Positions 1 through 64,000 of a DNA stretch of 64,000 nt are shown here, piece by piece. The notes beneath the pieces are model-generated. The model was not told the origin of the DNA. It worked only from the letters and a program-made list of their open reading frames with translations, and ran no database searches. The stretch is from NCBI GenBank assembly GCA_018268195.1, contig JAFDWZ010000026.1, forward strand, positions 64,491 through 128,490. The letters are read 5' to 3'. The stretch's first letter is position 1; every line of letters begins with the position of its first letter. Position numbers and translations under genes: made by a program. The stretch is from Bacteroidota bacterium. Its GTDB lineage: Bacteria > Bacteroidota > Bacteroidia > AKYH767-A > OLB10.

Positions 1-17
1 CAGACCTGATTGTAGTT

Positions 18-725
18 ATGGCTATTACACAACACGATTGTATTACCTGCAGTGTACGAGCATGTTCAATTCTTAATGAATGTGACAAGGAAACACTTAA
101 AGCAATCAGTAATTTTAAACTCACTAAATTTCTGGCAAAAGGCAAAAGGCTTTTCTCTGAAGGCGAACCCGTAGAAGGAGTATGTTTTATAAAGAAAGGC
201 TTTCTTAAAGTAGAGCTGAATGGAAAACAAGACAGACCTTTAATTCTTAAAATTGCCGGAAAGGGAACGGTCCTTGGTTATCGTATTAATGCCAAACATT
301 CTGTACATACATGCTCTGCAATTGCTGTTTCCGATGTGCAATATTGCTATGTGCCTTATGAGTTATTCGATAAAATTACTTCAAAAAGTTCTGAATTAAG
401 ACATCAGGTCATTAACCTTTTTATAGATGAACTTGAACTGGTAAAGAAAAAAGCACTGACTCTTGCACACAAAACTGTAAGAGAAAAAGTAGCCGAATCT
501 ATTTTATTGCTTGCCGAAACATTTAATTGTGAAAAAGAAGAAAATGAAATTTACATCAATTTCTGCAGACAGGATATAGCTGATTTAATTGGCACTACCA
601 AGGAGCAGGTTTCAAAAGTTATTAAAGATTTTGAAAAGGAAAAATTGATTAAATGCACTGCAAAAAAATTTAGTTATCTGGATATTTTCCGTCTTAACGA
701 AATTGCATTTCCCAACGTTCAGTGA
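18..725 (+). CDS. Crp/Fnr family transcriptional regulator with an FNR-like N-terminal cysteine cluster
   Basis: 235 aa. N-terminus reads DCITCSVRACSILNEC (C-x2-C-x4-C plus a fourth Cys). Central cNMP-binding-like beta-roll (GEPVEGVCFIKKGFLKV). C-terminal HTH (RQDIADLIGTTKEQVSKVIKDFEKEKLI). Lies directly upstream of the oxidase operon on the same strand. Confidence 0.85.
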   Translation: MAITQHDCITCSVRACSILNECDKETLKAISNFKLTKFLAKGKRLFSEGEPVEGVCFIKKGFLKVELNGKQDRPLILKIAGKGTVLGYRINAKHSVHTCSAIAVSDVQYCYVPYELFDKITSKSSELRHQVINLFIDELELVKKKALTLAHKTVREKVAESILLLAETFNCEKEENEIYINFCRQDIADLIGTTKEQVSKVIKDFEKEKLIKCTAKKFSYLDIFRLNEIAFPNVQ

Positions 726-803
726 CATTAAAAATGCCTGTGTAGTTTTTCTCATTCAAAAAAAATACGAAAACGTAATTATTGCCTGCTTTAAATAGCA
801 CTC

Positions 804-815
804 TGACATTTGTCA
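804..815. promoter_or_regulatory. Perfect palindrome TGACA-TT-TGTCA (contains TGAC-N4-GTCA); candidate Crp/Fnr-type operator upstream of the oxidase operon
   Basis: Read directly from the sequence (ctcTGACATTTGTCAtat), about 60 nt upstream of the first ORF of the operon (876). Resembles the core of FNR/Dnr-type boxes (TTGAT-N4-ATCAA). No binding data exist. Confidence 0.3.
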
Positions 816-875
816 TATCATTCAATATTCATTTTTGCTTTGAAAAAGTTGTAAAATGATTTTAAAACATTGAAT

Positions 876-1061
876 ATGGAAAATGATCAACAACAGGAAA
901 ACAAAAAAACTCCTTTCGGAAGAATGATTATGGACGACTTTATGTTGTTACTTTTTTTAGGAGTAACCATCTATGCCATTTTTTATCTGCTATGGGGTGT
1001 AATGGAACTTTCTAACCTGCCGGCAATTCCGGATGACGTCAAACAAAATTTAATCAATTAA
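876..1061 (+). CDS. Small single-TM membrane protein, possibly a ba3 subunit IIa (CbaD)-like peptide
   Basis: One hydrophobic helix (FMLLLFLGVTIYAIFYLLWGVM). Ends 24 nt before subunit II, the same position as cbaD in the Thermus cbaDBA operon. ATG at 876 is preferred over the TTG at 870. Confidence 0.5.
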   Translation: MENDQQQENKKTPFGRMIMDDFMLLLFLGVTIYAIFYLLWGVMELSNLPAIPDDVKQNLIN

Positions 1062-1085
1062 TTATTCACCTAAATATTAAGCATT

Positions 1086-2000
1086 ATGAGTTTACTCAGC
1101 CCGGTCGAAGGATGGTACTATAAAAAAGTCGCTAAAGATGAAAAGATGTGGATGATTATTGCACTTGTGCTATGTATCGTTCTTTTCATTTGGATGATTA
1201 TGTGGCACGTATATGGAAAACAAAATCCATCCAGCACAACTTACCGAACAAGTACAACAGAGTTTTCCAGGCTCACCGAAGCATACATCAAACAAAACAT
1301 GGTAGGAATGGACAATGGAATACCCATTGTAAAACCAGAGCCTAACACTGATATTTTTCTGATGGCAGAAATGTGGAGATGGAGCCCGGTACTTATTCTT
1401 CAAAAAGATCAGTCTTACAAATTTCATATTTCTTCAAAAGATCTCGTTCATGGTTTATCCATTCAACCGGTAAATATGAACTTTCAGGTCTATCCGGGTT
1501 ATGATTATCTGTTAGAATTTAAGCCAACCGAGTCCGGTGAGTATAAGGTCATCTGCAATGAGTTTTGCGGCATAGGTCATCATACCATGATTGGAAAAAT
1601 TGTGGTTATTGAAAAAGAAGAGGAATTAAAATCGTATGGCTTTGCAGATTTGAAAAAACCCGCAGGCCGCTCTGCAACTAAAAAGAATGAACCGCTTTCT
1701 GAAGCTGAGATGGCACTCATGGGTGAACAGGTATATACGCTCAAAGGTTGTGCTGCGTGTCATAAAACAGATGGCACTAGTATGATTGCTCCCGGTTGGA
1801 AAGGCTTGTATGGAAAAGAAGAGCATGTTATTGCCGATGGAAAAAAAATAACTGTAAGAGTTGATGATGACTATATAAGAGAGTCCATCAAGAATCCTTC
1901 TAATAAAATCACAGTAGGATACGAAAACACTCCTATGCCGGTAATGGGTTTAACCGATGAAGAAATTTCACAGGTTATTGCATATATAAAAACACTTTAA
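1086..2000 (+). CDS. Heme-copper oxidoreductase subunit II (CuA cupredoxin domain) fused to a C-terminal mono-heme cytochrome c domain
   Basis: N-terminal TM helix. CuA ligand set is intact: DLVHGLS and CNEFCGIGHHTM (H, C-x3-C-x3-H-x2-M). C-terminal CAACH heme c motif with a downstream MPVM. Confidence 0.9.
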   Translation: MSLLSPVEGWYYKKVAKDEKMWMIIALVLCIVLFIWMIMWHVYGKQNPSSTTYRTSTTEFSRLTEAYIKQNMVGMDNGIPIVKPEPNTDIFLMAEMWRWSPVLILQKDQSYKFHISSKDLVHGLSIQPVNMNFQVYPGYDYLLEFKPTESGEYKVICNEFCGIGHHTMIGKIVVIEKEEELKSYGFADLKKPAGRSATKKNEPLSEAEMALMGEQVYTLKGCAACHKTDGTSMIAPGWKGLYGKEEHVIADGKKITVRVDDDYIRESIKNPSNKITVGYENTPMPVMGLTDEEISQVIAYIKTL

Positions 2001-2033
2001 GACCAATACTTTCCAACTAAAATAAAAGACATT

Positions 2034-3701
2034 ATGTTTAGAACTTGCGACATCACAGGATTTAAAGTTGACCTTCAGTCAGAAAAACTTATAAGAGCTA
2101 ATGCAGTATTTGCAGTCATATCATTGCTTTTTGCTGTTGTAGCTGCCATACTGCTTGTTTTCACCCGATATCAGCCTGTGCATTTGCTCGGTGCTGAATG
2201 GTACTATCGTTTGGTAACCTTTCATGGATTGAATGCACTCATCTTCTGGATTATATTTTTTGAAATTGCCGGACTTTATTTCGGCTCTACGGTGATATTA
2301 AATACAAAGTTCTGTGCTCCTAAATGGGGATGGGTAGCTTTTGCGCTCATGGTAGCAGGATTAGTGATTTGTAATATCATAATTCTTATGGGTAAAGCAG
2401 ATGTTATGCTTACTTCCTACACTCCTCTCAAAGCACATCCGTTATATTACTTGGGTATTATTCTGTTTGCTGTGGGTGCATTGCTTGCTGTTATTTTATT
2501 TTTCGGTAATCTGATGATTGCAAGACGTGATAAAACTTATGGTGAAACAATGCCTCTGGTAACTTACGGGTTGATGACTGCTGCTATCATTGCAGTTATA
2601 ACACTTGCTTCAGGAGCGCTTATATATATTCCAACATTTCTTTGGTCGCTCGGTTTAGTAGAAAACATTGATCCTGCCATGTATAAACTTATCTGGTGGG
2701 GTCTGGGACATTCCTCTCAGCAGATAAATGTTGCTGCAATGGTTTCTATATGGTATATGGTATCATTCTTAACTGTAGGAGGTACTTCTATCAACGAAAG
2801 GGTATCACGTTCAGCATTTGTGTTGTATATTTTATTTATCTGTCTTGCATCAGCACACCACCTGCTTACCGACCCTGGAGTAAGCAGCGCATGGAAAGTA
2901 TGGAACACCAGTTATGCCATGTATCTTGCTGTTCTTGCATCAATGATTCATGCATTCGCAGTGCCGTCATCCTTCGAATCGGCACAACGCAGATGGGGTT
3001 TCAACAAAGGATTGTTTCAGTGGTTGTCAAAAGCGCCATGGAGTAATCCTGCATTTTCTTCCATCATTCTTGCTGTTATCGGTTTTGGTTTTATCGGTGG
3101 CACTACAGGGGTGATTTTCGGAATGGAACAAACCAATATCATTGTTCACAATACAATTGCTATTCCGGGACACTTCAAGGGTACCGTAGTTATCGGGACC
3201 ACTCTCACATTTATGGGTATCACCTACTATCTCATTCCACTCATATTTCGCAGAAAAATTGTGGGCTTCAAATGGGCACAATGGCAACCATGGTTATTTT
3301 TTATCGGTATAGCATTACTTTCAATTTCAATGATTGTTCTCGGACAACTTGGTGTTCCTCGCAGACATTGGGATTCTTCTTTCTCCGGTGGTCCATTTAC
3401 ATATAACTTTAACCCTGCTGTTGATTTCTTCTGGGCACTGATGATGCTGGGTGGAACCATTGCCTTCCTTGCTACTATCATCTGGATTTTAATCGTGGTA
3501 ATTTCCGTATTCTTTGGTCCCAAAGTTAACGGGCCACAGGATATGCAACTTAAAATTTCGCCACTGGCACCGGAAGCAAAAGAACATAAAGGGCTTGAAG
3601 CTCCCGGTACACTGGTGCTTACAATGATATTCCTACTGGTATTTATAGCGTTATTCTTCCTCAACTGGAAGTGGCTTGCTGCCACCTGGAACGTAAATTA
3701 A
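2034..3701 (+). CDS. Heme-copper oxidoreductase subunit I, B-family (ba3)-like but with non-canonical active-site positions
   Basis: 555 aa, polytopic. Blocks align with Thermus ba3 CbaA as I recall it: VTFHGLNALIF, TSYTPLKAHPLYYLG, MPLVTYG, WSLGLVENIDP, WWGLGHSSQQ (versus WWTGHPIVY), SAHHLLTDPG, LSKAPWSNPAF, VHNTIAIPGHFKG (versus VHNTAWVPGHFHL). Confidence 0.9.
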   Translation: MFRTCDITGFKVDLQSEKLIRANAVFAVISLLFAVVAAILLVFTRYQPVHLLGAEWYYRLVTFHGLNALIFWIIFFEIAGLYFGSTVILNTKFCAPKWGWVAFALMVAGLVICNIIILMGKADVMLTSYTPLKAHPLYYLGIILFAVGALLAVILFFGNLMIARRDKTYGETMPLVTYGLMTAAIIAVITLASGALIYIPTFLWSLGLVENIDPAMYKLIWWGLGHSSQQINVAAMVSIWYMVSFLTVGGTSINERVSRSAFVLYILFICLASAHHLLTDPGVSSAWKVWNTSYAMYLAVLASMIHAFAVPSSFESAQRRWGFNKGLFQWLSKAPWSNPAFSSIILAVIGFGFIGGTTGVIFGMEQTNIIVHNTIAIPGHFKGTVVIGTTLTFMGITYYLIPLIFRRKIVGFKWAQWQPWLFFIGIALLSISMIVLGQLGVPRRHWDSSFSGGPFTYNFNPAVDFFWALMMLGGTIAFLATIIWILIVVISVFFGPKVNGPQDMQLKISPLAPEAKEHKGLEAPGTLVLTMIFLLVFIALFFLNWKWLAATWNVN

Positions 3702-3781
3702 CCGGGCTAACCTTCATGTTGAATATGGTGCATGAATATTTTTTTCATGCATGCAGAAAAGTTTATTTAATAGGAGATAAT

Positions 3782-4528
3782 ATGCGATATGTAGTAATAT
3801 TGGTTTTGCCTCTATGGATTTTGTTATGCGGATTTAATTTCCCTGATGAAAAAAAACATCTCGCACAAAAAGTTGCCGATATTACGGTGACGGATGCAAA
3901 CGGAAATTCTTACAAACTTTACTCGTTGCTGCGCAACAAACCGCTTATCATCTCACCGGTTTATACCCGATGTTATTCAACATGTGCCATTGTAAGTAAT
4001 GGCGTTCAGGCAGTAGTTAATCAACTTGGCACTTTGGGAAAAGACTTTAACATGCTCAGCTTTTCCTTCGATACTGCCGACAAAGCTGAAGATCTTACCA
4101 TTTATGAACTGCGATGGAAGATGGATGGAAATAACTGGCGAACTGTAACTGCATCTGATGCTGAAATAAAAAAGTTATTGACATCCATCGGATACGAGTA
4201 CGACTACAATGCCTCCACCCAACAGTATAATCATCCTTCCATATTGGTGGTTCTAACACCCAGCGGTAAAATATCAAGATACATATATGGTATTAATCCT
4301 TCAAAGAAAGATGTAAACTTAGCAGTGATAGAAGCTGCTGCAGAACAGTCAAGGCCGGGATTAATTCAGGGGTTTTATCTCCGTTGTTTTGGTTACGACC
4401 CCATATTAAAAACCTACAAAATGGATTGGCGATTTATTATTTCCACTTCTGCAGGACTATTGATGATATCCTTGGTAAGTGGAATTTTTATACGATCTTT
4501 TATTATTTCAAAACACCATGACGGATAA
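3782..4528 (+). CDS. SCO1/SenC family copper chaperone (thioredoxin fold), membrane anchored
   Basis: CxxxC motif (RCYSTC, nt 3971-3985) and a downstream conserved His context (YNHPSILVVLTPSGKISRYIYG). N-terminal signal/anchor and a C-terminal TM. Start moved to ATG 3782 (MRYVVILVLPLW), which is preceded by aggag. Confidence 0.8.
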   Translation: MRYVVILVLPLWILLCGFNFPDEKKHLAQKVADITVTDANGNSYKLYSLLRNKPLIISPVYTRCYSTCAIVSNGVQAVVNQLGTLGKDFNMLSFSFDTADKAEDLTIYELRWKMDGNNWRTVTASDAEIKKLLTSIGYEYDYNASTQQYNHPSILVVLTPSGKISRYIYGINPSKKDVNLAVIEAAAEQSRPGLIQGFYLRCFGYDPILKTYKMDWRFIISTSAGLLMISLVSGIFIRSFIISKHHDG

Positions 4529-6467
4529 CATTAAAGAACAGCCGGCCCGCAAAGAACGAACGTATGGACATCAATTGTTTCAGAAATTTTCTTCCTTCTT
4601 CGGAAAAATATATTCTACCGATTTAAATCCTTTATACAACCTGGGCGGCATTGCCGTACTAATGTTTACCATTGCCTGTATTTCCGGCATATATATTTTT
4701 ATTTTTTACAATATCAATCCACGCGATGCCTGGGATTCAGTAGAGGCTATGTCAAACAACACTTTTAACGGATGGATGAGAACTATTCATCGTTACTCTT
4801 CTGATTTACTGGTGATTTTCATTTTGCTTCACTTGCTCCACACTTTGTTTACTTCAAAGTTTAAACGTCTTGTATCATGGATCAGTGGAATAATTTCCTT
4901 TTTAGTGGTAGTGATTATCGGTGTTACCGGCTTCATGCTTGTGTGGGATCAAAAAGCAAAACTTGCAGGATATCTTACTGCAAAACTTTTTTCCAGTCTT
5001 CCCATTTTCGACCCATCCATTGCGGGAGCATTTCTGCTCAACGACCTTAACACTGTTGGCGGATTTTTCAAAGTTGCATTATTTGGCCATATAGTTTTTT
5101 CGTTGGTAACAGTAATCATTATCTGGATTCATCTTCTTCGTATTTCCAAACCCAAATTATTTCCTCCTAAAAAACTGATCATTTACATCATCATCGCATT
5201 GGGAATTATTTCAATTGCAATACCGGTAAAAAGCGATCCACCGGCTCAGATGTCAAACCTGCCTATTCAAACTACATTCGACTGGTACTATTTTTTCGGA
5301 TACTATCTGATGAAATTGTTTACCGTTAATCAGAATTGGTTCATATTAACCGGTTCAGGAATCATACTGTGCATTATTCCTTATCTTATCAAAAGAAAAA
5401 ATAATCCACCCGTTTATATTGATCTCGACAAATGTGATGCTTGTAATCTCTGCTCCTATGACTGCCCCTATGAAGCCATTGATATGCTTCCACACAATGG
5501 CGCAAGAAAAGCCATTCTCTCACCTGACAAGTGTGTAGGTTGTGGTATCTGTATTGGCTCTTGTGCAGAGCATGCCATCAGTCACCCAATATACCCTGAG
5601 TTAATACTGCAGCAACGCAAGAAATCTGATTTGGCTGTATTCAGTTGCAGTTACTTTCCGGAGCCTGAATGGCCTTCAGGATTAGACATAGTACATTACA
5701 GAGTGCCTTGCACAGGGAGTGTTATGCCGAAGGATGTACAGCAAATGCTGGACAACAACTCCGAAAAAGTTGCTATTCTCGGTTGTGAAGATTGCTATTA
5801 TCGTCTGGGCAAAAACTGGACTATAAACCGTTTTCTGCGCAAAAGACCACCCACTTTTTCAAAGAAATTTGATGCTTCAAAAGTCAAAATGTTTACACTT
5901 ACTCAATACAATAAAGATAAACTTTTAGCATTTTCAAAGGAAGCTTCATCTGCCGATATAAGAACAGGAACATTAGGCGTTGATGACCACCAAAAAAGCA
6001 ATCCTATTCTTTCTACATTAATTCTTATAGTATTCTTTTCGCTGATGATTCCGTTCAGTAATACTACCGTTCATTTTTTCAACCCACAGGAAAAAACACT
6101 TATCGTAAACTTTAAATATATTTCTACTCCGCAAGAGTACGAACAAGTAAATACCGGAGCAGCACACATGAGGGCACTCAACCCTGTGGTTAAGAAAAGA
6201 AGTCCGGTGAAACTTACAATCTATTCAGCAAACAACAGCCGGTTGCTGTTTGAAAAAGAATTTTCTCCTCGTGGTCTTCGGCATGATATTGCAATGTTTA
6301 TTTATACACAGCTGAATATTGAAGCTGACAGTGTAAATGTGGATATAACAGAAACAGCCTTCCCCGACAAACATTACGAAATTAAAAATGTACATTTGAA
6401 AAAAGGCGATGGCACTTTTGTAATTTTTAAAGATGATAAACTGCAGGTCGCAGGAAAAAATGAATAG
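4518..6467 (+). CDS. Fusion protein: diheme cytochrome b (bc1/b6-type N-terminal domain), 2x[4Fe-4S] ferredoxin, MvhD/FlpD-like domain, TM helix and an uncharacterised C-terminal domain
   Basis: Two His pairs, each 14 residues apart on predicted helices: codons 4788/4830 (RTIHRY...LLH) and 5088/5130 (FGHIVF...WIH). CDACNLCSYDCP at 5433-5468 and CVGCGICIGSC at 5532-5564. MvhD-like Cys pattern (FSCSYF...VPCTGSV...ILGCEDCYY, about 5631-5830). Late TM helix (ILSTLILIVFFSLMIPF) followed by about 150 aa. Start at ATG 4518 overlaps the SCO gene end by 11 nt. Confidence 0.8.
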   Translation: MTDNIKEQPARKERTYGHQLFQKFSSFFGKIYSTDLNPLYNLGGIAVLMFTIACISGIYIFIFYNINPRDAWDSVEAMSNNTFNGWMRTIHRYSSDLLVIFILLHLLHTLFTSKFKRLVSWISGIISFLVVVIIGVTGFMLVWDQKAKLAGYLTAKLFSSLPIFDPSIAGAFLLNDLNTVGGFFKVALFGHIVFSLVTVIIIWIHLLRISKPKLFPPKKLIIYIIIALGIISIAIPVKSDPPAQMSNLPIQTTFDWYYFFGYYLMKLFTVNQNWFILTGSGIILCIIPYLIKRKNNPPVYIDLDKCDACNLCSYDCPYEAIDMLPHNGARKAILSPDKCVGCGICIGSCAEHAISHPIYPELILQQRKKSDLAVFSCSYFPEPEWPSGLDIVHYRVPCTGSVMPKDVQQMLDNNSEKVAILGCEDCYYRLGKNWTINRFLRKRPPTFSKKFDASKVKMFTLTQYNKDKLLAFSKEASSADIRTGTLGVDDHQKSNPILSTLILIVFFSLMIPFSNTTVHFFNPQEKTLIVNFKYISTPQEYEQVNTGAAHMRALNPVVKKRSPVKLTIYSANNSRLLFEKEFSPRGLRHDIAMFIYTQLNIEADSVNVDITETAFPDKHYEIKNVHLKKGDGTFVIFKDDKLQVAGKNE

Positions 6468-6470
6468 CCT

Positions 6471-7148
6471 CTATTTAAAAAGTTCAAGCACCTTGATTCC
6501 GGTTACTGCAATCTGAAGTCCGACACAAAATATGAGAAAAGCCATTATTCTGTTAATGTAAGTTTCGGTATGAGAGCCAAGGTATTGAAGTATCGTTTTT
6601 GTTTTCAGGTAAAAAACATAAATTAAAATGCACATGATAGTGATAGCTGTAAGAATTGCAGCAGTGTTTATCAAATAACTTACGGTGCTGGCATTTTCGC
6701 TGTGCGCGCCCAGTGTAAACAGCACCGATATAACACCTGCACCCGCAGTGATGGGAAAAGTAAGTGGGTAAAATAATTGATTCCGCAAGTTATCCAATCC
6801 TGTACCTGAAGCGGTATTTTCCTTCACTGCATCCTCAACACTTTCGCCACTTCCTGTGGTAAGTGAGTCCCATCCAATTTTGCATATCATAATACCTCCT
6901 GCCAGTTGAATAACAGGGATGGAAATTCCGAATAGCTCAAGAATCCAGTGGCCGGCAAATAACACTATTGAGCATAAGATAAAAACGTACAACACGATTT
7001 TTTTTACTGCTGTGCGCTTGGCTGCTTTATCCAGACCATCCATATAAGGGCTTACTATGAATGCTGAACCAACCGGGTTGATTACCGGAAACAGTGCTAC
7101 TGTACTCAGAAAAAGTAAATGCAGAAAGGAGTGTAAATTTTCATTCAT
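6471..7148 (-). CDS. MarC family (UPF0056) integral membrane protein
   Basis: 225 aa, multi-TM, with the NPVGSAFIV-type N-terminal motif typical of MarC/UPF0056 proteins. Confidence 0.75.
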   Translation of the reverse strand: MNENLHSFLHLLFLSTVALFPVINPVGSAFIVSPYMDGLDKAAKRTAVKKIVLYVFILCSIVLFAGHWILELFGISIPVIQLAGGIMICKIGWDSLTTGSGESVEDAVKENTASGTGLDNLRNQLFYPLTFPITAGAGVISVLFTLGAHSENASTVSYLINTAAILTAITIMCILIYVFYLKTKTILQYLGSHTETYINRIMAFLIFCVGLQIAVTGIKVLELFK

Positions 7149-7424
7149 TCTGGTGGTGAAATTAATAAATTGTTTCGGAGTTATAATCCAAACCTGCTAA
7201 GGCCTTTTCATTCAAATAATATTACTTGGTATTAAAATAAAGACTAGGAAATTGGTTAATTGACGATTGTGATGGAATGCTAAATCTCGGCCAAGTGAGC
7301 TCTTTCATCATCTTCTTCTTCATTCCGAAATATTACAATACATATATTACATATTTATGGCAAACATTTTTTCTTCTTTATTATAAAGAAAATGTATGGT
7401 ATATATTTGTGAAAATTATTTTTT

Positions 7425-7793
7425 ATGAAATTACTTTTTCCTTCTCTTGTACTGATTTTACTCGCAACTGGCGGATATAGTCAGGTTGCTAAATCCCTCA
7501 GTAAAAAACCTGATCCTGCTAAAGAACTTATGTTAGTTGAAGCTTCCTGTGGTGAATGTAGTTATGGTATGCCCGGCAAAGATTGCGACCTTGCAGTAAA
7601 AATTAAAGACAGCACTTATTTTGTTGACGGTGTGAGCATTTATGAATTCGGTCATCCCCATGATGCTAATGGTTTTTGTATTGCAATTCGTCATGCCGAA
7701 GTACAAGGCGAAGTAGTAAACGGACGATTTAAGGCAAGTTACTTCAAATTACTGAAGGAGGACGAGCAAAATAATAAAGCTAAAGAAAACTGA
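7425..7793 (+). CDS. Hypothetical secreted protein, small and Cys-containing
   Basis: Signal peptide (MKLLFPSLVLILLATGGYSQ). CGEC plus two further Cys. Lys/Glu-rich tail. I cannot confidently assign a family. Confidence 0.55.
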   Translation: MKLLFPSLVLILLATGGYSQVAKSLSKKPDPAKELMLVEASCGECSYGMPGKDCDLAVKIKDSTYFVDGVSIYEFGHPHDANGFCIAIRHAEVQGEVVNGRFKASYFKLLKEDEQNNKAKEN

Positions 7794-7815
7794 TTGCACG
7801 TTATTTAAATAGGCA

Positions 7816-8403
7816 TCAGTTGCGCACCGACAGTTCTCCGCGCTCTATTGATTGAACAATTTGTTCTATCATTTTATCTTCTCCCTGAGGGTCGTATTGC
7901 GATTTAAGGTTGGCTGTGAAAAGTCTGGCTATACTCTGCCAGAAAAATGCCTGCAATGAGCCTCGCAGTTCTTTTACCAATTCATAGGACGTATTACCTG
8001 TTTCGCGGTTGATTAGTTTTATGAGAATTTTTCCTTGTGTATATGTAAGATTACGAAGATCTTTTTCGAATTGAGCTTTCATTATATTTTCCTGCTCTTT
8101 AATAAATTTCTTCTTCTCACGTTCTGTTTTTATGGTTGATACTGTTTCATTAATATAACTTAACTCCGCTGAGGCAATTTTTGCATAAGGGTATGCTTTA
8201 ATTACATCTCGTCTTAATTTGATATAATTACGTGCTTCGTCCGAAGCTGTAGCTGGCAGAAATGCAACTATATCCACAACAGGTAATGTGTAGTAAGGAA
8301 TGGTATCACCATTAAAAAATGCACTGGATGAACTAACAGGGGTTTGTGCCTGCGATGCCAACCGAAGACTGCAAATTATGATTATGGTTAAAAAGTATTT
8401 CAC
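7816..8403 (-). CDS. DUF4294-like secreted protein
   Basis: Signal peptide. Motifs recalled for DUF4294: VIKAYPYAK, LTYTQGKILIKLINRETGNTSYELVKELRG, FFWQSIARLF, LKSQYDP. Confidence 0.65.
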   Translation of the reverse strand: MKYFLTIIIICSLRLASQAQTPVSSSSAFFNGDTIPYYTLPVVDIVAFLPATASDEARNYIKLRRDVIKAYPYAKIASAELSYINETVSTIKTEREKKKFIKEQENIMKAQFEKDLRNLTYTQGKILIKLINRETGNTSYELVKELRGSLQAFFWQSIARLFTANLKSQYDPQGEDKMIEQIVQSIERGELSVRN

Positions 8404-8484
8404 CGTCTTTGATTATTCAAACTATCTGCCAACTTTGTTATTGTGCAAACTGACTTCATTTGTAATTAATGTGATTTACAAAGT

Positions 8485-9969
8485 TTAATTCAGTCTGTTG
8501 TTACGCCATAAAGAGACATGGCTGCCTGCAGGGGTAGCTGTTTTGGACGAATTACTTTCCTCAAAAAACAATTCGGCAGCAAGTGCGGCTATTTCTTCTT
8601 CGGCTACATCCGACTTTTGAAGATACTCCGGTTTAAAATATTTCTTTACGAAATTGGTATCAAACTGTGCTTTTACAAAAGCCGGATGCTCCATTACGAA
8701 GCGGCAAAATGGCAATGTCGTTTCGCAACCTGTTATTTTGTATTCGTCAATAGCACGTATCATTCGTTGAATCGCTTCTTCACGATTACGTCCATAGGTA
8801 ATAAGTTTAGCAATCATCGAATCGTAATAAATAGGTATTTCCATACCTTGCTCATATCCATCATCCACTCTCACTCCTACTCCACGTGGTGGCTGATACA
8901 CTGACAACGTACCCACGTTAGGTAAAAAATTATTGGCCGCATCCTCAGCATAAACTCTTACTTCCATTGCATGACCGTGAATCTTTAAATCTTCCTGACG
9001 AAAACTCAGTTTCTTGCCTGCTGCCACTAAAATCTGTTCGCGCACCAAATCCAACCCTGTAATCATTTCTGTTACCGGATGCTCAACCTGCAACCGTGTA
9101 TTCATTTCCAGAAAATAAAAGTTCATTTTTTCATCCATCAGAAACTCAACCGTACCTGCACCGGTATAGTTACATGCTTTTGCAACCATCACTGCACATT
9201 CACCCATTTGCTTGCGGATATTATCATCCAGAATTCCTGAAGGAGCTTCTTCAATTACCTTCTGATGCCTCCGCTGCACAGAACATTCTCTCTCGAAAAG
9301 ATATACAATATTGCCATGGCTATCACCCATTATCTGAATTTCGATGTGTCGGGGTGAAGCCACATATTTTTCAATAAACACACTGCCATCACCAAAAGCT
9401 GACAATGCTTCGTTCATGGCTGTCCTTACTGCTTCGTCAAATGCCTGTTCGTTTTCCACAACACGCATGCCTTTGCCTCCTCCTCCTGCGCTTGCTTTTA
9501 TCAAAACAGGAAATCCTGTTTCTACAGCTATTTTTCTTGCCTTATCAATATCCTTTATGGCGTAATCTGTTCCCGGAACCATCGGAACGTTAAATTTTTT
9601 GGCTGCTTCTTTAGCTCCCAATTTACTTCCCATCATACGCATGGCATGAGGTGACGGCCCTATAAATACCAGTCCAGCATCAATGATAGCCTGTGCGGCA
9701 TCAGCATTTTCTGATAGAAATCCATAGCCGGGATGAACAGCCTGAGCTCCGGTTTTTCGGGCTGCATCTATAATTTTTTCAACAACCAGATAAGATTGTG
9801 ATGAAGGTGAAGGGCCTATATGAACTGCTTCATCTGCATAATACACGTGTGGAGCATGCCTGTCGGCATCGCTATAAACTGCTACTGTTCTGATTCCCAT
9901 GTCGCGAGCAGTGCGCATTACGCGCAAAGCAATTTCGCCCCGATTGGCTATTAATATTTTAGAAAACAT
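8485..9969 (-). CDS. accC: Biotin carboxylase (acetyl-CoA or other acyl-CoA carboxylase alpha component, without a BCCP domain)
   Basis: MFSKILIANRGEIALRVMRT N-terminus, ATP-grasp glycine loop (GGGGKGMRVV), EMNTRLQVEHPVTE motif. Confidence 0.9.
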   Translation of the reverse strand: MFSKILIANRGEIALRVMRTARDMGIRTVAVYSDADRHAPHVYYADEAVHIGPSPSSQSYLVVEKIIDAARKTGAQAVHPGYGFLSENADAAQAIIDAGLVFIGPSPHAMRMMGSKLGAKEAAKKFNVPMVPGTDYAIKDIDKARKIAVETGFPVLIKASAGGGGKGMRVVENEQAFDEAVRTAMNEALSAFGDGSVFIEKYVASPRHIEIQIMGDSHGNIVYLFERECSVQRRHQKVIEEAPSGILDDNIRKQMGECAVMVAKACNYTGAGTVEFLMDEKMNFYFLEMNTRLQVEHPVTEMITGLDLVREQILVAAGKKLSFRQEDLKIHGHAMEVRVYAEDAANNFLPNVGTLSVYQPPRGVGVRVDDGYEQGMEIPIYYDSMIAKLITYGRNREEAIQRMIRAIDEYKITGCETTLPFCRFVMEHPAFVKAQFDTNFVKKYFKPEYLQKSDVAEEEIAALAAELFFEESNSSKTATPAGSHVSLWRNNRLN

Positions 9970-10144
9970 ACTTTTTGATGCTAAGCGTGCAAATTTAAAA
10001 GTAATTTGCTGCCATTGCTATAAAGTTACCTATATGCCGTTTTGGTGTTTTTGGTTGAAAAATCCATGCATTTCACCAAAAATATCATTGTTAAACGTCT
10101 ATTTTTTTCATTACTTTGCAGTCTCAAAAAAATAAATTCATATT

Positions 10145-11761
10145 ATGAACGAATACGGTTTAAGAAACCCGAATTTTTCTGTAGCTGATTTAGGATTGAA
10201 AAACGTATCAGCTGCATATTGGAATCTCAGCGTTGCCGAATTAGTAGAAGAAGCCATACTAAAAGGCGAAGGTGAATTATCAGATTTTGGCGCATTGGTG
10301 GTTGACACCGGTGAGTTTAAAGGACGTTCTCCTAAAGATAAATTCGTGGTTTGTGATAACGAAACAGAAAACTCAGTTTGGTGGGGTGATGTTAATTTTA
10401 AGTTTGATTCAGCAAAATTCGACTTATTATACAATCGTGTGGCAGCTTATCTATCAGGCAAAGAAGTTTATATAAGAGATTGCTATGCCTGTGCCGATCC
10501 TCGTTACAGACTTAACATCCGTGTAGTTACCGACTCTCCTTATCAGAGTATTTTTGCAAATAATTTGTTTTTGCGCCCTACACCGGAAGAAATTACAAAG
10601 GCCGAAAAAGACTGGACCATTGTGGCAGCTTCAGGGTTCTATGCCGATCCTGCCATTGACGGAACACGCCAGCATAATTTTGCGATTGTAAATTTTACCA
10701 AGAAAATAATTCTTATTGGTGGTACAGGTTATACCGGTGAAATAAAGAAAGGTATTTTCTCTGTATTGAACTATGTGTTGCCTCATCATAAAAATGTGTT
10801 GAGTATGCACTGCTCTGCCAACATTGGCAAAAATGGTGACACTGCCATTTTCTTTGGACTTTCAGGAACAGGAAAAACTACTTTAAGTGCTGACCCAAAC
10901 CGTGGTTTGATAGGTGATGATGAACATGGATGGAGCGATAATACCGTATTTAATTTTGAAGGCGGATGTTACGCTAAATGTGTTAACCTGAGTGCTGAAA
11001 AGGAACCTCAGATTTATAATGCTATTCGTTTTGGTTCTTTGTTGGAGAATATAGAGTTTTACGAAGGAACCACCAAGGTTGATTTTGATAATATTTCAAA
11101 AACAGAAAATACACGTGTTGCATATCCGATTAACTTTATCGAAAACGCTGTTGAACCTTCTGTAGCCGGTACTCCCAAAAACATCTTCTTCCTTACTTGT
11201 GATGCATTTGGTGTGTTACCTCCTATTTCCAGACTTACAACAGGACAGGCTATGTACCATTTCATCAGCGGTTATACTGCCAAAGTAGCCGGTACTGAAG
11301 TTGGTATTACCGAACCTGTTACTACATTTTCAGCATGTTTTGGTAAAGCATTTCTTCCACTTCACCCAACAAAATATGCTGAGTTACTCGGTAAGAAATT
11401 AGATGAAAATAAAAACATCAGAGTGTGGTTGGTTAATACCGGCTGGAGCGGAGGGTCTTATGGTGTAGGTGCAAGAATGAAACTTTCTTACACTCGCGCT
11501 ATGATAACAGCAGCTTTAAATGGAGAACTTGATAAGGTTGATTTTGAAACACTTCCGGTGTTTAATTTGCAATATCCGGTATCCTGCCCTAATGTACCTT
11601 CAGAGATTCTGAACCCAAAAGCTACATGGGCTGATAAAGCTACTTACGATAATAAATTAGCTGATCTTGCTTCTAAGTTTGTTAAAAACTTTGAACAGTA
11701 TGCTTCTAAAGCAAATAGCGAAATACTGGCTGCTGCCCCTAAAGTGCCGGTGGTAGCTTGA
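10145..11761 (+). CDS. pckA: Phosphoenolpyruvate carboxykinase (ATP)
   Basis: 538 aa. Kinase-1a motif GLSGTGKTTLS, GDDEHGW, and overall PckA-like sequence. Confidence 0.95.
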   Translation: MNEYGLRNPNFSVADLGLKNVSAAYWNLSVAELVEEAILKGEGELSDFGALVVDTGEFKGRSPKDKFVVCDNETENSVWWGDVNFKFDSAKFDLLYNRVAAYLSGKEVYIRDCYACADPRYRLNIRVVTDSPYQSIFANNLFLRPTPEEITKAEKDWTIVAASGFYADPAIDGTRQHNFAIVNFTKKIILIGGTGYTGEIKKGIFSVLNYVLPHHKNVLSMHCSANIGKNGDTAIFFGLSGTGKTTLSADPNRGLIGDDEHGWSDNTVFNFEGGCYAKCVNLSAEKEPQIYNAIRFGSLLENIEFYEGTTKVDFDNISKTENTRVAYPINFIENAVEPSVAGTPKNIFFLTCDAFGVLPPISRLTTGQAMYHFISGYTAKVAGTEVGITEPVTTFSACFGKAFLPLHPTKYAELLGKKLDENKNIRVWLVNTGWSGGSYGVGARMKLSYTRAMITAALNGELDKVDFETLPVFNLQYPVSCPNVPSEILNPKATWADKATYDNKLADLASKFVKNFEQYASKANSEILAAAPKVPVVA

Positions 11762-11781
11762 TTTAACTGATTATTTCAATG

Positions 11782-11816
11782 AAAAAATCCTTCGGCTTCC
11801 CGAAGGATTTTTTTTT
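11782..11816 (+). terminator. Rho-independent terminator after pckA
   Basis: Stem atccttcgg / ccgaaggat with loop cttc, followed by a T8 run. It is also preceded by an A-run, so it could act in both directions. Confidence 0.7.
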
Positions 11817-12232
11817 GAGCCAAACTTTAATCCAGCTTATATCCCCATATTATGGCTATTGAAAACTACAACACTTATACTAATTCACGTATCGCCTGTT
11901 ATTAAAAACGACCCACTTATTGTCAATCAAAGAATGAATACCCTGAGATTTTGTCCGCCCACTTAAAAAAACAGCTGTTTAACCAAAAAAATACCCTGAT
12001 CAAAATCAGCCGGTATAAATTAGCAGCATGTTATTACTATTTACACTATTTAACCTTGTTGCCATTGTAGTATTTTTCTGTACAAAGGTACGCTCGAAAA
12101 AAAACCGCTTTCATTATTTTTTCGATGTGACTAAATAACAGAATTTAAACTTGCTGCTCTGTTACAGAGTATGAATTTCAGCAAAGCAAACCGCAACACA
12201 AACCTTTAAAATTACAGTAAGTCCAAAAAAAA

Positions 12233-12263
12233 AATCAGGAGCTGGTAAAAAACAGTTCCTGAT
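12233..12263 (-). terminator. Hairpin terminator downstream of the coiled-coil repeat protein gene
   Basis: aatcaggagctg / cagttcctgatt inverted repeat with one mismatch, flanked by an A-run and a T-run. On the minus strand a T10 run follows. Confidence 0.5.
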
Positions 12264-12282
12264 TTTGTTTTAAAAAGTATTG

Positions 12283-14451
12283 TTATTTAGCTAACTGCTC
12301 TTTGTATTTCTTCAACTCATTATTATAGTTGGACTCTGACATACTTGTGGTGTTTTTGAAATAATATATACCCCCCCAATTATATACCACCTTAGAGAAT
12401 ACATCCGTTGAAGTTGATTTTTTAATAATCGTTCTGAAGATTTTCCTATTCGACTCATCAATGGTTTCTTCAGTAATACCTTCGGCATAGTTGGTGTCAA
12501 TAAAAACAGGTAGTGATGCTGTGGATTGTTTTTTCTCTGACTGCTCATTTGCTTTTGCCAATGCACGTTTTTGATCTTCAAGTTCGCGCAAACGTCTTGC
12601 TTCGGCTTCCTCTTGTTGGCGCTTTTTGGCAGCTGCAGCTTCAACTCTTGCTGTGCTGTCAGCTTCAAATTTAGCTCTTGCTTCAGCAGCAGCGCGCGCT
12701 TTGGCATCGGCTTCAGCTTTTGCTTTTGCTGCAGCTTCAGCTTTCACAGCACTATCCTGACGGCTTTTTTCCAATGCTGCCAAACGTGCCTTTTCAAGAG
12801 CTTCTTCTTTGGCTTTCTGCTCTGCCAGTGCTTTGGCATTTGCTATGGAATCTTGTCTTGCTTTTTCAAGTGCGAGCTGGCGCAAACGTTCTTGCTCTTT
12901 GGCTGCGGCTTCAGCTTTCAAAATACTATCCTGACGGGCTTTCTCCAAAGCTGCCAATCGTGCTTTTTCCAAAGCCTCTTCCTTGGCTTTCTGCTCAGCT
13001 AGCGTTTTGGCATTTGCAATAGAGTCTTGTCTTGCTTTTTCAAGTGCTACCTGGCGTAAACGTTCTTGTTCCTTAGCTTCTGCTTCAACTCGTGCAACAC
13101 TGTCTTTTCTGGCTTTTTCCAATGCTGCCAAACGCGCTGCTTCGGCAACTTTAGCGGCAGCTTCAGCTTTAGCTATACTATCTTGTCGGGCTTTCTCAAG
13201 GGCAGCTAATCTTAGTCGTTCATTCTCGCGGGCAACCGCTTCAGCCTTTTCCACACTGTCTTTTCTTGCCTTTTCCAATGCGGCCAAACGTGCCGCTTCT
13301 GCTGCCTTAGCAGCAGCTTCAGCCTGTGCAATACTATCCTGACGTGCCTTTTCAAGCGCTGCAAGTCTTCGCTGCTCTGCTGCATTGGCTTTGGCAATAC
13401 TGTCCTGTCTGACTTTTTCAAGTGCAGCTAATCGTGCTTGCTCCTTTGCGGCCTCTCTTGCTAATCTGTCTTCTTCGGCTTTTACTTTTGCTAAACTATC
13501 TTGCCGTGCTTTCTCCAACTCCGCAAGTCGTTTTTGTTCGGCATCTTTAGCCTGAGCTATGCTGTCTTGTCGGGCTTTTTCAAGTGCAGCAAGTCGTTTT
13601 TGTTCGGCAGCCTGCTCACGCGCCAGCTGCTCGGCAAGTGCCTTTGCTTTATCAATACTATCTTGTCGGGCTTTTTCTAAAGCAGCAAGACGTGCTCTTT
13701 CCAGAGCATCAGCTTTCAATTGCTCAGCTCTTAAACTATCATCTTCACGCTTTTTAGCCGCAGCAAAGGCAGCCTGACGCTCAGCTTCCAGTTTTTTCTG
13801 TTGTTCCTCTTCTTTCTTTTTCTGCGCAGCTTCAGCCAAACGAACCTGTTCATCAGCTTTCGCTTTGTTTATGGAATCCAGGCGTGCATGAGCAAGTGAG
13901 TCCTTCCTTTGTTTTTCCTGTGCGACAGCCTGTTCTTCCAAAGTCTTTTTAACTTGTTCGTTTTCCTGTTTACGTGCATTGGAGTACTCAATATCGTAAT
14001 CAAAATCATCATAGGAATCATTCCAACTCCATTTGGCTACCGGTTTTTCCAATGTTTTTGGCTGCTCAACTCCTTCGGGTACTTTAAACAGGTCAATACC
14101 AAACTTTCGGTTAGACAGTAATTGGTTTTTTATAGGTTCAGGTACACGAGTATCAAATATGATTGATTTGGTAACACATCCGCTTTTTGAAAACAACAAG
14201 GTGTAAACGGCATCCAGATCAAGATTGACTATAAATTTTCCATTGTTACCTGAAAGGATATTGTCCACTTGTTCATTACCTTTCATTACCTTGATTTCTG
14301 CACCTTCAAGACCTTTGCCGTTTTGCTTAACATTACCAAGCAATTCCAAGCTACCCTTTTGAGCGAAAATTGCAGGTGAAAGACAAAGCACCAGTAACGT
14401 AGTCAGTATTAAACGACCGGTGTATTTTTTTAAAGTATTAATCTTTGACAT
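12283..14451 (-). CDS. Membrane-anchored or secreted coiled-coil repeat protein with a CarboxypepD_reg-like N-terminal beta domain
   Basis: Start moved to the internal Met (MSKINTLKKYTGRLILTTLLVLCLSPAIFAQ, a signal/anchor). Beta-sandwich-like segment GNVKQNGKGLEGAEIKVMKGNEQV...YTLLFSKSGCVTKSIIFDT. Roughly 400 aa of Ala/Glu/Lys/Arg-rich heptad-like sequence. Globular C-terminus. Confidence 0.85.
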   Translation of the reverse strand: MSKINTLKKYTGRLILTTLLVLCLSPAIFAQKGSLELLGNVKQNGKGLEGAEIKVMKGNEQVDNILSGNNGKFIVNLDLDAVYTLLFSKSGCVTKSIIFDTRVPEPIKNQLLSNRKFGIDLFKVPEGVEQPKTLEKPVAKWSWNDSYDDFDYDIEYSNARKQENEQVKKTLEEQAVAQEKQRKDSLAHARLDSINKAKADEQVRLAEAAQKKKEEEQQKKLEAERQAAFAAAKKREDDSLRAEQLKADALERARLAALEKARQDSIDKAKALAEQLAREQAAEQKRLAALEKARQDSIAQAKDAEQKRLAELEKARQDSLAKVKAEEDRLAREAAKEQARLAALEKVRQDSIAKANAAEQRRLAALEKARQDSIAQAEAAAKAAEAARLAALEKARKDSVEKAEAVARENERLRLAALEKARQDSIAKAEAAAKVAEAARLAALEKARKDSVARVEAEAKEQERLRQVALEKARQDSIANAKTLAEQKAKEEALEKARLAALEKARQDSILKAEAAAKEQERLRQLALEKARQDSIANAKALAEQKAKEEALEKARLAALEKSRQDSAVKAEAAAKAKAEADAKARAAAEARAKFEADSTARVEAAAAKKRQQEEAEARRLRELEDQKRALAKANEQSEKKQSTASLPVFIDTNYAEGITEETIDESNRKIFRTIIKKSTSTDVFSKVVYNWGGIYYFKNTTSMSESNYNNELKKYKEQLAK
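12715..13701 (-). repeat. In-frame tandem repeat array: 12 copies of LEK[A/V/S]R[Q/K]DS spaced 22-32 aa apart, including a 58-aa higher-order duplication
   Basis: Counted in the translation at residues 269, 301, 324, 355, 377, 404, 429, 455, 481, 513, 539 and 571 of the tracked ORF. Residues 471-528 and 529-586 differ at only about 5 of 58 positions (nt 12727-13074). Confidence 0.85.
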
Positions 14452-15313
14452 TAAAAATACGGTTTGAGAATAATATACATTCATTCAGTTTATCTCTATC
14501 TATAGTTAAATGGTAATTATTTTTTAAAAAGTATTGTACTGCATTTTCAGTTGCAAGGTTTCCTGTCAGGTGATCTTCTGCCATTGGGCAGCCGCCAAAT
14601 CCTCTTATTGCCATGTCAAACCGGGTACATCCATGCTGAGCTGCAGCATTCAGTTTTTCTTCCCATGCTGTGGGAGTAACATGCAGGTGGGCTCCGAATT
14701 CCACATCAGGATAGGATGGTATAAGCTCTGAAAACAAGTAAGAAATATCTTCCTTGCGTGCCATTCCTACCGTATCGGCAAGTGAAATTACAGATATTCC
14801 CTCATTAATCATCTTTTCTACCCATTGTCCCACAATTTCAGTATTCCAAGTATCGCCATAAGGGTTGCCAAAACCCATTGATATGTATATCACCAGATTT
14901 TTGTTGTTTTTCACACATAATTCCTGCATCCGCTTCACGGTTTCAAAGGATTCTGCAATGGTGCTGTTGGTATTGCGTAATTGAAATGTTTCGGATATTG
15001 AAAACGGAAAACCCAGAAAAGTTATTGCGGCATGTTTAATTGCATCTTCAGCTCCTCGCTGATTGGCAACAATTGCCAAAAGTTTGGTCTGTGAGGAAGA
15101 TACATCCAACCCTGCAAGTACTTCTGTTGTGTCTTTCAACTGTGGGATAGCTTTAGGGGAAACAAAACTTCCAAAATCAAGCGTATCAAACCCAACTTTC
15201 AAAAGCATATTCAGGTATTCGGTTTTCAAGCTTGTGGGAATAAACTCATGCATTCCCTGCATGGCATCTCGCGGACATTCAATAAGTTTGACTTCTTGTT
15301 TCAATGAATTCAA
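14438..15313 (-). CDS. Hydroxymethylglutaryl-CoA lyase
   Basis: HMGL-like TIM barrel. N-terminal ECPRDAMQG motif and a conserved His-containing C-terminal half (GAHLHVT). Confidence 0.85.
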   Translation of the reverse strand: MNSLKQEVKLIECPRDAMQGMHEFIPTSLKTEYLNMLLKVGFDTLDFGSFVSPKAIPQLKDTTEVLAGLDVSSSQTKLLAIVANQRGAEDAIKHAAITFLGFPFSISETFQLRNTNSTIAESFETVKRMQELCVKNNKNLVIYISMGFGNPYGDTWNTEIVGQWVEKMINEGISVISLADTVGMARKEDISYLFSELIPSYPDVEFGAHLHVTPTAWEEKLNAAAQHGCTRFDMAIRGFGGCPMAEDHLTGNLATENAVQYFLKNNYHLTIDRDKLNECILFSNRIFNVKD

Positions 15314-15379
15314 TGCTATGTTAAGGTTTCAAAGTTAACTAACAAAACAACATATTTTTTTGAAAAACCGATTAAGTAT

Positions 15380-16426
15380 TTAACCACCTAACCGCCTTTG
15401 TGCGAGTACTCTTTTATTAATTTTATGAATTAATGAAGGGCCTGCGTAAATAAATCCTGTAAATACCTGAACTAATTTTGCACCTGCTTCCATTTTCTCA
15501 ATTGCATCATCAGCAGAATGAATTCCTCCAACGCCAATTACGTCAAATGGTGCATTTTTTTCTTTACAAACATAATGTATCAATTCAGTTGATCGCTGCC
15601 TCACCGGCTTACCGCTTACACCTCCTGCGCCAATTTCTTGCACCTTGGCAGGGTCTGTTTTTAATTCATCTCTACTTATAGTTGTGTTGCTGATAATCAA
15701 ACCTGTAAGGTTAGTCACTTTAACTATTTCTATAATTTCATCAACCTGAGTATAAGTCAGGTCAGGAGCTATTTTCAGAAACACCGGCTTAGGCGATTTT
15801 TTGCTTTGATTCAGATTCTGTACGCCCTCCAACAAATTAGTCAGTGGTTCGCGATCTTGTAATTCGCGAAGCCCCGGAGTGTTTGGCGAACTTACATTTA
15901 CAACAAAATAGTCCACATAATCATAAAGTGCATTAAAACAGGCAACATAATCGTCCAATGCATTCTCGTTAGGTGTTGTTTTGTTTTTACCAATGTTGCC
16001 CCCAATGATAATTTTATCTTTACGCTGCCGAAGCCGTGTTGCAATAATTTCTGCTCCATCATTGTTAAATCCCATTCGGTTGATTAATGCTTCATCAGCA
16101 GGCAAACGGAAAAGCCTGGGCTGAGGATTTCCGGGCTGAGGCCGAGGTGTAACAGTTCCTATTTCAATAAACCCAAAACCAAAGACAGAAAGTTCGTCAG
16201 TCATCAAAGCATTTTTATCAAATCCCGCTGCCAGACCAACAGGTCCTGGAAAAGTGATACCTCCTACTTTGCATGCCAATGCTTTATCTTCTACACAAAA
16301 AATTGCTCGATAAATACTTTTTGCCAAAGGAATATTGAGAATAAACTTTAGCAATGAAAAAGTGAAATGATGCGCCTTCTCGGGAGGAAGCAGAAAAAGC
16401 AGTGGTTTGACAATAAACTTGTACAT
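15380..16426 (-). CDS. pyrD: Quinone-dependent (class 2) dihydroorotate dehydrogenase
   Basis: 348 aa with an N-terminal membrane-association extension, [17 protein letters not shown] and GVGGI motifs. Confidence 0.9.
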
Positions 16427-16490
16427 GCTGCAAAATTATCCAATGTTTCCGGCCTGAACTGTGATGTTGAAAACATTTCACGGAAATAAT

Positions 16491-16504
16491 TTAGACTTGT
16501 CTAA
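16491..16504. promoter_or_regulatory. Palindrome TTAGAC-TT-GTCTAA; candidate DtxR/MntR-family operator
   Basis: Perfect 6-2-6 inverted repeat, read directly. It lies 39-52 nt upstream of the mntR-like ATG and just upstream of a -7-type promoter motif. The TTAG half-site is reminiscent of DtxR-type boxes. Confidence 0.4.
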
Positions 16505-16513
16505 TTTTTTTAA

Positions 16514-16521
16514 TACATTTG
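16514..16521 (+). promoter_or_regulatory. Bacteroidota -7 promoter element (TAnnTTTG): TACATTTG
   Basis: Exact match to the TAnnTTTG consensus, 22 nt upstream of ATG 16543. Confidence 0.35.
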
Positions 16522-16542
16522 TCAAAATTTATTTTATTGTTT

Positions 16543-17217
16543 ATGTCGCAAAAAGGATTAAGCCTAACTGAAGAAAACTATATCAAGGTGATTTACGAAT
16601 TGTCGGTAAACAACAATGCGAATATCCTCACCTCTGATATTGCCAATGCTGTGAATATCAGGTCAGCGTCTGCAACCGATATGCTTGGTAAGCTTGCAGA
16701 TAAAAAGCTGATAGATTATGAAAAATATTATGGTGTGCGCCTCACGGAGAAAGGAAAATCGGCAGCGCTTAATATTGTGCGTAAGCACCGTTTGTGGGAA
16801 GTGTTTCTCACAGAAAAACTGGGATTCGGCTGGGACGAAGTACATGACATGGCCGAAGAGCTGGAGCATGCTACCAGTGACGAACTAAGCAATCGTTTAG
16901 AGCATTTTCTCGGACATCCCAAAACTGATCCTCACGGTGAACCTATTCCCAACAGAAAAGGTGAATTAGAAAAGATAAAACTCTTACCACTGAACTCCAT
17001 CAGACCTTCCATTGAGGTTGAGTTGAAAAGAATCAGTGATGAAACTCCTTCTTTTCTGCAATATCTTCAAAAAAACAACCTTGTGCCGGGAGTAAATATC
17101 AACGTTAGAAACACCAACGATTTTGATGAATCAATGGACATTGTTATCAATGGAAAAAGTCATCTGCATATCAGTAAACAGGCATCAGCACATTTATGGG
17201 TATCAAAAGTAAAATAA
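16543..17217 (+). CDS. DtxR/MntR family metal-dependent transcriptional repressor with a C-terminal FeoA/SH3-like domain
   Basis: LTEENYIKVIYEL N-terminus, winged HTH, a metal-binding and dimerisation segment (HRLWEVFL...HDMAEELEH), and a C-terminal SH3-like domain. ATG 16543 is preferred over the tracked TTG 16519. Confidence 0.85.
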   Translation: MSQKGLSLTEENYIKVIYELSVNNNANILTSDIANAVNIRSASATDMLGKLADKKLIDYEKYYGVRLTEKGKSAALNIVRKHRLWEVFLTEKLGFGWDEVHDMAEELEHATSDELSNRLEHFLGHPKTDPHGEPIPNRKGELEKIKLLPLNSIRPSIEVELKRISDETPSFLQYLQKNNLVPGVNINVRNTNDFDESMDIVINGKSHLHISKQASAHLWVSKVK

Positions 17218-19088
17218 GCGATAAGCAAACATTTACTCCATCGCTGCATGAGGTGAATGCTTCCATCAACACGCAGACACCAAAAACCAAATTCCGAAAA
17301 TTGCTTGCATTTTTCGGGCCGGCATATCTGGTTAGTGTGGGTTATATGGACCCTGGAAACTGGGCCACTGATATAGCAGGAGGAAGTCAGTTTGGTTATC
17401 AGCTTCTGTGGGTATTGCTGATGAGCAACCTCATTGCTTTGCTACTGCAAAGTTTAAGTGCACGTCTTGGTGTGGTTCGCAACAGAGATCTGGCTCAGGC
17501 ATCACGTGAAACCTATCCGAAATACATAAACATAAGCCTGTATGTTTTGGCCGAAATTGCTATAGCAGCAACCGACCTTGCCGAAGTACTTGGTATGGCC
17601 ATAGGATTGCAATTACTTTTCGGTATATCACTCAGCACAGGAGTTATTATAACGGTATTCGATACCATTTTGCTATTATTCCTGATGAATTTAGGAATGC
17701 GGAAAATGGAAATGTTTATTATTTCATTGGTAGGAATAATCGGTATGTCATTTTTTGCCGAAGTGTTTTTTGCAAAACCAGATATGGGCGAGGTTATGTC
17801 CGGATTAATTCCTTCTGCCATGAGTAATGAAGCACTTTACATTGCTATAGGAATTATTGGAGCTACAGTGATGCCTCATAATCTTTACCTGCACTCATCA
17901 CTCGTACAGACGCGAAAAATTGAACGCAGTAACAAAGCCATCAGAAAAGCCATCCGCTTTAACATTGCCGACAGTGCCATTGCGCTTAATTTGGCCTTTT
18001 TTGTTAATGCCGCCATATTGATTCTTGCGGCTGCTGTTTTTCATAAATCAGGAATGTTTGAGGTAGCCGAAATTCAGGATGCTCATAAACTTTTAGAGCC
18101 GATGTTAGGCAACAAAATAGCTCCAATACTTTTTGCTGTAGCACTTATAGCTGCGGGTCAAAGTTCGACCGTAACGGGAACTTTATCAGGACAAATTGTA
18201 ATGGAGGGATATATCAATTTGAGAATTGCTCCATGGATAAGGCGGCTGCTTACACGGCTCATTGCCATCATTCCGGCTCTCATTACCGTGCATTTTTTTG
18301 GCGAACGCAGCAGCGGTGAACTTCTGGTACTGAGTCAGGTTATATTGAGCCTTCAGTTAGGGTTTGCCATCATCCCACTTATTCACTTTGTGAGCGACAA
18401 AGAAAAAATGGGGGTTTTTGCGATTAATACATTGACTAAATTTTTCGCATGGCTATGTGCGATTATAATCGTTACGCTGAATATCAAACTGGTTTATGAT
18501 TTCGTTTCAGAATTCTTAATGAGCGATGCAGCAACTTTATATAAGATTCCGGTAGTTTTAATCAGCTTAGCTGCAATTGCATTACTTTTTGTAGTGACAT
18601 TATACCCTTTGATTTTACGCAGAAGATTTCATGACCAGCAAATGCACCAACAACATGCCCATATTGCTCAAATAACAAGTCAGTCATTTAATCGAATTGT
18701 TATAGCTCTTGATTTCAGTAAGAGTGATGCCGTAGCTATTAATCATGCACTGAATATTGGAGGCAAAAGACCGGAGTATCTTCTCATTCACATAGTAGAA
18801 TCCGCAGGCGCTTTGGCTTTTGGCCATGAAATTGAAGACAAGGAAAGCCAATCCGACAAAAAACAACTGGAAATTTATGCTAAACAACTTACTGCAATGG
18901 GTTATAATGCAGAAAGCGCCATTGGATTTGGTAATCCAAAAAGAGCTATACCAACCATGGTGAATACTTTTGATGCCGACTTACTGGTAATGGGTGCTCA
19001 CGGTCATCGTGGCGTTAAAGATTTTCTATTGGGAACTACCATCAATACCGTACGACATCGTGTTAAAGCAGCAGTATTGATTGTTTAA
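17196..19088 (+). CDS. mntH: Nramp-family divalent metal (Mn2+/Fe2+) transporter fused to a C-terminal universal stress protein (USP) domain
   Basis: Nramp signature (GPAYLVSVGYMDPGNWATDI, MPHNLYLHS) across about 11 TM helices. Residues from about 497 to 630 (nt 18684-19088) form a USP-like alpha/beta domain (IVIALDFS...LLVMGAHGHRGVKDFLLGTT). The gene overlaps the repressor gene end. Confidence 0.9.
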   Translation: MGIKSKISDKQTFTPSLHEVNASINTQTPKTKFRKLLAFFGPAYLVSVGYMDPGNWATDIAGGSQFGYQLLWVLLMSNLIALLLQSLSARLGVVRNRDLAQASRETYPKYINISLYVLAEIAIAATDLAEVLGMAIGLQLLFGISLSTGVIITVFDTILLLFLMNLGMRKMEMFIISLVGIIGMSFFAEVFFAKPDMGEVMSGLIPSAMSNEALYIAIGIIGATVMPHNLYLHSSLVQTRKIERSNKAIRKAIRFNIADSAIALNLAFFVNAAILILAAAVFHKSGMFEVAEIQDAHKLLEPMLGNKIAPILFAVALIAAGQSSTVTGTLSGQIVMEGYINLRIAPWIRRLLTRLIAIIPALITVHFFGERSSGELLVLSQVILSLQLGFAIIPLIHFVSDKEKMGVFAINTLTKFFAWLCAIIIVTLNIKLVYDFVSEFLMSDAATLYKIPVVLISLAAIALLFVVTLYPLILRRRFHDQQMHQQHAHIAQITSQSFNRIVIALDFSKSDAVAINHALNIGGKRPEYLLIHIVESAGALAFGHEIEDKESQSDKKQLEIYAKQLTAMGYNAESAIGFGNPKRAIPTMVNTFDADLLVMGAHGHRGVKDFLLGTTINTVRHRVKAAVLIV

Positions 19089-19108
19089 CTTTCTTTGCTG
19101 AATCAAAT

Positions 19109-19570
19109 ATGGCCAAAAAAGATTTTTCTCCGGAAGTTGCAAATAAGAAAGCTTCATTCGATTATTTCTTCGAACAGAAGTTTGAAGCTGGTTTGGTGCT
19201 CACAGGCACCGAAGTAAAATCATTGCGTACAGGGCAAGTTAATCTGACGGATGCTTATTGTGTTTTTAAAGATGGAGAGCTTTGGGTTAAGAACATTCAC
19301 ATTTCGGAATACAAGCAAGGCGGATATGCAAACCACGTAGCCAAATCGGACCGTAAACTGTTGCTGCATAAAAAGGAATTGCAGAAGTTGATGAGCAAGG
19401 TTAAGAGCAAAGGCGTAACGATAATACCTACACGCATTTATTTCAATGAAAAAGGATTTGCCAAACTGGAAATTGCTCTGGCAAGAGGTAAGAAAATGTT
19501 TGATAAACGCGAATCACAGAAAGAGCAAGAGGCTAAAAGAGAAATGGCAAGAGTTATGAAACGCCATTAG
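19109..19570 (+). CDS. smpB: SsrA-binding protein
   Basis: 153 aa. N-terminal half is SmpB-like (ANKKASFDYFFEQKFEAGLVLTGTEVKS) and the C-terminal tail is basic. Confidence 0.95.
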   Translation: MAKKDFSPEVANKKASFDYFFEQKFEAGLVLTGTEVKSLRTGQVNLTDAYCVFKDGELWVKNIHISEYKQGGYANHVAKSDRKLLLHKKELQKLMSKVKSKGVTIIPTRIYFNEKGFAKLEIALARGKKMFDKRESQKEQEAKREMARVMKRH

Positions 19571-19903
19571 TCAGTTGATTGGAACAATCTAAGTAAAAGG
19601 AGAAAACTACATTGTTGCAAACTATTTAAAAAGCAAACTATAGTCAAAGCATTGCTCCATATTGTAAAAATTCATTCCGATAGTGCGAGTATTTTTCAGG
19701 TGATATGTAAAATCAACAAAAATAACTGGCAGATACAGTTTTTATTTAAAAATTGTTAATAACTAATTTAGGTGAAATGCTTGTTTTTTTAGGCGAACGC
19801 ATACTTTTGTTATGCGAATGATGATTATTAGTTGAAAGATGGGGTAAATTCAATATTAAAGCCTATGATTCTCAAATTTGATTCAACAAAAACATCTCCC
19901 TCT

Positions 19904-20614
19904 ATGGCTCTTTCAAATGCTAAACCGATTAGTGTACTCCTATTAAATAGTCGTACAGACTCCTCAATTCAATTATTGGAATATCTTTCGGTTGAAAGGT
20001 ATGAATGTCAGCATACGGGAAATCCATCGCATGCACTGAGCAAACTTCAAAATGAAGCTTTTGATTTTTTAATTTTAGGTGACGAATTACCGATAAACGA
20101 ATGTTATTTAGTAATTGATAAAGTAACTGAAATGATGTTTAACGGAAACATCATAATGATGTTTAAATATTCATCTGACAATGAAGTGGTAAATGCACTG
20201 CTTAAAGGTTGTGATGATGTATTTGTACAACCTTACAGTCTTGAATTGCTTAGTGCACGTTTGAGAAATCTGTATAAAAAACAGAAAAATATTTACAGTT
20301 ATCACAAACAACAATTCGGTGATATTGAAATGAGCCTGGAAGAATATCGTGTGTGGGTAAACAAGCAACCACTGCATCTTACTCGCGCAGAGTTTGGGCT
20401 ACTGAAATTTTTCATGGCCAATCCCGACCGAATAATTCCGCATGAAGTACTGGCAACACAGGTTTTGAATCATAAAACTGAGGATAATTTGCCGTTCGAT
20501 TATTTATACAGCCATATCAAAAATCTGAAACGTAAACTGGCACAATACACAACCATGAATTACATCAAAGCGGTATATGGTGCCGGATACCGATTCAAAG
20601 GCTCTATTGAATAA
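19904..20614 (+). CDS. OmpR/PhoB-type winged-helix regulator with a degenerate (pseudo-)receiver domain
   Basis: C-terminal Trans_reg_C-like domain (LTRAEFGLLKFFMANPDRII...GAGYRF). The N-terminal receiver-like fold lacks the acidic pair (LLLNSRT), the phospho-Asp (FLILGDELP), the Thr/Ser (IIMMFK) and the Lys (VQPY). The start is uncertain among TTG 19832, ATG 19865 and ATG 19904. Confidence 0.7.
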   Translation: MALSNAKPISVLLLNSRTDSSIQLLEYLSVERYECQHTGNPSHALSKLQNEAFDFLILGDELPINECYLVIDKVTEMMFNGNIIMMFKYSSDNEVVNALLKGCDDVFVQPYSLELLSARLRNLYKKQKNIYSYHKQQFGDIEMSLEEYRVWVNKQPLHLTRAEFGLLKFFMANPDRIIPHEVLATQVLNHKTEDNLPFDYLYSHIKNLKRKLAQYTTMNYIKAVYGAGYRFKGSIE

Positions 20615-23044
20615 TTATTTTGCTTTTACGCTTTTGAAAATGAGTTGCTGTTTCGAATTGCGTTCCACATCCTGCTTATTCATAAGCATAGGGCGATATT
20701 TTCCTGCAGCATATAGTTTTAACTGGTCGTAATAGTGTGGAGAATAGAAATAACCGCTCTGGCCTCCCGGGAGCACGCTGGTGGCATTGCCGATGTCGGC
20801 AAAGTCAATTGTCACACGCATTGCAGGTCCATAAGTTACCGGAAAATTACCGGTGGTGTCGAGAGCAAAACCCTGACTGTTTACAGTTTCATTACCTCCG
20901 GGTATGGCCACCTTGGGTGCATTAAATATTTTGTCCAAGGGCTTCTGGCGTCCCAGTACATGTTCGCACTGTAACGTATGCACATTACCCCACTGCCAGC
21001 TTTGCATATCATTGCCATATTTACGTTTAAGTAACTGCACACATTCATGGAACGACTGTTCCATAATTTCGCTACGCGTTTCATGCTTATCACGCGTAAG
21101 TACATTATCCCACCAAAGTGAAGAATCATTACGGCACAAACTGAGATACGTATTTTTCATTGTATGACCGTTAATGAACTCATGATAACGCTCGTATCCC
21201 AGTTCATCCACCATCGTATTCTGAAACACTAATGCCAATAAATTATAAAACACTACAGGGCCATTTTCATTTATGCTATGCGATCCTTTCCATTTTTTAA
21301 GAATATCAAATACTGCTGTTTCAAAGGAATCTTTCTTCACCGGTTCAAGTATTCCGCAAATAACTTTGTTAAGCTCTGATTTGAGAATACTGGTATCATC
21401 AAGTGCCATACTTCTCATGTCGTTTATATCCAACAATGATTTTTGCTGCAGCAATTGTAAAATCCTTTCAGCTCTGTCGGCAGGAGCGTAATAGCCGGGC
21501 AGCAAAAAACCATTAACACTATCGGGCTGGTTGTTGGCAGTGTAAATATAGCCGGTGGAGGGATTTACGCACTTAGGGTTTTCAGTAAATGGCAACCATG
21601 TAATGCTGTCGTCAATGCCATTGCTGCCATCGAGTAACAGACGGCCATCAGCTGTGGCGGGCAACTTAAATAGTCTTCCGGTAGCCCACCATGCAATGTT
21701 ACCTTCATCATCGCCATACATCAAATTGATTCCAGGAGCGTCTATCATAGATGCAGCAGTTTCCATATCACTGATTTTGTTTGCATGGCATAAACGATAG
21801 GCAGCCTGCACTGTTCGCGCTTCCTGTTTAGCATAAACCCACCATGCGGTTACGGGAACCGTGAGTGTGCTGTCCATTTGTTTTACTAAACCATTCAACT
21901 GACGATCCAATATAACCGGGCCATGAACACTTGACTTAACGGTGTAAACTACATCAGGCTGACCTTTAACCTTAATGATTTCCTGACGTTGCACATAATC
22001 TTCCCATTTACCCTGATGCCAATACTGATTTTCATTTGCGGGGTTTGGTTTTTCTTTATAAAAATTAAAATCGTCATTTTCAAGCATGGTCATGCCCCAG
22101 GCACGATTGCGTGTATGCCCGATAAGTGGAAAAGGAAAACCTGCAAGAAAATTTCCATATAGACTTATTTCAGGACATTCAATATGTGCTTCGTACCAAA
22201 CCGATGGTGAAGCATGACCTATATGGGTGTCATTCTCAAACAACACCTTGCCTGAAGCAGAGTGAGACGGGGCAACAACCCAACTATTGCTTCCGCTCCA
22301 AATTTTAACAGGCATCTTTACGTCAAGCATTTTTGCCAATGAAATTAAGGCTGACTGTATTAAAGTATCGTGCTGATTATTTACCGGAATACGTGCTCCG
22401 AGATTGGAAGTATAATGATGTGCCAGGTCATTATAGTACGGCAATCCCCAGTGCGTTGCAATATAATCCGTAACCGGATCGCTGCGCAGTGCTTCAGTGA
22501 AACTGAACCCCATATATCCTGATATCAAATACACATCTTTCACAGTAAACTTTGTTTTAGGAATACTTAGCAGAGTGAACTCCACAGGAGTTTTTCCTTT
22601 TTCGATAAAGAGATTAATGCCTTTAAGATATGCCAGAGTGAGTTGCTGATATGCAGAGTCCGAACCCGTAAAATATCGTTCTGCAGATCTTTCAGCAATT
22701 CCTGCAATATCTAATGACCTGAATAATTTATCAACTTTGATCAAATCGCTGCCGAATATTTCTGAGAGCCTTCCTGCTCCTACCCTACGCAACATTTCCA
22801 TCTGAAAAAGGCGGTCCTGTGCATGGACATAACCAAGAGCCATCCATGCATCCGTTTCCGACTGAGCGTAAATGTGAGGTATTGCATAATTATCATAGTA
22901 AACTCTGACATCATTTCCCAATAAATCAGTCTTTATCCTGCCATTATAATCAGGCATGAGATAATGCAGCCAGAACAATACGCCAATGATTACAGTAATT
23001 ATCAAAAAAGAGGAAATCAGCAACGTCCATTTAACAATTTTCAT
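20615..23044 (-). CDS. Penicillin acylase family Ntn-hydrolase (penicillin amidase / acyl-homoserine-lactone acylase-like)
   Basis: 809 aa with an N-terminal TM/signal. Internal GSNSWVV motif (autoproteolytic N-terminal nucleophile Ser of the beta chain). Overall S45-family organisation. Confidence 0.9.
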   Translation of the reverse strand: MKIVKWTLLISSFLIITVIIGVLFWLHYLMPDYNGRIKTDLLGNDVRVYYDNYAIPHIYAQSETDAWMALGYVHAQDRLFQMEMLRRVGAGRLSEIFGSDLIKVDKLFRSLDIAGIAERSAERYFTGSDSAYQQLTLAYLKGINLFIEKGKTPVEFTLLSIPKTKFTVKDVYLISGYMGFSFTEALRSDPVTDYIATHWGLPYYNDLAHHYTSNLGARIPVNNQHDTLIQSALISLAKMLDVKMPVKIWSGSNSWVVAPSHSASGKVLFENDTHIGHASPSVWYEAHIECPEISLYGNFLAGFPFPLIGHTRNRAWGMTMLENDDFNFYKEKPNPANENQYWHQGKWEDYVQRQEIIKVKGQPDVVYTVKSSVHGPVILDRQLNGLVKQMDSTLTVPVTAWWVYAKQEARTVQAAYRLCHANKISDMETAASMIDAPGINLMYGDDEGNIAWWATGRLFKLPATADGRLLLDGSNGIDDSITWLPFTENPKCVNPSTGYIYTANNQPDSVNGFLLPGYYAPADRAERILQLLQQKSLLDINDMRSMALDDTSILKSELNKVICGILEPVKKDSFETAVFDILKKWKGSHSINENGPVVFYNLLALVFQNTMVDELGYERYHEFINGHTMKNTYLSLCRNDSSLWWDNVLTRDKHETRSEIMEQSFHECVQLLKRKYGNDMQSWQWGNVHTLQCEHVLGRQKPLDKIFNAPKVAIPGGNETVNSQGFALDTTGNFPVTYGPAMRVTIDFADIGNATSVLPGGQSGYFYSPHYYDQLKLYAAGKYRPMLMNKQDVERNSKQQLIFKSVKAK

Positions 23045-23054
23045 ATAACAGATT

Positions 23055-23495
23055 TCAGTGTTCGTATTCAGGAAGGTCGTCTAAGAATTCAAAGGTATCA
23101 TCCACTCTTTTCATGCAGTAATGTTCCATTCCGTTGCTCACTACCAGATAAGGGACATCGTAAGTCAGATTATACCTTCCTATCTGATAAAAAGCATCTT
23201 GTCCAATAGCCACATCTGCCGCTTTAAACTCACAGATCATCCAGGGCTTGAGGTCGCGCGAATAAACAACCAAATCGGCTCGCATGGAAAGATCGTTAAA
23301 CACATGCTCTTTCTCTACTGCAAAAAGTGAATCGGGATATTTCTTTACATTAACAAGAAACATGATAAAATGCTGCCTCACCCACTCCTCCGGTGTCAAC
23401 TCCACGTACTTCTTTCTTACATGGTCAAAAATTTGTTTACTTTGCCCATCGGATTTAAATTTAAACTCACAAGCAGGCAGGTTTAATTCAATCAT
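23055..23495 (-). CDS. HsdR_N-like (type I restriction enzyme R protein N-terminal, PD-(D/E)xK-like) domain protein, stand-alone
   Basis: 146 aa. The pattern ...RADLVVY...ICEFKA... is consistent with a D...E-x-K nuclease-like core. Small proteins of this kind are common in Bacteroidota. Confidence 0.6.
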   Translation of the reverse strand: MIELNLPACEFKFKSDGQSKQIFDHVRKKYVELTPEEWVRQHFIMFLVNVKKYPDSLFAVEKEHVFNDLSMRADLVVYSRDLKPWMICEFKAADVAIGQDAFYQIGRYNLTYDVPYLVVSNGMEHYCMKRVDDTFEFLDDLPEYEH

Positions 23496-23556
23496 AGAAC
23501 GAAAGTAAATAAAACAATCTGTATTGAATAACCTTAACGAATATTAAAATACAATT

Positions 23557-24327
23557 ATGATAACGAAAGACGAAATAGTAAAAGACTGGTTACCACGCTA
23601 CACAGGAAGTGAACTGGAAAGTTTTGGTAAATATATTCTGCTTACCAACTTTAAGAATTATGTTGAACTCTTTGCGAAAATTCATAAAGTTGAGATAAAC
23701 GGTAAAAACCGCCCTATGCCAAATGCAACAGCCAACGGAATAACGATTATAAATTTCGGGATGGGCAGCGCCAATGCAGCTACTATCATGGATTTGCTTT
23801 CAGCAATAAAACCGCAGGCCTGTCTTTTTCTGGGTAAATGTGGCGGATTAAAAAAGAAGAATCAACTGGGAGATCTTATCCTGCCTATTGCTGCCATTCG
23901 AGGTGAAGGAACTAGTGATGATTATCTGCCTCCCGAAGTTCCGGCATTGCCGGCTTTTAGTTTGCAAAAGGCCGTGTCAACCACTATTCGCGAATACAAA
24001 AAAGATTACTGGACAGGTACTGTGTACACTACCAACAGACGTGTTTGGGAACATGACAATGAGTTTAAACAGTATCTGCGTAAACTCAGATGTATGGCTA
24101 TTGATATGGAAACAGCAACCGTATTTATTGCAGGGTTTATCAATAAAATTCCTTCAGGAGCATTGCTACTCGTTAGTGACCAGCCTATGATTCCCGAAGG
24201 TGTTAAAACAGAAAAGAGCGATTTGAAAGTTACAACAGACTTTGTAACCAATCATATTAAAATCGGTATTGACTCCCTCAACCAACTTAAGAACAAAGGT
24301 CTTACTGTTAAACATCTTCGCTTCTGA
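23557..24327 (+). CDS. amn: AMP nucleosidase (short form; PNP/UDP phosphorylase-family catalytic domain)
   Basis: FGMGSANAATIMDLL, LGKCGGL and MAIDMETA motifs match the Amn catalytic domain as I recall it. Confidence 0.75.
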   Translation: MITKDEIVKDWLPRYTGSELESFGKYILLTNFKNYVELFAKIHKVEINGKNRPMPNATANGITIINFGMGSANAATIMDLLSAIKPQACLFLGKCGGLKKKNQLGDLILPIAAIRGEGTSDDYLPPEVPALPAFSLQKAVSTTIREYKKDYWTGTVYTTNRRVWEHDNEFKQYLRKLRCMAIDMETATVFIAGFINKIPSGALLLVSDQPMIPEGVKTEKSDLKVTTDFVTNHIKIGIDSLNQLKNKGLTVKHLRF

Positions 24328-24333
24328 TTTTAA

Positions 24334-25398
24334 ATGCCCGACCGCAAATACGAAGAAATCATCAAAGACCTGCGAAATAAGGTTTATCATCCTGTTTATT
24401 TTCTGCAGGGAGAAGAACCTTATTACATTGATGCCATCAGCAATTACATGGAAGATAATGTATTGAATGAGATGGAAAAGGAATTTAATCAAACTGTGCT
24501 CTATGGTCGCGATACTGATATCATGACAATAGTAAGCGCTGCCAGAAGATTCCCTATGATGTCCAATTATCAGGTGGTGATTGTAAAAGAAGCTCAGGAT
24601 TTAAAGTGGTTTTCATCACGCAGTAAAGATGATGAAGGCGCAAAGGAAAAGGGTAAGGAAAAAGAAGATCCCATGATGCTTTATCTTCAAAACCCAACGA
24701 CATCTACCTTACTGGTTTTTTGTTATAAATACAAGAAAGTGGATTCGCGAACCAAGGTTGGGAAACTGCTGAAGGATAAAACACAATTTCTTGAAACAAA
24801 AAAACTATACGATAATCAGGTGCCGGCCTGGATTAAATCATTTTTGAAAGAGAAAAAAATAAATGCTGACGACAGTGCTACTGAGCTGTTAGCTCAATAT
24901 CTAGGTAATGATTTGGCTAAAATCAGCAATGAGGTAAATAAAATGATGCTCAACCTGAAAGATAAATCAGTAATTACTGCTGCCAATATTCAGGAGCATA
25001 TAGGAATCAGTAAGGATTATAATGTTTTTGAATTGCAGAATGCACTCGGTGTAAAAAATATACTGAAGGCAAACCAAATCATTAATTATTTTGCCGCTAA
25101 TCCCAAGAATAACCCCTTCCCTTTGCTCATAGCAAGCCTCTTTGCCTATTTCAACAAATTGCTGATTATTCATTTTACAGAGGATAAATCGCAGGGAAGT
25201 CTTGCTGCTGCTATCGGCATCAATCCATTTATAGTAAAAGAATATGTGCAGGCATCAAGATATTACCCTACTGCAAAACTTGAGCAGATAATCGGATGGC
25301 TACGTGAATATGATTTAAAGTCAAAAGGTGTAGGCTCAAGTGATCAGGTAACAGAAGGTGACCTGATGAAAGAACTGGTGTTTAAAATTTTACACTAA
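24334..25398 (+). CDS. holA: DNA polymerase III subunit delta
   Basis: 354 aa. YFLQGEEPYYID N-terminal motif and a HolA-like length and helical C-terminal domain. Confidence 0.85.
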   Translation: MPDRKYEEIIKDLRNKVYHPVYFLQGEEPYYIDAISNYMEDNVLNEMEKEFNQTVLYGRDTDIMTIVSAARRFPMMSNYQVVIVKEAQDLKWFSSRSKDDEGAKEKGKEKEDPMMLYLQNPTTSTLLVFCYKYKKVDSRTKVGKLLKDKTQFLETKKLYDNQVPAWIKSFLKEKKINADDSATELLAQYLGNDLAKISNEVNKMMLNLKDKSVITAANIQEHIGISKDYNVFELQNALGVKNILKANQIINYFAANPKNNPFPLLIASLFAYFNKLLIIHFTEDKSQGSLAAAIGINPFIVKEYVQASRYYPTAKLEQIIGWLREYDLKSKGVGSSDQVTEGDLMKELVFKILH

Positions 25399-25897
25399 GC
25401 ATTTCACTTATTCTGTTTATAATAACCCATTTTAATCAGGATGTGTAGTTAAAAAACATCTTACCGCTACTACTAAATGAGTATGGATAATTTTTTAATA
25501 AGGCTATACCGATTATCAACACTGTCATGGCCATAACATGAGCATTATTCATACAAATACTTTGAATATGGTGTGGCGCGTGCTTATGCAGGTTCTTTTT
25601 TCGGGAGCGGTTTAATCTCCGAATAGATCTACTCCGTAAAACAGACTCTCACAGTTTGCATAATAAACGCCTAAATATTCATCAGAATATTTCTTTTTGA
25701 CTTCCTGTTACTCTATAAGCGATTCTGTGAGTTTTAATTAAAATGTCCTTGTCCGTGAGTTATTTATTAAACTTAAGGTTTAGCCAAAAGTATTATTGCT
25801 TTCTTCCGTCATGAGCTTTGATAATTATGAGTATTTTAAACTTCAGGAGCGGTATATTTCATGCAAAGAAGTATTTATTATTATTTTTACGTACTGT

Positions 25898-26344
25898 ATG
25901 AAATACAAATATTTATTATTCACCGTTGCCATGTTAGTCGTCACGTATGGCTCATATAGCCAGCCTGTATTGGTATTTAATATCAAAATCACAACAGAAA
26001 ACCATGAAACGGAAGGGATTGAAATGATTCTGATAAATAAACATGGCGATAACAACAGGCAAGCTGTCAATGCTGAATCAACACTGATACTTGATGCAAA
26101 CAACTATTACAATATCACCTTCACTCAACCACATTCAAGATCAAAAAAAATAGAAATAGACACATCGCTGCCGGCAAATACCGACATGGATACGATACGT
26201 ACCAATCTGAATTTATTTTTAGATGTACGCGAATCTGTAGAAAAAGAATCGTTAAAAAAGAAAGAATGTGCTACGTCAGCGATATACTACTATCATCCTG
26301 ACTACAATCGTTTTGTTGTAAGCTTAAAAGGCAGCAGATACTGA
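25898..26344 (+). CDS. Hypothetical secreted protein
   Basis: Start moved to MKYKYLLFTVAMLVVTYGSYSQ (signal peptide). The following beta-rich segment resembles the N-terminal domain of the 12283-14451 protein (YNITFTQPHSRSKKIEIDTSLP versus YTLLFSKSGCVTKSIIFDTRVP). Confidence 0.5.
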   Translation: MKYKYLLFTVAMLVVTYGSYSQPVLVFNIKITTENHETEGIEMILINKHGDNNRQAVNAESTLILDANNYYNITFTQPHSRSKKIEIDTSLPANTDMDTIRTNLNLFLDVRESVEKESLKKKECATSAIYYYHPDYNRFVVSLKGSRY

Positions 26345-26364
26345 CTTGTTTCTAAAAACAATAA

Positions 26365-27084
26365 TCAGACTTTCTCAGATTTTAATGCGGCAATATAGGA
26401 TGGAAACATCTCACGCCAGATTGGCCAGTCGTGATTGGCTCCGGGCCTTATATCGAGCCAGTGTGCAATACCTTTTTGAGTAAGAATATCAGAGAGTCTC
26501 TTGTTCTGCGGCAAACAAAAATCATACTCACCTACTCCAAGCACGATACCCATTTTGAACAAATTTTCATTCTGCAAGTCGGGTAAATAATCAGGCGGAT
26601 TGTTGAAGTACACATTGTCATCATAATATCCGTCAAGATGCATTTTGATATCGAATGCACCTCCCATGCTGAAAGTATGAGCTACAACTTCAGGATGTCT
26701 GAATGCAAAATTCACAGCCTGATAGCCGCCAAAACTGCAACCTGCTGTTACAACTCTTGAATGCCCTGTTTCCTTTTGTGCGCGACCGACAACTTCTTCC
26801 AGAATCATCTGATCATACACGAGATGATTTTTCACTCTTTCAGAAGGATGAATATGGGTGTTATACCAGCTAAGTTCGTCAATGCTGTCGGGACAATAAA
26901 TTTTTATAAAACCATTGTCCACATAAGATGCTACACTTTCAATAAGTTTAAAATCACGATTCTGATAATGTCTTCCCATACTGGTAGGAAAAGCAATAAC
27001 AGGAATACCGCTGTCGCCAAAAATCAACATATCAAAATCGCGGCCTAAGACATTTGAATAATAACGGATGGATTCTTCCTTCAT
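26365..27084 (-). CDS. Esterase family alpha/beta hydrolase
   Basis: GCSFGGYQA nucleophile elbow (G-x-S-x-G) and a C-terminal His context (ANHDW). About 240 aa, typical of putative esterases. Confidence 0.75.
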   Translation of the reverse strand: MKEESIRYYSNVLGRDFDMLIFGDSGIPVIAFPTSMGRHYQNRDFKLIESVASYVDNGFIKIYCPDSIDELSWYNTHIHPSERVKNHLVYDQMILEEVVGRAQKETGHSRVVTAGCSFGGYQAVNFAFRHPEVVAHTFSMGGAFDIKMHLDGYYDDNVYFNNPPDYLPDLQNENLFKMGIVLGVGEYDFCLPQNKRLSDILTQKGIAHWLDIRPGANHDWPIWREMFPSYIAALKSEKV

Positions 27085-27124
27085 AACTCTGATTCTAAAA
27101 ATTCAAAGATAAGAAAATAGCTTC

Positions 27125-29164
27125 TTACCATATATGCACACGCTGATTCTCCGGCAGGAAAATTTTATCTCCCTCTTTAATTCCAAAAGTTTCGTAAAAA
27201 TACGGCATGTTGACCAAAGGTCCTATTACTCTAAATTTTGCAGGTGAATGAACATCTGTAAGCACACGTGTAGCCAGCGCTTCGGGACGCATGTTTACCA
27301 TCCATGCATAAGCATAACCCAAAAAGAATCGCTGTGACGGATTAAGACCTCCAATATTCTTGTTTTCCTTATACTGAGCAGTTTTCTTAAATGCTTCAAG
27401 TCCCATTGCAATGCCTCCGATGTCGGCAATGTTTTCCCCTTGCGTTTGATTACCATTGATATGAAGACTGTCAACTACAACATACTGGTCGTACTGCTTA
27501 ACCACTGCATCAGTCTTAGCATAAAACCGTGCACTATCTTCCGGAGTCCACCAGTTATTCAAATTTCCGAACTCATCATACTTGCTACCTTGATCATCAA
27601 ATCCATGAGTAAACTCATGACCAAATGTTGAACCTCCTATGATACTGTAAAGAATTGCATCATCGGCCATTGATTTTTCATAGCCAGGTACAATGATATT
27701 GCATGCAGGTACAACAATTTCATTATTGGATGGGTTGTAATAAGCATTGTAAGTTTGAGGGGTCATGTCCCACTCGGTACGGTCAACAGGTTTTCCGTAT
27801 TTGTTTAACATGTAATTGGTGTGCCATTGATTTGCCCTGATTACATTGGTTACATAAGCAGTGCGTTCAATTTCCATTGCCGACAAATCCTTCCACTTAT
27901 CAGGATAACCAACTTTCATGATAATTGCATCGAGTTTTTTTACGGCTTTCTGTTTGGTAGCGTCACTCATCCAGTCTAACTGCATCATGCGCTCACGATA
28001 AACTGCTTTGATGGCATTTCCTATTTCCATCAGTTTGTCCTTAGTGCCTTTAGGTAAATGTTTTTCAACATATACCTGACCTATCAATTCACCTAACTGA
28101 CCATTGGTATCTTCCACAACGCGTTTCCATCGAGGGCGTTGTTCCTTGGTACCGTTAAGTATGGTTCCGTAAAAACGGAAGTTCTCTGATTCAATGGCAG
28201 AATTAAGATAAGGTGCCATGCCATGAATAAGGTTCCATCTCAGATAATTCTTCCACTGATTAATAGTGAATTCTTTAGCTGCTTTATTCAGGTATTCAAA
28301 AAATTCAGGCTGTCCTACAATAACGGTATCGGCATTGCTTAAGTTAACCCCTGAGAGAAAAGTGTTCAAAGGAAGATTATTAACCTTCGACTCAAAGGCT
28401 TTCAGTTCATATTTATTATAATTCTTAAACGGGTCGCGCAGGTCTTCTATTTTACGGCTTACCTTAGCTAGTGCAAGCTCTACTTTATATATATCGGCAG
28501 CTGATGCAGCGGCTTTACTGTCATCTTCTCCCATGAGTACAAACATTTTTTTCAGGTGATTGGGGTATTCTTCCCTGATACTTTTTGTACGCTGATCGTT
28601 ATTGAAATAATAATCTCTGTCAGGCAAACCTAACCCTCCTTGCCAGAGGAAGATGGCATTTTTGGAACTGATTTTATCATCAGAATTGATGTACATGCTC
28701 AACATGGGTGAGCCACAAATAATATGCAGATGTGCAGCATATCGCATCACATCATTGAAGTCTTTAAGATTATCTATATCAGTGAACTCATTTTTCAAAG
28801 GCTGGAGACCTTCTTTTTCAATGGTTGCAGTATCCATACCACTGAAATAGTAATCGCCAATTTTCTGCTCATTGGACCCTTTAGTGTTATTGGAAGTAGC
28901 TGCATTCTCACATATCTGCAAAATAGTTGCATTAATGGTATCGCTGATGGTTCTGAAGATACCATTGCTTCGTTCGCTCGATGGAATTGGATGCGAGGCA
29001 AACCATTTACCGTTGGCAAACATAAAAAAGTCATCACCGGGTTTTACTGCACTATCTATATGCTGGACTAGTTCATCAGGAGCAGTTGAAGATGTTGTTT
29101 GGTTTTTGTTATTGCATGCGGCAAGCATAGTAGCTGCTGCTGCAAGACAAATCAGCTTATTCAT
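27125..29164 (-). CDS. M13 family metallopeptidase (PepO / endothelin-converting-enzyme-like), lipoprotein
   Basis: Lipoprotein-type signal (LAACNN). HEFTHGFD zinc motif (HExxH) and GENIADIGG (ENxADxGG) motif. Confidence 0.9.
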   Translation of the reverse strand: MNKLICLAAAATMLAACNNKNQTTSSTAPDELVQHIDSAVKPGDDFFMFANGKWFASHPIPSSERSNGIFRTISDTINATILQICENAATSNNTKGSNEQKIGDYYFSGMDTATIEKEGLQPLKNEFTDIDNLKDFNDVMRYAAHLHIICGSPMLSMYINSDDKISSKNAIFLWQGGLGLPDRDYYFNNDQRTKSIREEYPNHLKKMFVLMGEDDSKAAASAADIYKVELALAKVSRKIEDLRDPFKNYNKYELKAFESKVNNLPLNTFLSGVNLSNADTVIVGQPEFFEYLNKAAKEFTINQWKNYLRWNLIHGMAPYLNSAIESENFRFYGTILNGTKEQRPRWKRVVEDTNGQLGELIGQVYVEKHLPKGTKDKLMEIGNAIKAVYRERMMQLDWMSDATKQKAVKKLDAIIMKVGYPDKWKDLSAMEIERTAYVTNVIRANQWHTNYMLNKYGKPVDRTEWDMTPQTYNAYYNPSNNEIVVPACNIIVPGYEKSMADDAILYSIIGGSTFGHEFTHGFDDQGSKYDEFGNLNNWWTPEDSARFYAKTDAVVKQYDQYVVVDSLHINGNQTQGENIADIGGIAMGLEAFKKTAQYKENKNIGGLNPSQRFFLGYAYAWMVNMRPEALATRVLTDVHSPAKFRVIGPLVNMPYFYETFGIKEGDKIFLPENQRVHIW

Positions 29165-29263
29165 AATTTAATGTTATTTTAAGGGTGACGAAGGTAATAA
29201 CTATTCACTAAGAAATTGCTGAAGAAACGCCTTAAATAGTTAAAACATACTTAAAAAATAAGG

Positions 29264-31075
29264 TCAGGTATATTCTGCCAACTCAAGCCACCGCATTGTT
29301 TTCTCTTCCACTTCATGGATGATTTGCTGAATGCGCTGCGCTTTTTCCATCAGTTGTTCATGGTTAATGCCTTCTTCAGACAATTGTTTTTCGAGCAACG
29401 ATTTTTCTTCTTCCAGCAACTGAATTTGTGATTCGAGTTGTTCATACTCCTGCTTTTCCTTAAAGCTGAGTTTCTTTTTAGGTGTTTCCGCTTTGGGTTT
29501 TGATGGTTCTGACTTTCTTTCTTCTTTCTTCTGTTCGCGTTTCAAAACTTTTCTCTGCAAACGGTAATCATTATAATTGCCATTGATGACACTTATTTTC
29601 CCTTCTCCTTCAAAAACCCAGACATGATCCACCACCTTGTCCATAAAAAACCTGTCGTGTGTTACAATAATAACACAACCTTCAAACGAAGCCAGATAAT
29701 CTTCCAGCACACTCAAGGTTTCAATATCGAGGTCGTTGGTAGGTTCATCCAATATGAGCAGATTGGGGTTTTTCATCAGCACGGTCAAAAGATATAGTCT
29801 TCGCTTTTCGCCTCCACTAAGTTTTTCTACATACTGAAAATGCATGGAAGGTTCAAACAAAAATCTTTCCAGTAGCTGAGATGCTGAAATTTTTCTGCCC
29901 CCACTCATAGGAATAAACTCTGCAATATCGCGTACAACTTCAATCACCCGTTTCTGCCCCGACATATCCGCTGATTGTTGCTCAAAATATCCTGTTACTA
30001 TGGTCTCTCCTATCACCACTTTTCCCTTATCGGGTTTTACATTTCCGGTGATGATATTCAGCAATGTGCTTTTTCCTGCACCATTGTTTCCTACGATACC
30101 AATTTTTTCACCTTTTCGGAGAGAATAATCAAATGCATCAATCAGTTTTAACTCGTCATAAGATTTACTCACTCTATGAACTTCCAGAATCTTACTTCCT
30201 ATTCTCGAAATATTAATATCGAGTTGCACATTCCCTTGTTCGGTTTTTTTCTTTGCAAGCTGTTCGGTTTCATAAAAAGCATCAATACGCGATTTGGATT
30301 TTGTACCTCTGGCTCTAGGCTGTTTTCGCATCCATTCCAATTCGGTACGATAAATATTTCTTGCACGCGATTTAGAAGCCTGCTCATTATCCAAGCGCTC
30401 AGCCTTTTTCTCGAGATAATAAGAGTAATTACCTTTATGTCTGTAAAGTGTGCCGTTATCTATTTCAAAAATTTCATCACAAATCTCGTCCAGGAAATAA
30501 CGATCGTGTGTCACAAGCAACATGGTCATGCTGGTGGTTGTCAAAAATGATTCAAGCCACTCAATCATATCCAAATCAAGGTGGTTAGTAGGCTCATCCA
30601 TAATCACAAAGTCGGCTTCGTCAAGCAAGACCTTAGCTAATGCCAACCGTTTTTGCTGCCCACCTGAAAGAACACCAACCTGTTGATGAAAAAAATCAAC
30701 ATTCAGTTTTCCGGCTACCGATTTAATTTTCCCCAGCCATGTTTGTTCTTCTTCTGTAAGTTCATAGTGAGGTTTTTCATTCAGCAATGCATCTGCAATA
30801 TGGTTATTATCGGTAAGTGAGTCGGCTACGGTTGCTGTTGCAGTTAAATTGGTTTCCTGCGACAGATATGATACTTTTAATTGATTGCGATACGTAATGC
30901 TTCCTTCATCAGGAGGTTCAAGTTCTGCAAGTATGCGCAGCAGCGATGTTTTACCGGTTCCATTGCGTGCAACAAGTGCCACTTTCTGACCTTTGGAAAT
31001 TCCAAAAGAAATGTCTTTGAACAAAACTCTGTCGCCAAACGATTTGCTGATATTTTCTACAGATAAATAATTCAC
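29264..31075 (-). CDS. ABC-F family ATPase (Uup-like, with a C-terminal coiled coil)
   Basis: Two ABC ATPase cassettes (GRNGTGKTS / GNNGAGKST; LSGGQQKR / LSGGEKRR), no TM domains, and a Lys/Glu-rich C-terminal coiled coil. Confidence 0.9.
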   Translation of the reverse strand: MNYLSVENISKSFGDRVLFKDISFGISKGQKVALVARNGTGKTSLLRILAELEPPDEGSITYRNQLKVSYLSQETNLTATATVADSLTDNNHIADALLNEKPHYELTEEEQTWLGKIKSVAGKLNVDFFHQQVGVLSGGQQKRLALAKVLLDEADFVIMDEPTNHLDLDMIEWLESFLTTTSMTMLLVTHDRYFLDEICDEIFEIDNGTLYRHKGNYSYYLEKKAERLDNEQASKSRARNIYRTELEWMRKQPRARGTKSKSRIDAFYETEQLAKKKTEQGNVQLDINISRIGSKILEVHRVSKSYDELKLIDAFDYSLRKGEKIGIVGNNGAGKSTLLNIITGNVKPDKGKVVIGETIVTGYFEQQSADMSGQKRVIEVVRDIAEFIPMSGGRKISASQLLERFLFEPSMHFQYVEKLSGGEKRRLYLLTVLMKNPNLLILDEPTNDLDIETLSVLEDYLASFEGCVIIVTHDRFFMDKVVDHVWVFEGEGKISVINGNYNDYRLQRKVLKREQKKEERKSEPSKPKAETPKKKLSFKEKQEYEQLESQIQLLEEEKSLLEKQLSEEGINHEQLMEKAQRIQQIIHEVEEKTMRWLELAEYT

Positions 31076-31223
31076 CTTCTATAAATGATAAACCGCAAAA
31101 TTAGTTGAATAGATAAGATTATCATCCGGTATTGCATTTAATTTTACAGTGATAAAAATATCCTCATAAAACAGAAAAAACATCTGCTTCAGAGAGAAAA
31201 ATTGATATCCATTTGAAATTAAC

Positions 31224-32090
31224 TCAGACTGATGTTTTGTAATTTTTAAACAATGTCACGCATTGAATTGCCTCTTTCACGTCATGCACCCGCAATATGT
31301 TTGCCCCGTTTAACAATGCTACCATGTTTAGGGCTGTAGTTCCATTGAGCGCCTGTTCAGGAGTAATTTCAAGTGCCTGCCAAATCATTCTTTTTCGTGA
31401 TAAACCGGCAAGTATGGGAAGTCCGGTAACATCGAATGTTTGAAGCTCTCGTAACAAAGTATAATTATGCTGAATATTTTTCCCGAAGCCGAAGCCCGGA
31501 TCTATGATGATATCTTTTATACCTGCATTTCTGCAAACTTCAATTCGCTTACTGAAGTATTGAATAATTTCTAAAGTCACATTTTCATATACAGGGTTTA
31601 TTTGCATAGTTTGCGGAACTCCCTGTCTGTGCATCAAAATATATGGAACATTCAGTGCGGCTACTGTTTTTAACATTTCGCTATCCCATTCACCTGCAGA
31701 AATATCATTTATAAGTGCTGCACCTTCATTCACAGCCCTTTCAGCAATTGCTGCCCGTGTAGTATCTACAGAAATAATTGACTCAGGAAAATGTTTAACT
31801 ATCAATTTCAATGAAAATTCCATTCTTTTCCATTCGGTTTCTACGTCAGGAATTTCAGCACCCGGCCTGGTTGAAACTGAGCCAATATCAATGAATGAAG
31901 CCCCTTCATTTAGCATTAATTCTACTTGTCGTAAAATTGCATTTTCATCACTATAGCGACCTCCATCATAAAAGGAATCGGGTGTGATATTTAAAATACC
32001 CATCACCTTAGGAGTTGAAAGGTCAATCAATTGACCTTTGCATTGTATAAGCGTTAATTGGTTCACGATGTAATGTAAAAAACAGAGCAA
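31224..32090 (-). CDS. folP: Dihydropteroate synthase
   Basis: VMGILNITPDSFYDGG, DIGSVSTRPG and DPGFGFGK motifs. The true start may be an internal GTG/ATG a few codons downstream of the tracked one. Confidence 0.9.
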   Translation of the reverse strand: MLCFLHYIVNQLTLIQCKGQLIDLSTPKVMGILNITPDSFYDGGRYSDENAILRQVELMLNEGASFIDIGSVSTRPGAEIPDVETEWKRMEFSLKLIVKHFPESIISVDTTRAAIAERAVNEGAALINDISAGEWDSEMLKTVAALNVPYILMHRQGVPQTMQINPVYENVTLEIIQYFSKRIEVCRNAGIKDIIIDPGFGFGKNIQHNYTLLRELQTFDVTGLPILAGLSRKRMIWQALEITPEQALNGTTALNMVALLNGANILRVHDVKEAIQCVTLFKNYKTSV

Positions 32091-32199
32091 AGGTAGAATT
32101 TGACATCAGGTGTGAAAAAGTTTTTTTTAGGAATGCAGAAGTCAATGCTTAAAATAACATTATTTGTAATTAAATTATAACGAAATAAAGTTTTACAAT

Positions 32200-33324
32200 A
32201 TGAAGTATCTTGTTGGTATTTGTCGGATTTTAGTAGGAGTATTATTTATTATTTCAGGTTTTATAAAAGCGAACGACACTTTGGGTTTCAGCTACAAACT
32301 GGATGAATACTTCTTGGTTTTCAACATGCCATTTATGAGTGCTGTTTCTGTAGCCATGGCGCAGTTTATTTGCGTTGCTGAAATTGTGTTGGGTGTTGCC
32401 ACACTGGTAGGCTGGCGAATGAACTTAATTTCATGGCTGCTCATGTTAATGATCGTATTTTTTACCTTCCTCACTTTTTACTCTGCTTATTTTGGTGTGG
32501 TAAAAGACTGCGGATGTTTTGGCGATGCTTTGCACCTCTCTCCATGGCAGTCATTTGGCAAAGATGTCGTTCTGCTGGTTTGGATTCTGATTATTTTCTT
32601 GTGGCGTCATAAGATAAAACCTCTTATCAGTTTACGCACTTCACGTTGGGCTGTAATTTTTTCCATAATTATCAGCAGCACGTTTACCTATTACACTTAC
32701 GCACACCTTCCTTACATTGACTTCAGACCTTATGCAATTGGCAATAACATCAAAATAGGAATGTTGCCTCCGCCTTTTGCAAAACCTGACAGTATTGTAA
32801 TTCTGTTTAAATACAAAGCCAAAGACGGTTCCATTAAGGAATTTGGCATGAATGATTTGCCGGATGATTTGGAAAACTATGAGTTTGTTGACAGAGTAGA
32901 TAAAGTTATCCGTGAAGGTGATAAAGCAAAAATTCACGACTTCAGTATTGTGGATGCAGAAGGTGTAAATCACACCAATGAATTCCTGAACAATCCCGAT
33001 TATTCCTTTATGCTGGTGGCTTATGACTTGAGTAAAACAAACAGAAAAATTCAGCCTAAAGTAAATGAACTGGCCAATGCCTGCGAAAAAAATAAAATAC
33101 AGTTTTTCGGTCTTACATCCACTGTGCCTGCTGAAACAGATTTATTCCGTCACGACAATCAGAATATGTTTGATTATTACTTCTGTGATGGCACTGCGTT
33201 AAAAACGATTATCCGTTCCAATCCCGGACTGGTATTGCTGAAAAACGGTGTAGTGATTGATATGTGGCATTACAACGATTTTCCAACATGGGATCAAGTA
33301 AACGCCAAATATTTAAAGAAATAA
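32200..33324 (+). CDS. DoxX/MauE-like membrane domain fused to a thioredoxin-like C-terminal domain (BT_3928-like family)
   Basis: Four or five N-terminal TM helices with a VKDCGCFGD motif typical of MauE/DoxX-type proteins, followed by a soluble domain of about 200 aa. Confidence 0.65.
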   Translation: MKYLVGICRILVGVLFIISGFIKANDTLGFSYKLDEYFLVFNMPFMSAVSVAMAQFICVAEIVLGVATLVGWRMNLISWLLMLMIVFFTFLTFYSAYFGVVKDCGCFGDALHLSPWQSFGKDVVLLVWILIIFLWRHKIKPLISLRTSRWAVIFSIIISSTFTYYTYAHLPYIDFRPYAIGNNIKIGMLPPPFAKPDSIVILFKYKAKDGSIKEFGMNDLPDDLENYEFVDRVDKVIREGDKAKIHDFSIVDAEGVNHTNEFLNNPDYSFMLVAYDLSKTNRKIQPKVNELANACEKNKIQFFGLTSTVPAETDLFRHDNQNMFDYYFCDGTALKTIIRSNPGLVLLKNGVVIDMWHYNDFPTWDQVNAKYLKK

Positions 33325-33349
33325 TATTTTAAAAATTTTTTCTGACAAA

Positions 33350-34450
33350 GTGTACCTTGCTTCATTAACTCTGATTAATTTTAAAAACTATAGTGAAGCA
33401 TCGCTGCAGTTGAGTCCCGGAGTAAATTGCTTTACCGGTAACAACGGAAGTGGCAAAACAAATCTGATTGATGCCATATATTATCTTTCATTTACCAAAA
33501 GTTATTTTACTCCTTCCGACACTCAGAACATCAAGCATAATGAACAAATGTTTGTCATTCAGGGAACTTTTGTACTGAATGAAAATAAAGAAGAGATTTT
33601 TTGTGGTGTTAAATCAGGAAGCAAGAAACAAATCAAACGAAATAATCAGGAATACGAACGTTTCAGCGATCATATAGGATTGTTGCCGGTGGTGATGGTT
33701 GCACCCGTGGACCAGATTTTAATTACCGAAGGCAGTGATGAACGCAGGCGCTTTATAGACAGCATAATTTCGCAGGTGAACAAAACCTACCTCGACAATC
33801 TGATTAATTACAACAAAGTACTTGCACAACGAAATGCTTATCTCAAACAAGTTGCCGGAAGGCTTGTTGATTTTGCCATGCTTGAAGTTTGGGATGAGCA
33901 ACTGATAGAATTCGGAAATGCCATTCATTCGGTAAGAAAAGATTTTATGAAAGAGTTTATACCTTTGTTCAACAAGTCTTACATTTTTTTATCGCAACAG
34001 GCAGAAGAGGTTTCTATAGAATATCAATCTCAACTTAATGCTGATAATTTCAGCAATCTGATGAAACAATCGCTGGAAAAAGATCTTTCATTTCAATTTA
34101 CAACAACAGGTATTCATAAAGATGATTTGATATTTAAACTTGGCGATTACCCATTGAAACGTATTGCATCGCAAGGCCAGCAGAAAACCTATCTCACCTC
34201 ACTGAAGTTGGCACAGTTTGATTATTTACATCAGCACAAATCCATTAAACCGATATTGCTGCTGGATGATATTTTTGATAAACTTGATGATTACCGCGTA
34301 AAACGCCTGATGCAGCTGGTAAGTAAGCATACTTTCGGGCAGATTTTTATTACAGACACACACCCTCAGCGTCTTCGACAAATATTTGAAGAAATAAATG
34401 AGCCTCTACAACTCTTCGCTGTTGACAAAGGTGAGGTTACTGTAGCTTAG
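33350..34450 (+). CDS. recF: DNA replication and repair protein RecF
   Basis: GTG start. LINFKNY, Walker A GNNGSGKTNLIDAIY, signature SQGQQK and Walker B LLLDDIF. Confidence 0.9.
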   Translation: MYLASLTLINFKNYSEASLQLSPGVNCFTGNNGSGKTNLIDAIYYLSFTKSYFTPSDTQNIKHNEQMFVIQGTFVLNENKEEIFCGVKSGSKKQIKRNNQEYERFSDHIGLLPVVMVAPVDQILITEGSDERRRFIDSIISQVNKTYLDNLINYNKVLAQRNAYLKQVAGRLVDFAMLEVWDEQLIEFGNAIHSVRKDFMKEFIPLFNKSYIFLSQQAEEVSIEYQSQLNADNFSNLMKQSLEKDLSFQFTTTGIHKDDLIFKLGDYPLKRIASQGQQKTYLTSLKLAQFDYLHQHKSIKPILLLDDIFDKLDDYRVKRLMQLVSKHTFGQIFITDTHPQRLRQIFEEINEPLQLFAVDKGEVTVA

Positions 34451-34476
34451 TGTAAACCAAAAAAAACATCAGGTAC

Positions 34477-35013
34477 TTAGTCTTTCTCGCCTAATTTTTT
34501 TAATAGTTCATCAAAAGACTCTGTCTTATATTTTTCGTCAGCAAAAAATTTTGCAATAGGCATAAAAGTTTCAGGAGTCATATACCCCGGAACCACTTTA
34601 AGCATATTAAACTTTTCATCCAGAAAAACATAAGATGGATAACCCATTTGTCTATTGAGTAATGAAATAGCAAGTTCATGACTTTTGTATTCAGGAACAA
34701 ACACAAATCGAGTTCCTTTGAACATGATGGTGTCATGGCTTTCAGCATTAAATTTCACCGGATAAAAGTTAGCATTGATGTATGCCGCTACTGTATCATT
34801 CATGAAAGTGGAAGCATCCATTTTCTTACACCATCCACACCAGTGGGTGTAAACATCAATAAATAACTTCTTCGGATTTTTTTCTGATGCTGCAACTGCA
34901 CTTTCAAAATCCATCCATTTAATTTTTGTTTCAGTTGTGCGTTGTGTGCATTGCACAAAAAGAAATCCTACCAGAGCGGTGAATGTTAATGTTAAAAATA
35001 ATCTTCTATACAT
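34477..35013 (-). CDS. Thioredoxin-fold protein (DUF255/thioredoxin_7-like), secreted or anchored
   Basis: WCGWCKKM redox motif. Start moved to MYRRLFLTLTFTALVGFLF (anchor), which removes the overlap with the OPT gene. Confidence 0.75.
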   Translation of the reverse strand: MYRRLFLTLTFTALVGFLFVQCTQRTTETKIKWMDFESAVAASEKNPKKLFIDVYTHWCGWCKKMDASTFMNDTVAAYINANFYPVKFNAESHDTIMFKGTRFVFVPEYKSHELAISLLNRQMGYPSYVFLDEKFNMLKVVPGYMTPETFMPIAKFFADEKYKTESFDELLKKLGEKD

Positions 35014-35029
35014 ATTGTTATAATTTAAA

Positions 35030-37087
35030 TCAGTTAGTTTTTTCAGGTTTAACGGCAATTCGATAAAGGATAAATGACATAAGCAAGAAGAAGCCCGTTC
35101 CTAAAATCATATATCCCGATTCTCCCAAAGCTGAGGTCAGACCGGGTTCCAGATTAATTTTTTGCAATGATTGATAAAAGCCTTCATTAACCGAAAGCAG
35201 TGCGATAACCACACCGGCAAGGGCACCACCTGCCACAAGACCCGTAGCATAGAGATTTCCTTTCCCTAATTCATCATCACCTTCAATCTTTTTGTGTTTG
35301 CGTTTTGCATTCCAGTTAACTGCACCTTTCACCAAACTTCCTGCAAATATGGGCAGTGTAGTACTCAAAGGCAAATAAGCTCCTACAGCAAATGACAATG
35401 CATTAACTCCGCAAAGTTCAACCGTAATAGCAATGAATACACCTACCAGCACATATTGCCAATCGAGATTAAATGACAGTAAGCCTTTGATAAGTGTTGC
35501 CATTAGTGTGGCCTGTGGCGCTGCATATTTCTCGCCTATGGCGTGATGAATACCTTTTGCAACGAGGTCAGCTGTTGGAGTGTCAAGATATCTTACCGTA
35601 AAACCTATCACAATAGAAGATACAATGGCGCCAATAAATAATGCCAACTGCTGATTGCGTGGCGTTGCTCCGATAATATATCCTGTTTTTAAGTCTTGCG
35701 ATGTTGCTCCTGCATTAGCAGCGGCAATACAAACCAATCCGCCAACAACTAGGGCCATTGGCTCAAAGACCTTCCCTGTCCATCCTATTGCAATAAAAAT
35801 TAATGCCGTTCCCATGATAGTAGCAATTGTCATTCCTGAAATCGGATTGTTGCTACTGCCGATAATACCTACAATTCTGCTCGAAACCGTAACGAAGAAA
35901 AACCCGAATACAACAATCAGCAGCCCTATCAATAATTTACTGAAAAATGAATGGCCTGGAACCATCGGAAGCAATGCCATAATAACAATTAACGCTATGG
36001 AGCCGAATACAACTGTTTTGAAGGAAAGGTCATTTTCAGTACGTGATACTTGCTTCTTATCGTTTCCACCTTTCAGAGAGCTCACACTTTCTTTAAAAGA
36101 AGAAATAATGGTTGGAATAGTTTTCATCAATGTCATAAACCCACCTGCAGCTACAGCACCGGCACCAATCTGTCTTACATAAGCACGATAAACAGCAGAA
36201 GCCGTATCGGCAAAAGTGTGCGTTTCAGGATTCCATCCTGCAGGACCTCCTGCCGTTATAAGATCACTCATGTATCCCAATTTTACCAATTGTGCAGCTA
36301 TCACATCAGCAGGAACCAATGTTGCAAGCAATGGAATAAGGCCCAACCATGCCAGAACACCACCTGCAACAAGCAATCCTCCAATGCGGGGACCGATAAT
36401 ATAACCTACACCAAGATATTCTGGAGTGATTTCACCACTTACCGTAGCCGAAGGAAGATATTTATTGGTTTGCTTGGTAACAAATGCAGGAACTTCTGCT
36501 ATAAGATGAAATACTTTCTGAAAAATTGCATAAAGCAGTGACGCACCTAATCCAAGATAAGCTGTTCGTGCAAAATCGCCACCCTTCTCCCCTGCTATCA
36601 GCACTTGTGCACAGGCAGTGCCTTCAGGATATGGCAAGGTTTGATGCTCTTTAACAATTAAACTTCTGCGAAGAGGTATCATCATCAGTGTCCCCAACAT
36701 TCCTCCTAATACGGCAAGCGTAAAAATGGTCCAGTATTCAAAATATTCCATACCATTGCTTACTCCATTTTCATTTACTGATAAAAACAAAAATGCAGGC
36801 AATGTAAAAACCACTCCTGATGCTATGGATTCACCGGCAGAGCCTGTAGTTTGAATAATATTATTTTCGAGTATAGTGGTTTTAAAAAACTTTCTTCCGA
36901 TAGATATTGCCAGCACTGCAATAGGTATGGATGCCGACACTGTCAGTCCTGCTTTGAGTGCAAGATACACAGTGGAAGCTCCGAATATGATACCAAACAT
37001 TATTCCAAGTAAAATGGATTTCAAGGTAAACTCAGCCATGTTATCGGAAGCCGAGATATAAGGTTTGAACTCTTTTTGTGGTTGCAT
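35030..37087 (-). CDS. OPT family oligopeptide transporter
   Basis: 685 aa, about 16 TM helices, with the LPYPEGTACA signature characteristic of the OPT superfamily. Confidence 0.9.
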   Translation of the reverse strand: MQPQKEFKPYISASDNMAEFTLKSILLGIMFGIIFGASTVYLALKAGLTVSASIPIAVLAISIGRKFFKTTILENNIIQTTGSAGESIASGVVFTLPAFLFLSVNENGVSNGMEYFEYWTIFTLAVLGGMLGTLMMIPLRRSLIVKEHQTLPYPEGTACAQVLIAGEKGGDFARTAYLGLGASLLYAIFQKVFHLIAEVPAFVTKQTNKYLPSATVSGEITPEYLGVGYIIGPRIGGLLVAGGVLAWLGLIPLLATLVPADVIAAQLVKLGYMSDLITAGGPAGWNPETHTFADTASAVYRAYVRQIGAGAVAAGGFMTLMKTIPTIISSFKESVSSLKGGNDKKQVSRTENDLSFKTVVFGSIALIVIMALLPMVPGHSFFSKLLIGLLIVVFGFFFVTVSSRIVGIIGSSNNPISGMTIATIMGTALIFIAIGWTGKVFEPMALVVGGLVCIAAANAGATSQDLKTGYIIGATPRNQQLALFIGAIVSSIVIGFTVRYLDTPTADLVAKGIHHAIGEKYAAPQATLMATLIKGLLSFNLDWQYVLVGVFIAITVELCGVNALSFAVGAYLPLSTTLPIFAGSLVKGAVNWNAKRKHKKIEGDDELGKGNLYATGLVAGGALAGVVIALLSVNEGFYQSLQKINLEPGLTSALGESGYMILGTGFFLLMSFILYRIAVKPEKTN

Positions 37088-37138
37088 AAAATTAAGATGA
37101 GTGTGCTAATGTAGTTTAAAAATAATTCCAAACATACA

Positions 37139-38551
37139 TTAATGGGAAGCTGCTTTGTCCACCTGTATTCCCTGACGATTTAGAATATTTTTCACTTTAA
37201 CGGAAAACCAGGTTAAAAAGAGAAAACAAATTACGGCCACCCAATAACTGCTGTGAATATTGGTAATATCAGCAATATATCCCTGCAAAGGCGGAATTAC
37301 TGCTCCTCCTAATATCATCATGATAAGAAAAGCTGAACCCTGACCGGTATATTTCCCGAGACCGGTAATACTTAAAGCGAATATACATGGCCACCCTATG
37401 CTGCAACACAAACCTCCGCTGATAAATGCAAACATGGAAACATGACCTGTTGTGAAAAGGCCGATAAGCATTGACACTACTCCGGCAAGTGAAAATATCA
37501 ACAGCATGCGTGCAGGTTTTTCTTTTGCCAGATAACTTCCTGCTATAAGAGCAAGCACACACCAACTGTAAGGCAATAATTTTTCAATGTCATTTCCTCT
37601 AAGATGATTTACGAACAGAATAACACCAAATGCTATTATGGGAATAACTATAAGCAACAGATGTTTGACACGGCTACTCATTTTAAATGCACTGATGGCT
37701 CCCGTCCATCGGCCTATCATCAAACTTCCCCAGTATAACGATATAAATGGTGAAATCTGAGAAGCATTTAACCCGCCATACTCAGGTAATGCAAGCAATG
37801 CACCCAGATTGCTTTGAATGGTTACTTCTACGCCAACATACACAAATATGGCAACCATACCCCAGCGCAATTGCGAAAATTTTAATGCGCCCAAACCAGG
37901 CTCCGTTGATTCCTTGCTATGTACTTCCGGAAGTTTCATCATAAATAAAAACACGGCAACCAATAAGAAAACAGCTATCAGAATATAATACACCGTATCT
38001 ACTGAACTTACCGTTGCATTTTTTGCAGCTTCAGGGCTCAGGTTTCCGAATAAAACCAGGCTTACCAGAATGGGTCCGAGTAATGTTCCGAAAGAATTGA
38101 CTCCGCCTGCGAGATTTAAACGGTGAGCACCTGTTTCCTGTGTGCCTAAGGAAGTAACGAAAGGTTGCGCAGCCGTTTGTTGTAATGAAAACCCTAAAGC
38201 GATTACAAAAAAAGCTCCCAGTATAAATGCAAAAGACCCTGAACCAACAGCGGGAATCATCAACGCTGCGCCAAACACAGAAATAAGCAATCCATAGATA
38301 ACAGCATTCTTATATCCTGCCTTATTAAGTATATCTATCCGCAATGATTGGGATATTAACCATAACAACAGTGAGCCCATAAAATAAGCCGCATAAAAAG
38401 CCGTATCAATAAGCTGCGATTGAAACTGAGTGAGGTTGAAATGCGATTTGCAGAATGGAATGAATATGCCATTGGATGCTGCCACAAAGCCCCAGAAAAA
38501 AAACACGGTGACCATTGCAGCCAGCGCTCCTGAATTGGAAGATGATTTCAT
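37139..38551 (-). CDS. MFS sugar transporter (FucP / glucose-galactose transporter-like)
   Basis: 470 aa, 12 TM helices. N-terminal pattern (FFFWGFVAASNGIFIPFCK) is typical of the FHS (fucose:H+ symporter) family. Confidence 0.75.
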   Translation of the reverse strand: MKSSSNSGALAAMVTVFFFWGFVAASNGIFIPFCKSHFNLTQFQSQLIDTAFYAAYFMGSLLLWLISQSLRIDILNKAGYKNAVIYGLLISVFGAALMIPAVGSGSFAFILGAFFVIALGFSLQQTAAQPFVTSLGTQETGAHRLNLAGGVNSFGTLLGPILVSLVLFGNLSPEAAKNATVSSVDTVYYILIAVFLLVAVFLFMMKLPEVHSKESTEPGLGALKFSQLRWGMVAIFVYVGVEVTIQSNLGALLALPEYGGLNASQISPFISLYWGSLMIGRWTGAISAFKMSSRVKHLLLIVIPIIAFGVILFVNHLRGNDIEKLLPYSWCVLALIAGSYLAKEKPARMLLIFSLAGVVSMLIGLFTTGHVSMFAFISGGLCCSIGWPCIFALSITGLGKYTGQGSAFLIMMILGGAVIPPLQGYIADITNIHSSYWVAVICFLFLTWFSVKVKNILNRQGIQVDKAASH

Positions 38552-38640
38552 ACGTTAATATTTACAGATTCAAACTTCTGCAAATTAAACAAGCAGTGAT
38601 GCTGTTGCAAAGTAAGTTATCCTCGTTGTTATGTTAAAAA

Positions 38641-41001
38641 TTATTCGTCATCCTCCTCATTGCCCAATTCAATGAGTGATTCGCCAATAATTTCTTTACG
38701 GCTTACCCATTTATCAATTGACAACAATAACGAAGGCAGCAATACAAGATTGGTAATCATGGCAACCAAAAGAGTAATGGAAATTAATACTCCCAATGCT
38801 ACGGTACCACCAAAGTCAGAGGCGGCAAATATGCTGAAACCGAAAAATAAAATAATTGCTGTATAGATCATTGAAAAGCCGGTATCCATAATCGTAGCAG
38901 AAATAGCTTCGCTAATAGTTCGCTTTGAATACTTCAGTTCCCGCTTGTATTTGGCCAAAAAATACACCGTGCCGTCACTGGAAATCCCAAATGCTATACT
39001 GAAAATTAATATGGTAGAAGGCTTGAATCGAATATCCAGAAATCCCATGATGCCTGCGGTAATAATCAAAGGAATAAGGCATGGTAATTTGCTTAATAAA
39101 ATAATACGCACCTCCCTGAACAGCGCCATTCCAACAAGTGCAATCAACACAATTTCTATAATTAAACTCTCATAAAGATTATACAGCAGGTAATCATTGC
39201 CTTTTAAAAACATCAGGCTGTGGCCTGTAAGTTTAACATTGTATTCGTCCTTATTAAAAATGGAATCAACTCTCGGTTGAATTTCTTCAAGTAACTTTTT
39301 AATCTTCTTTGAGCCTACATCGGCCATTTGCATACTTATGCGTGTGTATTGCCGTGTGGAGTCTATGAACGACTTTAGTCTGTTTTCATTTCCTTTTACT
39401 GTTGAGGTATATTCATTCAGGCTTTTAAGCTCACTGATTCCGGGCAAGACATAATATTTAGGATCCCCTCCTCGATAAGCCTGATATGAAAATTTCAATG
39501 CGTCTACTATAGAAATACCTCTTGATAATTCCGGATATTGTTCGAGAATTTTCTCAAGACTTTTCATCTTATATAACACACGGGCATTATCAGCCAACAC
39601 ACCATCAGGCTTTTTACTGTCAATGAATACTTCAAATGGCAACACCCCTTTGAAATTTTTCTCAAAAAAGTGCATGTCGGTATAAACAGGATTATTCTTT
39701 GGTAAGTCATCAACCACATAACCTGTAACATCAATCTTTGACATACCATAAAAACACAGCAATGTAACAATGGTGATTACCGCATATATTTTATTACGCT
39801 TGTGATGAACGATAAAATCAACCCATTCCAAAATTCTGCGAATACGTTTTCCTTCCAGATGCTGCATGTGTTTATCAGAAGGTGGCGGCATATAGCTTAA
39901 GATAATTGGAATTAAAATGAGTGTAATGAAATAAGTTGCCATCACATTAATGGCAGCTATAACACCAAACTGGGCGAGAAAAGAACTTTTGGTAAATAAC
40001 AACACTCCAAATCCTATGGCTGTAGTAATATTTGCAAGGAATAACGATACCCCAATAGTGGTAATCATTCTGGCCAAAGCCTTTACTTTATTGCCATGGT
40101 TCGCAAATTCCGAATGATATTTATTGATAAGGAAAATACAATTAGGCACACCAATGACCATAATCAGCGGAGGAATAAGTGCAGTAAGTATGGTTATTTT
40201 ATAGTTAAGCAATTCAATGCTGCCTACACTCCAAAGTACGCCAATGGCTACAACAATTACCGATATGATTACCGAAGAAAGTGATCTGAAAAATGCTCCC
40301 AAAATGATGGTAGTCATGATTACAGCGAGAATGAGAAACAGTTTCAGCTCATGCGAAACTTTTTCCATCACAGCCGTGCGTATGTAAGGCATTCCTGAAA
40401 AATGCAATTCGATATTATGCAACCTGCTGAAAGCGTCCGCTTCCTTTTTTATTTCGTTGACAATGTCAATTCTGTGCTTTGAATCAAGATCCTTTTTACG
40501 GAACGTGATTGCCATCAGAGTAGCATTGGTTTCTTTATTCAGAACCAATCCGTCATAAAATGGCAATTCGTTAATACGTTTTCGTATGCTGTCAATTTCT
40601 GATTGCTGCTGTGGCAACGATTTCACAAGTGGTACAAAATCAAATTTCCTCAGACTGTCGTTTCGTACCAGGTCATACACATCTCCCAATGACAACACAT
40701 TCTGTATTCCGTCAATTTTCTTGATTTTTTTGGAAAGAAGATACCAGTCGTTAAACTTTTCAATTCTGAAAATGGAGCTATCTGCAAGACCAATCACCAT
40801 CACGCTGCCATCTTCCCCAAATAATTGTTTAAATCGTTCGTACTGTACAAATGATGAATCAGTGGCGGGCAACAAGCTGGCAAAGTTATAACTCAGCTTA
40901 ATGTTGGCTGCCTTATAGCCCATGAACAAGGTGAGTATCACCAAGGCAATAAAAAAAGCCGGCCTGTTACGTAAAATTTTATTTGCTAAAAACTTCCACA
41001 T
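38641..41001 (-). CDS. MMPL/RND-superfamily exporter (sterol-sensing-domain type)
   Basis: 786 aa with a 2 x (1 TM + periplasmic loop + 5 TM) arrangement and an acidic C-terminus. Resembles HpnN/MMPL-type lipid exporters. Confidence 0.8.
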   Translation of the reverse strand: MWKFLANKILRNRPAFFIALVILTLFMGYKAANIKLSYNFASLLPATDSSFVQYERFKQLFGEDGSVMVIGLADSSIFRIEKFNDWYLLSKKIKKIDGIQNVLSLGDVYDLVRNDSLRKFDFVPLVKSLPQQQSEIDSIRKRINELPFYDGLVLNKETNATLMAITFRKKDLDSKHRIDIVNEIKKEADAFSRLHNIELHFSGMPYIRTAVMEKVSHELKLFLILAVIMTTIILGAFFRSLSSVIISVIVVAIGVLWSVGSIELLNYKITILTALIPPLIMVIGVPNCIFLINKYHSEFANHGNKVKALARMITTIGVSLFLANITTAIGFGVLLFTKSSFLAQFGVIAAINVMATYFITLILIPIILSYMPPPSDKHMQHLEGKRIRRILEWVDFIVHHKRNKIYAVITIVTLLCFYGMSKIDVTGYVVDDLPKNNPVYTDMHFFEKNFKGVLPFEVFIDSKKPDGVLADNARVLYKMKSLEKILEQYPELSRGISIVDALKFSYQAYRGGDPKYYVLPGISELKSLNEYTSTVKGNENRLKSFIDSTRQYTRISMQMADVGSKKIKKLLEEIQPRVDSIFNKDEYNVKLTGHSLMFLKGNDYLLYNLYESLIIEIVLIALVGMALFREVRIILLSKLPCLIPLIITAGIMGFLDIRFKPSTILIFSIAFGISSDGTVYFLAKYKRELKYSKRTISEAISATIMDTGFSMIYTAIILFFGFSIFAASDFGGTVALGVLISITLLVAMITNLVLLPSLLLSIDKWVSRKEIIGESLIELGNEEDDE

Positions 41002-41059
41002 GTAATTTTAAACAACCAAACAAAAGTAACAATTATAAAAACCTGCTAATTTTTCATTT

Positions 41060-41887
41060 TTAAAGACCTATCTGAAGCCCTGCAGCAAAAATATATTCTC
41101 CTGCAAAGAAATGATGATGAGCACGACCATCGCCTACCATGAGCACATTCTTATAATTAGCAAAAACACCTTTTAATGATGTTTCGACAAATATATATCT
41201 GAAAAAATCATAGCGTAATCCTGCATCAAGTCCTGCAACGTAACCGGCCACATGAAAACGATTGTTCAACCTGTTGCCATACAATGTAACATCCGTACGC
41301 GGAATAACAATTCCTGCACCTGCTTTCAAAACTACTTCTACCCGGTGTTTTAAATTTTCAGAACTATAAAGACAATATCGTTTTATAAAATTTGCCATCA
41401 GGAAATTTGCACCATCAGTATGTTCAAACTTCAAAAAATCTCCGCCTACAATAGTATCCTTATCTAAAGCTTCGCCACGAATGGTGCCTTTAATATGTAC
41501 TTTTTGATTTTGCGTCATGATATATTTAGCATGATCAAAAGCAATTTCAATACCTGTCAGATTTTTATTATTAAAATAATATCCTGCGCGATAAACGTAT
41601 TGCGGTATTGAAATAGGCGAACTAAAAATCTTACTTAACCCTGAATTATCATGAGCTTTTGCTTTGTAGAGAGTAAAATCATATCCTCCGTAATCATTAC
41701 CCTTGAAATGCAAGTCGCTCTTACTGTACCAATCTATATTATAACCCCAGGTGAGATAAAATGACCCTTTACCCGATTTAAAAACTGAGCTGCACTTACA
41801 TCCTGAAACCTCCTGTGATTTCGCATTCAGACTTAACATAATACTTTCGACTAGTATTAAGACAAAAACTACAATCTTCTTTGACAT
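41060..41887 (-). CDS. Hypothetical outer-membrane beta-barrel protein
   Basis: Signal peptide (MSKKIVVFVLILVESIMLSLNAKSQ), alternating hydrophobic and aromatic beta-strand pattern, and an aromatic/Gly-rich C-terminus. No family assigned. Confidence 0.5.
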   Translation of the reverse strand: MSKKIVVFVLILVESIMLSLNAKSQEVSGCKCSSVFKSGKGSFYLTWGYNIDWYSKSDLHFKGNDYGGYDFTLYKAKAHDNSGLSKIFSSPISIPQYVYRAGYYFNNKNLTGIEIAFDHAKYIMTQNQKVHIKGTIRGEALDKDTIVGGDFLKFEHTDGANFLMANFIKRYCLYSSENLKHRVEVVLKAGAGIVIPRTDVTLYGNRLNNRFHVAGYVAGLDAGLRYDFFRYIFVETSLKGVFANYKNVLMVGDGRAHHHFFAGEYIFAAGLQIGL

Positions 41888-42050
41888 AATTATAAAAAAA
41901 AACTGCGCAAAGCTAAAGTTATTTTTCAAGGGCAGCCTCTCATCCATCTATTTTCTTTTCCTTTGCAAGGTGAAAAAGTTTCTCTCAGAGAATAATATCT
42001 TTATTCACACTTTGTGACTGATTTTCTAATTATCATTTTTTTAAATAACA

Positions 42051-43316
42051 GTGGAGCAGAATAATTCATCCGTTTCATTTTCTGATATTGTAATAGCAGG
42101 TGCAGGGCCTGCAGGTTCAACGGCATCGCTATTTCTTTCAGCAGCCGGTATCCGTCATACATTAATTGATAAAGCTGTTTTCCCGAGAGACAAAATTTGT
42201 GGCGATGCCCTCAGTGGCAAAGTGTTGCCCGTTCTTAAGAAACTTAACCCTGAACTCATCAATGAATTGCTGACTACTAACGAAAACTGCCTCGGCAGCA
42301 GAGGAATTGTTTTTGGCGCACCTAACGGAAAAACTCTTGATGTGCCATTCAGAGCTGTAAACTCAGTCATAACACACGACCCCGGTTTTGTAAGTAAGCG
42401 CATCCATTTTGATTTCTCACTGATAAAAAAACTGAATCCTGAGTTTTGTGATTTTCGTCAAGGCAATGAAATTTCTGACATCGAATACTCCAATAAAAAA
42501 GTTCAACTTGCATTAAAAACAGCAAATGGTACGACTGAAAACTTAGAATGTAAATTGTTGATAGGTTGCGATGGCGCTCATAGCGTGGCCAACAAATTAC
42601 TTGGCGATGAGCATAAATTAGACTCCAATCATTATTGTGGAGGAATAAGAGCCTACTATAGCAATGTAAAAAACATGCATCCTGAAAATTATATTGAACT
42701 CCACTTTCTGGATGAATTGTTGCCGGGATATTTCTGGATTTTTCCGCTGCCTAATGGTATGGCAAATGTAGGTGCAGGTATGCTTACCAAAAGCATCAGT
42801 CGCAAAAAAGTAAACCTCAAAACTGCAATGCTCAATGCCATTGAAAACAATCCTTCTATCAAACATCGCTTTGCCGGAGCACAATTACAAGGGAAAATTG
42901 AAGGATGGGGCTTACCTTTAGGCTCGAAGAAAAGAAAAATTTCTGCTTCCAACCTATTGCTTTGTGGCGATGCGGCCGGCATGATAGATCCTTTCAGCGG
43001 TGAGGGAATAAGTAATGCTATGTATTGTGGTATGAGAGCTGCGGAAGTTGCTCAAAATGCTGTAAGAGAAAATAATTTTTCTGATGTGTTTCTTAAGCAA
43101 TACGATGAACTTGTATATAACCGCATGTGGTCTGAATTGAAATTAAGCCATACGTTACAGAAATTATGCAATTACCCGTCTCTGTTCAATTTTGTGGTAA
43201 ACAAAGCTTCAAAAAATGAAACCTTCAGACAGACTATCAGTTGTATGTTTGACGATATAGATTTGAGAAAAAAACTCAGGCAGCCTTCTTTTTATTTCAG
43301 AATGTTATTTGGTTAA
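42051..43316 (+). CDS. Geranylgeranyl reductase family FAD-dependent oxidoreductase
   Basis: GTG start. GAGPAGS dinucleotide-binding motif, CGD and GDAAGMIDPFSGEGI motifs typical of this family. Confidence 0.8.
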   Translation: MEQNNSSVSFSDIVIAGAGPAGSTASLFLSAAGIRHTLIDKAVFPRDKICGDALSGKVLPVLKKLNPELINELLTTNENCLGSRGIVFGAPNGKTLDVPFRAVNSVITHDPGFVSKRIHFDFSLIKKLNPEFCDFRQGNEISDIEYSNKKVQLALKTANGTTENLECKLLIGCDGAHSVANKLLGDEHKLDSNHYCGGIRAYYSNVKNMHPENYIELHFLDELLPGYFWIFPLPNGMANVGAGMLTKSISRKKVNLKTAMLNAIENNPSIKHRFAGAQLQGKIEGWGLPLGSKKRKISASNLLLCGDAAGMIDPFSGEGISNAMYCGMRAAEVAQNAVRENNFSDVFLKQYDELVYNRMWSELKLSHTLQKLCNYPSLFNFVVNKASKNETFRQTISCMFDDIDLRKKLRQPSFYFRMLFG

Positions 43317-43361
43317 CCTATTTTTCACATCTAAACTAAACGTCAACTGCCGGTCATTTCA

Positions 43362-43369
43362 TATTTTTG
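43362..43369 (+). promoter_or_regulatory. Bacteroidota -7 promoter element (TAnnTTTG): TATTTTTG
   Basis: Exact consensus match 5 nt upstream of the mutL ATG. This implies a very short leader or a leaderless transcript. Confidence 0.3.
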
Positions 43370-43373
43370 CAAT

Positions 43374-45197
43374 ATGTCAGATGTTATTCAGCTTTTACCC
43401 GACTCCGTAGCAAATCAAATTGCGGCAGGAGAAGTTATTCTAAGGCCATCATCCGTCATTAAAGAATTGATGGAGAATGCAGTAGATGCAGGTGCTACTC
43501 AAATTCAGGTGCTTATTTCTGATGGAGGCAAAAATCTGATTCGCATTATTGACAATGGCTCCGGAATGAGCGAAACAGATGCACGCCTTTGTTTTGAGCG
43601 TTATGCAACTTCTAAACTCCGTAAGCCTGAAGATCTCTATGCCATACGCACAATGGGGTTTCGTGGTGAAGCTATGGCCTCAGTAGCAGCTGTTGCTCAG
43701 GTTGAACTAAAAACAAAACGAATTGAAGATGAAACAGGGACATGTATCATCATTGAAGGTTCTGACTTTAAAAGTCAGGAATCGTGTGTTACTCCCAATG
43801 GCACATCTATTTCAGTTAAAAATATATTTTTTAATGTTCCGGCAAGACGCAATTTTCTGAAATCAACTCCTGTTGAAACACGTCATGTAATGGATGAGTT
43901 TCTGCGTGTAGCTATTCCGCGTCCTGATATTGCATTCAGCCTGCATCACAACGGCATTGAAATTTATAACCTCCCTGCCACCCATCAGCGACAACGCATT
44001 TGCCATGTTTTTGGAGCAAATTATAATGACAGACTGGTTCCTGTTGAAGAAAATACTTCAATTATTTCAATCAGCGGCTTTGTGGGCAAACCTGAATATG
44101 CCAAGAAAGTAAGAGGCGAACAATTCTTTTTCATCAATGACCGGTTTATCAAAGATGCTTACCTGAATCATTCCGTAACATCAGCATTTGAAGATTTACT
44201 GCCTCAGGGAGCCTACCCTTCTTATTTTTTATTTTTCAGTATTGATCCTGCCCGTATTGATGTAAACATTCATCCTACAAAAACTGAAATAAAAATTGAA
44301 GACGAAAAATCTGTTTATGCTATACTTAGATCTTCGGTAAAAAGAGCTTTAGGGAAATACAGCATTGCTCCTACTTTAGATTTTGAACAAGAACAGGCTA
44401 TTAATGTTCCCCTCTCAAAATTAAATCAACTTCCGCAACAACCTCAAATAAAAATCAACAAAGAGTATAACCCTTTTAAAACCATTCAACCCAATCCTGC
44501 TCCTGCTAACGAAATAAAAGTGCAACGCGACTGGGAAAAACTTTATGCCATAGCCCATCAGAGTGACACTTTAGCATCATCCATTAAATCACAACAAAGC
44601 GAATTGGCAATCAACCCTGCTGACCAACAGGAGCATGCTTCCTTTATGCAATTGTTTAAAAATTATATTGCCGTAGGATTAGCGGATGAATTGTGGCTTG
44701 TAGATCAGCAAATGGCGCATGAGCGAATTCTTTTCGAGCGTAATTTACAATTGCTAAAAGGGGCAACTGTTTCAGCACAACAAACATTGTTCCCATTGCA
44801 ATTTGAGTTTGACAGCCGTCAGGCATCGGTTATTAATGAGTTTATGGGAGACTTGAACAAATCAGGCTTCGATTTACAACCTTTTGGAAAAAACACTTTC
44901 GTGCTCAATTCCATTCCAACCTATCTCGAAAAAGGAGAGGAAAAACACGTTTTGGAAACACTCATTGAAGAATTCCTATCGGGAGAAAACGCAACTTATA
45001 GTACTGAAGAAAAAACAGCTGCGGCAATTGCTAGAAGTGCTTGTATTAAATCGGGTAAAACATTAAGTGAAAAGGAAATGCGATTGTTATTCTCAGATTT
45101 AATGAACTGTGAAATGCCTTTTTACAGTAAAAGTGGGAAGCCTATAATCTTTAAACTGGAGAAAAACGAAATTGATAAGAAATTTCTCAGATCCTGA
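43374..45197 (+). CDS. mutL: DNA mismatch repair protein MutL
   Basis: IQLLPDSVANQIAAGEV N-terminus, GHKL ATPase motifs (DNGSGM, GFRGEA) and a C-terminal dimerisation domain. Confidence 0.95.
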   Translation: MSDVIQLLPDSVANQIAAGEVILRPSSVIKELMENAVDAGATQIQVLISDGGKNLIRIIDNGSGMSETDARLCFERYATSKLRKPEDLYAIRTMGFRGEAMASVAAVAQVELKTKRIEDETGTCIIIEGSDFKSQESCVTPNGTSISVKNIFFNVPARRNFLKSTPVETRHVMDEFLRVAIPRPDIAFSLHHNGIEIYNLPATHQRQRICHVFGANYNDRLVPVEENTSIISISGFVGKPEYAKKVRGEQFFFINDRFIKDAYLNHSVTSAFEDLLPQGAYPSYFLFFSIDPARIDVNIHPTKTEIKIEDEKSVYAILRSSVKRALGKYSIAPTLDFEQEQAINVPLSKLNQLPQQPQIKINKEYNPFKTIQPNPAPANEIKVQRDWEKLYAIAHQSDTLASSIKSQQSELAINPADQQEHASFMQLFKNYIAVGLADELWLVDQQMAHERILFERNLQLLKGATVSAQQTLFPLQFEFDSRQASVINEFMGDLNKSGFDLQPFGKNTFVLNSIPTYLEKGEEKHVLETLIEEFLSGENATYSTEEKTAAAIARSACIKSGKTLSEKEMRLLFSDLMNCEMPFYSKSGKPIIFKLEKNEIDKKFLRS

Positions 45198-45501
45198 TTT
45201 TAAAGCAGATTTACCAAGAAAAAATTTCAGTAATTACAATCGTTGTAGATTATATTCTGCAAGTATATTTTTTTAATGAAATATTTATCATCTCTTTTGC
45301 CAAAAATATTGGTATGCAGAATGAATAACTATGGTGTTATTTTATTGATTTAGAGCAACATAATCCGTGTTTTCAATTTAAACCTCGCTAAAGAAACGAA
45401 CTTTGATGGTTATAAAAATGTGGTAAGGTTATTGCTTTTTAAGTTAACTTTTTAATATATTTACCGATTAATAATCACCTTGTATTTTAACACCATTAAA
45501 G

Positions 45502-48500
45502 ATGGGAAATAGCTTTACTTCAAAAGGCATAATAATTAGTTTTAAGACCGTAGTATGTTGTCTTATGCTTGTATTTATGTCTGCCATAAATACTGTAAAA
45601 GCTGATGTACTGACAGCTATAACCAGTGGAACCTATTTAGTACCTTCTATTTGGGATAAGGGTGTAATCCCCAGTGCCGGAGATACTATTATAATTCAAT
45701 CAGGTGTTTCTGTATCTCTAGTAAGTGTTAACACACCGATATTAGGCGATGTAACGGTACAGGCAGGTGCAACTCTCTCAGTTCTTAATGCAGCTACTGC
45801 ATGTTTAAATATGGGAGGTGATTTAAATGTTTATGGAACGCTGATTAATAACGGAAGAATTGTTATGGTAAATCCTGCTGCTTTTATTTTGGGAAACGGA
45901 GCAGTATATGAACACAACCCCAGAGCAAACATTGCAGCAGATGAATCGATGTTTGAAAATGGAGTTGAAAATTTTGACCCTGCAAGTACTTTGATAATCC
46001 GTAAATGGGCAAGCACTTCACTTCCTTTGATTGACCCCACAAGGATAAATGGTAACATTGGCAACCTCATTACTTCAGTTACCGGTACGATTTGGGAGCA
46101 AAGAGGACATTTTTCACCTAATAAGATAAAAGGTGATTATCTGATTACTGACGGGGTAGTTCGCATGGACGATGGTAGCGGAATGACCACAACACTCACT
46201 TTAAAAAAACTTACCCTGACCGGCAACTCTGCAATAATTTTTCAGGAAGGCAACAACAGGAACTTAACACTTATCATGGGCGCCTTTACTGACAGCAGCA
46301 CCCTCATCGGACAACCTTCAATTATAATGAATGGTTCGCTCGGAACACTTAATTGGACAGTAAATGGCGATTTCATTACGCGACATGATTTTATTGCAAT
46401 AAATGATTCTACATTTCCAATAAGAAGTGCTAATGCTAATATCACCATTAATGGTAAACTACTCATACAAGGAATAAACAACAAGTTTGATTTTTGCAGA
46501 CAGGTTAATGCACCTTTAACATTAACTGTAACTGACTCAACAGTTATCAAAGGCTTACCAACCTATGTCAGATTTATTGACTCTGGCAACGGTATTCTTA
46601 ATTTCACAACCAATACACTAACCATAACCGCTGGAAGTAAAAATGTTTTTATGGGCGGAAATGATTATCTAGATGCAGGAGGATTGCCATTATTTCCTCT
46701 CCCTACGGGTATAGGAACAATAAATGTATTATCCGACTTTGCAATATCAGGAAATTCTACAACAACAGGTGTTCTCTCAACAGCTAATGTAAATCGTTTC
46801 GGAGTTATTGTTGGACAGGATTTCAATACATCCAGCATCACTTCTACTTTCAATCTTGCTAAATCAATCGGACCTGCAACGTTAATTGTCGGAAGAAATA
46901 TGAATTTGAATGGAGGAACCGTTGATATACAGTCGAACGTCAGTTCAAATGCTGTTGACTCGATAATTGTTCAACAGAATTTTGTATTCAATTCCACTTT
47001 AGCCACAAACTATTTTAGAGCAAACTCAGGAGGAGGAAGCACCATAATGCAAATTACCGGAGACTTTACTCTAACAAATTCAGGAACTGCTACAAATCAG
47101 GGGGTTTGTGGCAATTATCTGAACAACGGCAAATTTGATTTCTATACAGGTGGCAATTTCACACTTACAAATGGTGCATTTTATGGAGTTCAGGATGGTA
47201 AGGGGCTCATTAAGTTTGTAGTTAATGGCGCATTCAATCAATCCGGAGGTTTCTTCAAAGGAACTCATGCCCCTAATGTCATCATAGCTGGCCAAAGTAA
47301 GTTTACTTTAGGATCCTTCAATTTCACAGGAGGAAATTATATTCAATATAATGCATCTGGCGACACTGTATTTTGTACTGTAAACGGCAATTTTAATGTG
47401 AATTATGCCTCGGTTGCCAGTTTTGTTAGTTTCATTCCTTATACTCATCCTGTTTACAGTAATTCATCTTCATTAATACTGCGAATCACAGGATCAATGA
47501 CTTTTGACGGAGCCAATGGAACATTTTATTCAAGTGTAGCACAAGGTAATGAAGATATTGTAATCAGTAGTAATCTGACTTTTAATAACGGAAATAACAG
47601 CTTTAATTTATTCCCTGCTTCAATTATAAATGCCTCACATAATGTAAGCATATTTATAGGAGGCGATCTTTCTTCAGCAAATGGAATTAATTATTTGGAC
47701 GCAGGACGTGGTGAATTGGTTGGAGGTATAAATGGAAATCTCATAATAACAGGCGGAAACTTCATTTTGAAAGGAAATTCTACTTACAGCCCGATAAATA
47801 TTAATGTCAAAGGAGGTTATACTCAGACCAACGGCTCTTTCTATTTCCATAATAGTCTTACAACATCCCTAGTTAATACAACTTTAACTATTAATAGCGA
47901 TGATGACAATAATGGAAATTTTATCCAGTCAGGAGGAATAATCAAAGTAGCAAATAATGCCATGAATGGCTCTATACAAACTTTAGATATTAAAAGCCCA
48001 AACTATACCATCGGGCCTGGTGGATCTATTTCGCATGCTGGCAGTGGTGCAGATTATGGGAATGGTTTTGGGGACGTAGTTTTTTCCCGGACAGGAACAA
48101 TGCTTTATACAAGAATCAATGGTCATTCAATAACCAATATGAGATTACATGTTAACGGTGGAACAACAGTTGAAGTAATTTCAGGTGATGTTCAATTGTC
48201 CTCATATATTGTTGATTCGACTGCACCCAACCAAGCAATGCTTGAAGTTAAATCATTGGGCACTTTAACTTTGAGAAACAATAGTTCTATTTACTCTAAT
48301 GCTATATTTCCTAAAAGCTACATGTCGATAAGTAATGACGGAAGGCTAAGATTGCAACATACAAACGGAATGTATAATGGATTCTCTAATTCTGCAATAA
48401 GATCTGACGGAAATATGCTTTATTATTTATTTGCTAATAGCATTGTAGAATATTTTGGTGATGACAATCAGATAATAACCGGTATTGGAATGGGAACGGC

Positions 48501-49782
48501 TCTTACTGCCGGTCAGAAATATGCAATTTTAGACATAAATTTTGGTGGAGATCCTGCAACTGAATATGTCTATCCTACCAATAATGGCACTGTAAATGTA
48601 CGAACTGAATTACGATTAACTGCAGGTCAACTCCGATTAGATGATGACAACAACCCCATTTCAGGAGGAAGAAATATAATTATCGAAAAGCAACTTTCAT
48701 CAGGTATTACCAGAACCAATGGTTATATCAGAGCAGAAACCTATGATGGTGCAAGTACGGTAACATGGAGGTTCCTTAATAATACTTCATCAAGAGTTAT
48801 TCCTTTCGGAATTGATGCAAGCACTTATATTCCACTTACTCTTACCTGTACAAGTGGTAATGCGGGGTACGTATCGGTTTCAACATACAAAACAAATCCT
48901 GCGAATATCCCCTATCCTCCTGCTGTGGGTCACGTAAATTCATCAATAACAGGTACCGATGCAAGTGCTGACTGTGTAGATCGTTTCTGGAAAATACATA
49001 GTGATAGTACAGGTGCAACTTTTACAGCAACATTTTCTGCTCCGGTAGCCGAATTCCCTGCTTCCGCAGGACCTTATAAAGCACAGCATTATAATTACCT
49101 CGGAGGAATTTGGGATAATCCATTCCAAGGCGTTCAAACTTACAATAGTGCAGGAACTGTTCGCACAGTAACAGTAACCGGAATTACTAAATATAACGAC
49201 TGGTGGGTACTTGTAAATCAATCAAACCCACTACCGGTAGAACTTCTATCGTTTAATGCAATCTGCTTAAAGAATAATAGACAACTAAATTGGTCCACTG
49301 CATCAGAGTTGAATAACGACTTCTTTAAAGTTGAGCGAAGCAGTAACGGAACCGATTTTGATTTATTTAAAAAAGTAGCCGGAAACGGAACAACAAATTC
49401 CATCTCCAATTATACCATAACCGATGACCTTTCTATGGGAGAAGGTATGTTTTACCGACTGAGTCAGGTAGATTTCAATGGTGATGTTCATGATTTAAAA
49501 ACCATATATTCGGTTTCATGTAATGCTGAAAAACTTGAATTAATTTCGGTAAGTCAAATGAGGGAGTCTATAAATACAGTTGTTAGCAGCCCTGATGTGC
49601 AAACGGTTGAAATATCCATCATTGATTTTAACGGAAAAACAGTAAGTAACAATACCGCTTCCTTGACAATAGGAATGAATACCATAAAAATACCTTCCTC
49701 TTTAGCTACCGGTATTTATTATCTACAGTTGAAAGGGAAGGACAATAATGAGATAAACGGCAAGAAGTTTATTGTTAACTAA
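45502..49782 (+). CDS. Very large secreted protein with a T9SS type A C-terminal sorting domain (probable surface or adhesin-like beta-helix protein)
   Basis: 1426 aa with a signal peptide. Long Asn/Gly/Thr/Ser-rich region with recurring G-x-hydrophobic strands and almost no charged stretches. Conserved PVELLSF...W.T..E.NN..F.VERS module near nt 49215-49440. C-terminal domain ends ...GIYYLQLKGKDNNEINGKKFIVN (about 49534-49779). Confidence 0.85.
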   Translation: MGNSFTSKGIIISFKTVVCCLMLVFMSAINTVKADVLTAITSGTYLVPSIWDKGVIPSAGDTIIIQSGVSVSLVSVNTPILGDVTVQAGATLSVLNAATACLNMGGDLNVYGTLINNGRIVMVNPAAFILGNGAVYEHNPRANIAADESMFENGVENFDPASTLIIRKWASTSLPLIDPTRINGNIGNLITSVTGTIWEQRGHFSPNKIKGDYLITDGVVRMDDGSGMTTTLTLKKLTLTGNSAIIFQEGNNRNLTLIMGAFTDSSTLIGQPSIIMNGSLGTLNWTVNGDFITRHDFIAINDSTFPIRSANANITINGKLLIQGINNKFDFCRQVNAPLTLTVTDSTVIKGLPTYVRFIDSGNGILNFTTNTLTITAGSKNVFMGGNDYLDAGGLPLFPLPTGIGTINVLSDFAISGNSTTTGVLSTANVNRFGVIVGQDFNTSSITSTFNLAKSIGPATLIVGRNMNLNGGTVDIQSNVSSNAVDSIIVQQNFVFNSTLATNYFRANSGGGSTIMQITGDFTLTNSGTATNQGVCGNYLNNGKFDFYTGGNFTLTNGAFYGVQDGKGLIKFVVNGAFNQSGGFFKGTHAPNVIIAGQSKFTLGSFNFTGGNYIQYNASGDTVFCTVNGNFNVNYASVASFVSFIPYTHPVYSNSSSLILRITGSMTFDGANGTFYSSVAQGNEDIVISSNLTFNNGNNSFNLFPASIINASHNVSIFIGGDLSSANGINYLDAGRGELVGGINGNLIITGGNFILKGNSTYSPININVKGGYTQTNGSFYFHNSLTTSLVNTTLTINSDDDNNGNFIQSGGIIKVANNAMNGSIQTLDIKSPNYTIGPGGSISHAGSGADYGNGFGDVVFSRTGTMLYTRINGHSITNMRLHVNGGTTVEVISGDVQLSSYIVDSTAPNQAMLEVKSLGTLTLRNNSSIYSNAIFPKSYMSISNDGRLRLQHTNGMYNGFSNSAIRSDGNMLYYLFANSIVEYFGDDNQIITGIGMGTALTAGQKYAILDINFGGDPATEYVYPTNNGTVNVRTELRLTAGQLRLDDDNNPISGGRNIIIEKQLSSGITRTNGYIRAETYDGASTVTWRFLNNTSSRVIPFGIDASTYIPLTLTCTSGNAGYVSVSTYKTNPANIPYPPAVGHVNSSITGTDASADCVDRFWKIHSDSTGATFTATFSAPVAEFPASAGPYKAQHYNYLGGIWDNPFQGVQTYNSAGTVRTVTVTGITKYNDWWVLVNQSNPLPVELLSFNAICLKNNRQLNWSTASELNNDFFKVERSSNGTDFDLFKKVAGNGTTNSISNYTITDDLSMGEGMFYRLSQVDFNGDVHDLKTIYSVSCNAEKLELISVSQMRESINTVVSSPDVQTVEISIIDFNGKTVSNNTASLTIGMNTIKIPSSLATGIYYLQLKGKDNNEINGKKFIVN

Positions 49783-49805
49783 GAAATTCATATCCCCAAA
49801 AAGAG

Positions 49806-49835
49806 GCCGGTTCAAAAACCGGCTTTTTTATTTTG
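49806..49835 (+). terminator. Rho-independent terminator after the T9SS cargo gene
   Basis: gccggtt / aaccggc stem with a short loop, followed by ttttttatttt. Confidence 0.7.
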
Positions 49836-49884
49836 TGATGGATTATTTCCTTTTTACTATTTTTAGCCGTGCATTCCTGTTGAT

Positions 49885-51432
49885 ATGACTTTACTAGGCC
49901 GAATAATTAAAACAAGTATTGAACTTAGAGGTAAAATTGAGCTTAAGCCATTTACCCCTCTCAAGTTTCAGAAAAAAGTACTTAAACGCTTGATTCGAAA
50001 ATCACAGTTCACCATGTTTGGTGAAACATATAACTTCCAAAGTATTGCCGGGAACAAGAATTTCATGAACAAATTCAGAGCGGTAGTACCTGTCCATGAT
50101 TATAATTCAATATTCTCGAACTGGTGGAATAAGTGCCTGCATGACGAAGAAAATGTATGCTGGCCCGGAAAAGTAAAATATTTCGCATTGAGCTCCGGCA
50201 CTTCAGGTTCATCGAGCAAACATATCCCTGTAACAAAAGATATGTCGAAAGCTATTCAGAAAGCAAGTCTGAAACAAATATTGTCGCTGTCAAAATATGA
50301 TTTACCGGTTTCTACATTCGAAAAAGGCATACTGATGTTAGGAGGCAGCACACACCTACATCAGCAAGGCAGATATTTCGAAGGTGATTTAAGCGGTATT
50401 ACTACCAGTCAGATTCCATTCTGGTTTCAACATTTTTATAAACCCGGCAGAAAAATTGCCCGTGAGAAAGACTGGAATGCAAAACTTGATGATATCACTT
50501 TAAAAGCTAAAGACTGGGATATAGGAATAATTGTAGGAGTGCCTGCATGGGTACAGTTGCTGATTGAAAAAATTTTACATCATTATAATCTCACTAACAT
50601 TCATGAATTATGGCCCAACCTGTCAATTTATGTTCATGGAGGTGTATCATTTGAACCCTATCGCAAAGGATTTGAAAAACTTCTGGGCAAACCTTTGTAT
50701 TATATCGAAACGTATCTGGCATCAGAAGGATTCATCGCATATCAACATGAGCCGAATAACAAAAGTATGAGACTGCTTCTTAATAATGGGATATTTTATG
50801 AGTTTATTCCATTCAACGAAGATAATTTTGACTCAGATGGCGAACTTAAACATAAACCAAAATCATTATTTATAAATGAAGTGAAACAAGGCGAACCCTA
50901 TGCACTACTCCTGAGCTCTTGTGCCGGAGCATGGCGTTATCTCATTGGCGATGTTATTACTTTTACCAGTGTTGAAAAATGTGAGATACAGATTGTGGGT
51001 CGCACCAAACATTTTTTAAGTCTTTGTGGCGAACATCTCTCGGTTGACAATATGAATAAAGCTGTTGAGCTGGTATCCGATGAGTTGAACACGGTGATTC
51101 AGGAGTTCACAGTTGCAGGCATTCCCTATGGCAGTATGTTTGCACACAAATGGTTTATTGGTTGTGAAGATTCATTGGATGCAGAAGCACTTAAGAAGCT
51201 CATTGATGAAAAACTAAAAATACTCAACGATGATTATCGAGTAGAAAGGCAGAGTGCGCTGAAGGAGGTAATCGTGGAAGTGATTCCAACTTCATGGTTT
51301 TATAAGTGGATGGAAAATCAGGGCAAAATTGGTGCTCAGAATAAATTTCCGAGAGTGATGAAGAACAAACTCTTTAAAGAATGGCAGGAATTTGTGGATG
51401 CACAACGAACTGAACAAAAATCAATCGCATAA
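49885..51432 (+). CDS. GH3 family (auxin-responsive-promoter-like) adenylate-forming acyl-acid amido synthetase homolog
   Basis: 515 aa. FALSSGTSGSSSKHIPVT adenylation motif and GH3-like length and organisation. This family is widespread in Bacteroidota. Confidence 0.8.
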   Translation: MTLLGRIIKTSIELRGKIELKPFTPLKFQKKVLKRLIRKSQFTMFGETYNFQSIAGNKNFMNKFRAVVPVHDYNSIFSNWWNKCLHDEENVCWPGKVKYFALSSGTSGSSSKHIPVTKDMSKAIQKASLKQILSLSKYDLPVSTFEKGILMLGGSTHLHQQGRYFEGDLSGITTSQIPFWFQHFYKPGRKIAREKDWNAKLDDITLKAKDWDIGIIVGVPAWVQLLIEKILHHYNLTNIHELWPNLSIYVHGGVSFEPYRKGFEKLLGKPLYYIETYLASEGFIAYQHEPNNKSMRLLLNNGIFYEFIPFNEDNFDSDGELKHKPKSLFINEVKQGEPYALLLSSCAGAWRYLIGDVITFTSVEKCEIQIVGRTKHFLSLCGEHLSVDNMNKAVELVSDELNTVIQEFTVAGIPYGSMFAHKWFIGCEDSLDAEALKKLIDEKLKILNDDYRVERQSALKEVIVEVIPTSWFYKWMENQGKIGAQNKFPRVMKNKLFKEWQEFVDAQRTEQKSIA

Positions 51433-51448
51433 TTAAATATTCAAACAC

Positions 51449-52084
51449 TTGATAGAGCCTATTATAAGCGGATTTTTGTTGGGATGTGTTGTTGCTATAT
51501 TGGCAGGTCCTGTATTTTTTCTGATTATGAATGTGAGTCTTCGTAAAGGATTCAGCTATGCATCAAGGGTGGCAATAGGTGTGGCACTGAGCGATGCACT
51601 GTTTATTTTTATTGCATATTTCGGAAGCAATTTTGTGCTGTTGCTAAACAATCACCGGTTCTTAGCGGGAATTATTTCAGGAATACTTTTAATAGCTTTT
51701 GGTATTGCACTTACTATTAAACGTACCGACATTCCGGCTGAAGCCATTACCGTTCAGGAAAAAAATAATTCCAAAGGAGTTTACATTCTTAAAGGATTTA
51801 TGCTTAACTCCATGAACCCTTCTGTGCTATTTTTTTGGTTAGGAATTGCTGGTACTGTATCTGTAAAGGAAACCTACACAGTTCATCATCTGTTAATCTT
51901 TTACGGTTCCATCATTACAACAGTGTTCTGTACAGATTTACTGAAAGCCTACATTGCACATAAATTGAAAAGTATTCTTACCGTCAATGTATTAATCTGG
52001 CTTAATAGGATTTCAGGTTTTGCATTAATTGCATTTGGCCTTTATACCTTATCAAATGCATTATGGAGTGGATTTACTTCCTGA
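51449..52084 (+). CDS. LysE family amino-acid/metabolite translocator
   Basis: 211 aa, 6 TM helices, N-terminal GxxxG..GP pattern (GFLLGCVVAILAGPVFF). TTG start as tracked. Confidence 0.75.
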   Translation: MIEPIISGFLLGCVVAILAGPVFFLIMNVSLRKGFSYASRVAIGVALSDALFIFIAYFGSNFVLLLNNHRFLAGIISGILLIAFGIALTIKRTDIPAEAITVQEKNNSKGVYILKGFMLNSMNPSVLFFWLGIAGTVSVKETYTVHHLLIFYGSIITTVFCTDLLKAYIAHKLKSILTVNVLIWLNRISGFALIAFGLYTLSNALWSGFTS

Positions 52085-52660
52085 AGTTTTTTCTTGGATA
52101 CCGAATTTGGAAATTTGATTTTTAAAAATTGCATATAAGATTACTGCAATTGCAAAACCGGTAAGCCATCCTCCTAATATATCAAAAGGATAATGCAACC
52201 CCATATATATTCTGCTATAAGACGCAATAAGCATATAAACTACCATGACATATTGCATTTTTCTATCTTCACGTAATAACGTTAAAATTAAAAATACAGT
52301 TAGTGCCATGGTATTGGTAGCATGCGATGAAACAAAGCTATACAACCCTCCATGTTTGTTATTAACTATATGCACTACCGACTTCAGAATTAAATTATGA
52401 CTAGGTCGGTATCTCATAAACTCATTTTTTATATAAACAGATAATTGATCGCTAAGTAAAATCAACAAAGCGATAATGAGTAGAAACTTCCATGTGTTTA
52501 TGCCATACGATTTAACAGCAAGGTAAGCCAAATAAGCAAAAAGCGGAATCCAAACAACTGTAATGGTAGAGTAATAAAAGAATACATCAAAAAAACTGTT
52601 ATGGAGTCCGTTAAGGAATAAGAATATCTCTGTATCTATGTTCTTGATAAACTCAATCAT
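52061..52660 (-). CDS. PAP2 superfamily phosphatase (membrane)
   Basis: KxxxxxxRP (MRYRPSH), SFVSSHA and [12 protein letters not shown] motifs. Its 3' end overlaps the convergent LysE gene by 24 nt. Confidence 0.8.
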
Positions 52661-53681
52661 GATTAAGTTCTTTCCAGATTACATCTTTAAGTTTATCAAT
52701 ATTCAAGTGTGCTACAGATGAAATAAAGACTACCGGTACTTTAGCTCCTCCGGGGTTCTTGTCATTCGGGGCTTCCTTTTTCATTTCTTTGATCAACTCT
52801 TCGTCAAGCATATCACACTTGGTGATGGCAATTACACGTCTTTTGTCAAGCAACTCAGGGTTGTGCAACTTGAGTTCATTCTTCAATACTTTGTAATCTG
52901 CCTTCAAATTTTTACTATCGGCAGGAATCATAAACAGAAGTAATGAATTGCGCTCAATATGTCGTAAGAAACGCAACCCAATTCCTTTACCTTTATGTGC
53001 CCCTTCAATAATTCCGGGAATATCAGCCATGATAAAAGAACGATTGTCGCGATAATTAACCATTCCTAAATTAGGTACGAGAGTAGTAAAAGGATAATCT
53101 GCAATTTCGGGTTTGGCAGCCGATACTACTGACAGCAAAGTTGATTTACCAGCATTCGGAAATCCTACCAATCCCACATCTGCCATCAGTTTTAATTCCA
53201 ACACTTTCCATTCTTCTAACCCTTCTCCCCCGGGTTGAGCATAACGAGGTGTTTGCAAAGTTGCTGACTTGAAAAAATTATTTCCTTTACCTCCCCTGCC
53301 TCCGCGAACAAGAATAATTTCCTGACCGTCTTCTTCTATTTCGAATAAAAATTTGTTTGTTTCAAAATCACGGGCTATGGTTCCTAATGGAACTTCAAGA
53401 ATTTCGTCAGCTCCGTCAGCTCCGGTCATTAATGCGTTGCCGCCTCGCTCTCCGGGATCAGCAATTACATGTTTTCGGTATTTCAAATGAAGCAATGTCC
53501 ACAATTGTTTGTTTCCACGCAAAATGATATGTCCTCCTCTGCCACCATTACCTCCATCAGGACCGCCTTTTGCCGTTTTTTTATCGCGGTGAAAATGAAC
53601 ATAACCGGGGCCACCTGCACCCGAACGACAACAGATTTTTACGTAATCAACAAAATTCTTCTCCATGATATATAGCTGCAA
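52653..53681 (-). CDS. obg: GTPase ObgE/CgtA
   Basis: Obg fold with a glycine-rich N-terminal domain ([12 protein letters not shown]). G1 [10 protein letters not shown]3 DIPG, G4 TKCD. Confidence 0.95.
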
Positions 53682-53705
53682 ATTTCGTTAAAATACTGCA
53701 ACGTT

Positions 53706-54902
53706 TTATCCCTGATATGCAGAAAATACAATAGAACTGCAATTTCCTCCAAAGCCAAAAGAGTTCAGTAGTGCATGTTTTATTGTTTGCTTACTACCGA
53801 CAGTGTGAGGTTTAAGCCCTGTAACTTCATCGGGAACAGAAAAATTTTTACTGGCAAAAATTACACCTTCCTTTATAGCCATTAAAGTAAAGACACTTTC
53901 CACAGCCGATGCAGCTCCCAGCGTGTGACCGATAAATGATTTACATGAAATAAAAGGAGGAATAGTGTCTCCAAAAATTTTCTGCATAGCAACTCCCTCT
54001 GCCCGGTCGTTATTAGGTGTTCCGGTGCCGTGTGAATTGATGTAATCAATATCCTTAGAACTAATATTTGCTTTATTCAAAGCCTGCTGCATACAATTAA
54101 CAGGACCCGTTGCTTCATCGCTCAATGCAGAAGGGTGAAATGCATCGTTGCTATTGGCATAACCACTAATAACCGCTATGATTTTCTCTGCAGGTACATC
54201 GTCAGACTTTTCCAAAATCAAAAAACCCGCACCCTCACCAAGGTTAAGTCCCTTACGGTTATTATCAAACGGACGACATGGTTCGTCCGATAAAATATTT
54301 AATGAATTAAATCCATTTATGGTAAACTTCGACAGGCAATCTACACCACCAACTATAGCGCGTTTTGCAATTTTTTGTTGGATTAACCTTGATCCGAACA
54401 TGATTGCATTGGCTCCTGATGAACAGGCGGTATTTATAGTGTCTGAAAAACCACGGATACCTAATTTTTCCTGTAGAAATAGTGTTACGGACGCGCAATC
54501 GTAATTGGATAAATAAGCAGAACCCTCTGTTGAACGGTTTGCATCATGATACAATTCATCAGTCAGATACATTCCTCCCACTGTACTAGAAACTATAATT
54601 GCCGTTGAAGTGTCTGAAAGTATATCCGTATCAAATCCCCGATTGGCAATGGCTTCGCGGGCAGCCAGTAATGCAAGATGTTGTGTACGCGTAACAGATT
54701 CGTCAGTAATGTTATTTAGCTCTCGGAGTTGCTGTGCGCTAAGTTTAATTTCGGCAAAAGGTAAAACATCAGCATATCTGCTTTTTACATAAGCTGCCTT
54801 TCCTATTCCTGTATTACCATTTTTTAAAGCCGTAATGTTTTCCTGAACATTGTTGCCCAGTGACGATAATACACCAATTCCGGTAACAACAATAGCCGAC
54901 AC
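53706..54902 (-). CDS. Beta-ketoacyl-ACP synthase (KAS I/II, FabF/FabB-like) of the resorcinol-lipid cluster
   Basis: Active-site Cys (NTACSSGANAI) and His-His (NSHGTGT, IGHTLGAAS). 398 aa. Confidence 0.9.
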   Translation of the reverse strand: MSAIVVTGIGVLSSLGNNVQENITALKNGNTGIGKAAYVKSRYADVLPFAEIKLSAQQLRELNNITDESVTRTQHLALLAAREAIANRGFDTDILSDTSTAIIVSSTVGGMYLTDELYHDANRSTEGSAYLSNYDCASVTLFLQEKLGIRGFSDTINTACSSGANAIMFGSRLIQQKIAKRAIVGGVDCLSKFTINGFNSLNILSDEPCRPFDNNRKGLNLGEGAGFLILEKSDDVPAEKIIAVISGYANSNDAFHPSALSDEATGPVNCMQQALNKANISSKDIDYINSHGTGTPNNDRAEGVAMQKIFGDTIPPFISCKSFIGHTLGAASAVESVFTLMAIKEGVIFASKNFSVPDEVTGLKPHTVGSKQTIKHALLNSFGFGGNCSSIVFSAYQG

Positions 54903-54906
54903 TTTA

Positions 54907-55176
54907 TTAAACTTTTAACGAATGTTGCATGATAAAATCAACCATTGTATTTACATCTACCAAAATTTTTCTTCCCTCCTTAGGGTCGGTAATTTTTATT
55001 CCATACTCACGCTCGAGCAAAACTATAAGTTCAATGGAATCAATAGAATCAAGTCCCAGGCTACCCTCTCCGAAAAAAGGTTGGTTGTCGCCAATACTTT
55101 CGGGAGTCATCTCAAGAAGGTTAAGGTATTTGATGATATGTTTTTTTAAATCCAGTTTCAGTTGTTCTTTATCCAT
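54907..55176 (-). CDS. Acyl carrier protein (DarC-equivalent)
   Basis: Start moved to MDKEQLK. LGLDSIDSIEL phosphopantetheine attachment motif (DSI). The ATG overlaps the permease stop codon (ATGA). Confidence 0.85.
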   Translation of the reverse strand: MDKEQLKLDLKKHIIKYLNLLEMTPESIGDNQPFFGEGSLGLDSIDSIELIVLLEREYGIKITDPKEGRKILVDVNTMVDFIMQHSLKV

Positions 55177-56450
55177 CAGATTAAATTCTTTCGTTTCAAT
55201 GTCAGGTAAATGATTATTTGGAGAATGATTGTAAGAGCGAGCAAAGGTAGAATATTTAAGAAAATGTGGGTAATGGACTTCTGAAGAAGAAAAACATTGT
55301 AAAAGCCATCTAAAGCCCATTTAAAGGGCGACACATAAGATAAATGTTTAAACAATTCGGGCATGGCAAATCCGGGGACAAAAATTCCCCCCAAAGCAGC
55401 AAGAATGATGATGGATGCCGCACCAAACCCATTTGCCTGTTCCTGAGTTTCGGCCAATACGCCAACACACAATGCATAGCTGATGGCACACCAACCGCTG
55501 AAAAATGAAACTAAAAATAATGACAGAAATGATGAAGGCAAATTCAAAGCAGGAAGATGTATGAAGGGGAACAACCATCTTCCTATGGAAAAAATAAACG
55601 CTACCTGAAACAGAGTAACCGTTAAAAACAAAACCTGTTTGGAAAGTATAAGTACGCTTAGTGATGAAGGCAATACTTTGAGTCTTATGAAACTTCCGCT
55701 TAATTTTTCCCGCACCATATTGCTGCCTAATGAAATCACTGAAAAGAACATTGCAAATAATGTCCAAGCAGGTATATTATGTTGAGTTGAATCAGGATTG
55801 GGGTTAAGCCCGGCATGCAAGGTTGATTCTTTGATAGAAACAGCTGAGGGCAGCAACTTTTGCTCGGTTTCTGCAGGTATATCATGTTCGTTGATACTTC
55901 TGTAAAGCTGACCTATCATCATTTTGTTTTGCAAGATTTGCATGATACCGTTTATAGATGCTTTAACCGAGTAGCGATATGTTTCCTGAAGAACAGAATT
56001 AAAAATAAGTTCTGGTTGCAAAGTATCAATGGGTACCGATGTGGTGTCATTGGCTTTCAACCCGAATCCCTCCAAAGCAAAGGACGAGCGTTGATTTACC
56101 TGTTTTTGCAGATTAAAATAATAGCCCTGCGGAATAATTAATAATACCAATGCATCCTGTTTTTCAGCTAAAGCTTCGGCCTCCTCATGCGATTTTTGAG
56201 ATGTTTCCTGCAAGTTAAACATTCCGCTTTTTTTCAAAGCTTCAACAAAATCTGTGGATTTATTGCCTGTGTCGTTATTGCATACAAGTAGGTTTATCTG
56301 ATTCTCATTAATCATTTTATACACACTGTTTTGCAATGCAGTCATAACAACGGCAAGCAACACCGGCATTACAAACATCAGCAGCAACCCTACTTTGTCG
56401 CGGTAAAGTTGTCTGAATTCTTTTTTTATAGTAACCCAAAACAAATACAT
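55176..56450 (-). CDS. ABC-2 type transporter permease
   Basis: 424 aa with an N-terminal TM, a large extracytoplasmic loop and five C-terminal TM helices. Its start overlaps the ATPase stop codon (ATGA). Confidence 0.8.
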   Translation of the reverse strand: MYLFWVTIKKEFRQLYRDKVGLLLMFVMPVLLAVVMTALQNSVYKMINENQINLLVCNNDTGNKSTDFVEALKKSGMFNLQETSQKSHEEAEALAEKQDALVLLIIPQGYYFNLQKQVNQRSSFALEGFGLKANDTTSVPIDTLQPELIFNSVLQETYRYSVKASINGIMQILQNKMMIGQLYRSINEHDIPAETEQKLLPSAVSIKESTLHAGLNPNPDSTQHNIPAWTLFAMFFSVISLGSNMVREKLSGSFIRLKVLPSSLSVLILSKQVLFLTVTLFQVAFIFSIGRWLFPFIHLPALNLPSSFLSLFLVSFFSGWCAISYALCVGVLAETQEQANGFGAASIIILAALGGIFVPGFAMPELFKHLSYVSPFKWALDGFYNVFLLQKSITHIFLNILPLLALTIILQIIIYLTLKRKNLI

Positions 56451-57187
56451 CAGTCTCTGAAATCTTTACCTGTAAGTTTTAAAAATAATTCTTCCAGTGT
56501 GTTGACATGATCTTTTTGAAGCAGGTTACTTAAACTATCACAAGCTATTATTTTTCCATCATCCATTAAAGCAATATAGTCGCAAAGTTCTTCAGCTTCT
56601 TTCAATTGATGCGAAGTATAAATCAATGTTGTTCCCTGTCGGTTAAGTTCCTGCAGGTAATCAACAATGGCTATGCGCGACTGAACGTCAACACCCACTG
56701 TTGGTTCGTCAAGGAAAAGTACTGATGGATTATTCATCACTCCAATAGCAATATTCACTCTTCGCTTCATACCGCCTGAAAACTTACTCACTGCTTTATT
56801 TCGCACATCCCAGAGTCCGAACCTGGTGAGCAAATCGTGTGTTTGTAATTTAATTTGCTTGTCATCAAGCCCGGCCCATGCTCCAAAAAATTCCAGATTT
56901 TCTACCGGTGTTAACTCAGGATAGAAAGCAAAGTCCTGGGGTACATATCCAAACTGTTTTCTGAAATTATTTTTTTCACTCAATGTTTTCTCATTGATAC
57001 GTACTTCACCGTTTTGTGGAATGTGAATGCCTGTCATTACCGACATAAGTGTGGTTTTTCCCGCTCCATTAGGCCCGAACAAACCAAAACGCATTCCTTT
57101 ACTGACAGATAAGCTAATGTTATTCACAGCAGGGTTTACTGACCCTTTGTACTGAAAACTAACCTGACTTAATGAAAGTGCAGTCAT
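56450..57187 (-). CDS. ABC transporter ATP-binding protein
   Basis: Walker A GPNGAGKTT, signature FSGGMKRR, Walker B LFLDEPT, H-loop SHQ. Confidence 0.9.
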   Translation of the reverse strand: MTALSLSQVSFQYKGSVNPAVNNISLSVSKGMRFGLFGPNGAGKTTLMSVMTGIHIPQNGEVRINEKTLSEKNNFRKQFGYVPQDFAFYPELTPVENLEFFGAWAGLDDKQIKLQTHDLLTRFGLWDVRNKAVSKFSGGMKRRVNIAIGVMNNPSVLFLDEPTVGVDVQSRIAIVDYLQELNRQGTTLIYTSHQLKEAEELCDYIALMDDGKIIACDSLSNLLQKDHVNTLEELFLKLTGKDFRD

Positions 57188-57197
57188 GGTTATTACA

Positions 57198-58205
57198 TTA
57201 AAATTTCAACTTGGATAGTTGTGTGAATGCCTGTTTTTCAACTTCGGCAACCTGCAACATTCTGTCGTGCATGTTCACAAAGTCCGAACGCTGTGTAAGT
57301 CTTCCTTTGAAAATGCCTGCTGCCTGCACGGCAGCATCGCGCCACATATCACCTGCTGAAGTAAACTGTTGTGAGATGGCAACTATCTTATCATCAGGAA
57401 TAAATTTATGTGCCTGCTGCAGAAATGCTGCATAAATAAAACGAAAACCTCCACCTCCTGTTCCTATCTCTTCCTGCATGCGCACCAGTTGTGCAAGGTA
57501 TAAACCGGTTTTCTGTGCGCCTAACTTATCATGCCATTTCAGAATTTTTTTTGCAACAAACTTTATTCCGCTGACGCCTGCAATAGGTCCCGGAATGAAA
57601 AGCATATCCCTTACATTTTGCCGGATGCCTTTGCGAATGGCGTACTTCATATTTTCAGGAGTGATATTCTTGGTTAGGTTTGGATAGTAAATCTGCCCTT
57701 TAGGAGCCAATGGCCCTTTTGCAAAACGTACGCGATTAAGTTCGTAATCGGTAAGTGAAGTGGTGCCTTCCATCACAGGGTCGCTTATCAGATATTGGTC
57801 TTCTTCTTTTCCAAACACAACCAAATTGTGAGCATTGAAATGAAAGCGATATTCCTTTGGAAAATAGGTAAGATAATACACTCCTACCTGACAGCCTACA
57901 GGTTGGTTGTTTTGCAAGCAACTGTCAAGCATTTTGCGTGCACTTTCCTGGGAAGAAAACTTTTTTCTGATGACTTCAATCCCTAACCTTTTGCAAGTAC
58001 GTTTGAAAATTAATCCCGGCATTGTACGATACGAAAATGCAGGTGCATTATTCACCATTAAAAAAGGGATGTAAATAAAAAATAATCCGGAACCTATACC
58101 AAAAGCAAGAGGTTCTGTGATTTCAACTCCGGAGAAACGAAGCAGATTAGCGGTAACCCCGTTTTCGCAGTGGGCTGCCTGCCGGTGTTCAAAGTCTATC
58201 TGCAT
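57198..58205 (-). CDS. BtrH N-terminal domain / DUF4872-like protein (papain-fold, acyl-transfer or peptidase-like)
   Basis: The N-terminus FEHRQAAHCENGVTANLL matches the conserved His-Cys motif I recall for BtrH_N domain proteins. About 335 aa, as in that family. Confidence 0.55.
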   Translation of the reverse strand: MQIDFEHRQAAHCENGVTANLLRFSGVEITEPLAFGIGSGLFFIYIPFLMVNNAPAFSYRTMPGLIFKRTCKRLGIEVIRKKFSSQESARKMLDSCLQNNQPVGCQVGVYYLTYFPKEYRFHFNAHNLVVFGKEEDQYLISDPVMEGTTSLTDYELNRVRFAKGPLAPKGQIYYPNLTKNITPENMKYAIRKGIRQNVRDMLFIPGPIAGVSGIKFVAKKILKWHDKLGAQKTGLYLAQLVRMQEEIGTGGGGFRFIYAAFLQQAHKFIPDDKIVAISQQFTSAGDMWRDAAVQAAGIFKGRLTQRSDFVNMHDRMLQVAEVEKQAFTQLSKLKF

Positions 58206-58602
58206 TGAAATGCTCCATTTTTAATTCTTTCATACTTACCTCAAACACGTCTGCATATTTTTTAAGCTTGGCTTCACTGAGTTTTTTAAAGACTTCGGGC
58301 TTCATGTGTCGTTTGATTGTCCATTGCCAAAAACCGGTGTAACCTGACAATATTTTCATATCCATCAATCGTAATTCCATATAAAACAAAACAGGACTTG
58401 CTTCACCGCGCAGCACTTTGTCCTTAGCTGCAATAATGCGGGTTTCAATATCCTTCCAGGCTACATCAAGCGCATTTGTTTTTACTTCCCATCCGGTGCT
58501 GTTGGCAGTTTCGTAATTGCCATTTTCGCCAACGGCATAACATAACTCACGAATATAATTTACCAGAGCACTGTGATCCTGCGGTATATCTTTTTTGTTC
58601 AT
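58189..58602 (-). CDS. Hypothetical protein within the dar operon
   Basis: 137 aa with no recognised motif. Its stop region overlaps the BtrH-like gene by 17 nt, and its start lies 1 nt after the DarB-like gene, so it appears translationally linked. Confidence 0.5.
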   Translation of the reverse strand: MNKKDIPQDHSALVNYIRELCYAVGENGNYETANSTGWEVKTNALDVAWKDIETRIIAAKDKVLRGEASPVLFYMELRLMDMKILSGYTGFWQWTIKRHMKPEVFKKLSEAKLKKYADVFEVSMKELKMEHFNADRL

Positions 58603-58603
58603 T

Positions 58604-59749
58604 TTAAACTACTGTCAGAATAGCAAACACGTAGGAAAATCGTGCACTTTCGGGAACTGCCAATACCATACGTTGCCCCTTCTTCAGACGGTTGGTTCGC
58701 ATCAGTTCTTCCATCATCAGATAAATGCTTCCTGCTCCAACGTTCCCAACTTGTGAAAGATTGGTAAACCATTTTTCCTGAGGAATTATGAGTCCCTTTT
58801 TACGGAACCCCTCATCCATTTTGTTTCGGAAAAATTCACTCGAAATATGAGGTAAAAACCAGTCAATTTCAGATGCTTTAAGCCGGTGCGTATTCAGCAT
58901 TTCAATCAGTTTGTCACTGCCAAGGTCAACAATATACTTACTCAGCATTTTTGTGTCCTGCTTTATATTGAGCACTGAATTTTCAATAATCTCAACAGGA
59001 TTCATATCCATATAACTCACAAAAGTTCCATCAGGAGTTTTGTCGGCAGCTGCATACATGCATGGTTCAGTAATGTTTGCATACGATATTCCCTCTACTG
59101 CGTCAATACGCAGAGAGTTACCTTCGGCTGCAGGTTTATTTTCAACAAGTGCTGCTGCTGCTCCATCGCTAAGCATCCATCTCAGAAATTCTTTATCGAA
59201 ACTGATGTATGGGTTATCCTCCATCTGAGCAAGTTTTTTTGCTTCGGCTTCAAACGACTCATAATTCATTATCCTTGAAGTACGCTCTGAACCCGTGACT
59301 ACTGCTTTAGTTGATTGTCCCGTTTTCACACACATCCATGCATACTTAAGTGCATGCATACCGGAGCAACAGTTACCCGAAGGTGAGGTTACTTCAATAG
59401 CTTTTGAATTTTTAAGCCATCCATGAACCATTACTGCATGCGAAGGCATCCATTGATCGGGTGATGAAGTACCGCACGTCAATAAGTCAACTTCGGATAA
59501 TTCATTCGGTCTTTTTTCAAAAAGTTTTTCGACAGCAATAGCTGCAAGTTGTGCATTGGTGTGGGTCGCTTTACCATTCTTATCCATCGCATAATAACGG
59601 CATTTGATTCCATTATTCCGCAATACCAAATATTTTGCTTTTGAGGACTGCTCATGTTTCATTCCAAGGTATTGCCCCATCTCATCATTGGATATAGGCT
59701 CATTGGGCAAGAAAGCTGACAGGCGGGTTATATAAACTTCGTTATTCAT
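58604..59749 (-). CDS. darB: KAS III-like ketosynthase (DarB-type dialkylresorcinol/cyclohexanedione-forming enzyme)
   Basis: FabH-like thiolase fold with an active-site Cys context (SPSGNCCSGMHALKYA) and a C-terminal GNVGAGS motif. Lies immediately downstream of the DarA-like gene, with a 3-nt gap. Confidence 0.75.
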   Translation of the reverse strand: MNNEVYITRLSAFLPNEPISNDEMGQYLGMKHEQSSKAKYLVLRNNGIKCRYYAMDKNGKATHTNAQLAAIAVEKLFEKRPNELSEVDLLTCGTSSPDQWMPSHAVMVHGWLKNSKAIEVTSPSGNCCSGMHALKYAWMCVKTGQSTKAVVTGSERTSRIMNYESFEAEAKKLAQMEDNPYISFDKEFLRWMLSDGAAAALVENKPAAEGNSLRIDAVEGISYANITEPCMYAAADKTPDGTFVSYMDMNPVEIIENSVLNIKQDTKMLSKYIVDLGSDKLIEMLNTHRLKASEIDWFLPHISSEFFRNKMDEGFRKKGLIIPQEKWFTNLSQVGNVGAGSIYLMMEELMRTNRLKKGQRMVLAVPESARFSYVFAILTVV

Positions 59750-59752
59750 AAT

Positions 59753-60661
59753 TTAACCGGGCAAATTTACACCTTCGGCATATATCTTCCGTTTTGCCAG
59801 CTTTTTATATAATAAAGGCCTGATAATGAATGTAAATAACACTACTACTATGGGAGAAATAATAAATAGAGCAAAAAGAAGATAATATCTGAAAATGTTA
59901 ATCCATAATTCACGGTTTTTCTTTTTAAGAATAATGCCTGCCCAAATACGAAACAACATGATGGCGCGACTTTCAATAAACATGAGCGTGGTATTTACAT
60001 GTACTGCTCCCATCGTCAGCCATTTTTTTTGCAACTCACCTAATGTATCGTTCTCCAGCGACTGACATGCTATAAATCCAAAATCTTTAGCTGACGATAT
60101 ATCTTTTTCCGAAATCCCCGGCTTTGGAAATATTCCCCACATTTTATCTTTCTTGCCTGTAAGCATCCAATACTGAACGGTTACTGCACTGATAAGATTC
60201 GGAGCTTTATCATTAAGAATAAGATTCCCTACATGCAGTGCCTTATTTTTATTTAACCATTGTCGCACTCGCTCTTGTCCTTCAATCCACATATTTCTTA
60301 CTCCGCCAATAGTAATTACAGGAGTGTTTTCAATAAGTTTACTTATTACCTCTGAATGCATGGCCGAAATTGCCGGCAATGATGGCGACAAAAACCAAGG
60401 TTGCCAGGCAAAAACAATTAAATCATACTTGGTATGCCGAGTTGACAATGGTTTTATTTTAATAGGTTTATCCGTTACACATTCCGGCATTGCATTAAAA
60501 AAACGGTCGTTATCCCAAGGAAAAGGGAAAGGCTTTTCAGGTTCAATCAGCAGGTACTCTACTTCATTCAATGCTGCTTCAAACGGCTGAGCAAAGTTTT
60601 CAACGATTTGCTTTAGTTGTCCCGTTTGTGAGTAAAAAATAATAAGAATACGCTTATTCAA
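59753..60661 (-). CDS. darA: DarA-like dialkylresorcinol condensing enzyme/aromatase (flavodoxin-like N-terminus, C-terminal membrane helices)
   Basis: MNKRILIIFYSQTGQLKQI flavodoxin-like start. About 300 aa with C-terminal hydrophobic helices, paired with a KAS III gene. Family recognised from memory of DarA annotations. Confidence 0.6.
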   Translation of the reverse strand: MNKRILIIFYSQTGQLKQIVENFAQPFEAALNEVEYLLIEPEKPFPFPWDNDRFFNAMPECVTDKPIKIKPLSTRHTKYDLIVFAWQPWFLSPSLPAISAMHSEVISKLIENTPVITIGGVRNMWIEGQERVRQWLNKNKALHVGNLILNDKAPNLISAVTVQYWMLTGKKDKMWGIFPKPGISEKDISSAKDFGFIACQSLENDTLGELQKKWLTMGAVHVNTTLMFIESRAIMLFRIWAGIILKKKNRELWINIFRYYLLFALFIISPIVVVLFTFIIRPLLYKKLAKRKIYAEGVNLPG

Positions 60662-61130
60662 AGTCTGTAGATTTTAGAATGCCTGATGTAGCTGAATATT
60701 CCTTCACATATTTCTGTATGACAGGACTGAAATTCTTAAACTGTTCACGCACCAATGCAGCATCTTCCTGAATATTTTTTTTATATCCCAACATGGGCGG
60801 ACTATTTTCCTGAATTAAAAGTCTCAAAAAGTGATAGAGCATATTGTCGGGATGAGTTCGGATTTCAGCTTCCAGAAGCTGACGACCTTGCTTAAAAAGT
60901 TGTAATTTTTGTGCAGGTGCTTTTACTAATCCCGCCTTTTTCATCAACAAAGCACCTGAGTAGGCATTTTGCTCTGACTCCGGTAAACTCGAAACACTTT
61001 TTAAAATCTTATTTACAGTAACCGTGTCTTCAGACAACATCGCATCTAAAACCTTGCTTATATTGTTATCAGAAGCCATAAGGGGCTTACAATTGATTAG
61101 TAATAAAAGTATAATGATTCCTTTTCGCAT
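60654..61130 (-). CDS. Hypothetical secreted helical protein
   Basis: Signal peptide (MRKGIIILLLLINCKPLMA). Its stop overlaps the darA start by 8 nt. No family assigned. Confidence 0.5.
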   Translation of the reverse strand: MRKGIIILLLLINCKPLMASDNNISKVLDAMLSEDTVTVNKILKSVSSLPESEQNAYSGALLMKKAGLVKAPAQKLQLFKQGRQLLEAEIRTHPDNMLYHFLRLLIQENSPPMLGYKKNIQEDAALVREQFKNFSPVIQKYVKEYSATSGILKSTDFE

Positions 61131-61193
61131 GAATGCAAATGTATAGAAAGAGCGGTAACTATTTATTCAAATGAAATGCTAAATCTTCATACC

Positions 61194-61529
61194 TCAAAGT
61201 CCCGAATTGCGAAACATAATTTTAATAAAAGTGCGTTCAAGAATTGCATGAGCCATAGCTAGTAATTCATCGTTCTGATGAAGAATTCTTCGCATTGATT
61301 TTTCGGGAATATCTACACGATATATCCATGCATTAAACGTGCCCGGAGTTTTACGCAACGAGGTTATTATTTCCATAAGGTGTGAAATTAATTCTTGTTG
61401 TGCCGTATTAACATCACCATTCCACATAATAGTGCAACCGGTTCCGATAAGGTCCTTGTTGAGTTGTTGCACCGTCTGGCGGATGTATTTTTCATTCTCG
61501 CCAAAATGCCTTAACGACTCTTCGCTCAT
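61194..61529 (-). CDS. Hypothetical protein
   Basis: 111 aa. Its start overlaps the aroQ stop by 4 nt. No recognisable motif. Confidence 0.45.
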   Translation of the reverse strand: MSEESLRHFGENEKYIRQTVQQLNKDLIGTGCTIMWNGDVNTAQQELISHLMEIITSLRKTPGTFNAWIYRVDIPEKSMRRILHQNDELLAMAHAILERTFIKIMFRNSGL

Positions 61530-61951
61530 TGTTCTGAAAAACTACGGATGGCAAATTCATAGGATTGTAAACCGAAACCGGCAACAATACCTTTGCAATG
61601 TGCCGACAATAGGCTTTTTTGTCGGAATTCCTCACGTGCATAAATGTTGGAAATATGTACTTCGACCACCGGTGTAGGTATTGCCGCAATAGCATCACCA
61701 ATTGCAACACTTGTATGGGTATATCCTCCTGCATTCAACACAATACCTTTATAGCTGAACCCAGTTTGGTGCAGTTTATTGATGATTTCTCCTTCAACAT
61801 TACTCTGAAAATATTCAATCTGCAGATTACTGAATTTTAGTCTGAGTTCGGCAAGATAATCATCAAAAGTACGATTGCCATAAGTTTCAGGTTGCCTGAT
61901 GCCCAGCAGGTTGAGGTTAGGCCCGTTGATGATAATAATTTGTGGTTTCAT
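61526..61951 (-). CDS. aroQ: Type II 3-dehydroquinate dehydratase
   Basis: IIIINGPNLNLLGIRQPETYG N-terminus, NAGGYTHTSVA and HISNIYARE motifs. Confidence 0.95.
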   Translation of the reverse strand: MKPQIIIINGPNLNLLGIRQPETYGNRTFDDYLAELRLKFSNLQIEYFQSNVEGEIINKLHQTGFSYKGIVLNAGGYTHTSVAIGDAIAAIPTPVVEVHISNIYAREEFRQKSLLSAHCKGIVAGFGLQSYEFAIRSFSEQ

Positions 61952-61957
61952 AGCATG

Positions 61958-62608
61958 CTATGGCACGTTAATCACTTTATGCATTTGAAGTGAAAACTGC
62001 CATTCGGGATGTGATTTTATATAATCCACCATAAGTGGTACTATTTTATTAAAACGACTGTATTCAGGTTGCAGGAAGAGTTTTGTTCCCGACACAACCA
62101 TTTGTGCATACTTTTCAGCCCATTCAAAATCGGATGGGTGAAAAATCACTACTTTAAGCTCATTGGCCAGTTTAAGATTCTCCGGCAATGGAGCTTTGTA
62201 CTTTTTGGGCGATAGACAAATCCAATCGAAGTTGCCTGAGATGGGATGTGCACCAGAAGTTTCGAGCCACACCTGCATACCATGCTCCCTTAATGCTGCT
62301 GTGAGATCAGCAAGTGGATGCATGGTTGGTTCTCCGCCTGTAATTACAACATTGGAAGCTCCATGCTTTTTGCAACTTTTCACCAACTCATCTACAGACA
62401 TTATAGGATGTTTATCTGCCTCCCATGACTCCTTTACATCACACCACACGCAACCTACATCGCAACCTGCCAGACGAATAAAATATGCTGCTTTACCCGT
62501 ATGCATTCCTTCGCCCTGTATGGTATAAAAATGCTCCATGACCGGGTAATTTCCGGGAGGTAAACCGGAGGGAACTATTTCCTTACTTATAGCTTTGGAC
62601 TGCTGCAT
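61958..62608 (-). CDS. queE: 7-carboxy-7-deazaguanine synthase (radical SAM)
   Basis: FIRLAGCDVGCVWCD (C-x3-C-x2-C) radical SAM cluster motif. About 215 aa, QueE-like. Confidence 0.9.
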   Translation of the reverse strand: MQQSKAISKEIVPSGLPPGNYPVMEHFYTIQGEGMHTGKAAYFIRLAGCDVGCVWCDVKESWEADKHPIMSVDELVKSCKKHGASNVVITGGEPTMHPLADLTAALREHGMQVWLETSGAHPISGNFDWICLSPKKYKAPLPENLKLANELKVVIFHPSDFEWAEKYAQMVVSGTKLFLQPEYSRFNKIVPLMVDYIKSHPEWQFSLQMHKVINVP

Positions 62609-62615
62609 CGGGTGA

Positions 62616-63575
62616 TTAACTAATTTTCTGACTCACTACACGCTGCAGAATTTCAAAAGCATTCTCTGCCATCTGATTTTCTTTATCCAAAGTAGGATTT
62701 ACTTCCGACATTTCGAAACAACACACTTTTTCATTTTGAATTAAACGCACACATAGTCCGCCAGCTTCCTTCTCGGTAATTCCATTACGCACGGGAGTGC
62801 CTGTACCTTTAGAAATGGAACTGTCCATACTGTCCACATCAAATGACACATAGATGTGTGAGCAATGTGAAAGATGCGACAAGGCATCACGCGAAATTTT
62901 TTCAACACCTTTTCGTTTCACGTCAGAAGTAGAAAACATTTTCACCTTATGCTTTTTTAAAAGATAGGATTCTTCGGGCTCCACATCGCGCACGCAGATA
63001 TATACCAAATCCTTGTAAGTTATTTTAGGCGAAATCCCTCCTACTTTTTTCAGTTTATTCCAAAGGTCAACGGTTTCCTTGTCCGGCTTGTTCATTCTGT
63101 TGGTGAGGTTATCTTCGCCAAGGGTCGCGGCCAACGGCATACCATGTACATTACCTGTAGGAGTGGTATATGGAGAATGAATATCAGCATGAGCATCAAT
63201 CCAAATAACACCGAGTTTAGATTTAGGATAAGCCATTTTTATTCCGGCAATAGTACCACCAGCAGTGCTGTGGTCTCCTGCAAGTACAATTGGGAACGCT
63301 TTACTTTTTAGTGTATCGCATACGGTCTTTCCTATTCTTTCATATAAAGTAATAATACCTTTAATCCGTTTAGCATAAGGACTACCCTGAGCCTCAAACA
63401 ACAGTTTGTTTTCATTAGGTATATCTATGCATTCCACCTTATTAAACAAATTACTTCCGAAATCGAGAGCTGCTACCTTAATGGCATCTACACCCATACT
63501 GGCTCCTCGTGTGCCTGCGCCTATTTCCGACTTTACTTCAATAAATTTTATTTTACTCATAATATTTTTTAACAA
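62616..63575 (-). CDS. Arginase-family ureohydrolase (probably agmatinase, given the divergent speA neighbour)
   Basis: Mn-binding motifs GDHS, IWIDAHADIH and SFDVDSMD. The agmatinase versus arginase call is inferred from gene context only. Confidence 0.8.
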   Translation of the reverse strand: MLKNIMSKIKFIEVKSEIGAGTRGASMGVDAIKVAALDFGSNLFNKVECIDIPNENKLLFEAQGSPYAKRIKGIITLYERIGKTVCDTLKSKAFPIVLAGDHSTAGGTIAGIKMAYPKSKLGVIWIDAHADIHSPYTTPTGNVHGMPLAATLGEDNLTNRMNKPDKETVDLWNKLKKVGGISPKITYKDLVYICVRDVEPEESYLLKKHKVKMFSTSDVKRKGVEKISRDALSHLSHCSHIYVSFDVDSMDSSISKGTGTPVRNGITEKEAGGLCVRLIQNEKVCCFEMSEVNPTLDKENQMAENAFEILQRVVSQKIS

Positions 63576-63641
63576 TCATTTTTAATTTTCAAGATATATC
63601 TACATTCGCATGGCACAAAAATAAATGAATAGCCATAGCAA

Positions 63642-64000
63642 ATGAAGAACCGGTACATTGACCTGATTCAACAAAGTTACGACTTTCCACAAGAAGGTTT
63701 TGAAGTAATTGATGATTGCCTGCATTTTAACGGGATAAATCTTATGGATGTGATTAAACAATATGGCACACCGCTTAAGATAACCTATCTTCCTAAAATA
63801 AGTTCACAAATACAGAAAGCCAAACGTATTTTTAACGTAGCAATGGCTAAAGTGGACTATAAAGGCAGCTATTATTACTGCTATTGCACCAAAAGTTCAC
63901 ATTTTTCATTTGTAATGGAAGAAGCTTTGAAAAATGATATTCATATTGAAACCAGTTCTGCATTCGATATTCCCATTATCCGCTCACTTTATCAGTCACA
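63642..64000 (+). CDS. speA: Arginine decarboxylase (PLP-dependent, fold type III), 5' partial at the window edge
   Basis: GTPLKITYLP and YCYCTKSSHF (PLP-Lys context) resemble Bacteroidota SpeA N-termini as I recall them. The ORF runs off the end of the window. Confidence 0.75.
   Translation, partial: MKNRYIDLIQQSYDFPQEGFEVIDDCLHFNGINLMDVIKQYGTPLKITYLPKISSQIQKAKRIFNVAMAKVDYKGSYYYCYCTKSSHFSFVMEEALKNDIHIETSSAFDIPIIRSLYQS

Follow-up and report, generated by a model that had tools for sequence, protein, structure and literature searches.

Six ORFs lie at the start of the window (the whole 64-kb stretch of DNA that was analyzed): a gene for a Crp/Fnr regulator and, downstream of it, five tightly packed genes (Table 1). 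Independent gene calls on public contigs with an identical subunit I have the same starts and lengths (235, 61, 304, 555, 248 and 649 aa). Intergenic spacing, computed from the coordinates, is 24, 33 and 80 nt, followed by an 11-nt overlap; the operon ends at position 6467, and the stop codon of a convergent MarC gene is located 3 nt past this point. Domains were called by Pfam and NCBIfam profile matches. The ORF list, these profiles and the public gene calls confirmed the coordinates, spacings and domains of the original prediction, which had been made from the DNA sequence.

Table 1. Features of the operon and its upstream region (window coordinates)
Feature	Position	Strand	Basis
Crp/Fnr-family regulator, N-terminal Cys cluster	18..725	+	Pfam cNMP_binding + HTH_Crp_2
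Palindrome TACGAAAACGTA, candidate operator	766..777	.	conserved in orthologous promoters
CATTTTTG, probable Bacteroidota-type -7 element	830..837	+	1 mismatch to TAnnTTTG
61-aa single-TM peptide, IIa-like third eNOR subunit	876..1061	+	tblastn, conservation; no Pfam family
eNOR subunit II: 1 TM helix, CuA cupredoxin, C-terminal mono-heme cytochrome c domain	1086..2000	+	Pfam COX2 + Cytochrom_C
eNOR subunit I (catalytic)	2034..3701	+	Pfam COX1, E 1e-64
SCO1/SenC copper chaperone, membrane-anchored, CYSTC motif	3782..4528	+	Pfam SCO1-SenC
Fusion part 1: bc1/b6-type di-heme cytochrome b, six TM helices	4518..5402	+	Pfam Cytochrome_B, Foldseek
Fusion part 2: two [4Fe-4S] ferredoxin motifs + MvhD/FlpD-like module, predicted cytoplasmic	5403..5987	+	Pfam Fer4 families + FlpD
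Fusion part 3: seventh TM helix + Cys-free periplasmic beta-sandwich domain	5988..6467	+	AF2 model; no Pfam family

Active site and family placement of the enzyme

Alignment of subunit I with Thermus ba3 oxidase placed GHSSQQ of the window against GHPIVY, so that the cross-link Tyr is replaced (Gln230) and the catalytic Tyr is indeed missing, as had been predicted. A second substitution had been overlooked: the ba3 low-spin heme ligand H386 is a Lys in the window (K382, in GHFK), which pairs with H64 as ligand of the low-spin heme. The CuB/FeB ligands H226, H275 and H276 and the high-spin heme ligand H380 are retained. The Q-Q motif occurred in 77/77 aligned relatives in a first scan (K382 in 46 of them, His at this position in 31) and in all subunit I matches of readable length in two further scans. 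The K-channel equivalents Y241, S303 and H306 (Y248, S309 and T312 in ba3) are 100% conserved among relatives. In neighbor-joining trees, which carry no support values, window subunit I clustered with Q-Q sequences from a haloarchaeon, Thermus NAR1, Thermomicrobium and Defluviimonas; the Q-Q group was a sister of a Tyr-retaining HxxQY group and far from the canonical B family. Its Q-Q relatives come from Thermus, Thermomicrobium, Proteobacteria, Rhodothermales and one haloarchaeon. The nearest proxies for Rhodothermus marinus Rmar_0161 among the sequences sampled were Rhodothermales MAG homologs with the Q-Q motif. The original prediction had named nesting among Tyr-bearing ba3 oxidases as a refuting result, and both the alignment and the trees placed subunit I outside this group.

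The eNOR family is reportedly tied to Hemp & Gennis 2008. Gln at the cross-link Tyr site is its defining hallmark (PMC8756737). It is an NO reductase family that evolved from oxygen reductases, with a CuA subunit, a K-like channel and, in "some eNORs", His/Lys ligation, and its members include R. marinus Rmar_0161 and the Magnetospirillum 'cytochrome a1-like' protein (Murali et al. 2024, PMC11214002). Judged by sequence, window subunit I is a member of eNOR, a B-family-derived NOR-like clade, rather than an ordinary ba3 oxidase. The original prediction had likewise set the enzyme apart from ordinary aerobic oxidases, called it B-family-like and listed eNOR among the candidate clades. It did not recognize the system, however, and in this it was mistaken: the eNOR core purified from R. 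marinus in 2024 reduces NO and not O2 (PMC11214002), and a preprint describes the common eNOR operon (II-I-heme o synthase-sco1-scaffold) with adjoining cytochrome b/[Fe-S] genes (10.64898/2026.01.22.701106). The common eNOR operon has the order small peptide-II-I-(heme o synthase)-SCO-accessory genes. Since both this layout, which the window shares, and the hallmark are known, the window operon adds a further member to a known type of system.

As in other eNORs, the window enzyme has the Gln, keeps the three His metal ligands, pairs with a CuA subunit II and carries K-channel-like residues, among them the counterpart of S309; its low-spin heme has His and Lys as ligands, as in some eNORs, SCO is encoded in the operon, and orthologs are found in denitrification clusters. 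It differs from other eNORs in the cytochrome c domain fused to subunit II (Chitinophagales/Saprospirales-type only), in an operon with neither ctaA nor ctaB and, compared with nir/nos-embedded eNORs, in its context of NO stress. The Thermus thermophilus ba3 oxidase (cbaDBA; PDB 1EHK, 1XME) has the same gene order of small peptide, II and I, CuA in a single-TM subunit II and the same K-channel location, and is the closest solved structure to subunit I (E 3e-46), with identity of only ~30%. In contrast to it, the window has Y237 replaced by Gln, H386 by Lys and T312 by His, falls in another clade of the tree, and is expected to use NO rather than O2. The sNOR cluster of ammonia-oxidizing bacteria (norSY-senC-orf1) likewise encodes a putative NOR of the CuA type that derives from the B family; a SenC/SCO gene adjoins it, and both clusters contain a further unexplained ORF. 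However, according to a published report, sNOR lacks the Ser equivalent to S309 and has an active site like that of bNOR (PMC11214002), whereas in the window family this Ser is invariant and the eNOR Gln is present.

The 61-aa peptide had no Pfam match but is conserved across phyla, with 60% identity to a Hydrogenobacter ORF. By tblastn, most loci of Bacteroidota and Aquificota, as well as some others, have it directly 5' of subunit II; comparable small ORFs in Thermus, Thermomicrobium and Defluviimonas have the common motif DDF(M/L)LLLFLG..YL.WG. Subunit II carries the CuA ligand motif CNEFCGIGHHTM and the heme motif CAACH; a CuA motif was detected in 142/160 relatives, and the cytochrome c domain was fused to it only in 36 loci of the Chitinophagales/Saprospirales type. 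An SCO gene adjoined eNOR in 41/41 Bacteroidota, 7/7 Aquificota/HR21 and 65/80 diverse eNOR loci, and sco1 is a common eNOR operon gene (10.64898/2026.01.22.701106). The SCO protein is probably a chaperone for CuA assembly, but it is routine in eNOR operons and not 'private' to this one, as had been proposed.

Taken at the sequence level, these data strongly support a CuA-containing, B-family-derived heme-copper enzyme made up of the IIa-like peptide and subunits II and I, whose active site would be without the His-Tyr cofactor needed for O2 reduction. The three His that bind metal and a polar path resembling the K-channel would be kept in subunit I. The reaction 2 NO -> N2O is a strongly supported prediction from homology to the R. 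marinus eNOR. We consider it likely that an eNOR-type NO reductase and the proteins for its assembly and accessory functions are encoded here and controlled by the FNR-like regulator next to them. In the Chitinophagales/Saprospirales-type lineage, electrons would enter via the cytochrome c domain of subunit II and pass to CuA, which would be loaded by SCO, and from there through the low-spin heme with its His/Lys ligands to the binuclear site.

Regulator, operator and genomic context

The Cys cluster of the regulator (C8-x2-C11-x4-C16-x5-C22) is largely kept in operon-adjacent orthologs, and the regulator is found beside the operon only in Chitinophagales-like relatives. Its best NCBIfam matches were Fnr and FnrL, both under their cut-offs. 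An alignment of 24 orthologous promoter regions contained a near-invariant block, AAAAA(A/G)TACGAAAaCGTA, ~100 nt 5' of the first gene. The palindrome TACGAAAACGTA has a 5-N4-5 Crp/Fnr-like architecture and occurs in two exact copies in the window (0.23 expected); it is the likely operator of the adjacent FNR-like regulator. CATTTTTG lines up with a conserved tTAg.TTT block of orthologous promoters and was identified by TAnnTTTG, which we take to be the Bacteroidota -7 promoter consensus; it is a probable -7 element.

The idea of an FNR-type regulator held in part: the FNR-like Cys cluster and the conserved candidate operator agree with it, but a canonical E. coli-type FNR box (TTGAT-N4-ATCAA) was not found in the intergenic region between regulator and operon. 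The Crp/Fnr fold, the N-terminal Cys cluster and a probable 5-N4-5 palindromic site 5' of a respiratory operon are shared with FNR and FnrL. In contrast, the C-x2-C-x4-C-x5-C spacing differs from both, the NCBIfam score is far under the Fnr cut-off, and the candidate half-sites are TACG/CGTA instead of the TTGAT/ATCAA of FNR. The regulator is a probable O2/NO-sensing activator, which would bind the TACG-N4-CGTA palindrome and turn the operon on at low O2 and/or in response to NO.

Several orthologs have denitrification genes as neighbors. That of Hydrogenobacter (68% identity) sits between nosZLDFY and nirS/heme d1 genes, and the Thermus homolog adjoins nirS, a nirK-like gene and nsrR (context; PMC7694296). 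No nirK, nirS or nosZ was detected within the 64-kb window or 8 kb upstream, so that the genes nearby do not point to a respiratory role in this organism. Just upstream on the same contig are RIC/ScdA, hemerythrins and an Rrf2 regulator; with such NO-stress genes as neighbors, the operon may serve NO detoxification or partial denitrification.

Build and distribution of the cytochrome b/Fe-S fusion

The fusion is the one unexplained part of an otherwise typical eNOR operon. Its cytochrome b has the heme ligands H91/H105 and H191/H205 and the Qo-like loop motifs LVWDQ and FDWYYFFGY, and Foldseek matched it to b6f/bc1 cytochrome b over ~300 columns (prob 1.0). The four heme His and Asp255 were invariant in 23 fusion sequences from several phyla; Trp and Tyr of the DWY motif were not kept outside the His/Lys subclade. 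The [4Fe-4S] motifs (C306/309/312/316 and C339/342/345/349) and the MvhD/FlpD-like module (C377, C398, C423 and C426) account for 12 Cys, all invariant across phyla, and this Fe-S part gave weaker Foldseek matches to MvhD and the HdrA ferredoxin domain (E ~0.01-0.04). By the positive-inside rule it would be on the cytoplasmic side. An AF2 model predicts an all-beta domain at residues 527-644 (pLDDT ~85-90), a periplasmic beta-sandwich with a conserved H550-M551 motif, for which no Pfam family was matched. In other phyla this C-terminal domain is a separate adjacent gene (Rosetta-stone fission), its homolog standing alone directly 3' of short fusions in 91/94 loci.

The four-His di-heme bundle, the fold match over helices A-F and the cd-helix and ef-loop motifs, which resemble WGQ and PEWY, relate the fusion to bc1/b6f cytochrome b. 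Unlike the latter, it lacks helices G and H, is encoded with neither a Rieske nor a cytochrome c1/f partner, and runs at its C-terminus into the [4Fe-4S]/MvhD-like and beta-sandwich domains. The build of the fusion also recalls MvhD/HdrA modules and QmoC-type fusions: a b-type cytochrome in the membrane is linked to Fe-S domains on the cytoplasmic side, with a four-Cys module of the electron-adaptor type as in MvhD. However, QmoC and HdrE have a NarI-type cytochrome b and the window fusion a bc-type one, no Hdr, Qmo or hydrogenase genes are nearby, and the partner of the fusion is a heme-copper NO reductase.

Two-way linkage of fusion and eNOR was drawn from 240 loci: the fusion was present in 70/80 and 61/80 eNOR-centered loci in two scans, and eNOR in 73/80 fusion-centered loci, the remaining seven being on truncated contigs. 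Thus, the predicted co-conservation of this gene with the oxidase-like genes is strong. The fusion was missing from eNOR loci of Thermus, Thermomicrobium and Chloroflexota. From its sequence and distribution, it appears to be a genuine predicted redox partner, conserved in most of the sampled eNOR operons of bacteria. We found no literature mention of such a cytochrome b/Fe-S protein beyond the 2026 preprint (10.64898/2026.01.22.701106), in which cytochrome b/[Fe-S] genes adjoining the Ferrigenium eNOR operon are called unusual and possibly Ferrigenium-specific, and their products are proposed to form a supercomplex with eNOR. These paralogous cytochrome b proteins of Ferrigenium were seen in its proteome under denitrifying conditions. 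Ferrigenium straubiae resembles the window in having eNOR II, eNOR I, sco1, a 'scaffold' protein and nearby cytochrome b and [Fe-S] proteins (10.64898/2026.01.22.701106); in contrast, the window has the cytochrome b/Fe-S protein and the probable 'scaffold' in one 649-aa protein, and has neither an FAD/NADH-extended paralog nor heme o synthase.

Possible roles of the fusion

The R. marinus eNOR is active as a purified two-subunit enzyme with artificial donors (PMC11214002), so the fusion is not needed for catalysis. Our preferred but tentative explanation is that it oxidizes menaquinol at a Rieske-less Qo-type site on the periplasmic side and splits the electrons. One would go to eNOR, to which the beta-sandwich would dock the fusion, and the other would cross the membrane via hemes bL and bH to the cytoplasmic Fe-S chain. 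Counting against this, the operon was found to encode neither a Rieske protein nor any other evident high-potential acceptor to serve the Qo site. It is also possible, if doubtful, that the fusion works as a wire carrying electrons outward across the membrane, like NOX/ferric reductases, in which ferredoxin, or NAD(P)H via an unlinked partner, would reduce the MvhD-like/[4Fe-4S] chain, and the b hemes would pass electrons to the cytochrome c/CuA of eNOR, or to quinone, on the periplasmic side. Such a wire would feed eNOR without drawing on the main respiratory chain, an advantage in NO detoxification, and would fit the NO-stress context. MvhD serves as an electron-transfer adaptor in Mvh-Hdr complexes, although the Foldseek match of the fusion to it is weak, and the predicted position of the Fe-S module is on the cytoplasmic side, adjoining the n-side heme. 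Moreover, betaproteobacterial eNOR loci contain a paralogous cytochrome b-[2Fe-2S] ferredoxin fusion followed by FAD_binding_6 and NAD_binding_1, modules of this kind are usually fed by NAD(P)H, and Ferrigenium has the matching architecture (10.64898/2026.01.22.701106). However, its authors favor the reverse direction, from quinol to NAD+; a simple wire would have no need of the conserved motifs that resemble a Qo pocket (VWD, invariant Asp255), and the operon contains no conserved cytoplasmic donor gene.

We regard it as unlikely that the fusion and its beta-sandwich are biogenesis factors instead of electron-transfer partners, either providing redox equivalents to convert heme O to heme A(s) in place of a CtaA-type heme A synthase or handling copper with SCO. 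Eukaryotic heme A synthase requires a ferredoxin partner, a His-Met pair is conserved in the periplasmic domain, and the fusion is grouped with assembly genes (I, heme o synthase, SCO, fusion, beta-sandwich protein). CtaA is nearly missing from fusion-bearing loci (2/~160; 3/80), where ctaB is common, and the fusion-less Thermomicrobium locus carries a fused CtaA-CtaB; these CtaA counts come from single-query tblastn, which divergent CtaA may escape. The puzzle of heme A synthesis without O2 has been raised (10.64898/2026.01.22.701106). However, very few fusion-less eNOR loci are in the sample, CtaA is probably encoded elsewhere in host genomes, and the cytochrome b fold is that of quinol-oxidizing bc complexes and unrelated to CtaA. 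A further alternative concerns the enzyme itself, which could be a specialized low-O2 terminal O2 reductase, that is, an atypical ba3-like oxidase. This is very improbable, although the nearest solved structures are ba3 oxidases, the CuA subunit with its fused cytochrome c domain is caa3-like, an FNR-type regulator is also associated with high-affinity oxidases, and public annotations read cytochrome c oxidase. Every sampled family member with a readable motif has Gln for the cross-link Tyr, orthologs sit inside nir/nos clusters, and this Tyr is essential for O2 reduction by heme-copper oxidoreductases, a reaction that R. marinus eNOR does not catalyze (PMC11214002).

Family assignment of subunit I

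The closest solved structures to subunit I are the Thermus ba3 oxidases (E 3e-46). Alignment to Thermus ba3 showed that the window protein keeps all three CuB ligands (H233, H282, H283) as well as H384, the ligand of heme a3; in its own numbering, the histidines kept are H226, H275, H276, H380 and H64. At the position of the cross-linked Tyr (Y237 of ba3), however, the window protein has Gln230 (GHPIVY versus GHSSQQ), and the His-Tyr cross-linked cofactor of B-family (ba3-type) O2 reductases is therefore missing as judged from the alignment. The heme b ligand H386 is replaced by Lys382 (GHFH versus GHFK). The resulting H-x-x-Q-Q motif (hereafter Q-Q) was present in 77/77 aligned relatives from the first genome scan and, in two further scans, in every sequence with a readable motif, and the sixth heme-ligand position was Lys in 46 of the 77 relatives (Bacteroidota, Aquificota and HR21) and His in 31. 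Residues Y241, S303 and H306, which correspond to Y248, S309 and T312 of the ba3 K-channel, were 100% conserved in the 77 sequences; for the set S303, Y241, H306 and N254 the values were 97–100%.

Previous studies took Gln at the cross-link Tyr position as the defining criterion of eNOR (PMC8756737), which is derived from the B family, has a CuA subunit and a K-channel-like path, and in some cases contains a His/Lys low-spin heme (PMC11214002). The purified Rhodothermus marinus eNOR reduced NO and did not reduce O2, and no Tyr migrated from another helix was reported for these families (PMC11214002). Subunit II of the window contains CuA, based on its COX2 domain and the motif CNEFCGIGHHTM. 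We conclude from these sequence comparisons that the window enzyme is a predicted eNOR of the His/Lys subtype, in which K382 would replace His as the second low-spin heme ligand; its core mechanism would be that of eNOR, as taken from family membership. Because the adjacent SenC gene recalls norSY-senC-orf1, an sNOR identity was also considered. sNOR is reported to lack the Ser equivalent to S309 and to share the bNOR active site (PMC11214002), whereas in the window family Ser303 is invariant and the site contains Gln. The conservation of Ser303 thus argues against sNOR, which was set apart here by its published description rather than by AOB sequences, and this identity was rejected since both the Gln and the conservation at the S309 position agree with eNOR.

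Relatives were also sought among 1.84 billion cluster representatives. The nearest neighbors were other Q-Q sequences, one of them haloarchaeal, followed by a Tyr-retaining HxxQY archaeal group (35–43% identity) and, as the farthest of the three groups, the canonical HPxVY B family (~30% identity). In neighbor-joining trees, which carry no maximum-likelihood support values and use proxies for the characterized Rmar_0161, haloarchaeal, Thermus, Thermomicrobium, proteobacterial and window sequences formed a single Q-Q clade, and the window family branched apart from HPxVY sequences. Named isolates in this clade included Thermus thermophilus NAR1, whose homolog shares GHFK with the window, Thermomicrobium roseum and a Defluviimonas plasmid homolog; homologs in Rhodothermales MAGs carry the same Q-Q motif. 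The original prediction that the enzyme is NOR-like and not an ordinary oxidase was right, given the Gln at the Y237 position and the separate branch. Its view that the complete arrangement is no characterized system is not supported, as this is a predicted standard eNOR in the usual operon layout; the family received its name in 2008, and biochemical validation followed in 2024. Particular to this lineage are the fusion of subunit II to cytochrome c, the triple fusion, the predicted His/Lys heme, and an FNR-like regulator that has a candidate operator of its own. In public annotations the genes appear as 'cbb3-type' or plain cytochrome c oxidase, and organisms such as this wastewater-type member of the Bacteroidota are thus scored as having no NO reductase. 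Once eNOR is recognized, predictions of how far common reactor and soil bacteria can produce N2O and detoxify NO change.

Two groups without Q-Q were seen among the retrieved proteins. The nearest Tyr-retaining relatives of eNOR (HxxQY; P0244, P0247, P0248 and P0260), of which the named ones are archaeal (Candidatus Hodarchaeales, Thermoproteota), may correspond to 'K family' O2 reductases, which are said to cluster with eNOR (bioRxiv 10.1101/592808). A distinct heme-copper oxidase-like group from the representatives search (P0304, P0306, P0321, P0335 and P0385; one member from a Dehalococcoidia MAG) has an odd ligand set, with Tyr for one CuB His (YH versus HH) and for the high-spin heme His (YFH/YLH versus HFH), and retains Tyr at the cross-link position.

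Operon, promoter region and genomic neighborhood

All six ORFs were located as first proposed from sequence, with the same calls on public contigs carrying the same subunit I (e.g., GCA_029781995.1), and the initial domain description was accurate, each domain being backed by Pfam and NCBIfam. The closest species-level GTDB genome is 'Bacteroidetes bacterium OLB10' (98% identity in subunit I). A 61-aa peptide has no family match and is kept directly upstream of subunit II across several phyla. A convergent MarC gene marks the end of the operon, and after it comes the gene for a small DUF6370 protein that is rich in Cys and His and whose N-terminus resembles a signal peptide. A 733-aa ORF elsewhere in the window, also called on public contigs, has no Pfam match at E <= 1e-4.

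Features of the window and of related loci, with coordinates and basis of assignment
Feature	Location	Description	Basis
Predicted eNOR operon with upstream regulator	window 18-6467
Regulator		Crp/Fnr	Pfam/NCBIfam
Subunit II		CuA cupredoxin + C-terminal cytochrome c domain	Pfam/NCBIfam
Subunit I		HCO, COX1	Pfam, E 1e-64
SCO1/SenC			Pfam/NCBIfam
649-aa fusion protein	window 4518-6467	Cytochrome_B + two Fer4 motifs + FlpD/MvhD	Pfam/NCBIfam
Promoter region	window 726-875
Candidate operator	window 766-777	TACG-N4-CGTA
Rejected palindrome	window ~803-816	TGAC-N4-GTCA
DUF6370 protein	window 7425-7793
733-aa ORF	window 12283-14484, minus strand
MMPL-family transporter gene	window 38641-41001, minus strand
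Second palindrome copy	window 40575-40586	TACGTTTTCGTA
Stress-gene cluster	L082 1-7900 (own contig, directly before window position 1)	ScdA_N/hemerythrin (RIC-like), two more hemerythrin-like proteins, cupin, DUF1858/DUF2249 protein, 431-aa protein without Pfam match, FeS_assembly_P, Rrf2 (NsrR-like) regulator, OsmC, CMD
Paralogous cytochrome b	L206 11583-14019 (betaproteobacterial eNOR locus)	[2Fe-2S], FAD_binding_6 and NAD_binding_1 domains
Truncated COX1-like ORF	L084 11668-12936
Truncated COX1-like ORF	L206 15772-17103
Truncated COX1-like ORF	L036 about 4660-5904

The regulator, which adjoins the operon in Chitinophagales-like relatives only, has four N-terminal Cys residues that are largely kept in orthologs adjoining the operon; their spacing is unlike that of E. 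coli FNR, and the score against the NCBIfam FNR-type model (75.7) was far under the cut-off of 228. FNR control of a 'ba3' (eNOR) operon was predicted in Accumulibacter (PMC6446978). The canonical FNR box (TTGAT-N4-ATCAA) was absent from the promoter region even when one mismatch was allowed, and a TGAC-N4-GTCA palindrome was rejected as a site because it is not conserved. The conserved candidate operator is a TACG-N4-CGTA palindrome, and a near-invariant AAAAA(A/G)TACGAAAACGTA block recurs in 24 orthologous promoter regions ~100 nt ahead of the first gene, with a TAGnTTTG-like element after it. Exact copies of the palindrome number 2 in 64 kb versus 0.23 expected, more than in any of 100 shuffles; the second lies ~425 nt inside an MMPL-family transporter gene and, being intragenic, is probably not a promoter or regulatory site. 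Scans for sigma-70 promoters and intrinsic terminators gave no more sites than in shuffled sequence.

The orthologous cluster of Hydrogenobacter thermophilus (68% identity) has cytochrome c-nosZ-nosLDFY on one side and, on the other, two nirS genes along with genes of heme d1 biosynthesis, which is the expected place of a denitrifier's NO reductase. The homolog in Thermus NAR1, already suspected as the missing NOR (PMC7694296), adjoins nirS, nirJ and a nirK-like gene and is directly upstream of nsrR. None of nirS, nosZ, nirK, ctaA and ctaB was found in the 64-kb window or the 8 kb upstream of it, and a cluster of NO/oxidative-stress genes immediately precedes the window; genes resembling its Rrf2, DUF542 and cupin genes come after the Thermus eNOR homolog (L167). 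With no nir or nos genes in the window and these nitrosative/oxidative-stress genes upstream, the likeliest role of the enzyme in this organism would be NO detoxification or partial denitrification. In H. thermophilus, a betaproteobacterium and some other loci, the eNOR genes have another, truncated COX1-like ORF (422-443 aa) directly beside them; it is absent from the window, and the H. thermophilus copy has GHLQQ and HYH motifs.

Linkage and architecture of the fusion protein

The last gene of the operon encodes a 649-aa protein whose homologs have only generic annotation names. It was found in 70/80 of the first eNOR loci (5 of the 10 exceptions are contigs too short to tell) and in 61/80 loci of a scan that used Thermomicrobium and Thermus as seeds, these 61 ranging over Alpha-, Beta- and Gammaproteobacteria, Leptospiraceae, Nitrospirota and Rhodothermales. 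Chloroflexota-type, Thermus and Thermomicrobium eNOR loci do not contain it. In the reverse scan, with the fusion as query, a Q-Q subunit I was adjacent in 73/80, and the other 7 contigs end before that position. Relatives are encoded in at least 523 species-level genomes. An uncharacterized di-heme cytochrome b wired to cytoplasmic Fe-S is present in most of the bacterial eNOR operons sampled, and the literature barely notices it. The one mention found is a preprint on Ferrigenium straubiae, which regards cytochrome b/[Fe-S] genes beside eNOR as unusual and reports all four proteins in the proteome under denitrifying conditions (10.64898/2026.01.22.701106). A literature search for fusions of cytochrome b with MvhD gave nothing relevant.

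Sequence and model predict seven transmembrane helices. The cytochrome b is of the bc type, with a bc1/b6f-like fold match and the four His of hemes bL and bH on helices B and D in two H-x13-H pairs (H91/H105 and H191/H205). The predicted cytoplasmic module has two CxxCxxCxxxC motifs and four MvhD-like Cys; the latter are invariant, and the FlpD Pfam match scored 27 bits against a cut-off of 22.3, with weak Foldseek matches of this module to 5odc_D and 8rvu_F. The C-terminus consists of the last transmembrane helix and a Cys-free periplasmic beta-sandwich. All cofactor ligands, including the two His pairs, were invariant in 23 sequences from several phyla. Short fusions (~525 aa) are directly followed by a stand-alone homolog of the C-terminal domain in 91/94 loci, which makes the window protein a Rosetta-stone fusion of three parts. 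The stand-alone gene probably corresponds to what the Ferrigenium preprint calls the 'eNOR scaffold protein' (10.64898/2026.01.22.701106); between the window domain and the 172-aa Defluviimonas protein, direct BLASTP gave E 0.06 and the link was made via intermediate sequences.

Possible roles of the fusion protein

The membrane-spanning di-heme wire, the cytoplasmic Fe-S chain and the tight genetic coupling to eNOR are established, and wider interest lies in the function of this conserved partner in eNOR generally rather than in this window. With artificial donors, two subunits suffice for activity of the R. marinus eNOR (PMC11214002), so the fusion is not part of the catalytic core. On the p-side, LVWDQ and FDWYYFFGY are similar to the Qo-pocket elements WGQ and PEWY; FDWY is limited to the His/Lys subclade, and of this PEWY-type motif only Asp255 is invariant across phyla. 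The cytochrome b of bc1/b6f has a Rieske [2Fe-2S] subunit and cytochrome c1/f as its partners; no Rieske or c1/f domain was found in the operon genes of the fusion or in the annotated neighborhoods. Quinol might be oxidized at a Rieske-less Qo-like site, with electrons split between eNOR and the Fe-S chain, a reading we hold tentatively. The fusion might instead be an outward wire, carrying electrons from a cytoplasmic reductant to eNOR, which we consider slightly less likely. A role in biogenesis, which would agree with the gene order and with the near absence of CtaA from fusion-bearing loci, is improbable; the complementarity of CtaA and the fusion is suggestive only, as fusion-less loci are too few.

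A further reading, which we consider rather unlikely, is that eNOR, the cytochrome b/[4Fe-4S]/MvhD-like protein and the beta-sandwich protein are joined in a single membrane supercomplex, which would act as a self-contained quinol:NO oxidoreductase and have a Qo-type site that lacks Rieske. NO reduction, whose potential is very high, would draw off one electron of the quinol, and the second would be driven across the membrane into a cytoplasmic low-potential Fe-S chain; such quinol-based electron bifurcation would yield reduced ferredoxin or NAD(P)H. If so, eNOR-dependent denitrification would be energetically quite unlike the cNOR and qNOR pathways, in hundreds of species. If electrons physiologically enter or leave eNOR through the fusion, this matters for the energy conserved by eNOR-based (often aerobic) denitrification and for the ways in which heme-copper enzymes can be coupled to the quinone pool when neither a bc1 complex nor ACIII takes part.

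In the betaproteobacterial eNOR locus L206, a paralogous cytochrome b is fused to a plant-type [2Fe-2S] ferredoxin domain, with FAD_binding_6 and NAD_binding_1 domains following in an overlapping frame. This architecture matches the 'quinol:NAD+ oxidoreductase' candidate of the preprint (10.64898/2026.01.22.701106).

Follow-up and report, generated by a model that had tools for sequence, protein, structure and literature searches.

The locus analysed here raises the question of what kind of heme-copper enzyme is encoded by a gene whose source annotation reads “cbb3-type cytochrome c oxidase subunit I” and which, according to a first-pass annotation of the window (the whole stretch of 64,000 nucleotides of DNA that was analysed), has Gln where the cross-linked Tyr would be expected and Lys where the second low-spin heme His would be. 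We conclude with good confidence that its product is subunit I of a nitric oxide reductase of the eNOR family, from a Lys-bearing subclade that is likely to have a His/Lys low-spin heme. Both odd residues are already in the literature for the eNOR family, and the locus is no new category of system.

The frame runs unbroken for 555 aa, matches Pfam COX1 at 1e-64 and yields an AF2 model with a pLDDT of 89.2 and a pTM of 0.90; the nearest PDB entry, both by sequence and by fold, is the ba3 oxidase of Thermus thermophilus (Foldseek TM ~0.78). When aligned with ba3 subunit I by HMMER (E = 3e-46), both motifs are free of gaps: wwglGHssqQ pairs with fwwtGHpivY, which puts Q230 at ba3 Tyr237, and vHNTiaipgHfKgtvv pairs with vHNTawvpgHfHlqva, which puts K382 at ba3 His386. 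Both substitutions are thereby confirmed, as is the Val (V237) that hand alignment had suggested at the position of ba3 Y244. Further along the K-path, Y241 and S303, both invariant, fall at ba3 Y248 and S309, and H306 and A309 at T312 and T315. Read directly from the DNA, the helix VI motif W221-W222-G-L-G-H226-S-S-Q229-Q230 occupies nt 2694-2723 (H226, cat, nt 2709-2711; Q229 and Q230, cag cag, nt 2718-2723); its residues had been named correctly, while the range first given for it, nt 2700-2723, was trivially offset, as the first Trp lies at 2694 and 2700 is G223. H380-F-K382-G383 is spelled cac ttc aag ggt, the stretch from H380 to K382 covering nt 3171-3179, and the five other metal-ligand His are intact beside the changed position 382, including the previously reported H64 and H275-H276 pair. 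Two tyrosines that had been named as possible cross-link partners do not qualify: Y241 is the equivalent of ba3 Y248, and Y265 lies 10 residues N-terminal of H275 and is conserved in Tyr-bearing relatives too.

A genome scan gave at least 596 matches, and the best 80, which were kept, include neither Rhodothermus nor Magnetospirillum. Across the 85 related loci that were examined, H226, Q229, Q230, H275, H276 and H380 never vary, and neither does H64 in the 84 whose sequence includes it. Position 382 is Lys in 26 loci, always with G383 next to it, and His in the remaining 59. The Lys codon, with the window included, is AAA in 20 cases and AAG in 7, and two substitutions separate it from a His codon (CAY to AAR). 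Conservation in close homologs had been proposed as a check, with His or Tyr in these columns pointing to a local defect; both residues are kept there. Because they are conserved across loci and K382 is encoded by both AAA and AAG, Q230 and K382 are real, conserved residues and neither an error nor a strain quirk.

The Lys-bearing loci belong to Bacteroidota, Aquificota including Hydrogenobacter, and some Nitrospirota. In a neighbour-joining tree of full-length sequences aligned with L-INS-i, which was built without the biochemically characterised eNORs of R. marinus and M. magnetotacticum, they are monophyletic (100 of 100 bootstraps) and nested among His-bearing relatives. The Gln-bearing clade as a whole forms a monophyletic group with a haloarchaeal (Natrarchaeobius) eNOR-type protein (99 of 100 bootstraps), and its sister group consists of Tyr-bearing archaeal oxidases (P0124, P0127, P0128 and P0140). 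A MAFFT alignment of 270 sequences misplaced the GHxxQQ column in distant B-family members and was not used for the tree.

The exchange at position 382 most likely leaves the low-spin heme with His and Lys as its ligands and with a changed midpoint potential. The first-pass annotation had called such a replacement very unusual in the superfamily; it is indeed rare but not novel, as His/Lys low-spin hemes have been noted for “some eNORs” (Murali et al. 2024, PMC11214002). An alternative that we consider unlikely keeps the same eNOR-type enzyme but moves K382 off the iron, so that the heme next to H64 would be five-coordinate or high-spin, or ligated by water or by another residue such as Met, with K382 acting as a protonated charge near the heme. 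A Lys amine ligates only when deprotonated and sits on a longer side chain than His has, the nNOR enzymes have His/Met ligation (Murali et al. 2024), and the Lys clade gained a Met at position 364 (T364M) and has an invariant M394. However, M394 is equally invariant in the His-bearing clade, and residue 364 is placed by the AF2 model in the loop between helices IX and X, not on the axial face; a search among the clade-specific changes for a gained His found none. K382 itself falls precisely at the ligand position in an alignment to ba3 that is free of indels, and it is strictly invariant in the clade, always together with G383, and the clade-specific changes group on helix II beside H64, where M68A, V80G and A84G, one and more turns from that ligand, would make space; together this looks like the accommodation of a ligand. 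The published reading is likewise His/Lys ligation (Murali et al. 2024), and it is this ligation that we prefer.

Membership of the eNOR family is argued from the diagnostic Gln, the tree and the similarity of the operons. Gln at the cross-linked Tyr site is the family diagnostic (PMC8756737), and in the window it is supplied by Q230, together with the three active-site His (H226, H275, H276), the proximal high-spin heme His (H380) and an adjoining CuA cupredoxin subunit II. B-family relatedness follows from the COX1 match and from ba3 as the best PDB match, and the grouping with eNOR sequences, seen by neighbour joining only, is with the Natrarchaeobius protein. The gene order of subunit II, subunit I and SCO1, to which relatives add UbiA, matches the operon of Ferrigenium, in the description of which a typical eNOR operon comprises subunit II, subunit I, heme O synthase and sco1 and has cytochrome b/FeS genes close by (preprint 10.64898/2026.01.22.701106). 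At the candidate K-channel positions, Y241 and S303 are kept, and H306, V237 and A309 stand in for ba3 T312, Y244 and T315. The motif GHSSQQ replaces the GHPxVY that marks the His-Tyr cofactor of B-family O2 reductases; all three active-site His are present, whereas gNOR has Asp in place of one of them; and Lys at 382 with Gln at H+4 differs from the His/Met low-spin heme and cNOR-like active site of nNOR (gNOR and nNOR as described by Murali et al. 2024). The Glu ligand to FeB in cNOR sits at H+4 of helix VI. The cNOR and qNOR enzymes combine that Glu with the lack of CuA and with C-family relatedness, and the window enzyme has Gln, CuA and B-family relatives. Placement in the Gln clade also argues against membership of sNOR or bNOR. 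Hemp and Gennis are said to have treated the eNOR family of heme-copper NO reductases in 2008. NCBIfam contains no model specific to eNOR, and all matches to it lie below cut-off.

The gene stands in an operon (Table 1) that consists of an Fnr-like regulator, a small membrane protein, the CuA subunit II, subunit I, SCO1/SenC and a cytochrome b-FeS protein, and that is kept across phyla. The small protein has counterparts of 53-63 aa 5' of subunit II in four loci (L001, L003, L004, L005) and tblastn matches in Lys-clade loci, and is possibly analogous to ba3 subunit IIa. Subunit II has an intact CuA motif, CNEFCGIGHHTM, with H122 and C157-x-E-x-C161-G-x-x-H165-x-x-M168 as CuA residues, and the motif is likewise intact in 84 of 84 orthologs; the fused cytochrome c domain occurs in 13 loci, of Chitinophagales type only. 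SCO1/SenC, whose start codon probably lies 3' of position 3671, presumably serves CuA assembly. It follows subunit I in all Lys-clade loci, has a Pfam match in the one His-clade locus checked and was found by tblastn in fewer than half of the remaining His-clade loci. The cytochrome b-FeS-FlpD gene, which encodes two CxxCxxCxxxC motifs, accompanies subunit I in almost every one of the 85 loci.

Table 1. Features of the operon and ligand positions of subunit I, in window coordinates.
Feature	Position	Strand	Evidence or role
Crp/Fnr-family regulator, N-terminal Cys cluster C8-x2-C11-x4-C16	18..725	+	Pfam cNMP_binding and HTH_Crp_2
Palindrome TACGAAAACGTA (TACG-N4-CGTA)	766..777	.	candidate operator
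Small membrane protein, 63 aa, single helix	870..1061	+	no family match
Subunit II: one transmembrane helix, CuA cupredoxin domain, C-terminal cytochrome c domain (CAACH)	1086..2000	+	Pfam COX2 and Cytochrom_C
Subunit I, probably of an eNOR-type heme-copper NO reductase	2034..3701	+	Pfam COX1, ba3 match, Gln clade
H64 (VTFHG), putative first axial low-spin heme ligand, helix II	2223..2225	+	aligned with ba3 helix II heme-ligand His
H226-S-S-Q229-Q230	2709..2723	+	active-site metal His; Gln at cross-linked Tyr position
H275-H276 (SAHH), putative second and third active-site metal ligands, helix VII	2856..2861	+	invariant
H380-F-K382-G383	3171..3182	+	high-spin heme His; Lys at second low-spin heme His position
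SCO1/SenC copper chaperone	3671..4528	+	Pfam SCO1-SenC
Membrane protein, cytochrome b domain, two [4Fe-4S] motifs, FlpD/MvhD-like domain	4479..6467	+	Pfam Cytochrome_B, Fer4, FlpD

The regulator gene lies directly upstream of the operon, the NCBIfam model that it fits best is Fnr, at 3e-21 and thus short of that family's cut-off, and a Crp-type gene occupies the same place in most of loci L006-L015 and also in L018, L004 and L028. Downstream of it, the palindrome TACGAAAACGTA does not vary across an intergenic alignment of six related loci, is present in the equivalent region of L028 and occurs twice in the window against 0.23 copies expected, which makes it a candidate operator for the Fnr-like regulator. 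A second palindrome, TGACATTTGTCA at 804-815, was dropped in its favour, being not conserved in relatives, and matches to the canonical Fnr box TTGAT-N4-ATCAA, sought upstream of the operon, were not above chance (75 against 81 expected). At low oxygen this neighbouring regulator probably activates the operon.

The operon context agrees with NO reduction, and elsewhere in the clade the genes around subunit I include others for nitrogen oxides. In Hydrogenobacter thermophilus a Lys-type gene that is 68% identical is flanked by nosZ-nosLDFY on one side and two nirS genes on the other, in a Bacteroidetes relative such a gene adjoins nirS and a UbiA-type heme O synthase, and UbiA adjoins the orthologs in L004 and L028. 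In the window, 33 further ORFs were scanned with Pfam, 5 in the first 9 kb and, in the remainder, 28 of the 42 that reach 150 aa or more, and none proved to be nir, nos, ctaA or ctaB. No nir or nos is thus present in the scanned ORFs of this 64-kb stretch, and in the source organism the enzyme could act in detoxifying NO and not in respiration. The same absence is one of the points in favour of a quite improbable reading, in which the enzyme is not an NO reductase and has another substrate or role, such as residual O2 reduction, turnover of N2O or another N-oxide, NO dismutation or a function tied to the cytochrome b-FeS partner. That partner is almost universal and has no assigned function, and the sole assayed eNOR, that of R. 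marinus, which reduces NO and not O2, is of the His type and from a different clade (PMC11214002). Against this, the three active-site His and Q229-Q230 are identical in the Lys clade, the His clade and the haloarchaeal eNOR-type sequence, nirS and nos genes adjoin the subunit I gene in several lineages, and the loss of the Tyr cofactor speaks against O2 reduction (Murali et al. 2024). NO reduction remains the reading that we adopt, and the early suggestion of an NO-reductase-type relative that does not reduce O2 fits both the literature and the gene context. A sequencing error, strain-specific mutation or decaying pseudogene is vanishingly improbable and was rejected on locus conservation and codon variation, as the frame is intact, the closest gene among the matches listed, in the MAG Bacteroidetes bacterium OLB10, is 98% identical, and Q230 recurs in every locus and K382, under both of its codons, in 26 independent ones.

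The eNOR family derives from the B family and gave up the His-Tyr cofactor that four-electron O2 reduction needs, with Gln (here Q230) in its stead, and the window enzyme is predicted to catalyse 2 NO + 2 e- + 2 H+ -> N2O + H2O. The fused cytochrome c domain of subunit II would take up electrons and hand them to CuA, from which they would go to a six-coordinate heme on H64 and K382 and then to a binuclear site where H380 holds a high-spin heme and H226, H275 and H276 hold a metal, while protons would probably move along a K-channel-like path by way of Y241, S303 and H306. In the Lys subclade the second axial His of the electron-transfer heme would have been replaced once by Lys, and the heme pocket remodelled along with it through G383, M68A, V80G and A84G. 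A bolder extension, which we regard as unlikely, is that the subclade goes back to one ancient event in which the site of the electron-transfer heme was rebuilt, and that it has the first true His/Lys axial pair in a heme-copper enzyme, with the cytochrome b-FeS-FlpD partner perhaps an unrecognised electron-input or energy-coupling module for NO respiration.

Enzymes of the eNOR type are routinely mis-annotated as cytochrome c oxidases, and the capacity for N2O production is therefore under-counted in wastewater and soil Bacteroidota. The Lys subclade is also a natural experiment in the tuning of an electron-transfer heme within a heme-copper enzyme: if the His/Lys axial pair is true, either the heme potential would be shifted or the bound heme changed. 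As the subclade includes the cultivable and genetically well-known H. thermophilus, the question of His/Lys ligation is directly testable.

Compared with known systems, the enzyme shares with cNOR and qNOR the absence of the cross-linked Tyr and presumably the reaction, but those enzymes have Glu as the fourth FeB ligand, lack both CuA and a conserved proton channel, and are kin to cbb3, whereas the window enzyme has Gln and CuA and is kin to ba3. The putative NO reductase nNOR (Murali et al. 2024) is likewise derived from the B family and has lost the second axial low-spin heme His; its ligand, however, is Met and not Lys, its active site is cNOR-like and it forms a separate clade. The helix arrangement and ligand spacing are those of T. 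thermophilus ba3 (PDB 1EHK/3S8F), as are the CuA subunit II with a single transmembrane helix, the conserved equivalents of Y248 and S309 and possibly a small IIa-like subunit; the differences are Gln for Tyr237, hence no His-Tyr cofactor, Lys for His386, and Val, His and Ala for Y244, T312 and T315. The enzyme is only ~36-39% identical to the haloarchaeal eNOR-type sequence, and within the eNOR family, which was characterised from R. marinus, it is set apart by its Lys subclade and by the cytochrome c domain of its subunit II. Both heme sites of eNOR carry heme As, a modified heme a. With eNOR the present enzyme has in common the B-family origin, Gln for the cross-linked Tyr, the three active-site His and the high-spin heme His, the CuA subunit II, some candidate K-channel-like residues, SCO1 in the operon and, in relatives, a heme O synthase.

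The Pfam COX1 family matches subunit I over the whole length of its 555-aa ORF (E = 1e-64), and its best solved relative is subunit I of the ba3 oxidase of Thermus thermophilus (HMMER, E = 3e-46). In ungapped stretches of that alignment, GHSSQQ falls over GHPIVY of ba3, which places Q230 at Tyr237, the cross-linked tyrosine, and HNTIAIPGHFKG falls over HNTAWVPGHFHL, which places K382 at His386, the second axial ligand of the low-spin heme. The first-pass annotation had put a Gln and a Lys at these two positions, as the alignment and the homologs both bear out, and it was also right about a Val at ba3 Y244 (V237). H64 and H275-H276 were both found on reading the DNA; the invariant Y241 and S303 are the equivalents of ba3 Y248 and S309, and the invariant H306 stands at ba3 T312. 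An AlphaFold2 model built with 63 homologs is confident (pLDDT 89.2, pTM 0.90) and has ba3 oxidases as its best PDB matches in Foldseek (TM about 0.78), with no solved structure nearer than ba3 in either the HMMER sequence search or the PDB Foldseek search.

Close homologs of subunit I number in the hundreds in a word-indexed search, most of them annotated at source as “cbb3-type cytochrome c oxidase subunit I”, and a scan of the GTDB species genomes gave at least 600 matching stretches, 596 of them confirmed relatives. The top match in that scan is 98% identical and belongs to the MAG “Bacteroidetes bacterium OLB10”; the source of the window is accordingly a Chitinophagales-like bacterium. 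Among 85 loci sampled from more than ten phyla, H226, Q229, Q230, H275, H276, and H380 are unchanged throughout, and H64 is kept wherever the locus covers the position. Position 382, which the first-pass annotation had proposed to check in homologs together with Q230, is Lys in 26 loci, and Gly comes next in every one of them; these loci are drawn from Chitinophagales and other Bacteroidota, Aquificota (Hydrogenobacter thermophilus among them), some Nitrospirota, and bacterium HR21. The other 59 have His at this position (Gemmatimonadota, Acidobacteriota, Bdellovibrionota, Myxococcota, Proteobacteria, and others). The Lys variant accounts for 22 of the GTDB species genomes that matched, which number at least 596 (about 4%).

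In a neighbor-joining tree of 98 full-length sequences (L-INS-i alignment, 100 bootstraps), the Gln-bearing sequences together are monophyletic in 99/100 replicates, with the haloarchaeal Natrarchaeobius protein P0125 inside, and their sister group consists of Tyr-keeping archaeal enzymes (Hodarchaeales, Thermoproteota) with the motif GHxxQY; remoter B-family sequences have Tyr and His in the two columns. The Lys-bearing sequences are monophyletic in 100/100 replicates and nested among His-bearing bacterial sequences. By this topology, a single loss of the Tyr took place at the base of the Gln clade, and a single His-to-Lys change inside it.

Several other residues are fixed differently in the Lys and His clades, among them M68A, V80G, and A84G on helix II, the first of these one helical turn past H64, as well as T364M, I367T, Y420W, and A436L; the Lys clade gained no new His. 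The pattern looks like a coordinated remodeling of the H64 heme pocket to fit lysine. The published reading, in which the lysine would bind the iron, draws support from the exact place of K382, from its strict invariance, and from the pocket changes that go with it. In the main rival reading K382 would be no ligand, and the heme would be five-coordinate or have some other ligand. His/Lys hemes, such as those of alkaline cytochrome c and Met-to-Lys cytochrome c variants, are low-spin, and their potential tends to lie well below that of His/Met hemes; whether it would be shifted up or down from that of a bis-His heme is not predictable from the present data. A sequencing error, strain-specific mutation, or pseudogene is excluded, since Lys occurs in 26 loci and is encoded, window included, by both AAA (20) and AAG (7), each two positions away from a His codon (CAY). 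Both flagged residues are real, conserved, and functionally meaningful.

Electrons would pass from the cytochrome c domain through CuA and the H64/K382 heme to the high-spin heme on H380 and the metal site formed by three His. The Tyr would have given way to Gln229 and Gln230 because two-electron NO reduction needs no radical cofactor, and protons would probably enter via Y241, S303, and H306.

Features of the operon, its flanks, and the subunit I motifs (window positions)
Feature	Position	Strand	Remarks
Crp/Fnr regulator, Fnr-like	18-725	+	N-terminal Cys cluster C8-x2-C11-x4-C16
Perfect palindrome TACGAAAACGTA	766-777		About 100 bp before the first ORF of the operon
Palindrome TGACATTTGTCA	804-815		Expected count in window 0.05
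63-aa single-helix membrane protein	870-1061	+	53-63 aa in relatives; conserved upstream of subunit II
Subunit II	1086-2000	+	CuA motif intact; fused C-terminal cytochrome c domain (CAACH), residues about 210-304
Subunit I	2034-3701	+	COX1
H226	2709-2711	+	Read from DNA
Q229 and Q230	2718-2723	+	Read from DNA
H380-F-K382	3171-3179	+	cac ttc aag; read from DNA
SCO1/SenC	3671-4528	+	Part of operon
662-aa membrane protein	4479-6467	+	Cytochrome b (petB-like), two [4Fe-4S] motifs, FlpD/MvhD-like domain
MarC-family membrane protein	6471-7148	-	Downstream flank
DUF6370 protein	7425-7793	+	Downstream flank; signal-peptide-like N-terminus

The operon content fits an eNOR, a member of the B-family-derived heme-copper NO reductases. 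The CuA motif is whole in 84/84 subunit II orthologs. Only 13 loci, all of the Chitinophagales type, have the cytochrome c fusion; in the other Lys-clade loci and in all His-clade loci, subunit II is about 180-200 aa long and lacks this domain. The 63-aa protein, for which no family match was found, may be a counterpart of ba3 subunit IIa, as subunit II has a single transmembrane helix like that of ba3. In nearly all of the 85 loci, which span more than ten phyla, tblastn places the cytochrome b-FeS-FlpD protein beside the Gln-type subunit I, on one strand or the other; it may serve as a subunit, as an electron module linked to quinone, or as a maturation factor. A second, shorter COX1-like protein lies directly 3' of subunit I in the Hydrogenobacter locus L001 (11668-12936 of that locus, 422 aa) and in loci L021-L024. 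Its gene is found in some Lys-clade loci (Hydrogenobacter, Cyclobacteriaceae, a Nitrospirae MAG) and is missing from the window; the product may be the “eNOR scaffold protein” of the Ferrigenium preprint.

The Cys cluster of the regulator recalls the [4Fe-4S] oxygen-sensing cluster of Fnr and suggests that low oxygen controls the operon. TACGAAAACGTA, a candidate binding site for this regulator, does not vary across the intergenic regions aligned from six related Chitinophagales-type loci, recurs in the related locus L028, and has two copies in the window versus 0.23 expected; it has 4-N4-4 symmetry, but its sequence differs from that of the E. coli Fnr box. TGACATTTGTCA is not kept even in the 98%-identical relative and is probably fortuitous.

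In Hydrogenobacter thermophilus, a 68%-identical Lys-type gene has nosZ-nosL-nosD-nosF-nosY on one side and, on the other, two nirS genes accompanied by genes for heme d1 biosynthesis. A Bacteroidetes relative has nirS after the operon and a UbiA-type heme O synthase within it, and nirS is near subunit I in several other loci too. No nir or nos genes were found among the window ORFs scanned. In this organism the enzyme may act in NO detoxification or in partial denitrification.

By its sequence, subunit I belongs to the eNOR family, and the literature settles the family: eNOR subunit I is recognized by Gln at the cross-linked Tyr column (PMC8756737), a feature described since Hemp & Gennis 2008, which that paper cites. 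The family was known first from haloarchaea and then from Chloroflexi and Proteobacteria. The Rhodothermus marinus eNOR purified by Murali et al. 2024 reduced NO (kcat about 0.7 per second, 25 °C) and did not reduce O2; the same study counted 547 eNOR genomes in GTDB, of the same order as the at least 596 matches here, and devotes one sentence to Lys in the low-spin heme site (PMC11214002). Cytochrome b/FeS genes beside eNOR are mentioned in one preprint only. The window protein is thus a predicted, uncharacterized eNOR whose Gln and Lys features have both already been described; what we add is that the Lys-bearing enzymes form one monophyletic subclade, H. thermophilus included, with co-substitutions by H64, and that linkage of the cytochrome b-FeS-FlpD gene to eNOR is almost universal.

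Follow-up and report, generated by a model that had tools for sequence, protein, structure and literature searches.

The gene at positions 4518..6467 (+ strand) of the window, the 64,000-nucleotide stretch of DNA analysed here, probably encodes a conserved, uncharacterised redox helper of the N2O-making NO reductase eNOR, since it adjoins eNOR genes in more than 15 phyla. More tentatively, and with slightly less than even confidence, its product is proposed to be a conserved accessory redox protein acting as the dedicated transmembrane electron-transfer partner of this enzyme. The protein has 649 aa when read from its ATG, which overlaps the stop of the preceding senC gene (4528); an alternative start is the GTG at 4479. 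It combines a cytochrome b, two [4Fe-4S] motifs, an MvhD-like domain, a seventh transmembrane (TM) helix and a periplasmic beta-sandwich. This domain order had been proposed from the letters of the DNA (hereafter the sequence-only reading), and it is borne out by Pfam (Cytochrome_B, two Fer4 and FlpD matches), PDB-sequence and Foldseek matches. The AlphaFold2 model of the full-length protein is confident, with a pLDDT of 88.8 and a pTM of 0.86. The same reading regarded the fusion as an oddity, a view that does not stand: the family is very large and conserved, and its split form alone comprises at least 6850 clusters at 90% identity. Among 95 homologs from Bacteroidota and Proteobacteria, no substitution occurs at the four His or at any of the 12 Cys; in a set of 59 sequences spanning more than 15 phyla, each of them is conserved to at least 95%, except for C426, which falls under that cut-off. 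Because of this conservation, the ligand pattern cannot be attributed to chance.

The N-terminal part belongs to the cytochrome b family. The domain formed by helices A-D (residues 30-210; 4605..5147, +) matches Pfam PF00033 with 71.3 bits against a cut-off of 27.2; cytochrome b6 is matched by sequence in the PDB with E = 5e-24, and the top 50 Foldseek matches are all cytochrome b of bc1 or b6f complexes (probability 1.00, target TM-score 0.45-0.68). Two His pairs with a spacing of 14 residues had been noticed at 4788/4830 and 5088/5130, and they are indeed found as H-x13-H on helices B and D. By alignment and conservation, H91 (4788) and H191 (5088) are the predicted ligands of haem bL, and H105 (4830) and H205 (5130) those of haem bH. 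The VWD motif (W143, D144; 4944-4949) is also conserved. The "additional" TM helices described after this domain are present, although they are not extra, being helices E and F of cytochrome b itself. Together with the ef loop (residues 219-292; 5172..5393, +) they form a truncated C-terminal region, in which the Pfam search did not match PF00032 (cytochrome b C-terminal); full-length profile alignments to mitochondrial cytochrome b extend to residue ~302. This region carries the Qo-like motif TTFDWYY, which was aligned to the PEWY of chicken cytochrome b and of b6f subunit IV with D255 (5280-5282) at the place of the Glu, an alignment that is weak for the region alone (E = 0.013 and 0.37). 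VWD, PA[DQ] and the Asp of the Qo-like region are kept across phyla. On the evidence of these alignments, a p-side Qo-like pocket appears to be retained in the truncated six-TM cytochrome b. The Cys of haem cn (FYCLGG in b6) was not found, the aligned position reading LYNLGG; Qo scaffolding appears to be kept, with both the Qi-type His and haem cn absent.

Twelve residues past TM6, on the cytoplasmic side, begins a ferredoxin-type domain with two [4Fe-4S] motifs (5412..5582, +; Fer4 x2, PF00037/PF12838), all eight Cys of which are invariant. Two complete C-x2-C-x2-C-x3-C-P motifs had been claimed; this is correct for the first (C306-x2-C309-x2-C312-x3-C316-P317, 5433-5468), whereas the second (C339-x2-C342-x2-C345-x3-C349, 5532-5564) has the Cys spacing and ends in C-A, without the Pro. 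It is followed by an MvhD/FlpD-like domain (5625..5939, +; Pfam PF02662, 27.1 bits against a cut-off of 22.3), whose Cys pattern, already recognised in the sequence-only reading, is present as FSC377SY, PC398TGSV and GC423EDC426YY (Cys codons at 5646, 5709, 5784 and 5793). A profile of this region matches the solved MvhD chains 8rvv_F, 8rvu_F, 9sw2_D and 5odc_D in the PDB with E = 2e-9 to 9e-8. The four Cys are presumed, from their pattern, to bind a [2Fe-2S] cluster. No HdrA or [NiFe] hydrogenase gene was found in the operon or among those retrieved loci that were looked through, nor does the window operon encode a cytoplasmic partner for the MvhD end.

Seven TM segments were identified by hydropathy. 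The Fe-S module had been placed in the cytoplasm by helix count, and the same location follows from the homology to cytochrome b, from the positive-inside rule (the cytoplasmic loops are rich in K/R) and from the absence of a Tat or Sec signal in the protein. TM7 (residues 496-516; 6003..6065, +), supported by hydropathy and by the AlphaFold2 model, returns the chain to the periplasmic side, where the protein ends in a beta-sandwich (residues 517-649; 6066..6464, +). The last TM helix and C-terminal beta domain that had been described are therefore both found, the domain being all-beta in the model. It is homologous to the separate ~170-aa orf2 of Proteobacteria, belongs to no Pfam family and gave no significant match in a PDB fold search, its beta-sandwich fold being generic. 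Across phyla it keeps only an Arg, P-x-G and an Asp, a conserved set of metal ligands being absent from it, and no p-side redox cofactor other than haem bL is evident in the protein. All 202 representatives of this module are either standalone proteins of the orf2 type or C-terminal to the fusion.

The gene lies in an operon for a haem-copper enzyme that, judged by the residues of its subunit I, is an eNOR-type NO reductase. Subunit I, of the COX1 family (2034..3701, +), carries GH226SSQQ, HH275/276 and GHFK382; GH226SSQQ is invariant in eight diverse subunit I sequences, and it places a Gln where oxygen reductases have the cross-linked Tyr, which is the criterion for eNOR in Table A4 of PMC8756737. 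An oxidase identity is ruled out by this replacement. The sequence-only reading had tied the gene functionally to the adjacent reductase, and this tie is supported by the two-way linkage described below; its oxidase label has to be changed to eNOR-type NO reductase. The norSY-senC-orf1 cluster (sNOR) of ammonia oxidisers was also considered and rejected, since sNOR has Asn where this subunit I has Gln; orf1 of sNOR encodes a small multi-TM protein, not the type of gene found here. In a Bacillus cluster related to that of sNOR, senC is followed by a gene for a ~190-aa protein with six TM helices (PMC3475470). Subunit I has GHFK in Bacteroidota and GHFH in Proteobacteria, and His/Lys ligation of the low-spin haem in some eNOR members is described in section 7 of PMC11214002. 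NO reductase activity and haem A_s of eNOR are known only for the R. marinus enzyme (PMC11214002).

Subunit II (1086..2000, +) is a fusion of a CuA cupredoxin (CNEFCGIGHHTM) with a cytochrome c (CAACH) at the C-terminus; its CuA site is normal, and the cytochrome c domain is attached in this genome. Directly upstream lies a conserved 61-aa ORF with a single TM (876..1061, +), which was matched in 187 of 233 loci, lying less than 400 bp upstream of subunit II in 185 of those, and is probably a small eNOR subunit. A SCO1/SenC copper chaperone (3779..4528, +; longest ORF from 3671) precedes the cytochrome b/Fe-S gene, and a Crp/Fnr-family regulator with an N-terminal Cys cluster (18..725, +) is found upstream of the operon in most Bacteroidota loci. 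As had been stated before, no Rieske protein is encoded in the operon, and the whole window is free of any genuine Rieske motif; the operon likewise encodes no cytochrome c1 or f. Both ctaA and ctaB are absent from the Bacteroidota operon, this window included.

A survey of how often this architecture lies next to haem-copper genes showed near-universal linkage whichever of the two served as the seed; more than 15 phyla are covered, divergent-promoter arrangements included. In two sets of loci seeded with homologs of the gene, eNOR subunit I was found within 8 kb in 73 of 79 and in 69 of 80; all the loci lacking it, except one, are too short in flank, so that 142 of the 143 with enough flank have it. 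Conversely, of 80 loci that were seeded with eNOR subunit I and represent more than 15 phyla, 67 have a homolog within 2.1 kb. Among the loci of this set with at least 4 kb on both sides, just two are without a clear match, and one of the two (L190) still shows a partial, weak match. Only 37 of the 67 eNOR-seeded loci having the homolog also have senC; the cytochrome b/Fe-S gene is more conserved in the eNOR cluster than the copper chaperone. A locus from Magnetococcus has orf1-orf2 away from eNOR, beside isc genes and a molybdoenzyme cluster. In three loci (L056, L057 and L171), nirS adjoins, indicating a denitrification context. In Proteobacteria the family is split in two genes, with the C-terminal module as a separate orf2, and the gene comes after ctaB and senC; indeed, these biogenesis genes precede it in many operons. 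Betaproteobacterial eNOR operons additionally carry a paralog with Fer2-FAD-NAD in place of Fer4 and MvhD, as well as one to three COX15/CtaA genes. The lineages with the family include Aquificota, Nitrospirota, Methylomirabilota, Burkholderiales, Thioalkalivibrio and heterotrophic Chitinophagaceae, as well as Gallionellaceae (bioRxiv 10.64898/2026.01.22.701106; PMC10734462). Cultured carriers include Thioalkalivibrio denitrificans, Wenzhouxiangella and Ferrigenium.

The proposed partner would be a Rieske-less, truncated bc-type cytochrome b whose six TM helices hold haems bL and bH, forming a transmembrane wire between the cytoplasmic clusters and a p-side pocket that may bind quinone. Electrons would preferably flow outwards, from a cytoplasmic donor through the [2Fe-2S] and the two [4Fe-4S] clusters to haem bH, and then through haem bL to a p-side quinone or partner, helped by the membrane potential. 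The clue in favour of this direction is the Fer2-FAD-NAD paralog, as reductase modules of the Fer2-FAD-NAD kind take their electrons from NAD(P)H. Such a flow would supply NO reduction with reducing power under microoxic denitrifying conditions; electrons may leave haem bL or the pocket towards CuA, and the beneficiary would be eNOR catalysis rather than assembly. Periplasmic reductases usually have a quinol dehydrogenase or an electron-input module encoded in their operon, NapGH and NapC being examples, and NapH likewise has cytoplasmic [4Fe-4S] clusters. Several observations speak against a role as electron partner: the protein has no p-side cofactor beyond haem bL and its beta-sandwich has no conserved ligand set, the gene is placed behind ctaB and senC in many operons, and the window operon is without a cytoplasmic partner for the MvhD end. 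In addition, an ordinary cytochrome c could serve eNOR, because subunit II has a normal CuA and a cytochrome c, and the R. marinus enzyme was purified in a form active with TMPD/ascorbate, the main text of the report mentioning no extra subunit (PMC11214002).

The purification of an active eNOR described without the cytochrome b/Fe-S protein also fits a serious rival, rather unlikely as we judge it, namely that the wire gives reducing equivalents for building or repairing the cofactors of eNOR and not for its turnover. Its targets could be haem A synthase (CtaA), which would need electrons to make haem A_s for eNOR, or Cu(II) or Fe(III), which would be reduced before being built into CuA or the non-haem metal site, by analogy with NosR for NosZ, CcoG for cbb3 and Arh1/Yah1 for Cox15. 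The haem route gains from the report of haem A_s in both haem sites of the R. marinus enzyme and of a CtaA homolog in many eNOR operons (PMC11214002). The maturation reading agrees with the position of the proteobacterial gene after ctaB and senC, and with the joint presence of COX15/CtaA genes and the Fer2-FAD-NAD paralog in betaproteobacterial operons. The cofactor set of this paralog is that of the ferredoxin reductase and [2Fe-2S] ferredoxin serving mitochondrial Cox15, and CcoG is also a membrane polyferredoxin with a C-terminal beta domain. However, the Bacteroidota operon keeps the gene without ctaA or ctaB, many phyla keep it without senC in the cluster, and a conserved Qo-like pocket is a feature expected of a respiratory module rather than of an assembly factor; to our knowledge, other CuA or haem-a enzymes do without such a protein.

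The same pocket could instead belong to a Rieske-less machine that, together with eNOR, bifurcates the electrons of quinol, a reading we consider improbable. Of the two electrons given up by quinol on its oxidation in the p-side pocket, one would enter the very high-potential eNOR branch (NO reduction at about +1.2 V), and the other would pass through bL, bH and the Fe-S/MvhD domains to a cytoplasmic acceptor of low potential (NAD(P)+ for the FNR-type paralog; ferredoxin or another partner at the MvhD end). Some of the free energy released by NO reduction would in this way be kept in a low-potential reductant. The kept Qo scaffolding without Qi-type His or haem cn suits this scheme, as does a cytoplasmic chain ending in MvhD or in FAD/NAD, and many of the lineages are chemolithoautotrophs needing reverse electron flow (Aquificota, Nitrospirota, Methylomirabilota, Burkholderiales, Thioalkalivibrio and Gallionellaceae). 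A quinol:NAD+ oxidoreductase coupled to NO reduction has in fact been proposed in a preprint on Ferrigenium (bioRxiv 10.64898/2026.01.22.701106). It would nevertheless require an uphill path, against the membrane potential, to about -320 mV, with no Rieske-like one-electron acceptor at the pocket, and conservation of the family is just as high in heterotrophic Chitinophagaceae, which do not obviously need bifurcation. Very improbable is a general respiratory enzyme merely co-regulated with eNOR, such as a ferredoxin- or NAD(P)H:quinone oxidoreductase. The cofactor chemistry by itself needs no eNOR and the Magnetococcus genes (L104) do lie apart from it, but the two-way linkage and the confinement of the periplasmic module to the orf2 or fusion context argue against such an enzyme.

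According to PMC11214002, eNOR is one of the NO reductase families found most widely in the environment, and it is the enzyme of "aerobic" denitrifiers releasing N2O, a greenhouse gas; in the main texts consulted on eNOR, no electron supply route or accessory protein is named. The picture of a two-subunit eNOR would then miss a component affecting how, or whether, the enzyme works in cells, because a di-haem, five-cofactor membrane protein accompanies it in more than 15 phyla. What this protein does determines whether the energy conserved in eNOR-dependent denitrification is higher or lower than assumed, and the gene pair could mark eNOR-type N2O producers in metagenomes. With a function in maturation, it could turn out to be the elusive donor of electrons to haem A synthesis in bacteria; bifurcation, if true, would be a new way to conserve the energy of denitrification and a new solution to reverse electron flow in lithoautotrophs.

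Among known systems, the bc1 and b6f cytochromes b are the best matches in sequence and fold. They share the four-helix bundle with two bis-His haem sites and H-x13-H on helices B and D, a PWDQ-like VWD motif, and helices E and F, where an acidic residue aligns, if weakly, with that of PEWY. In contrast to them, the present protein has six of the eight helices and no haem cn cysteine, it is encoded without Rieske, cytochrome c1 or f, its low-potential chain would run into cytoplasmic Fe-S clusters in place of a Qi site, and its linkage is to an NO reductase. NapH/NosH, NosR and CcoG (FixG) resemble it as membrane anchors with two cytoplasmic [4Fe-4S] clusters in denitrification or haem-copper operons; CcoG and NosR also have an extracytoplasmic domain, and the roles of the whole group are debated between electron supply and maturation. 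However, their membrane domain is unrelated and without b haems, and they have no MvhD domain. Membership was rejected, as the NCBIfam NapH models reach 23-25 bits against cut-offs of 213-234, in the Fer4 stretch only. Another group, comprising NarI/NarH, SdhC/SdhB (di-haem SQR/QFR), HdrE/HdrD and QmoC, likewise joins a p-side quinone site to cytoplasmic Fe-S clusters through two stacked b haems, and Qmo combines b haems, [4Fe-4S] clusters and an MvhD-like domain (QmoB). Their cytochrome b fold family is the NarI/FdnI/SdhC type and not the bc type seen here, and these systems end in a catalytic cytoplasmic subunit, none of which is encoded in this operon. With MvhD/FlpD (PF02662) the protein shares four conserved Cys and a score reaching the gathering cut-off, although no HdrA or hydrogenase partner lies nearby, the domain is tethered to a membrane cytochrome, and the C-x4-C of MvhD and of the proteobacterial homologs is replaced by C-x2-C in Bacteroidota. 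Geobacter-type Cbc/ExtP systems also contain a b6-like cytochrome b without a Rieske partner, and NF040969 (cytb_ExtP) is the best NCBIfam match, but membership was discarded at 99.3 bits against a curated cut-off of 290. Proteins of the Cbc/ExtP type partner with periplasmic multihaem cytochromes, which are absent here. Finally, the same family is found at the same operon position in the eNOR operon of Ferrigenium straubiae, one of whose two proteins is a cytochrome b with [Fe-S]; this operon type was recovered in L213, L234 and L235, and the window form differs from it in being fused to the orf2 module and in having no adjacent FAD/NAD paralog. The one 2026 preprint that mentions such genes found both paralogs in the proteome of Ferrigenium grown under denitrifying conditions (bioRxiv 10.64898/2026.01.22.701106). 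The genes are presented there as unusual and as markers of Ferrigenium, whereas here they are near-universal in the eNOR clusters of more than 15 phyla.

The gene located at 4518–6467 on the forward strand, or from 4479 if a GTG is taken as start instead of the ATG at 4518, codes for a protein of 649 amino acids (counted from the ATG), and all the sequence features listed for it in the sequence-only reading were found where that reading had placed them. Two histidine pairs, His91/His105 (codons 4788/4830) and His191/His205 (5088/5130), each with a spacing of 14 residues, are followed by two ferredoxin motifs, C306-x2-C309-x2-C312-x3-C316-P (5433–5468) and C339-x2-C342-x2-C345-x3-C349 (5532–5564). 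Both motifs had been described as ending in proline, which is true of the first; the cysteines are as claimed in both, but the second is followed by alanine. The cysteine pattern resembling MvhD/FlpD is also present, as FSC377SY, PC398TGSV, and GC423EDC426YY. The proposed domains were all matched by Pfam, with 71.3 bits for Cytochrome_B (cut-off 27.2), two matches for Fer4, and 27.1 bits for FlpD (cut-off 22.3), and a profile of the MvhD-like stretch retrieved solved MvhD chains with E-values of 2e-9 to 9e-8. The four histidines and twelve cysteines do not vary among 95 homologs; in 59 sequences drawn from over 15 phyla, each of them reaches at least 95% conservation apart from C426, which falls below this cut-off. 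The pattern is therefore not due to chance. The domains assigned as cytochrome b, ferredoxin, and MvhD truly belong to those families. An artefact of sequencing or annotation was rejected as the origin of the fusion because a fused form of about 645 amino acids is common to 59 Bacteroidota species.

Seven transmembrane segments are found in the protein by hydropathy. Homology to cytochrome b predicts a cytoplasmic location for the N-terminus and for the K/R-rich loops B–C and D–E, with haem bL bound near the periplasmic (p) side by H91/H191 and haem bH by H105/H205. The "additional" helices reported after the haem-binding region do exist, although they are in fact helices E and F of cytochrome b, after helix D; with the full profile, alignments to mitochondrial cytochrome b reach residue ~302. 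The TTFDWYY loop aligns with PEWY, the Qo motif of chicken cytochrome b and b6f subunit IV, although the match on its own is weak (E = 0.013 and 0.37). The family keeps VWD (W143, D144), PA[DQ], and an Asp at the PEWY position across phyla. The protein lacks the cysteine that binds haem cn in b6. The first cluster motif lies 12 residues after TM6, which puts both [4Fe-4S] clusters, together with the MvhD-like domain, in the cytoplasm, as had been anticipated from helix count. TM7 then brings the chain back to the periplasm, where it ends in an all-beta domain of 133 residues, in agreement with the claimed final helix and beta-rich domain. An AlphaFold2 model of the protein, built from a 95-sequence alignment, reached a pLDDT of 88.8 and a pTM of 0.86, and its best 50 Foldseek matches are bc1 or b6f cytochrome b throughout.

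The C-terminal domain modelled alone (pLDDT 90.6) adopts a generic beta-sandwich fold. Copper-chaperone, cupredoxin, Rieske, and FixG_C-like folds were sought; the domain belongs to no Pfam family, and no fold in the PDB matched it at E ≤ 1e-3, so that its identification as a metallochaperone or cupredoxin was rejected. Proteobacteria have a split version of the system, in which the homolog (orf1) stops after the MvhD-like domain, at about 500–525 amino acids, and is followed by orf2, a gene of ~170 codons for an N-terminal transmembrane helix and the same beta domain. Fused forms bridging the split and Bacteroidota types are represented by a Dadabacteria sequence and by P0197. All forms of the module have no more in common than an Arg, P-x-G, and an Asp, with no metal-ligand set evident among these residues; the two cysteines of proteobacterial orf2 are missing from the Bacteroidota forms, which also counted against a metallochaperone or cupredoxin. 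A profile of the module run against 1.84 billion representatives retrieved only 202 proteins, nearly all of them standalone (~165–180 amino acids) or the C-termini of fusions of 620–720 amino acids, which indicates that the module belongs to this system alone.

The genes that precede the fusion on the same strand code for a Crp/Fnr regulator (18–725), the first of the operon, a conserved 61-residue transmembrane protein (876–1061), subunit II of a haem-copper enzyme, with CuA and cytochrome c (1086–2000), subunit I of the COX1 family (2034–3701), and SCO1/SenC (3779–4528). Subunit I carries GH226SSQQ, with Gln at the position of the cross-linked Tyr of oxygen reductases. This Gln is the signature of eNOR, whereas Asn is that of sNOR/CuANOR (Table A4 in PMC8756737, after Hemp and Gennis 2008), and, judged on these residues, the enzyme is an eNOR. 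The sNOR cluster of ammonia oxidisers (norSY–senC–orf1) was rejected as its identity because of this Gln; because senC is followed by the gene of a small protein with six transmembrane helices in the related Bacillus cluster, which resembles that of nitrifiers according to Heylen and Keltjens (PMC3475470); and because no ammonia-oxidiser homolog of the fusion was found in two genome scans and one protein search. Subunit I also contains GHFK382, where Proteobacteria have GHFH, so that a Lys occupies the second His position of helix X; this fits the His/Lys ligation of the low-spin haem mentioned for some eNORs (PMC11214002). The eNOR of R. marinus has been proved biochemically to be an NO reductase, is expressed under microoxic conditions, has haem A_s in both haem sites, and shows a low turnover with TMPD/ascorbate, 0.68 NO per second (PMC11214002).

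The 61-residue ORF, directly upstream of subunit II, has a single transmembrane helix, contains …LLLFLGVTIYAIFYLLWGVM…, and looks unannotated. It was matched by tblastn in 187 of 233 fetched loci, in 185 of which fewer than 400 bp separate its end from the subunit II gene downstream, and it is probably a small eNOR subunit. The Crp/Fnr protein has an N-terminal cysteine cluster (C8, C11, C16, C22), and most Bacteroidota loci keep this regulator ahead of the operon, which suggests control in response to O2 or NO. A promoter search for the FNR box TTGAT-N4-ATCAA gave only chance-level matches, none of them upstream of the operon; an inverted repeat, TGACAttTGTCA, lies at 804–815 in the stretch that separates the small ORF from the regulator gene, where a canonical FNR box is absent. 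On the other flank, a MarC-family membrane protein gene (6471–7148, reverse strand) converges with the fusion gene, their stop codons being 3 nt apart, and a DUF6370 gene follows (7425–7793, forward strand); both neighbours are kept in the closest relatives only (L024 and L035). Farther away, 12283–14484 (reverse strand) codes for an Ala/Glu/Lys-rich protein of 733 amino acids, with an N-terminal signal or anchor and many near-identical "RLAALEKARQDSI" repeats. Further denitrification genes were not found among the large ORFs sampled in the window.

The adjacency to haem-copper genes proposed from the window holds in both seed directions. In a first scan seeded with the fusion, eNOR subunit I was found within 8 kb in 73 of 79 loci, the other six having too short an upstream sequence; in a proteobacterial scan, it was present in 69 of 80, ten being too short and one lacking it. 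This sole clear exception, a Magnetococcus MAG (L104, 6935–8993), has an orf1–orf2 pair apart from eNOR, flanked by isc/cysE genes and by a DmsABC-like molybdoenzyme with a NapC-type cytochrome. Conversely, among the 80 best loci of a scan seeded with eNOR subunit I, 67 have a homolog of the fusion no more than 2.1 kb away (median 1.1 kb), which shares the strand of subunit I in 49 loci and is divergent in 18; flanks are short in 11, and a clear homolog is lacking from only two loci whose flanks both measure 4 kb or more (L218, and L190 with a weak partial match). The 80 loci span Bacteroidota, Aquificota, Nitrospirota, Gemmatimonadota, Bdellovibrionota, Methylomirabilota, Myxococcota, Acidobacteriota, Leptospiraceae, Kiritimatiellia, Lentisphaeria, Latescibacterota, and Proteobacteria. 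SenC is present in just 37 of the 67, so that the gene has a closer tie to eNOR than the copper chaperone has. A nirS gene (cytochrome cd1 nitrite reductase) adjoins the cluster in three MAG loci from Cyclobacteriaceae, Flavobacteriales, and Aquificota (L056, 8658–10358; L057, ~10015–11706; L171, 11531–14847). The family is very large, with at least 6850 clusters at 90% identity for the split form, which bear the generic annotations "hydrogenase iron-sulfur subunit," "cytochrome b6," or "cytochrome b N-terminal domain-containing protein." A Magnetospirillum-directed genome scan for a tractable carrier gave eight loci, all from MAGs. The gene is ordinary for its family, but the family itself is uncharacterised.

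In Burkholderiales, the slot after senC is occupied by a cytochrome b with six transmembrane helices and LDWFY, joined to two further parts, a [2Fe-2S] domain of the plant type and an FAD/NAD module like that of FNR (L213, 9700–11634); the 120 best-ranked clusters in a search with that variant all have this architecture. Two operons carry both the FNR-type paralog and the Fer4–FlpD form (L234, 5953–7935 and 8448–10025; L235, 8001–9941 and 10404–12002), with an orf2-like gene of ~170 codons after each paralog in L235 and after the FNR-type one only in L234. The cytochrome b/orf2 unit can thus be coupled to either an NAD(P)H or a ferredoxin/MvhD-type end, and the side-by-side paralogs hint at a heterodimeric cytochrome b. 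Both operons also have a COX1-like gene and one to three COX15/CtaA genes; CtaA and the fusion protein were rejected as alternatives to each other, since betaproteobacterial operons have both. A divergent COX1-family gene of about 430–480 codons, without a subunit II of its own, stands beside many eNOR clusters (L065, 10075–11472; L234, 10018–11457; L235, 14479–15906; L170, 8595–9890) and may be the "eNOR scaffold protein" of a Ferrigenium preprint.

With its cofactor-binding anatomy, topology, and genetic tie to eNOR established, the protein is likely to act as a transmembrane electron wire that links a Qo-like pocket on the p side, through haems bL and bH and two [4Fe-4S] clusters, with a [2Fe-2S] cluster. 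Partnership with eNOR in electron transfer, with electrons flowing outward, is tentatively favoured, because FNR-type Fer2–FAD–NAD modules oxidise NAD(P)H, because the membrane potential assists outward electron movement, as in di-haem succinate:menaquinone reductases, and because respiratory reductases as a rule have dedicated electron-input modules encoded in their operons. Cytoplasmic clusters are likewise present in NapH. The earlier proposal of a wire from cytoplasmic Fe–S centres or quinone to CuA fits the anatomy as far as the wire is concerned, but no p-side cofactor linking haem bL or the pocket to CuA is evident in the protein, and this is the weak point of the proposal. A role in maturation or maintenance is less likely but a serious rival, given the operon position among ctaB, senC, and ctaA, the need of eNOR for haem A_s, and the activity of purified eNOR without this protein. 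A bifurcation of the Qo type, in which eNOR would be the high-potential branch, seems improbable, and mere co-regulation with eNOR very improbable indeed.

No description of the protein was found in the eNOR and sNOR literature searched. A preprint on Ferrigenium straubiae (May 2026) mentions two eNOR-operon genes "with partial similarity to bc1 complex chain C," terms them rather unusual, proposes the FAD/NAD form as a quinol:NAD+ oxidoreductase, and records the presence of both proteins in the proteome of denitrifying cultures; the near-universal association with eNOR is not stated in its text (bioRxiv 10.64898/2026.01.22.701106). The near-universal coupling of the family to eNOR appears to be undescribed beyond this one-genus remark.

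As regards known systems, the protein is not a component of bc1 or b6f, because it has six cytochrome b helices, no haem cn, no cytochrome c1 or f, and, as noticed at the outset, no Rieske protein. It also lies outside the NapH/NosR/CcoG and ExtP families, since it scores far below their cut-offs. In the favoured partnership with eNOR, it would work like the modules that combine a di-haem b with Fe–S subunits (NarI/H, SdhC/B, HdrE/D, and Qmo) and like the polyferredoxins that serve NosZ and cbb3 as accessory proteins; what sets it apart is its core, a cytochrome b of the bc type.
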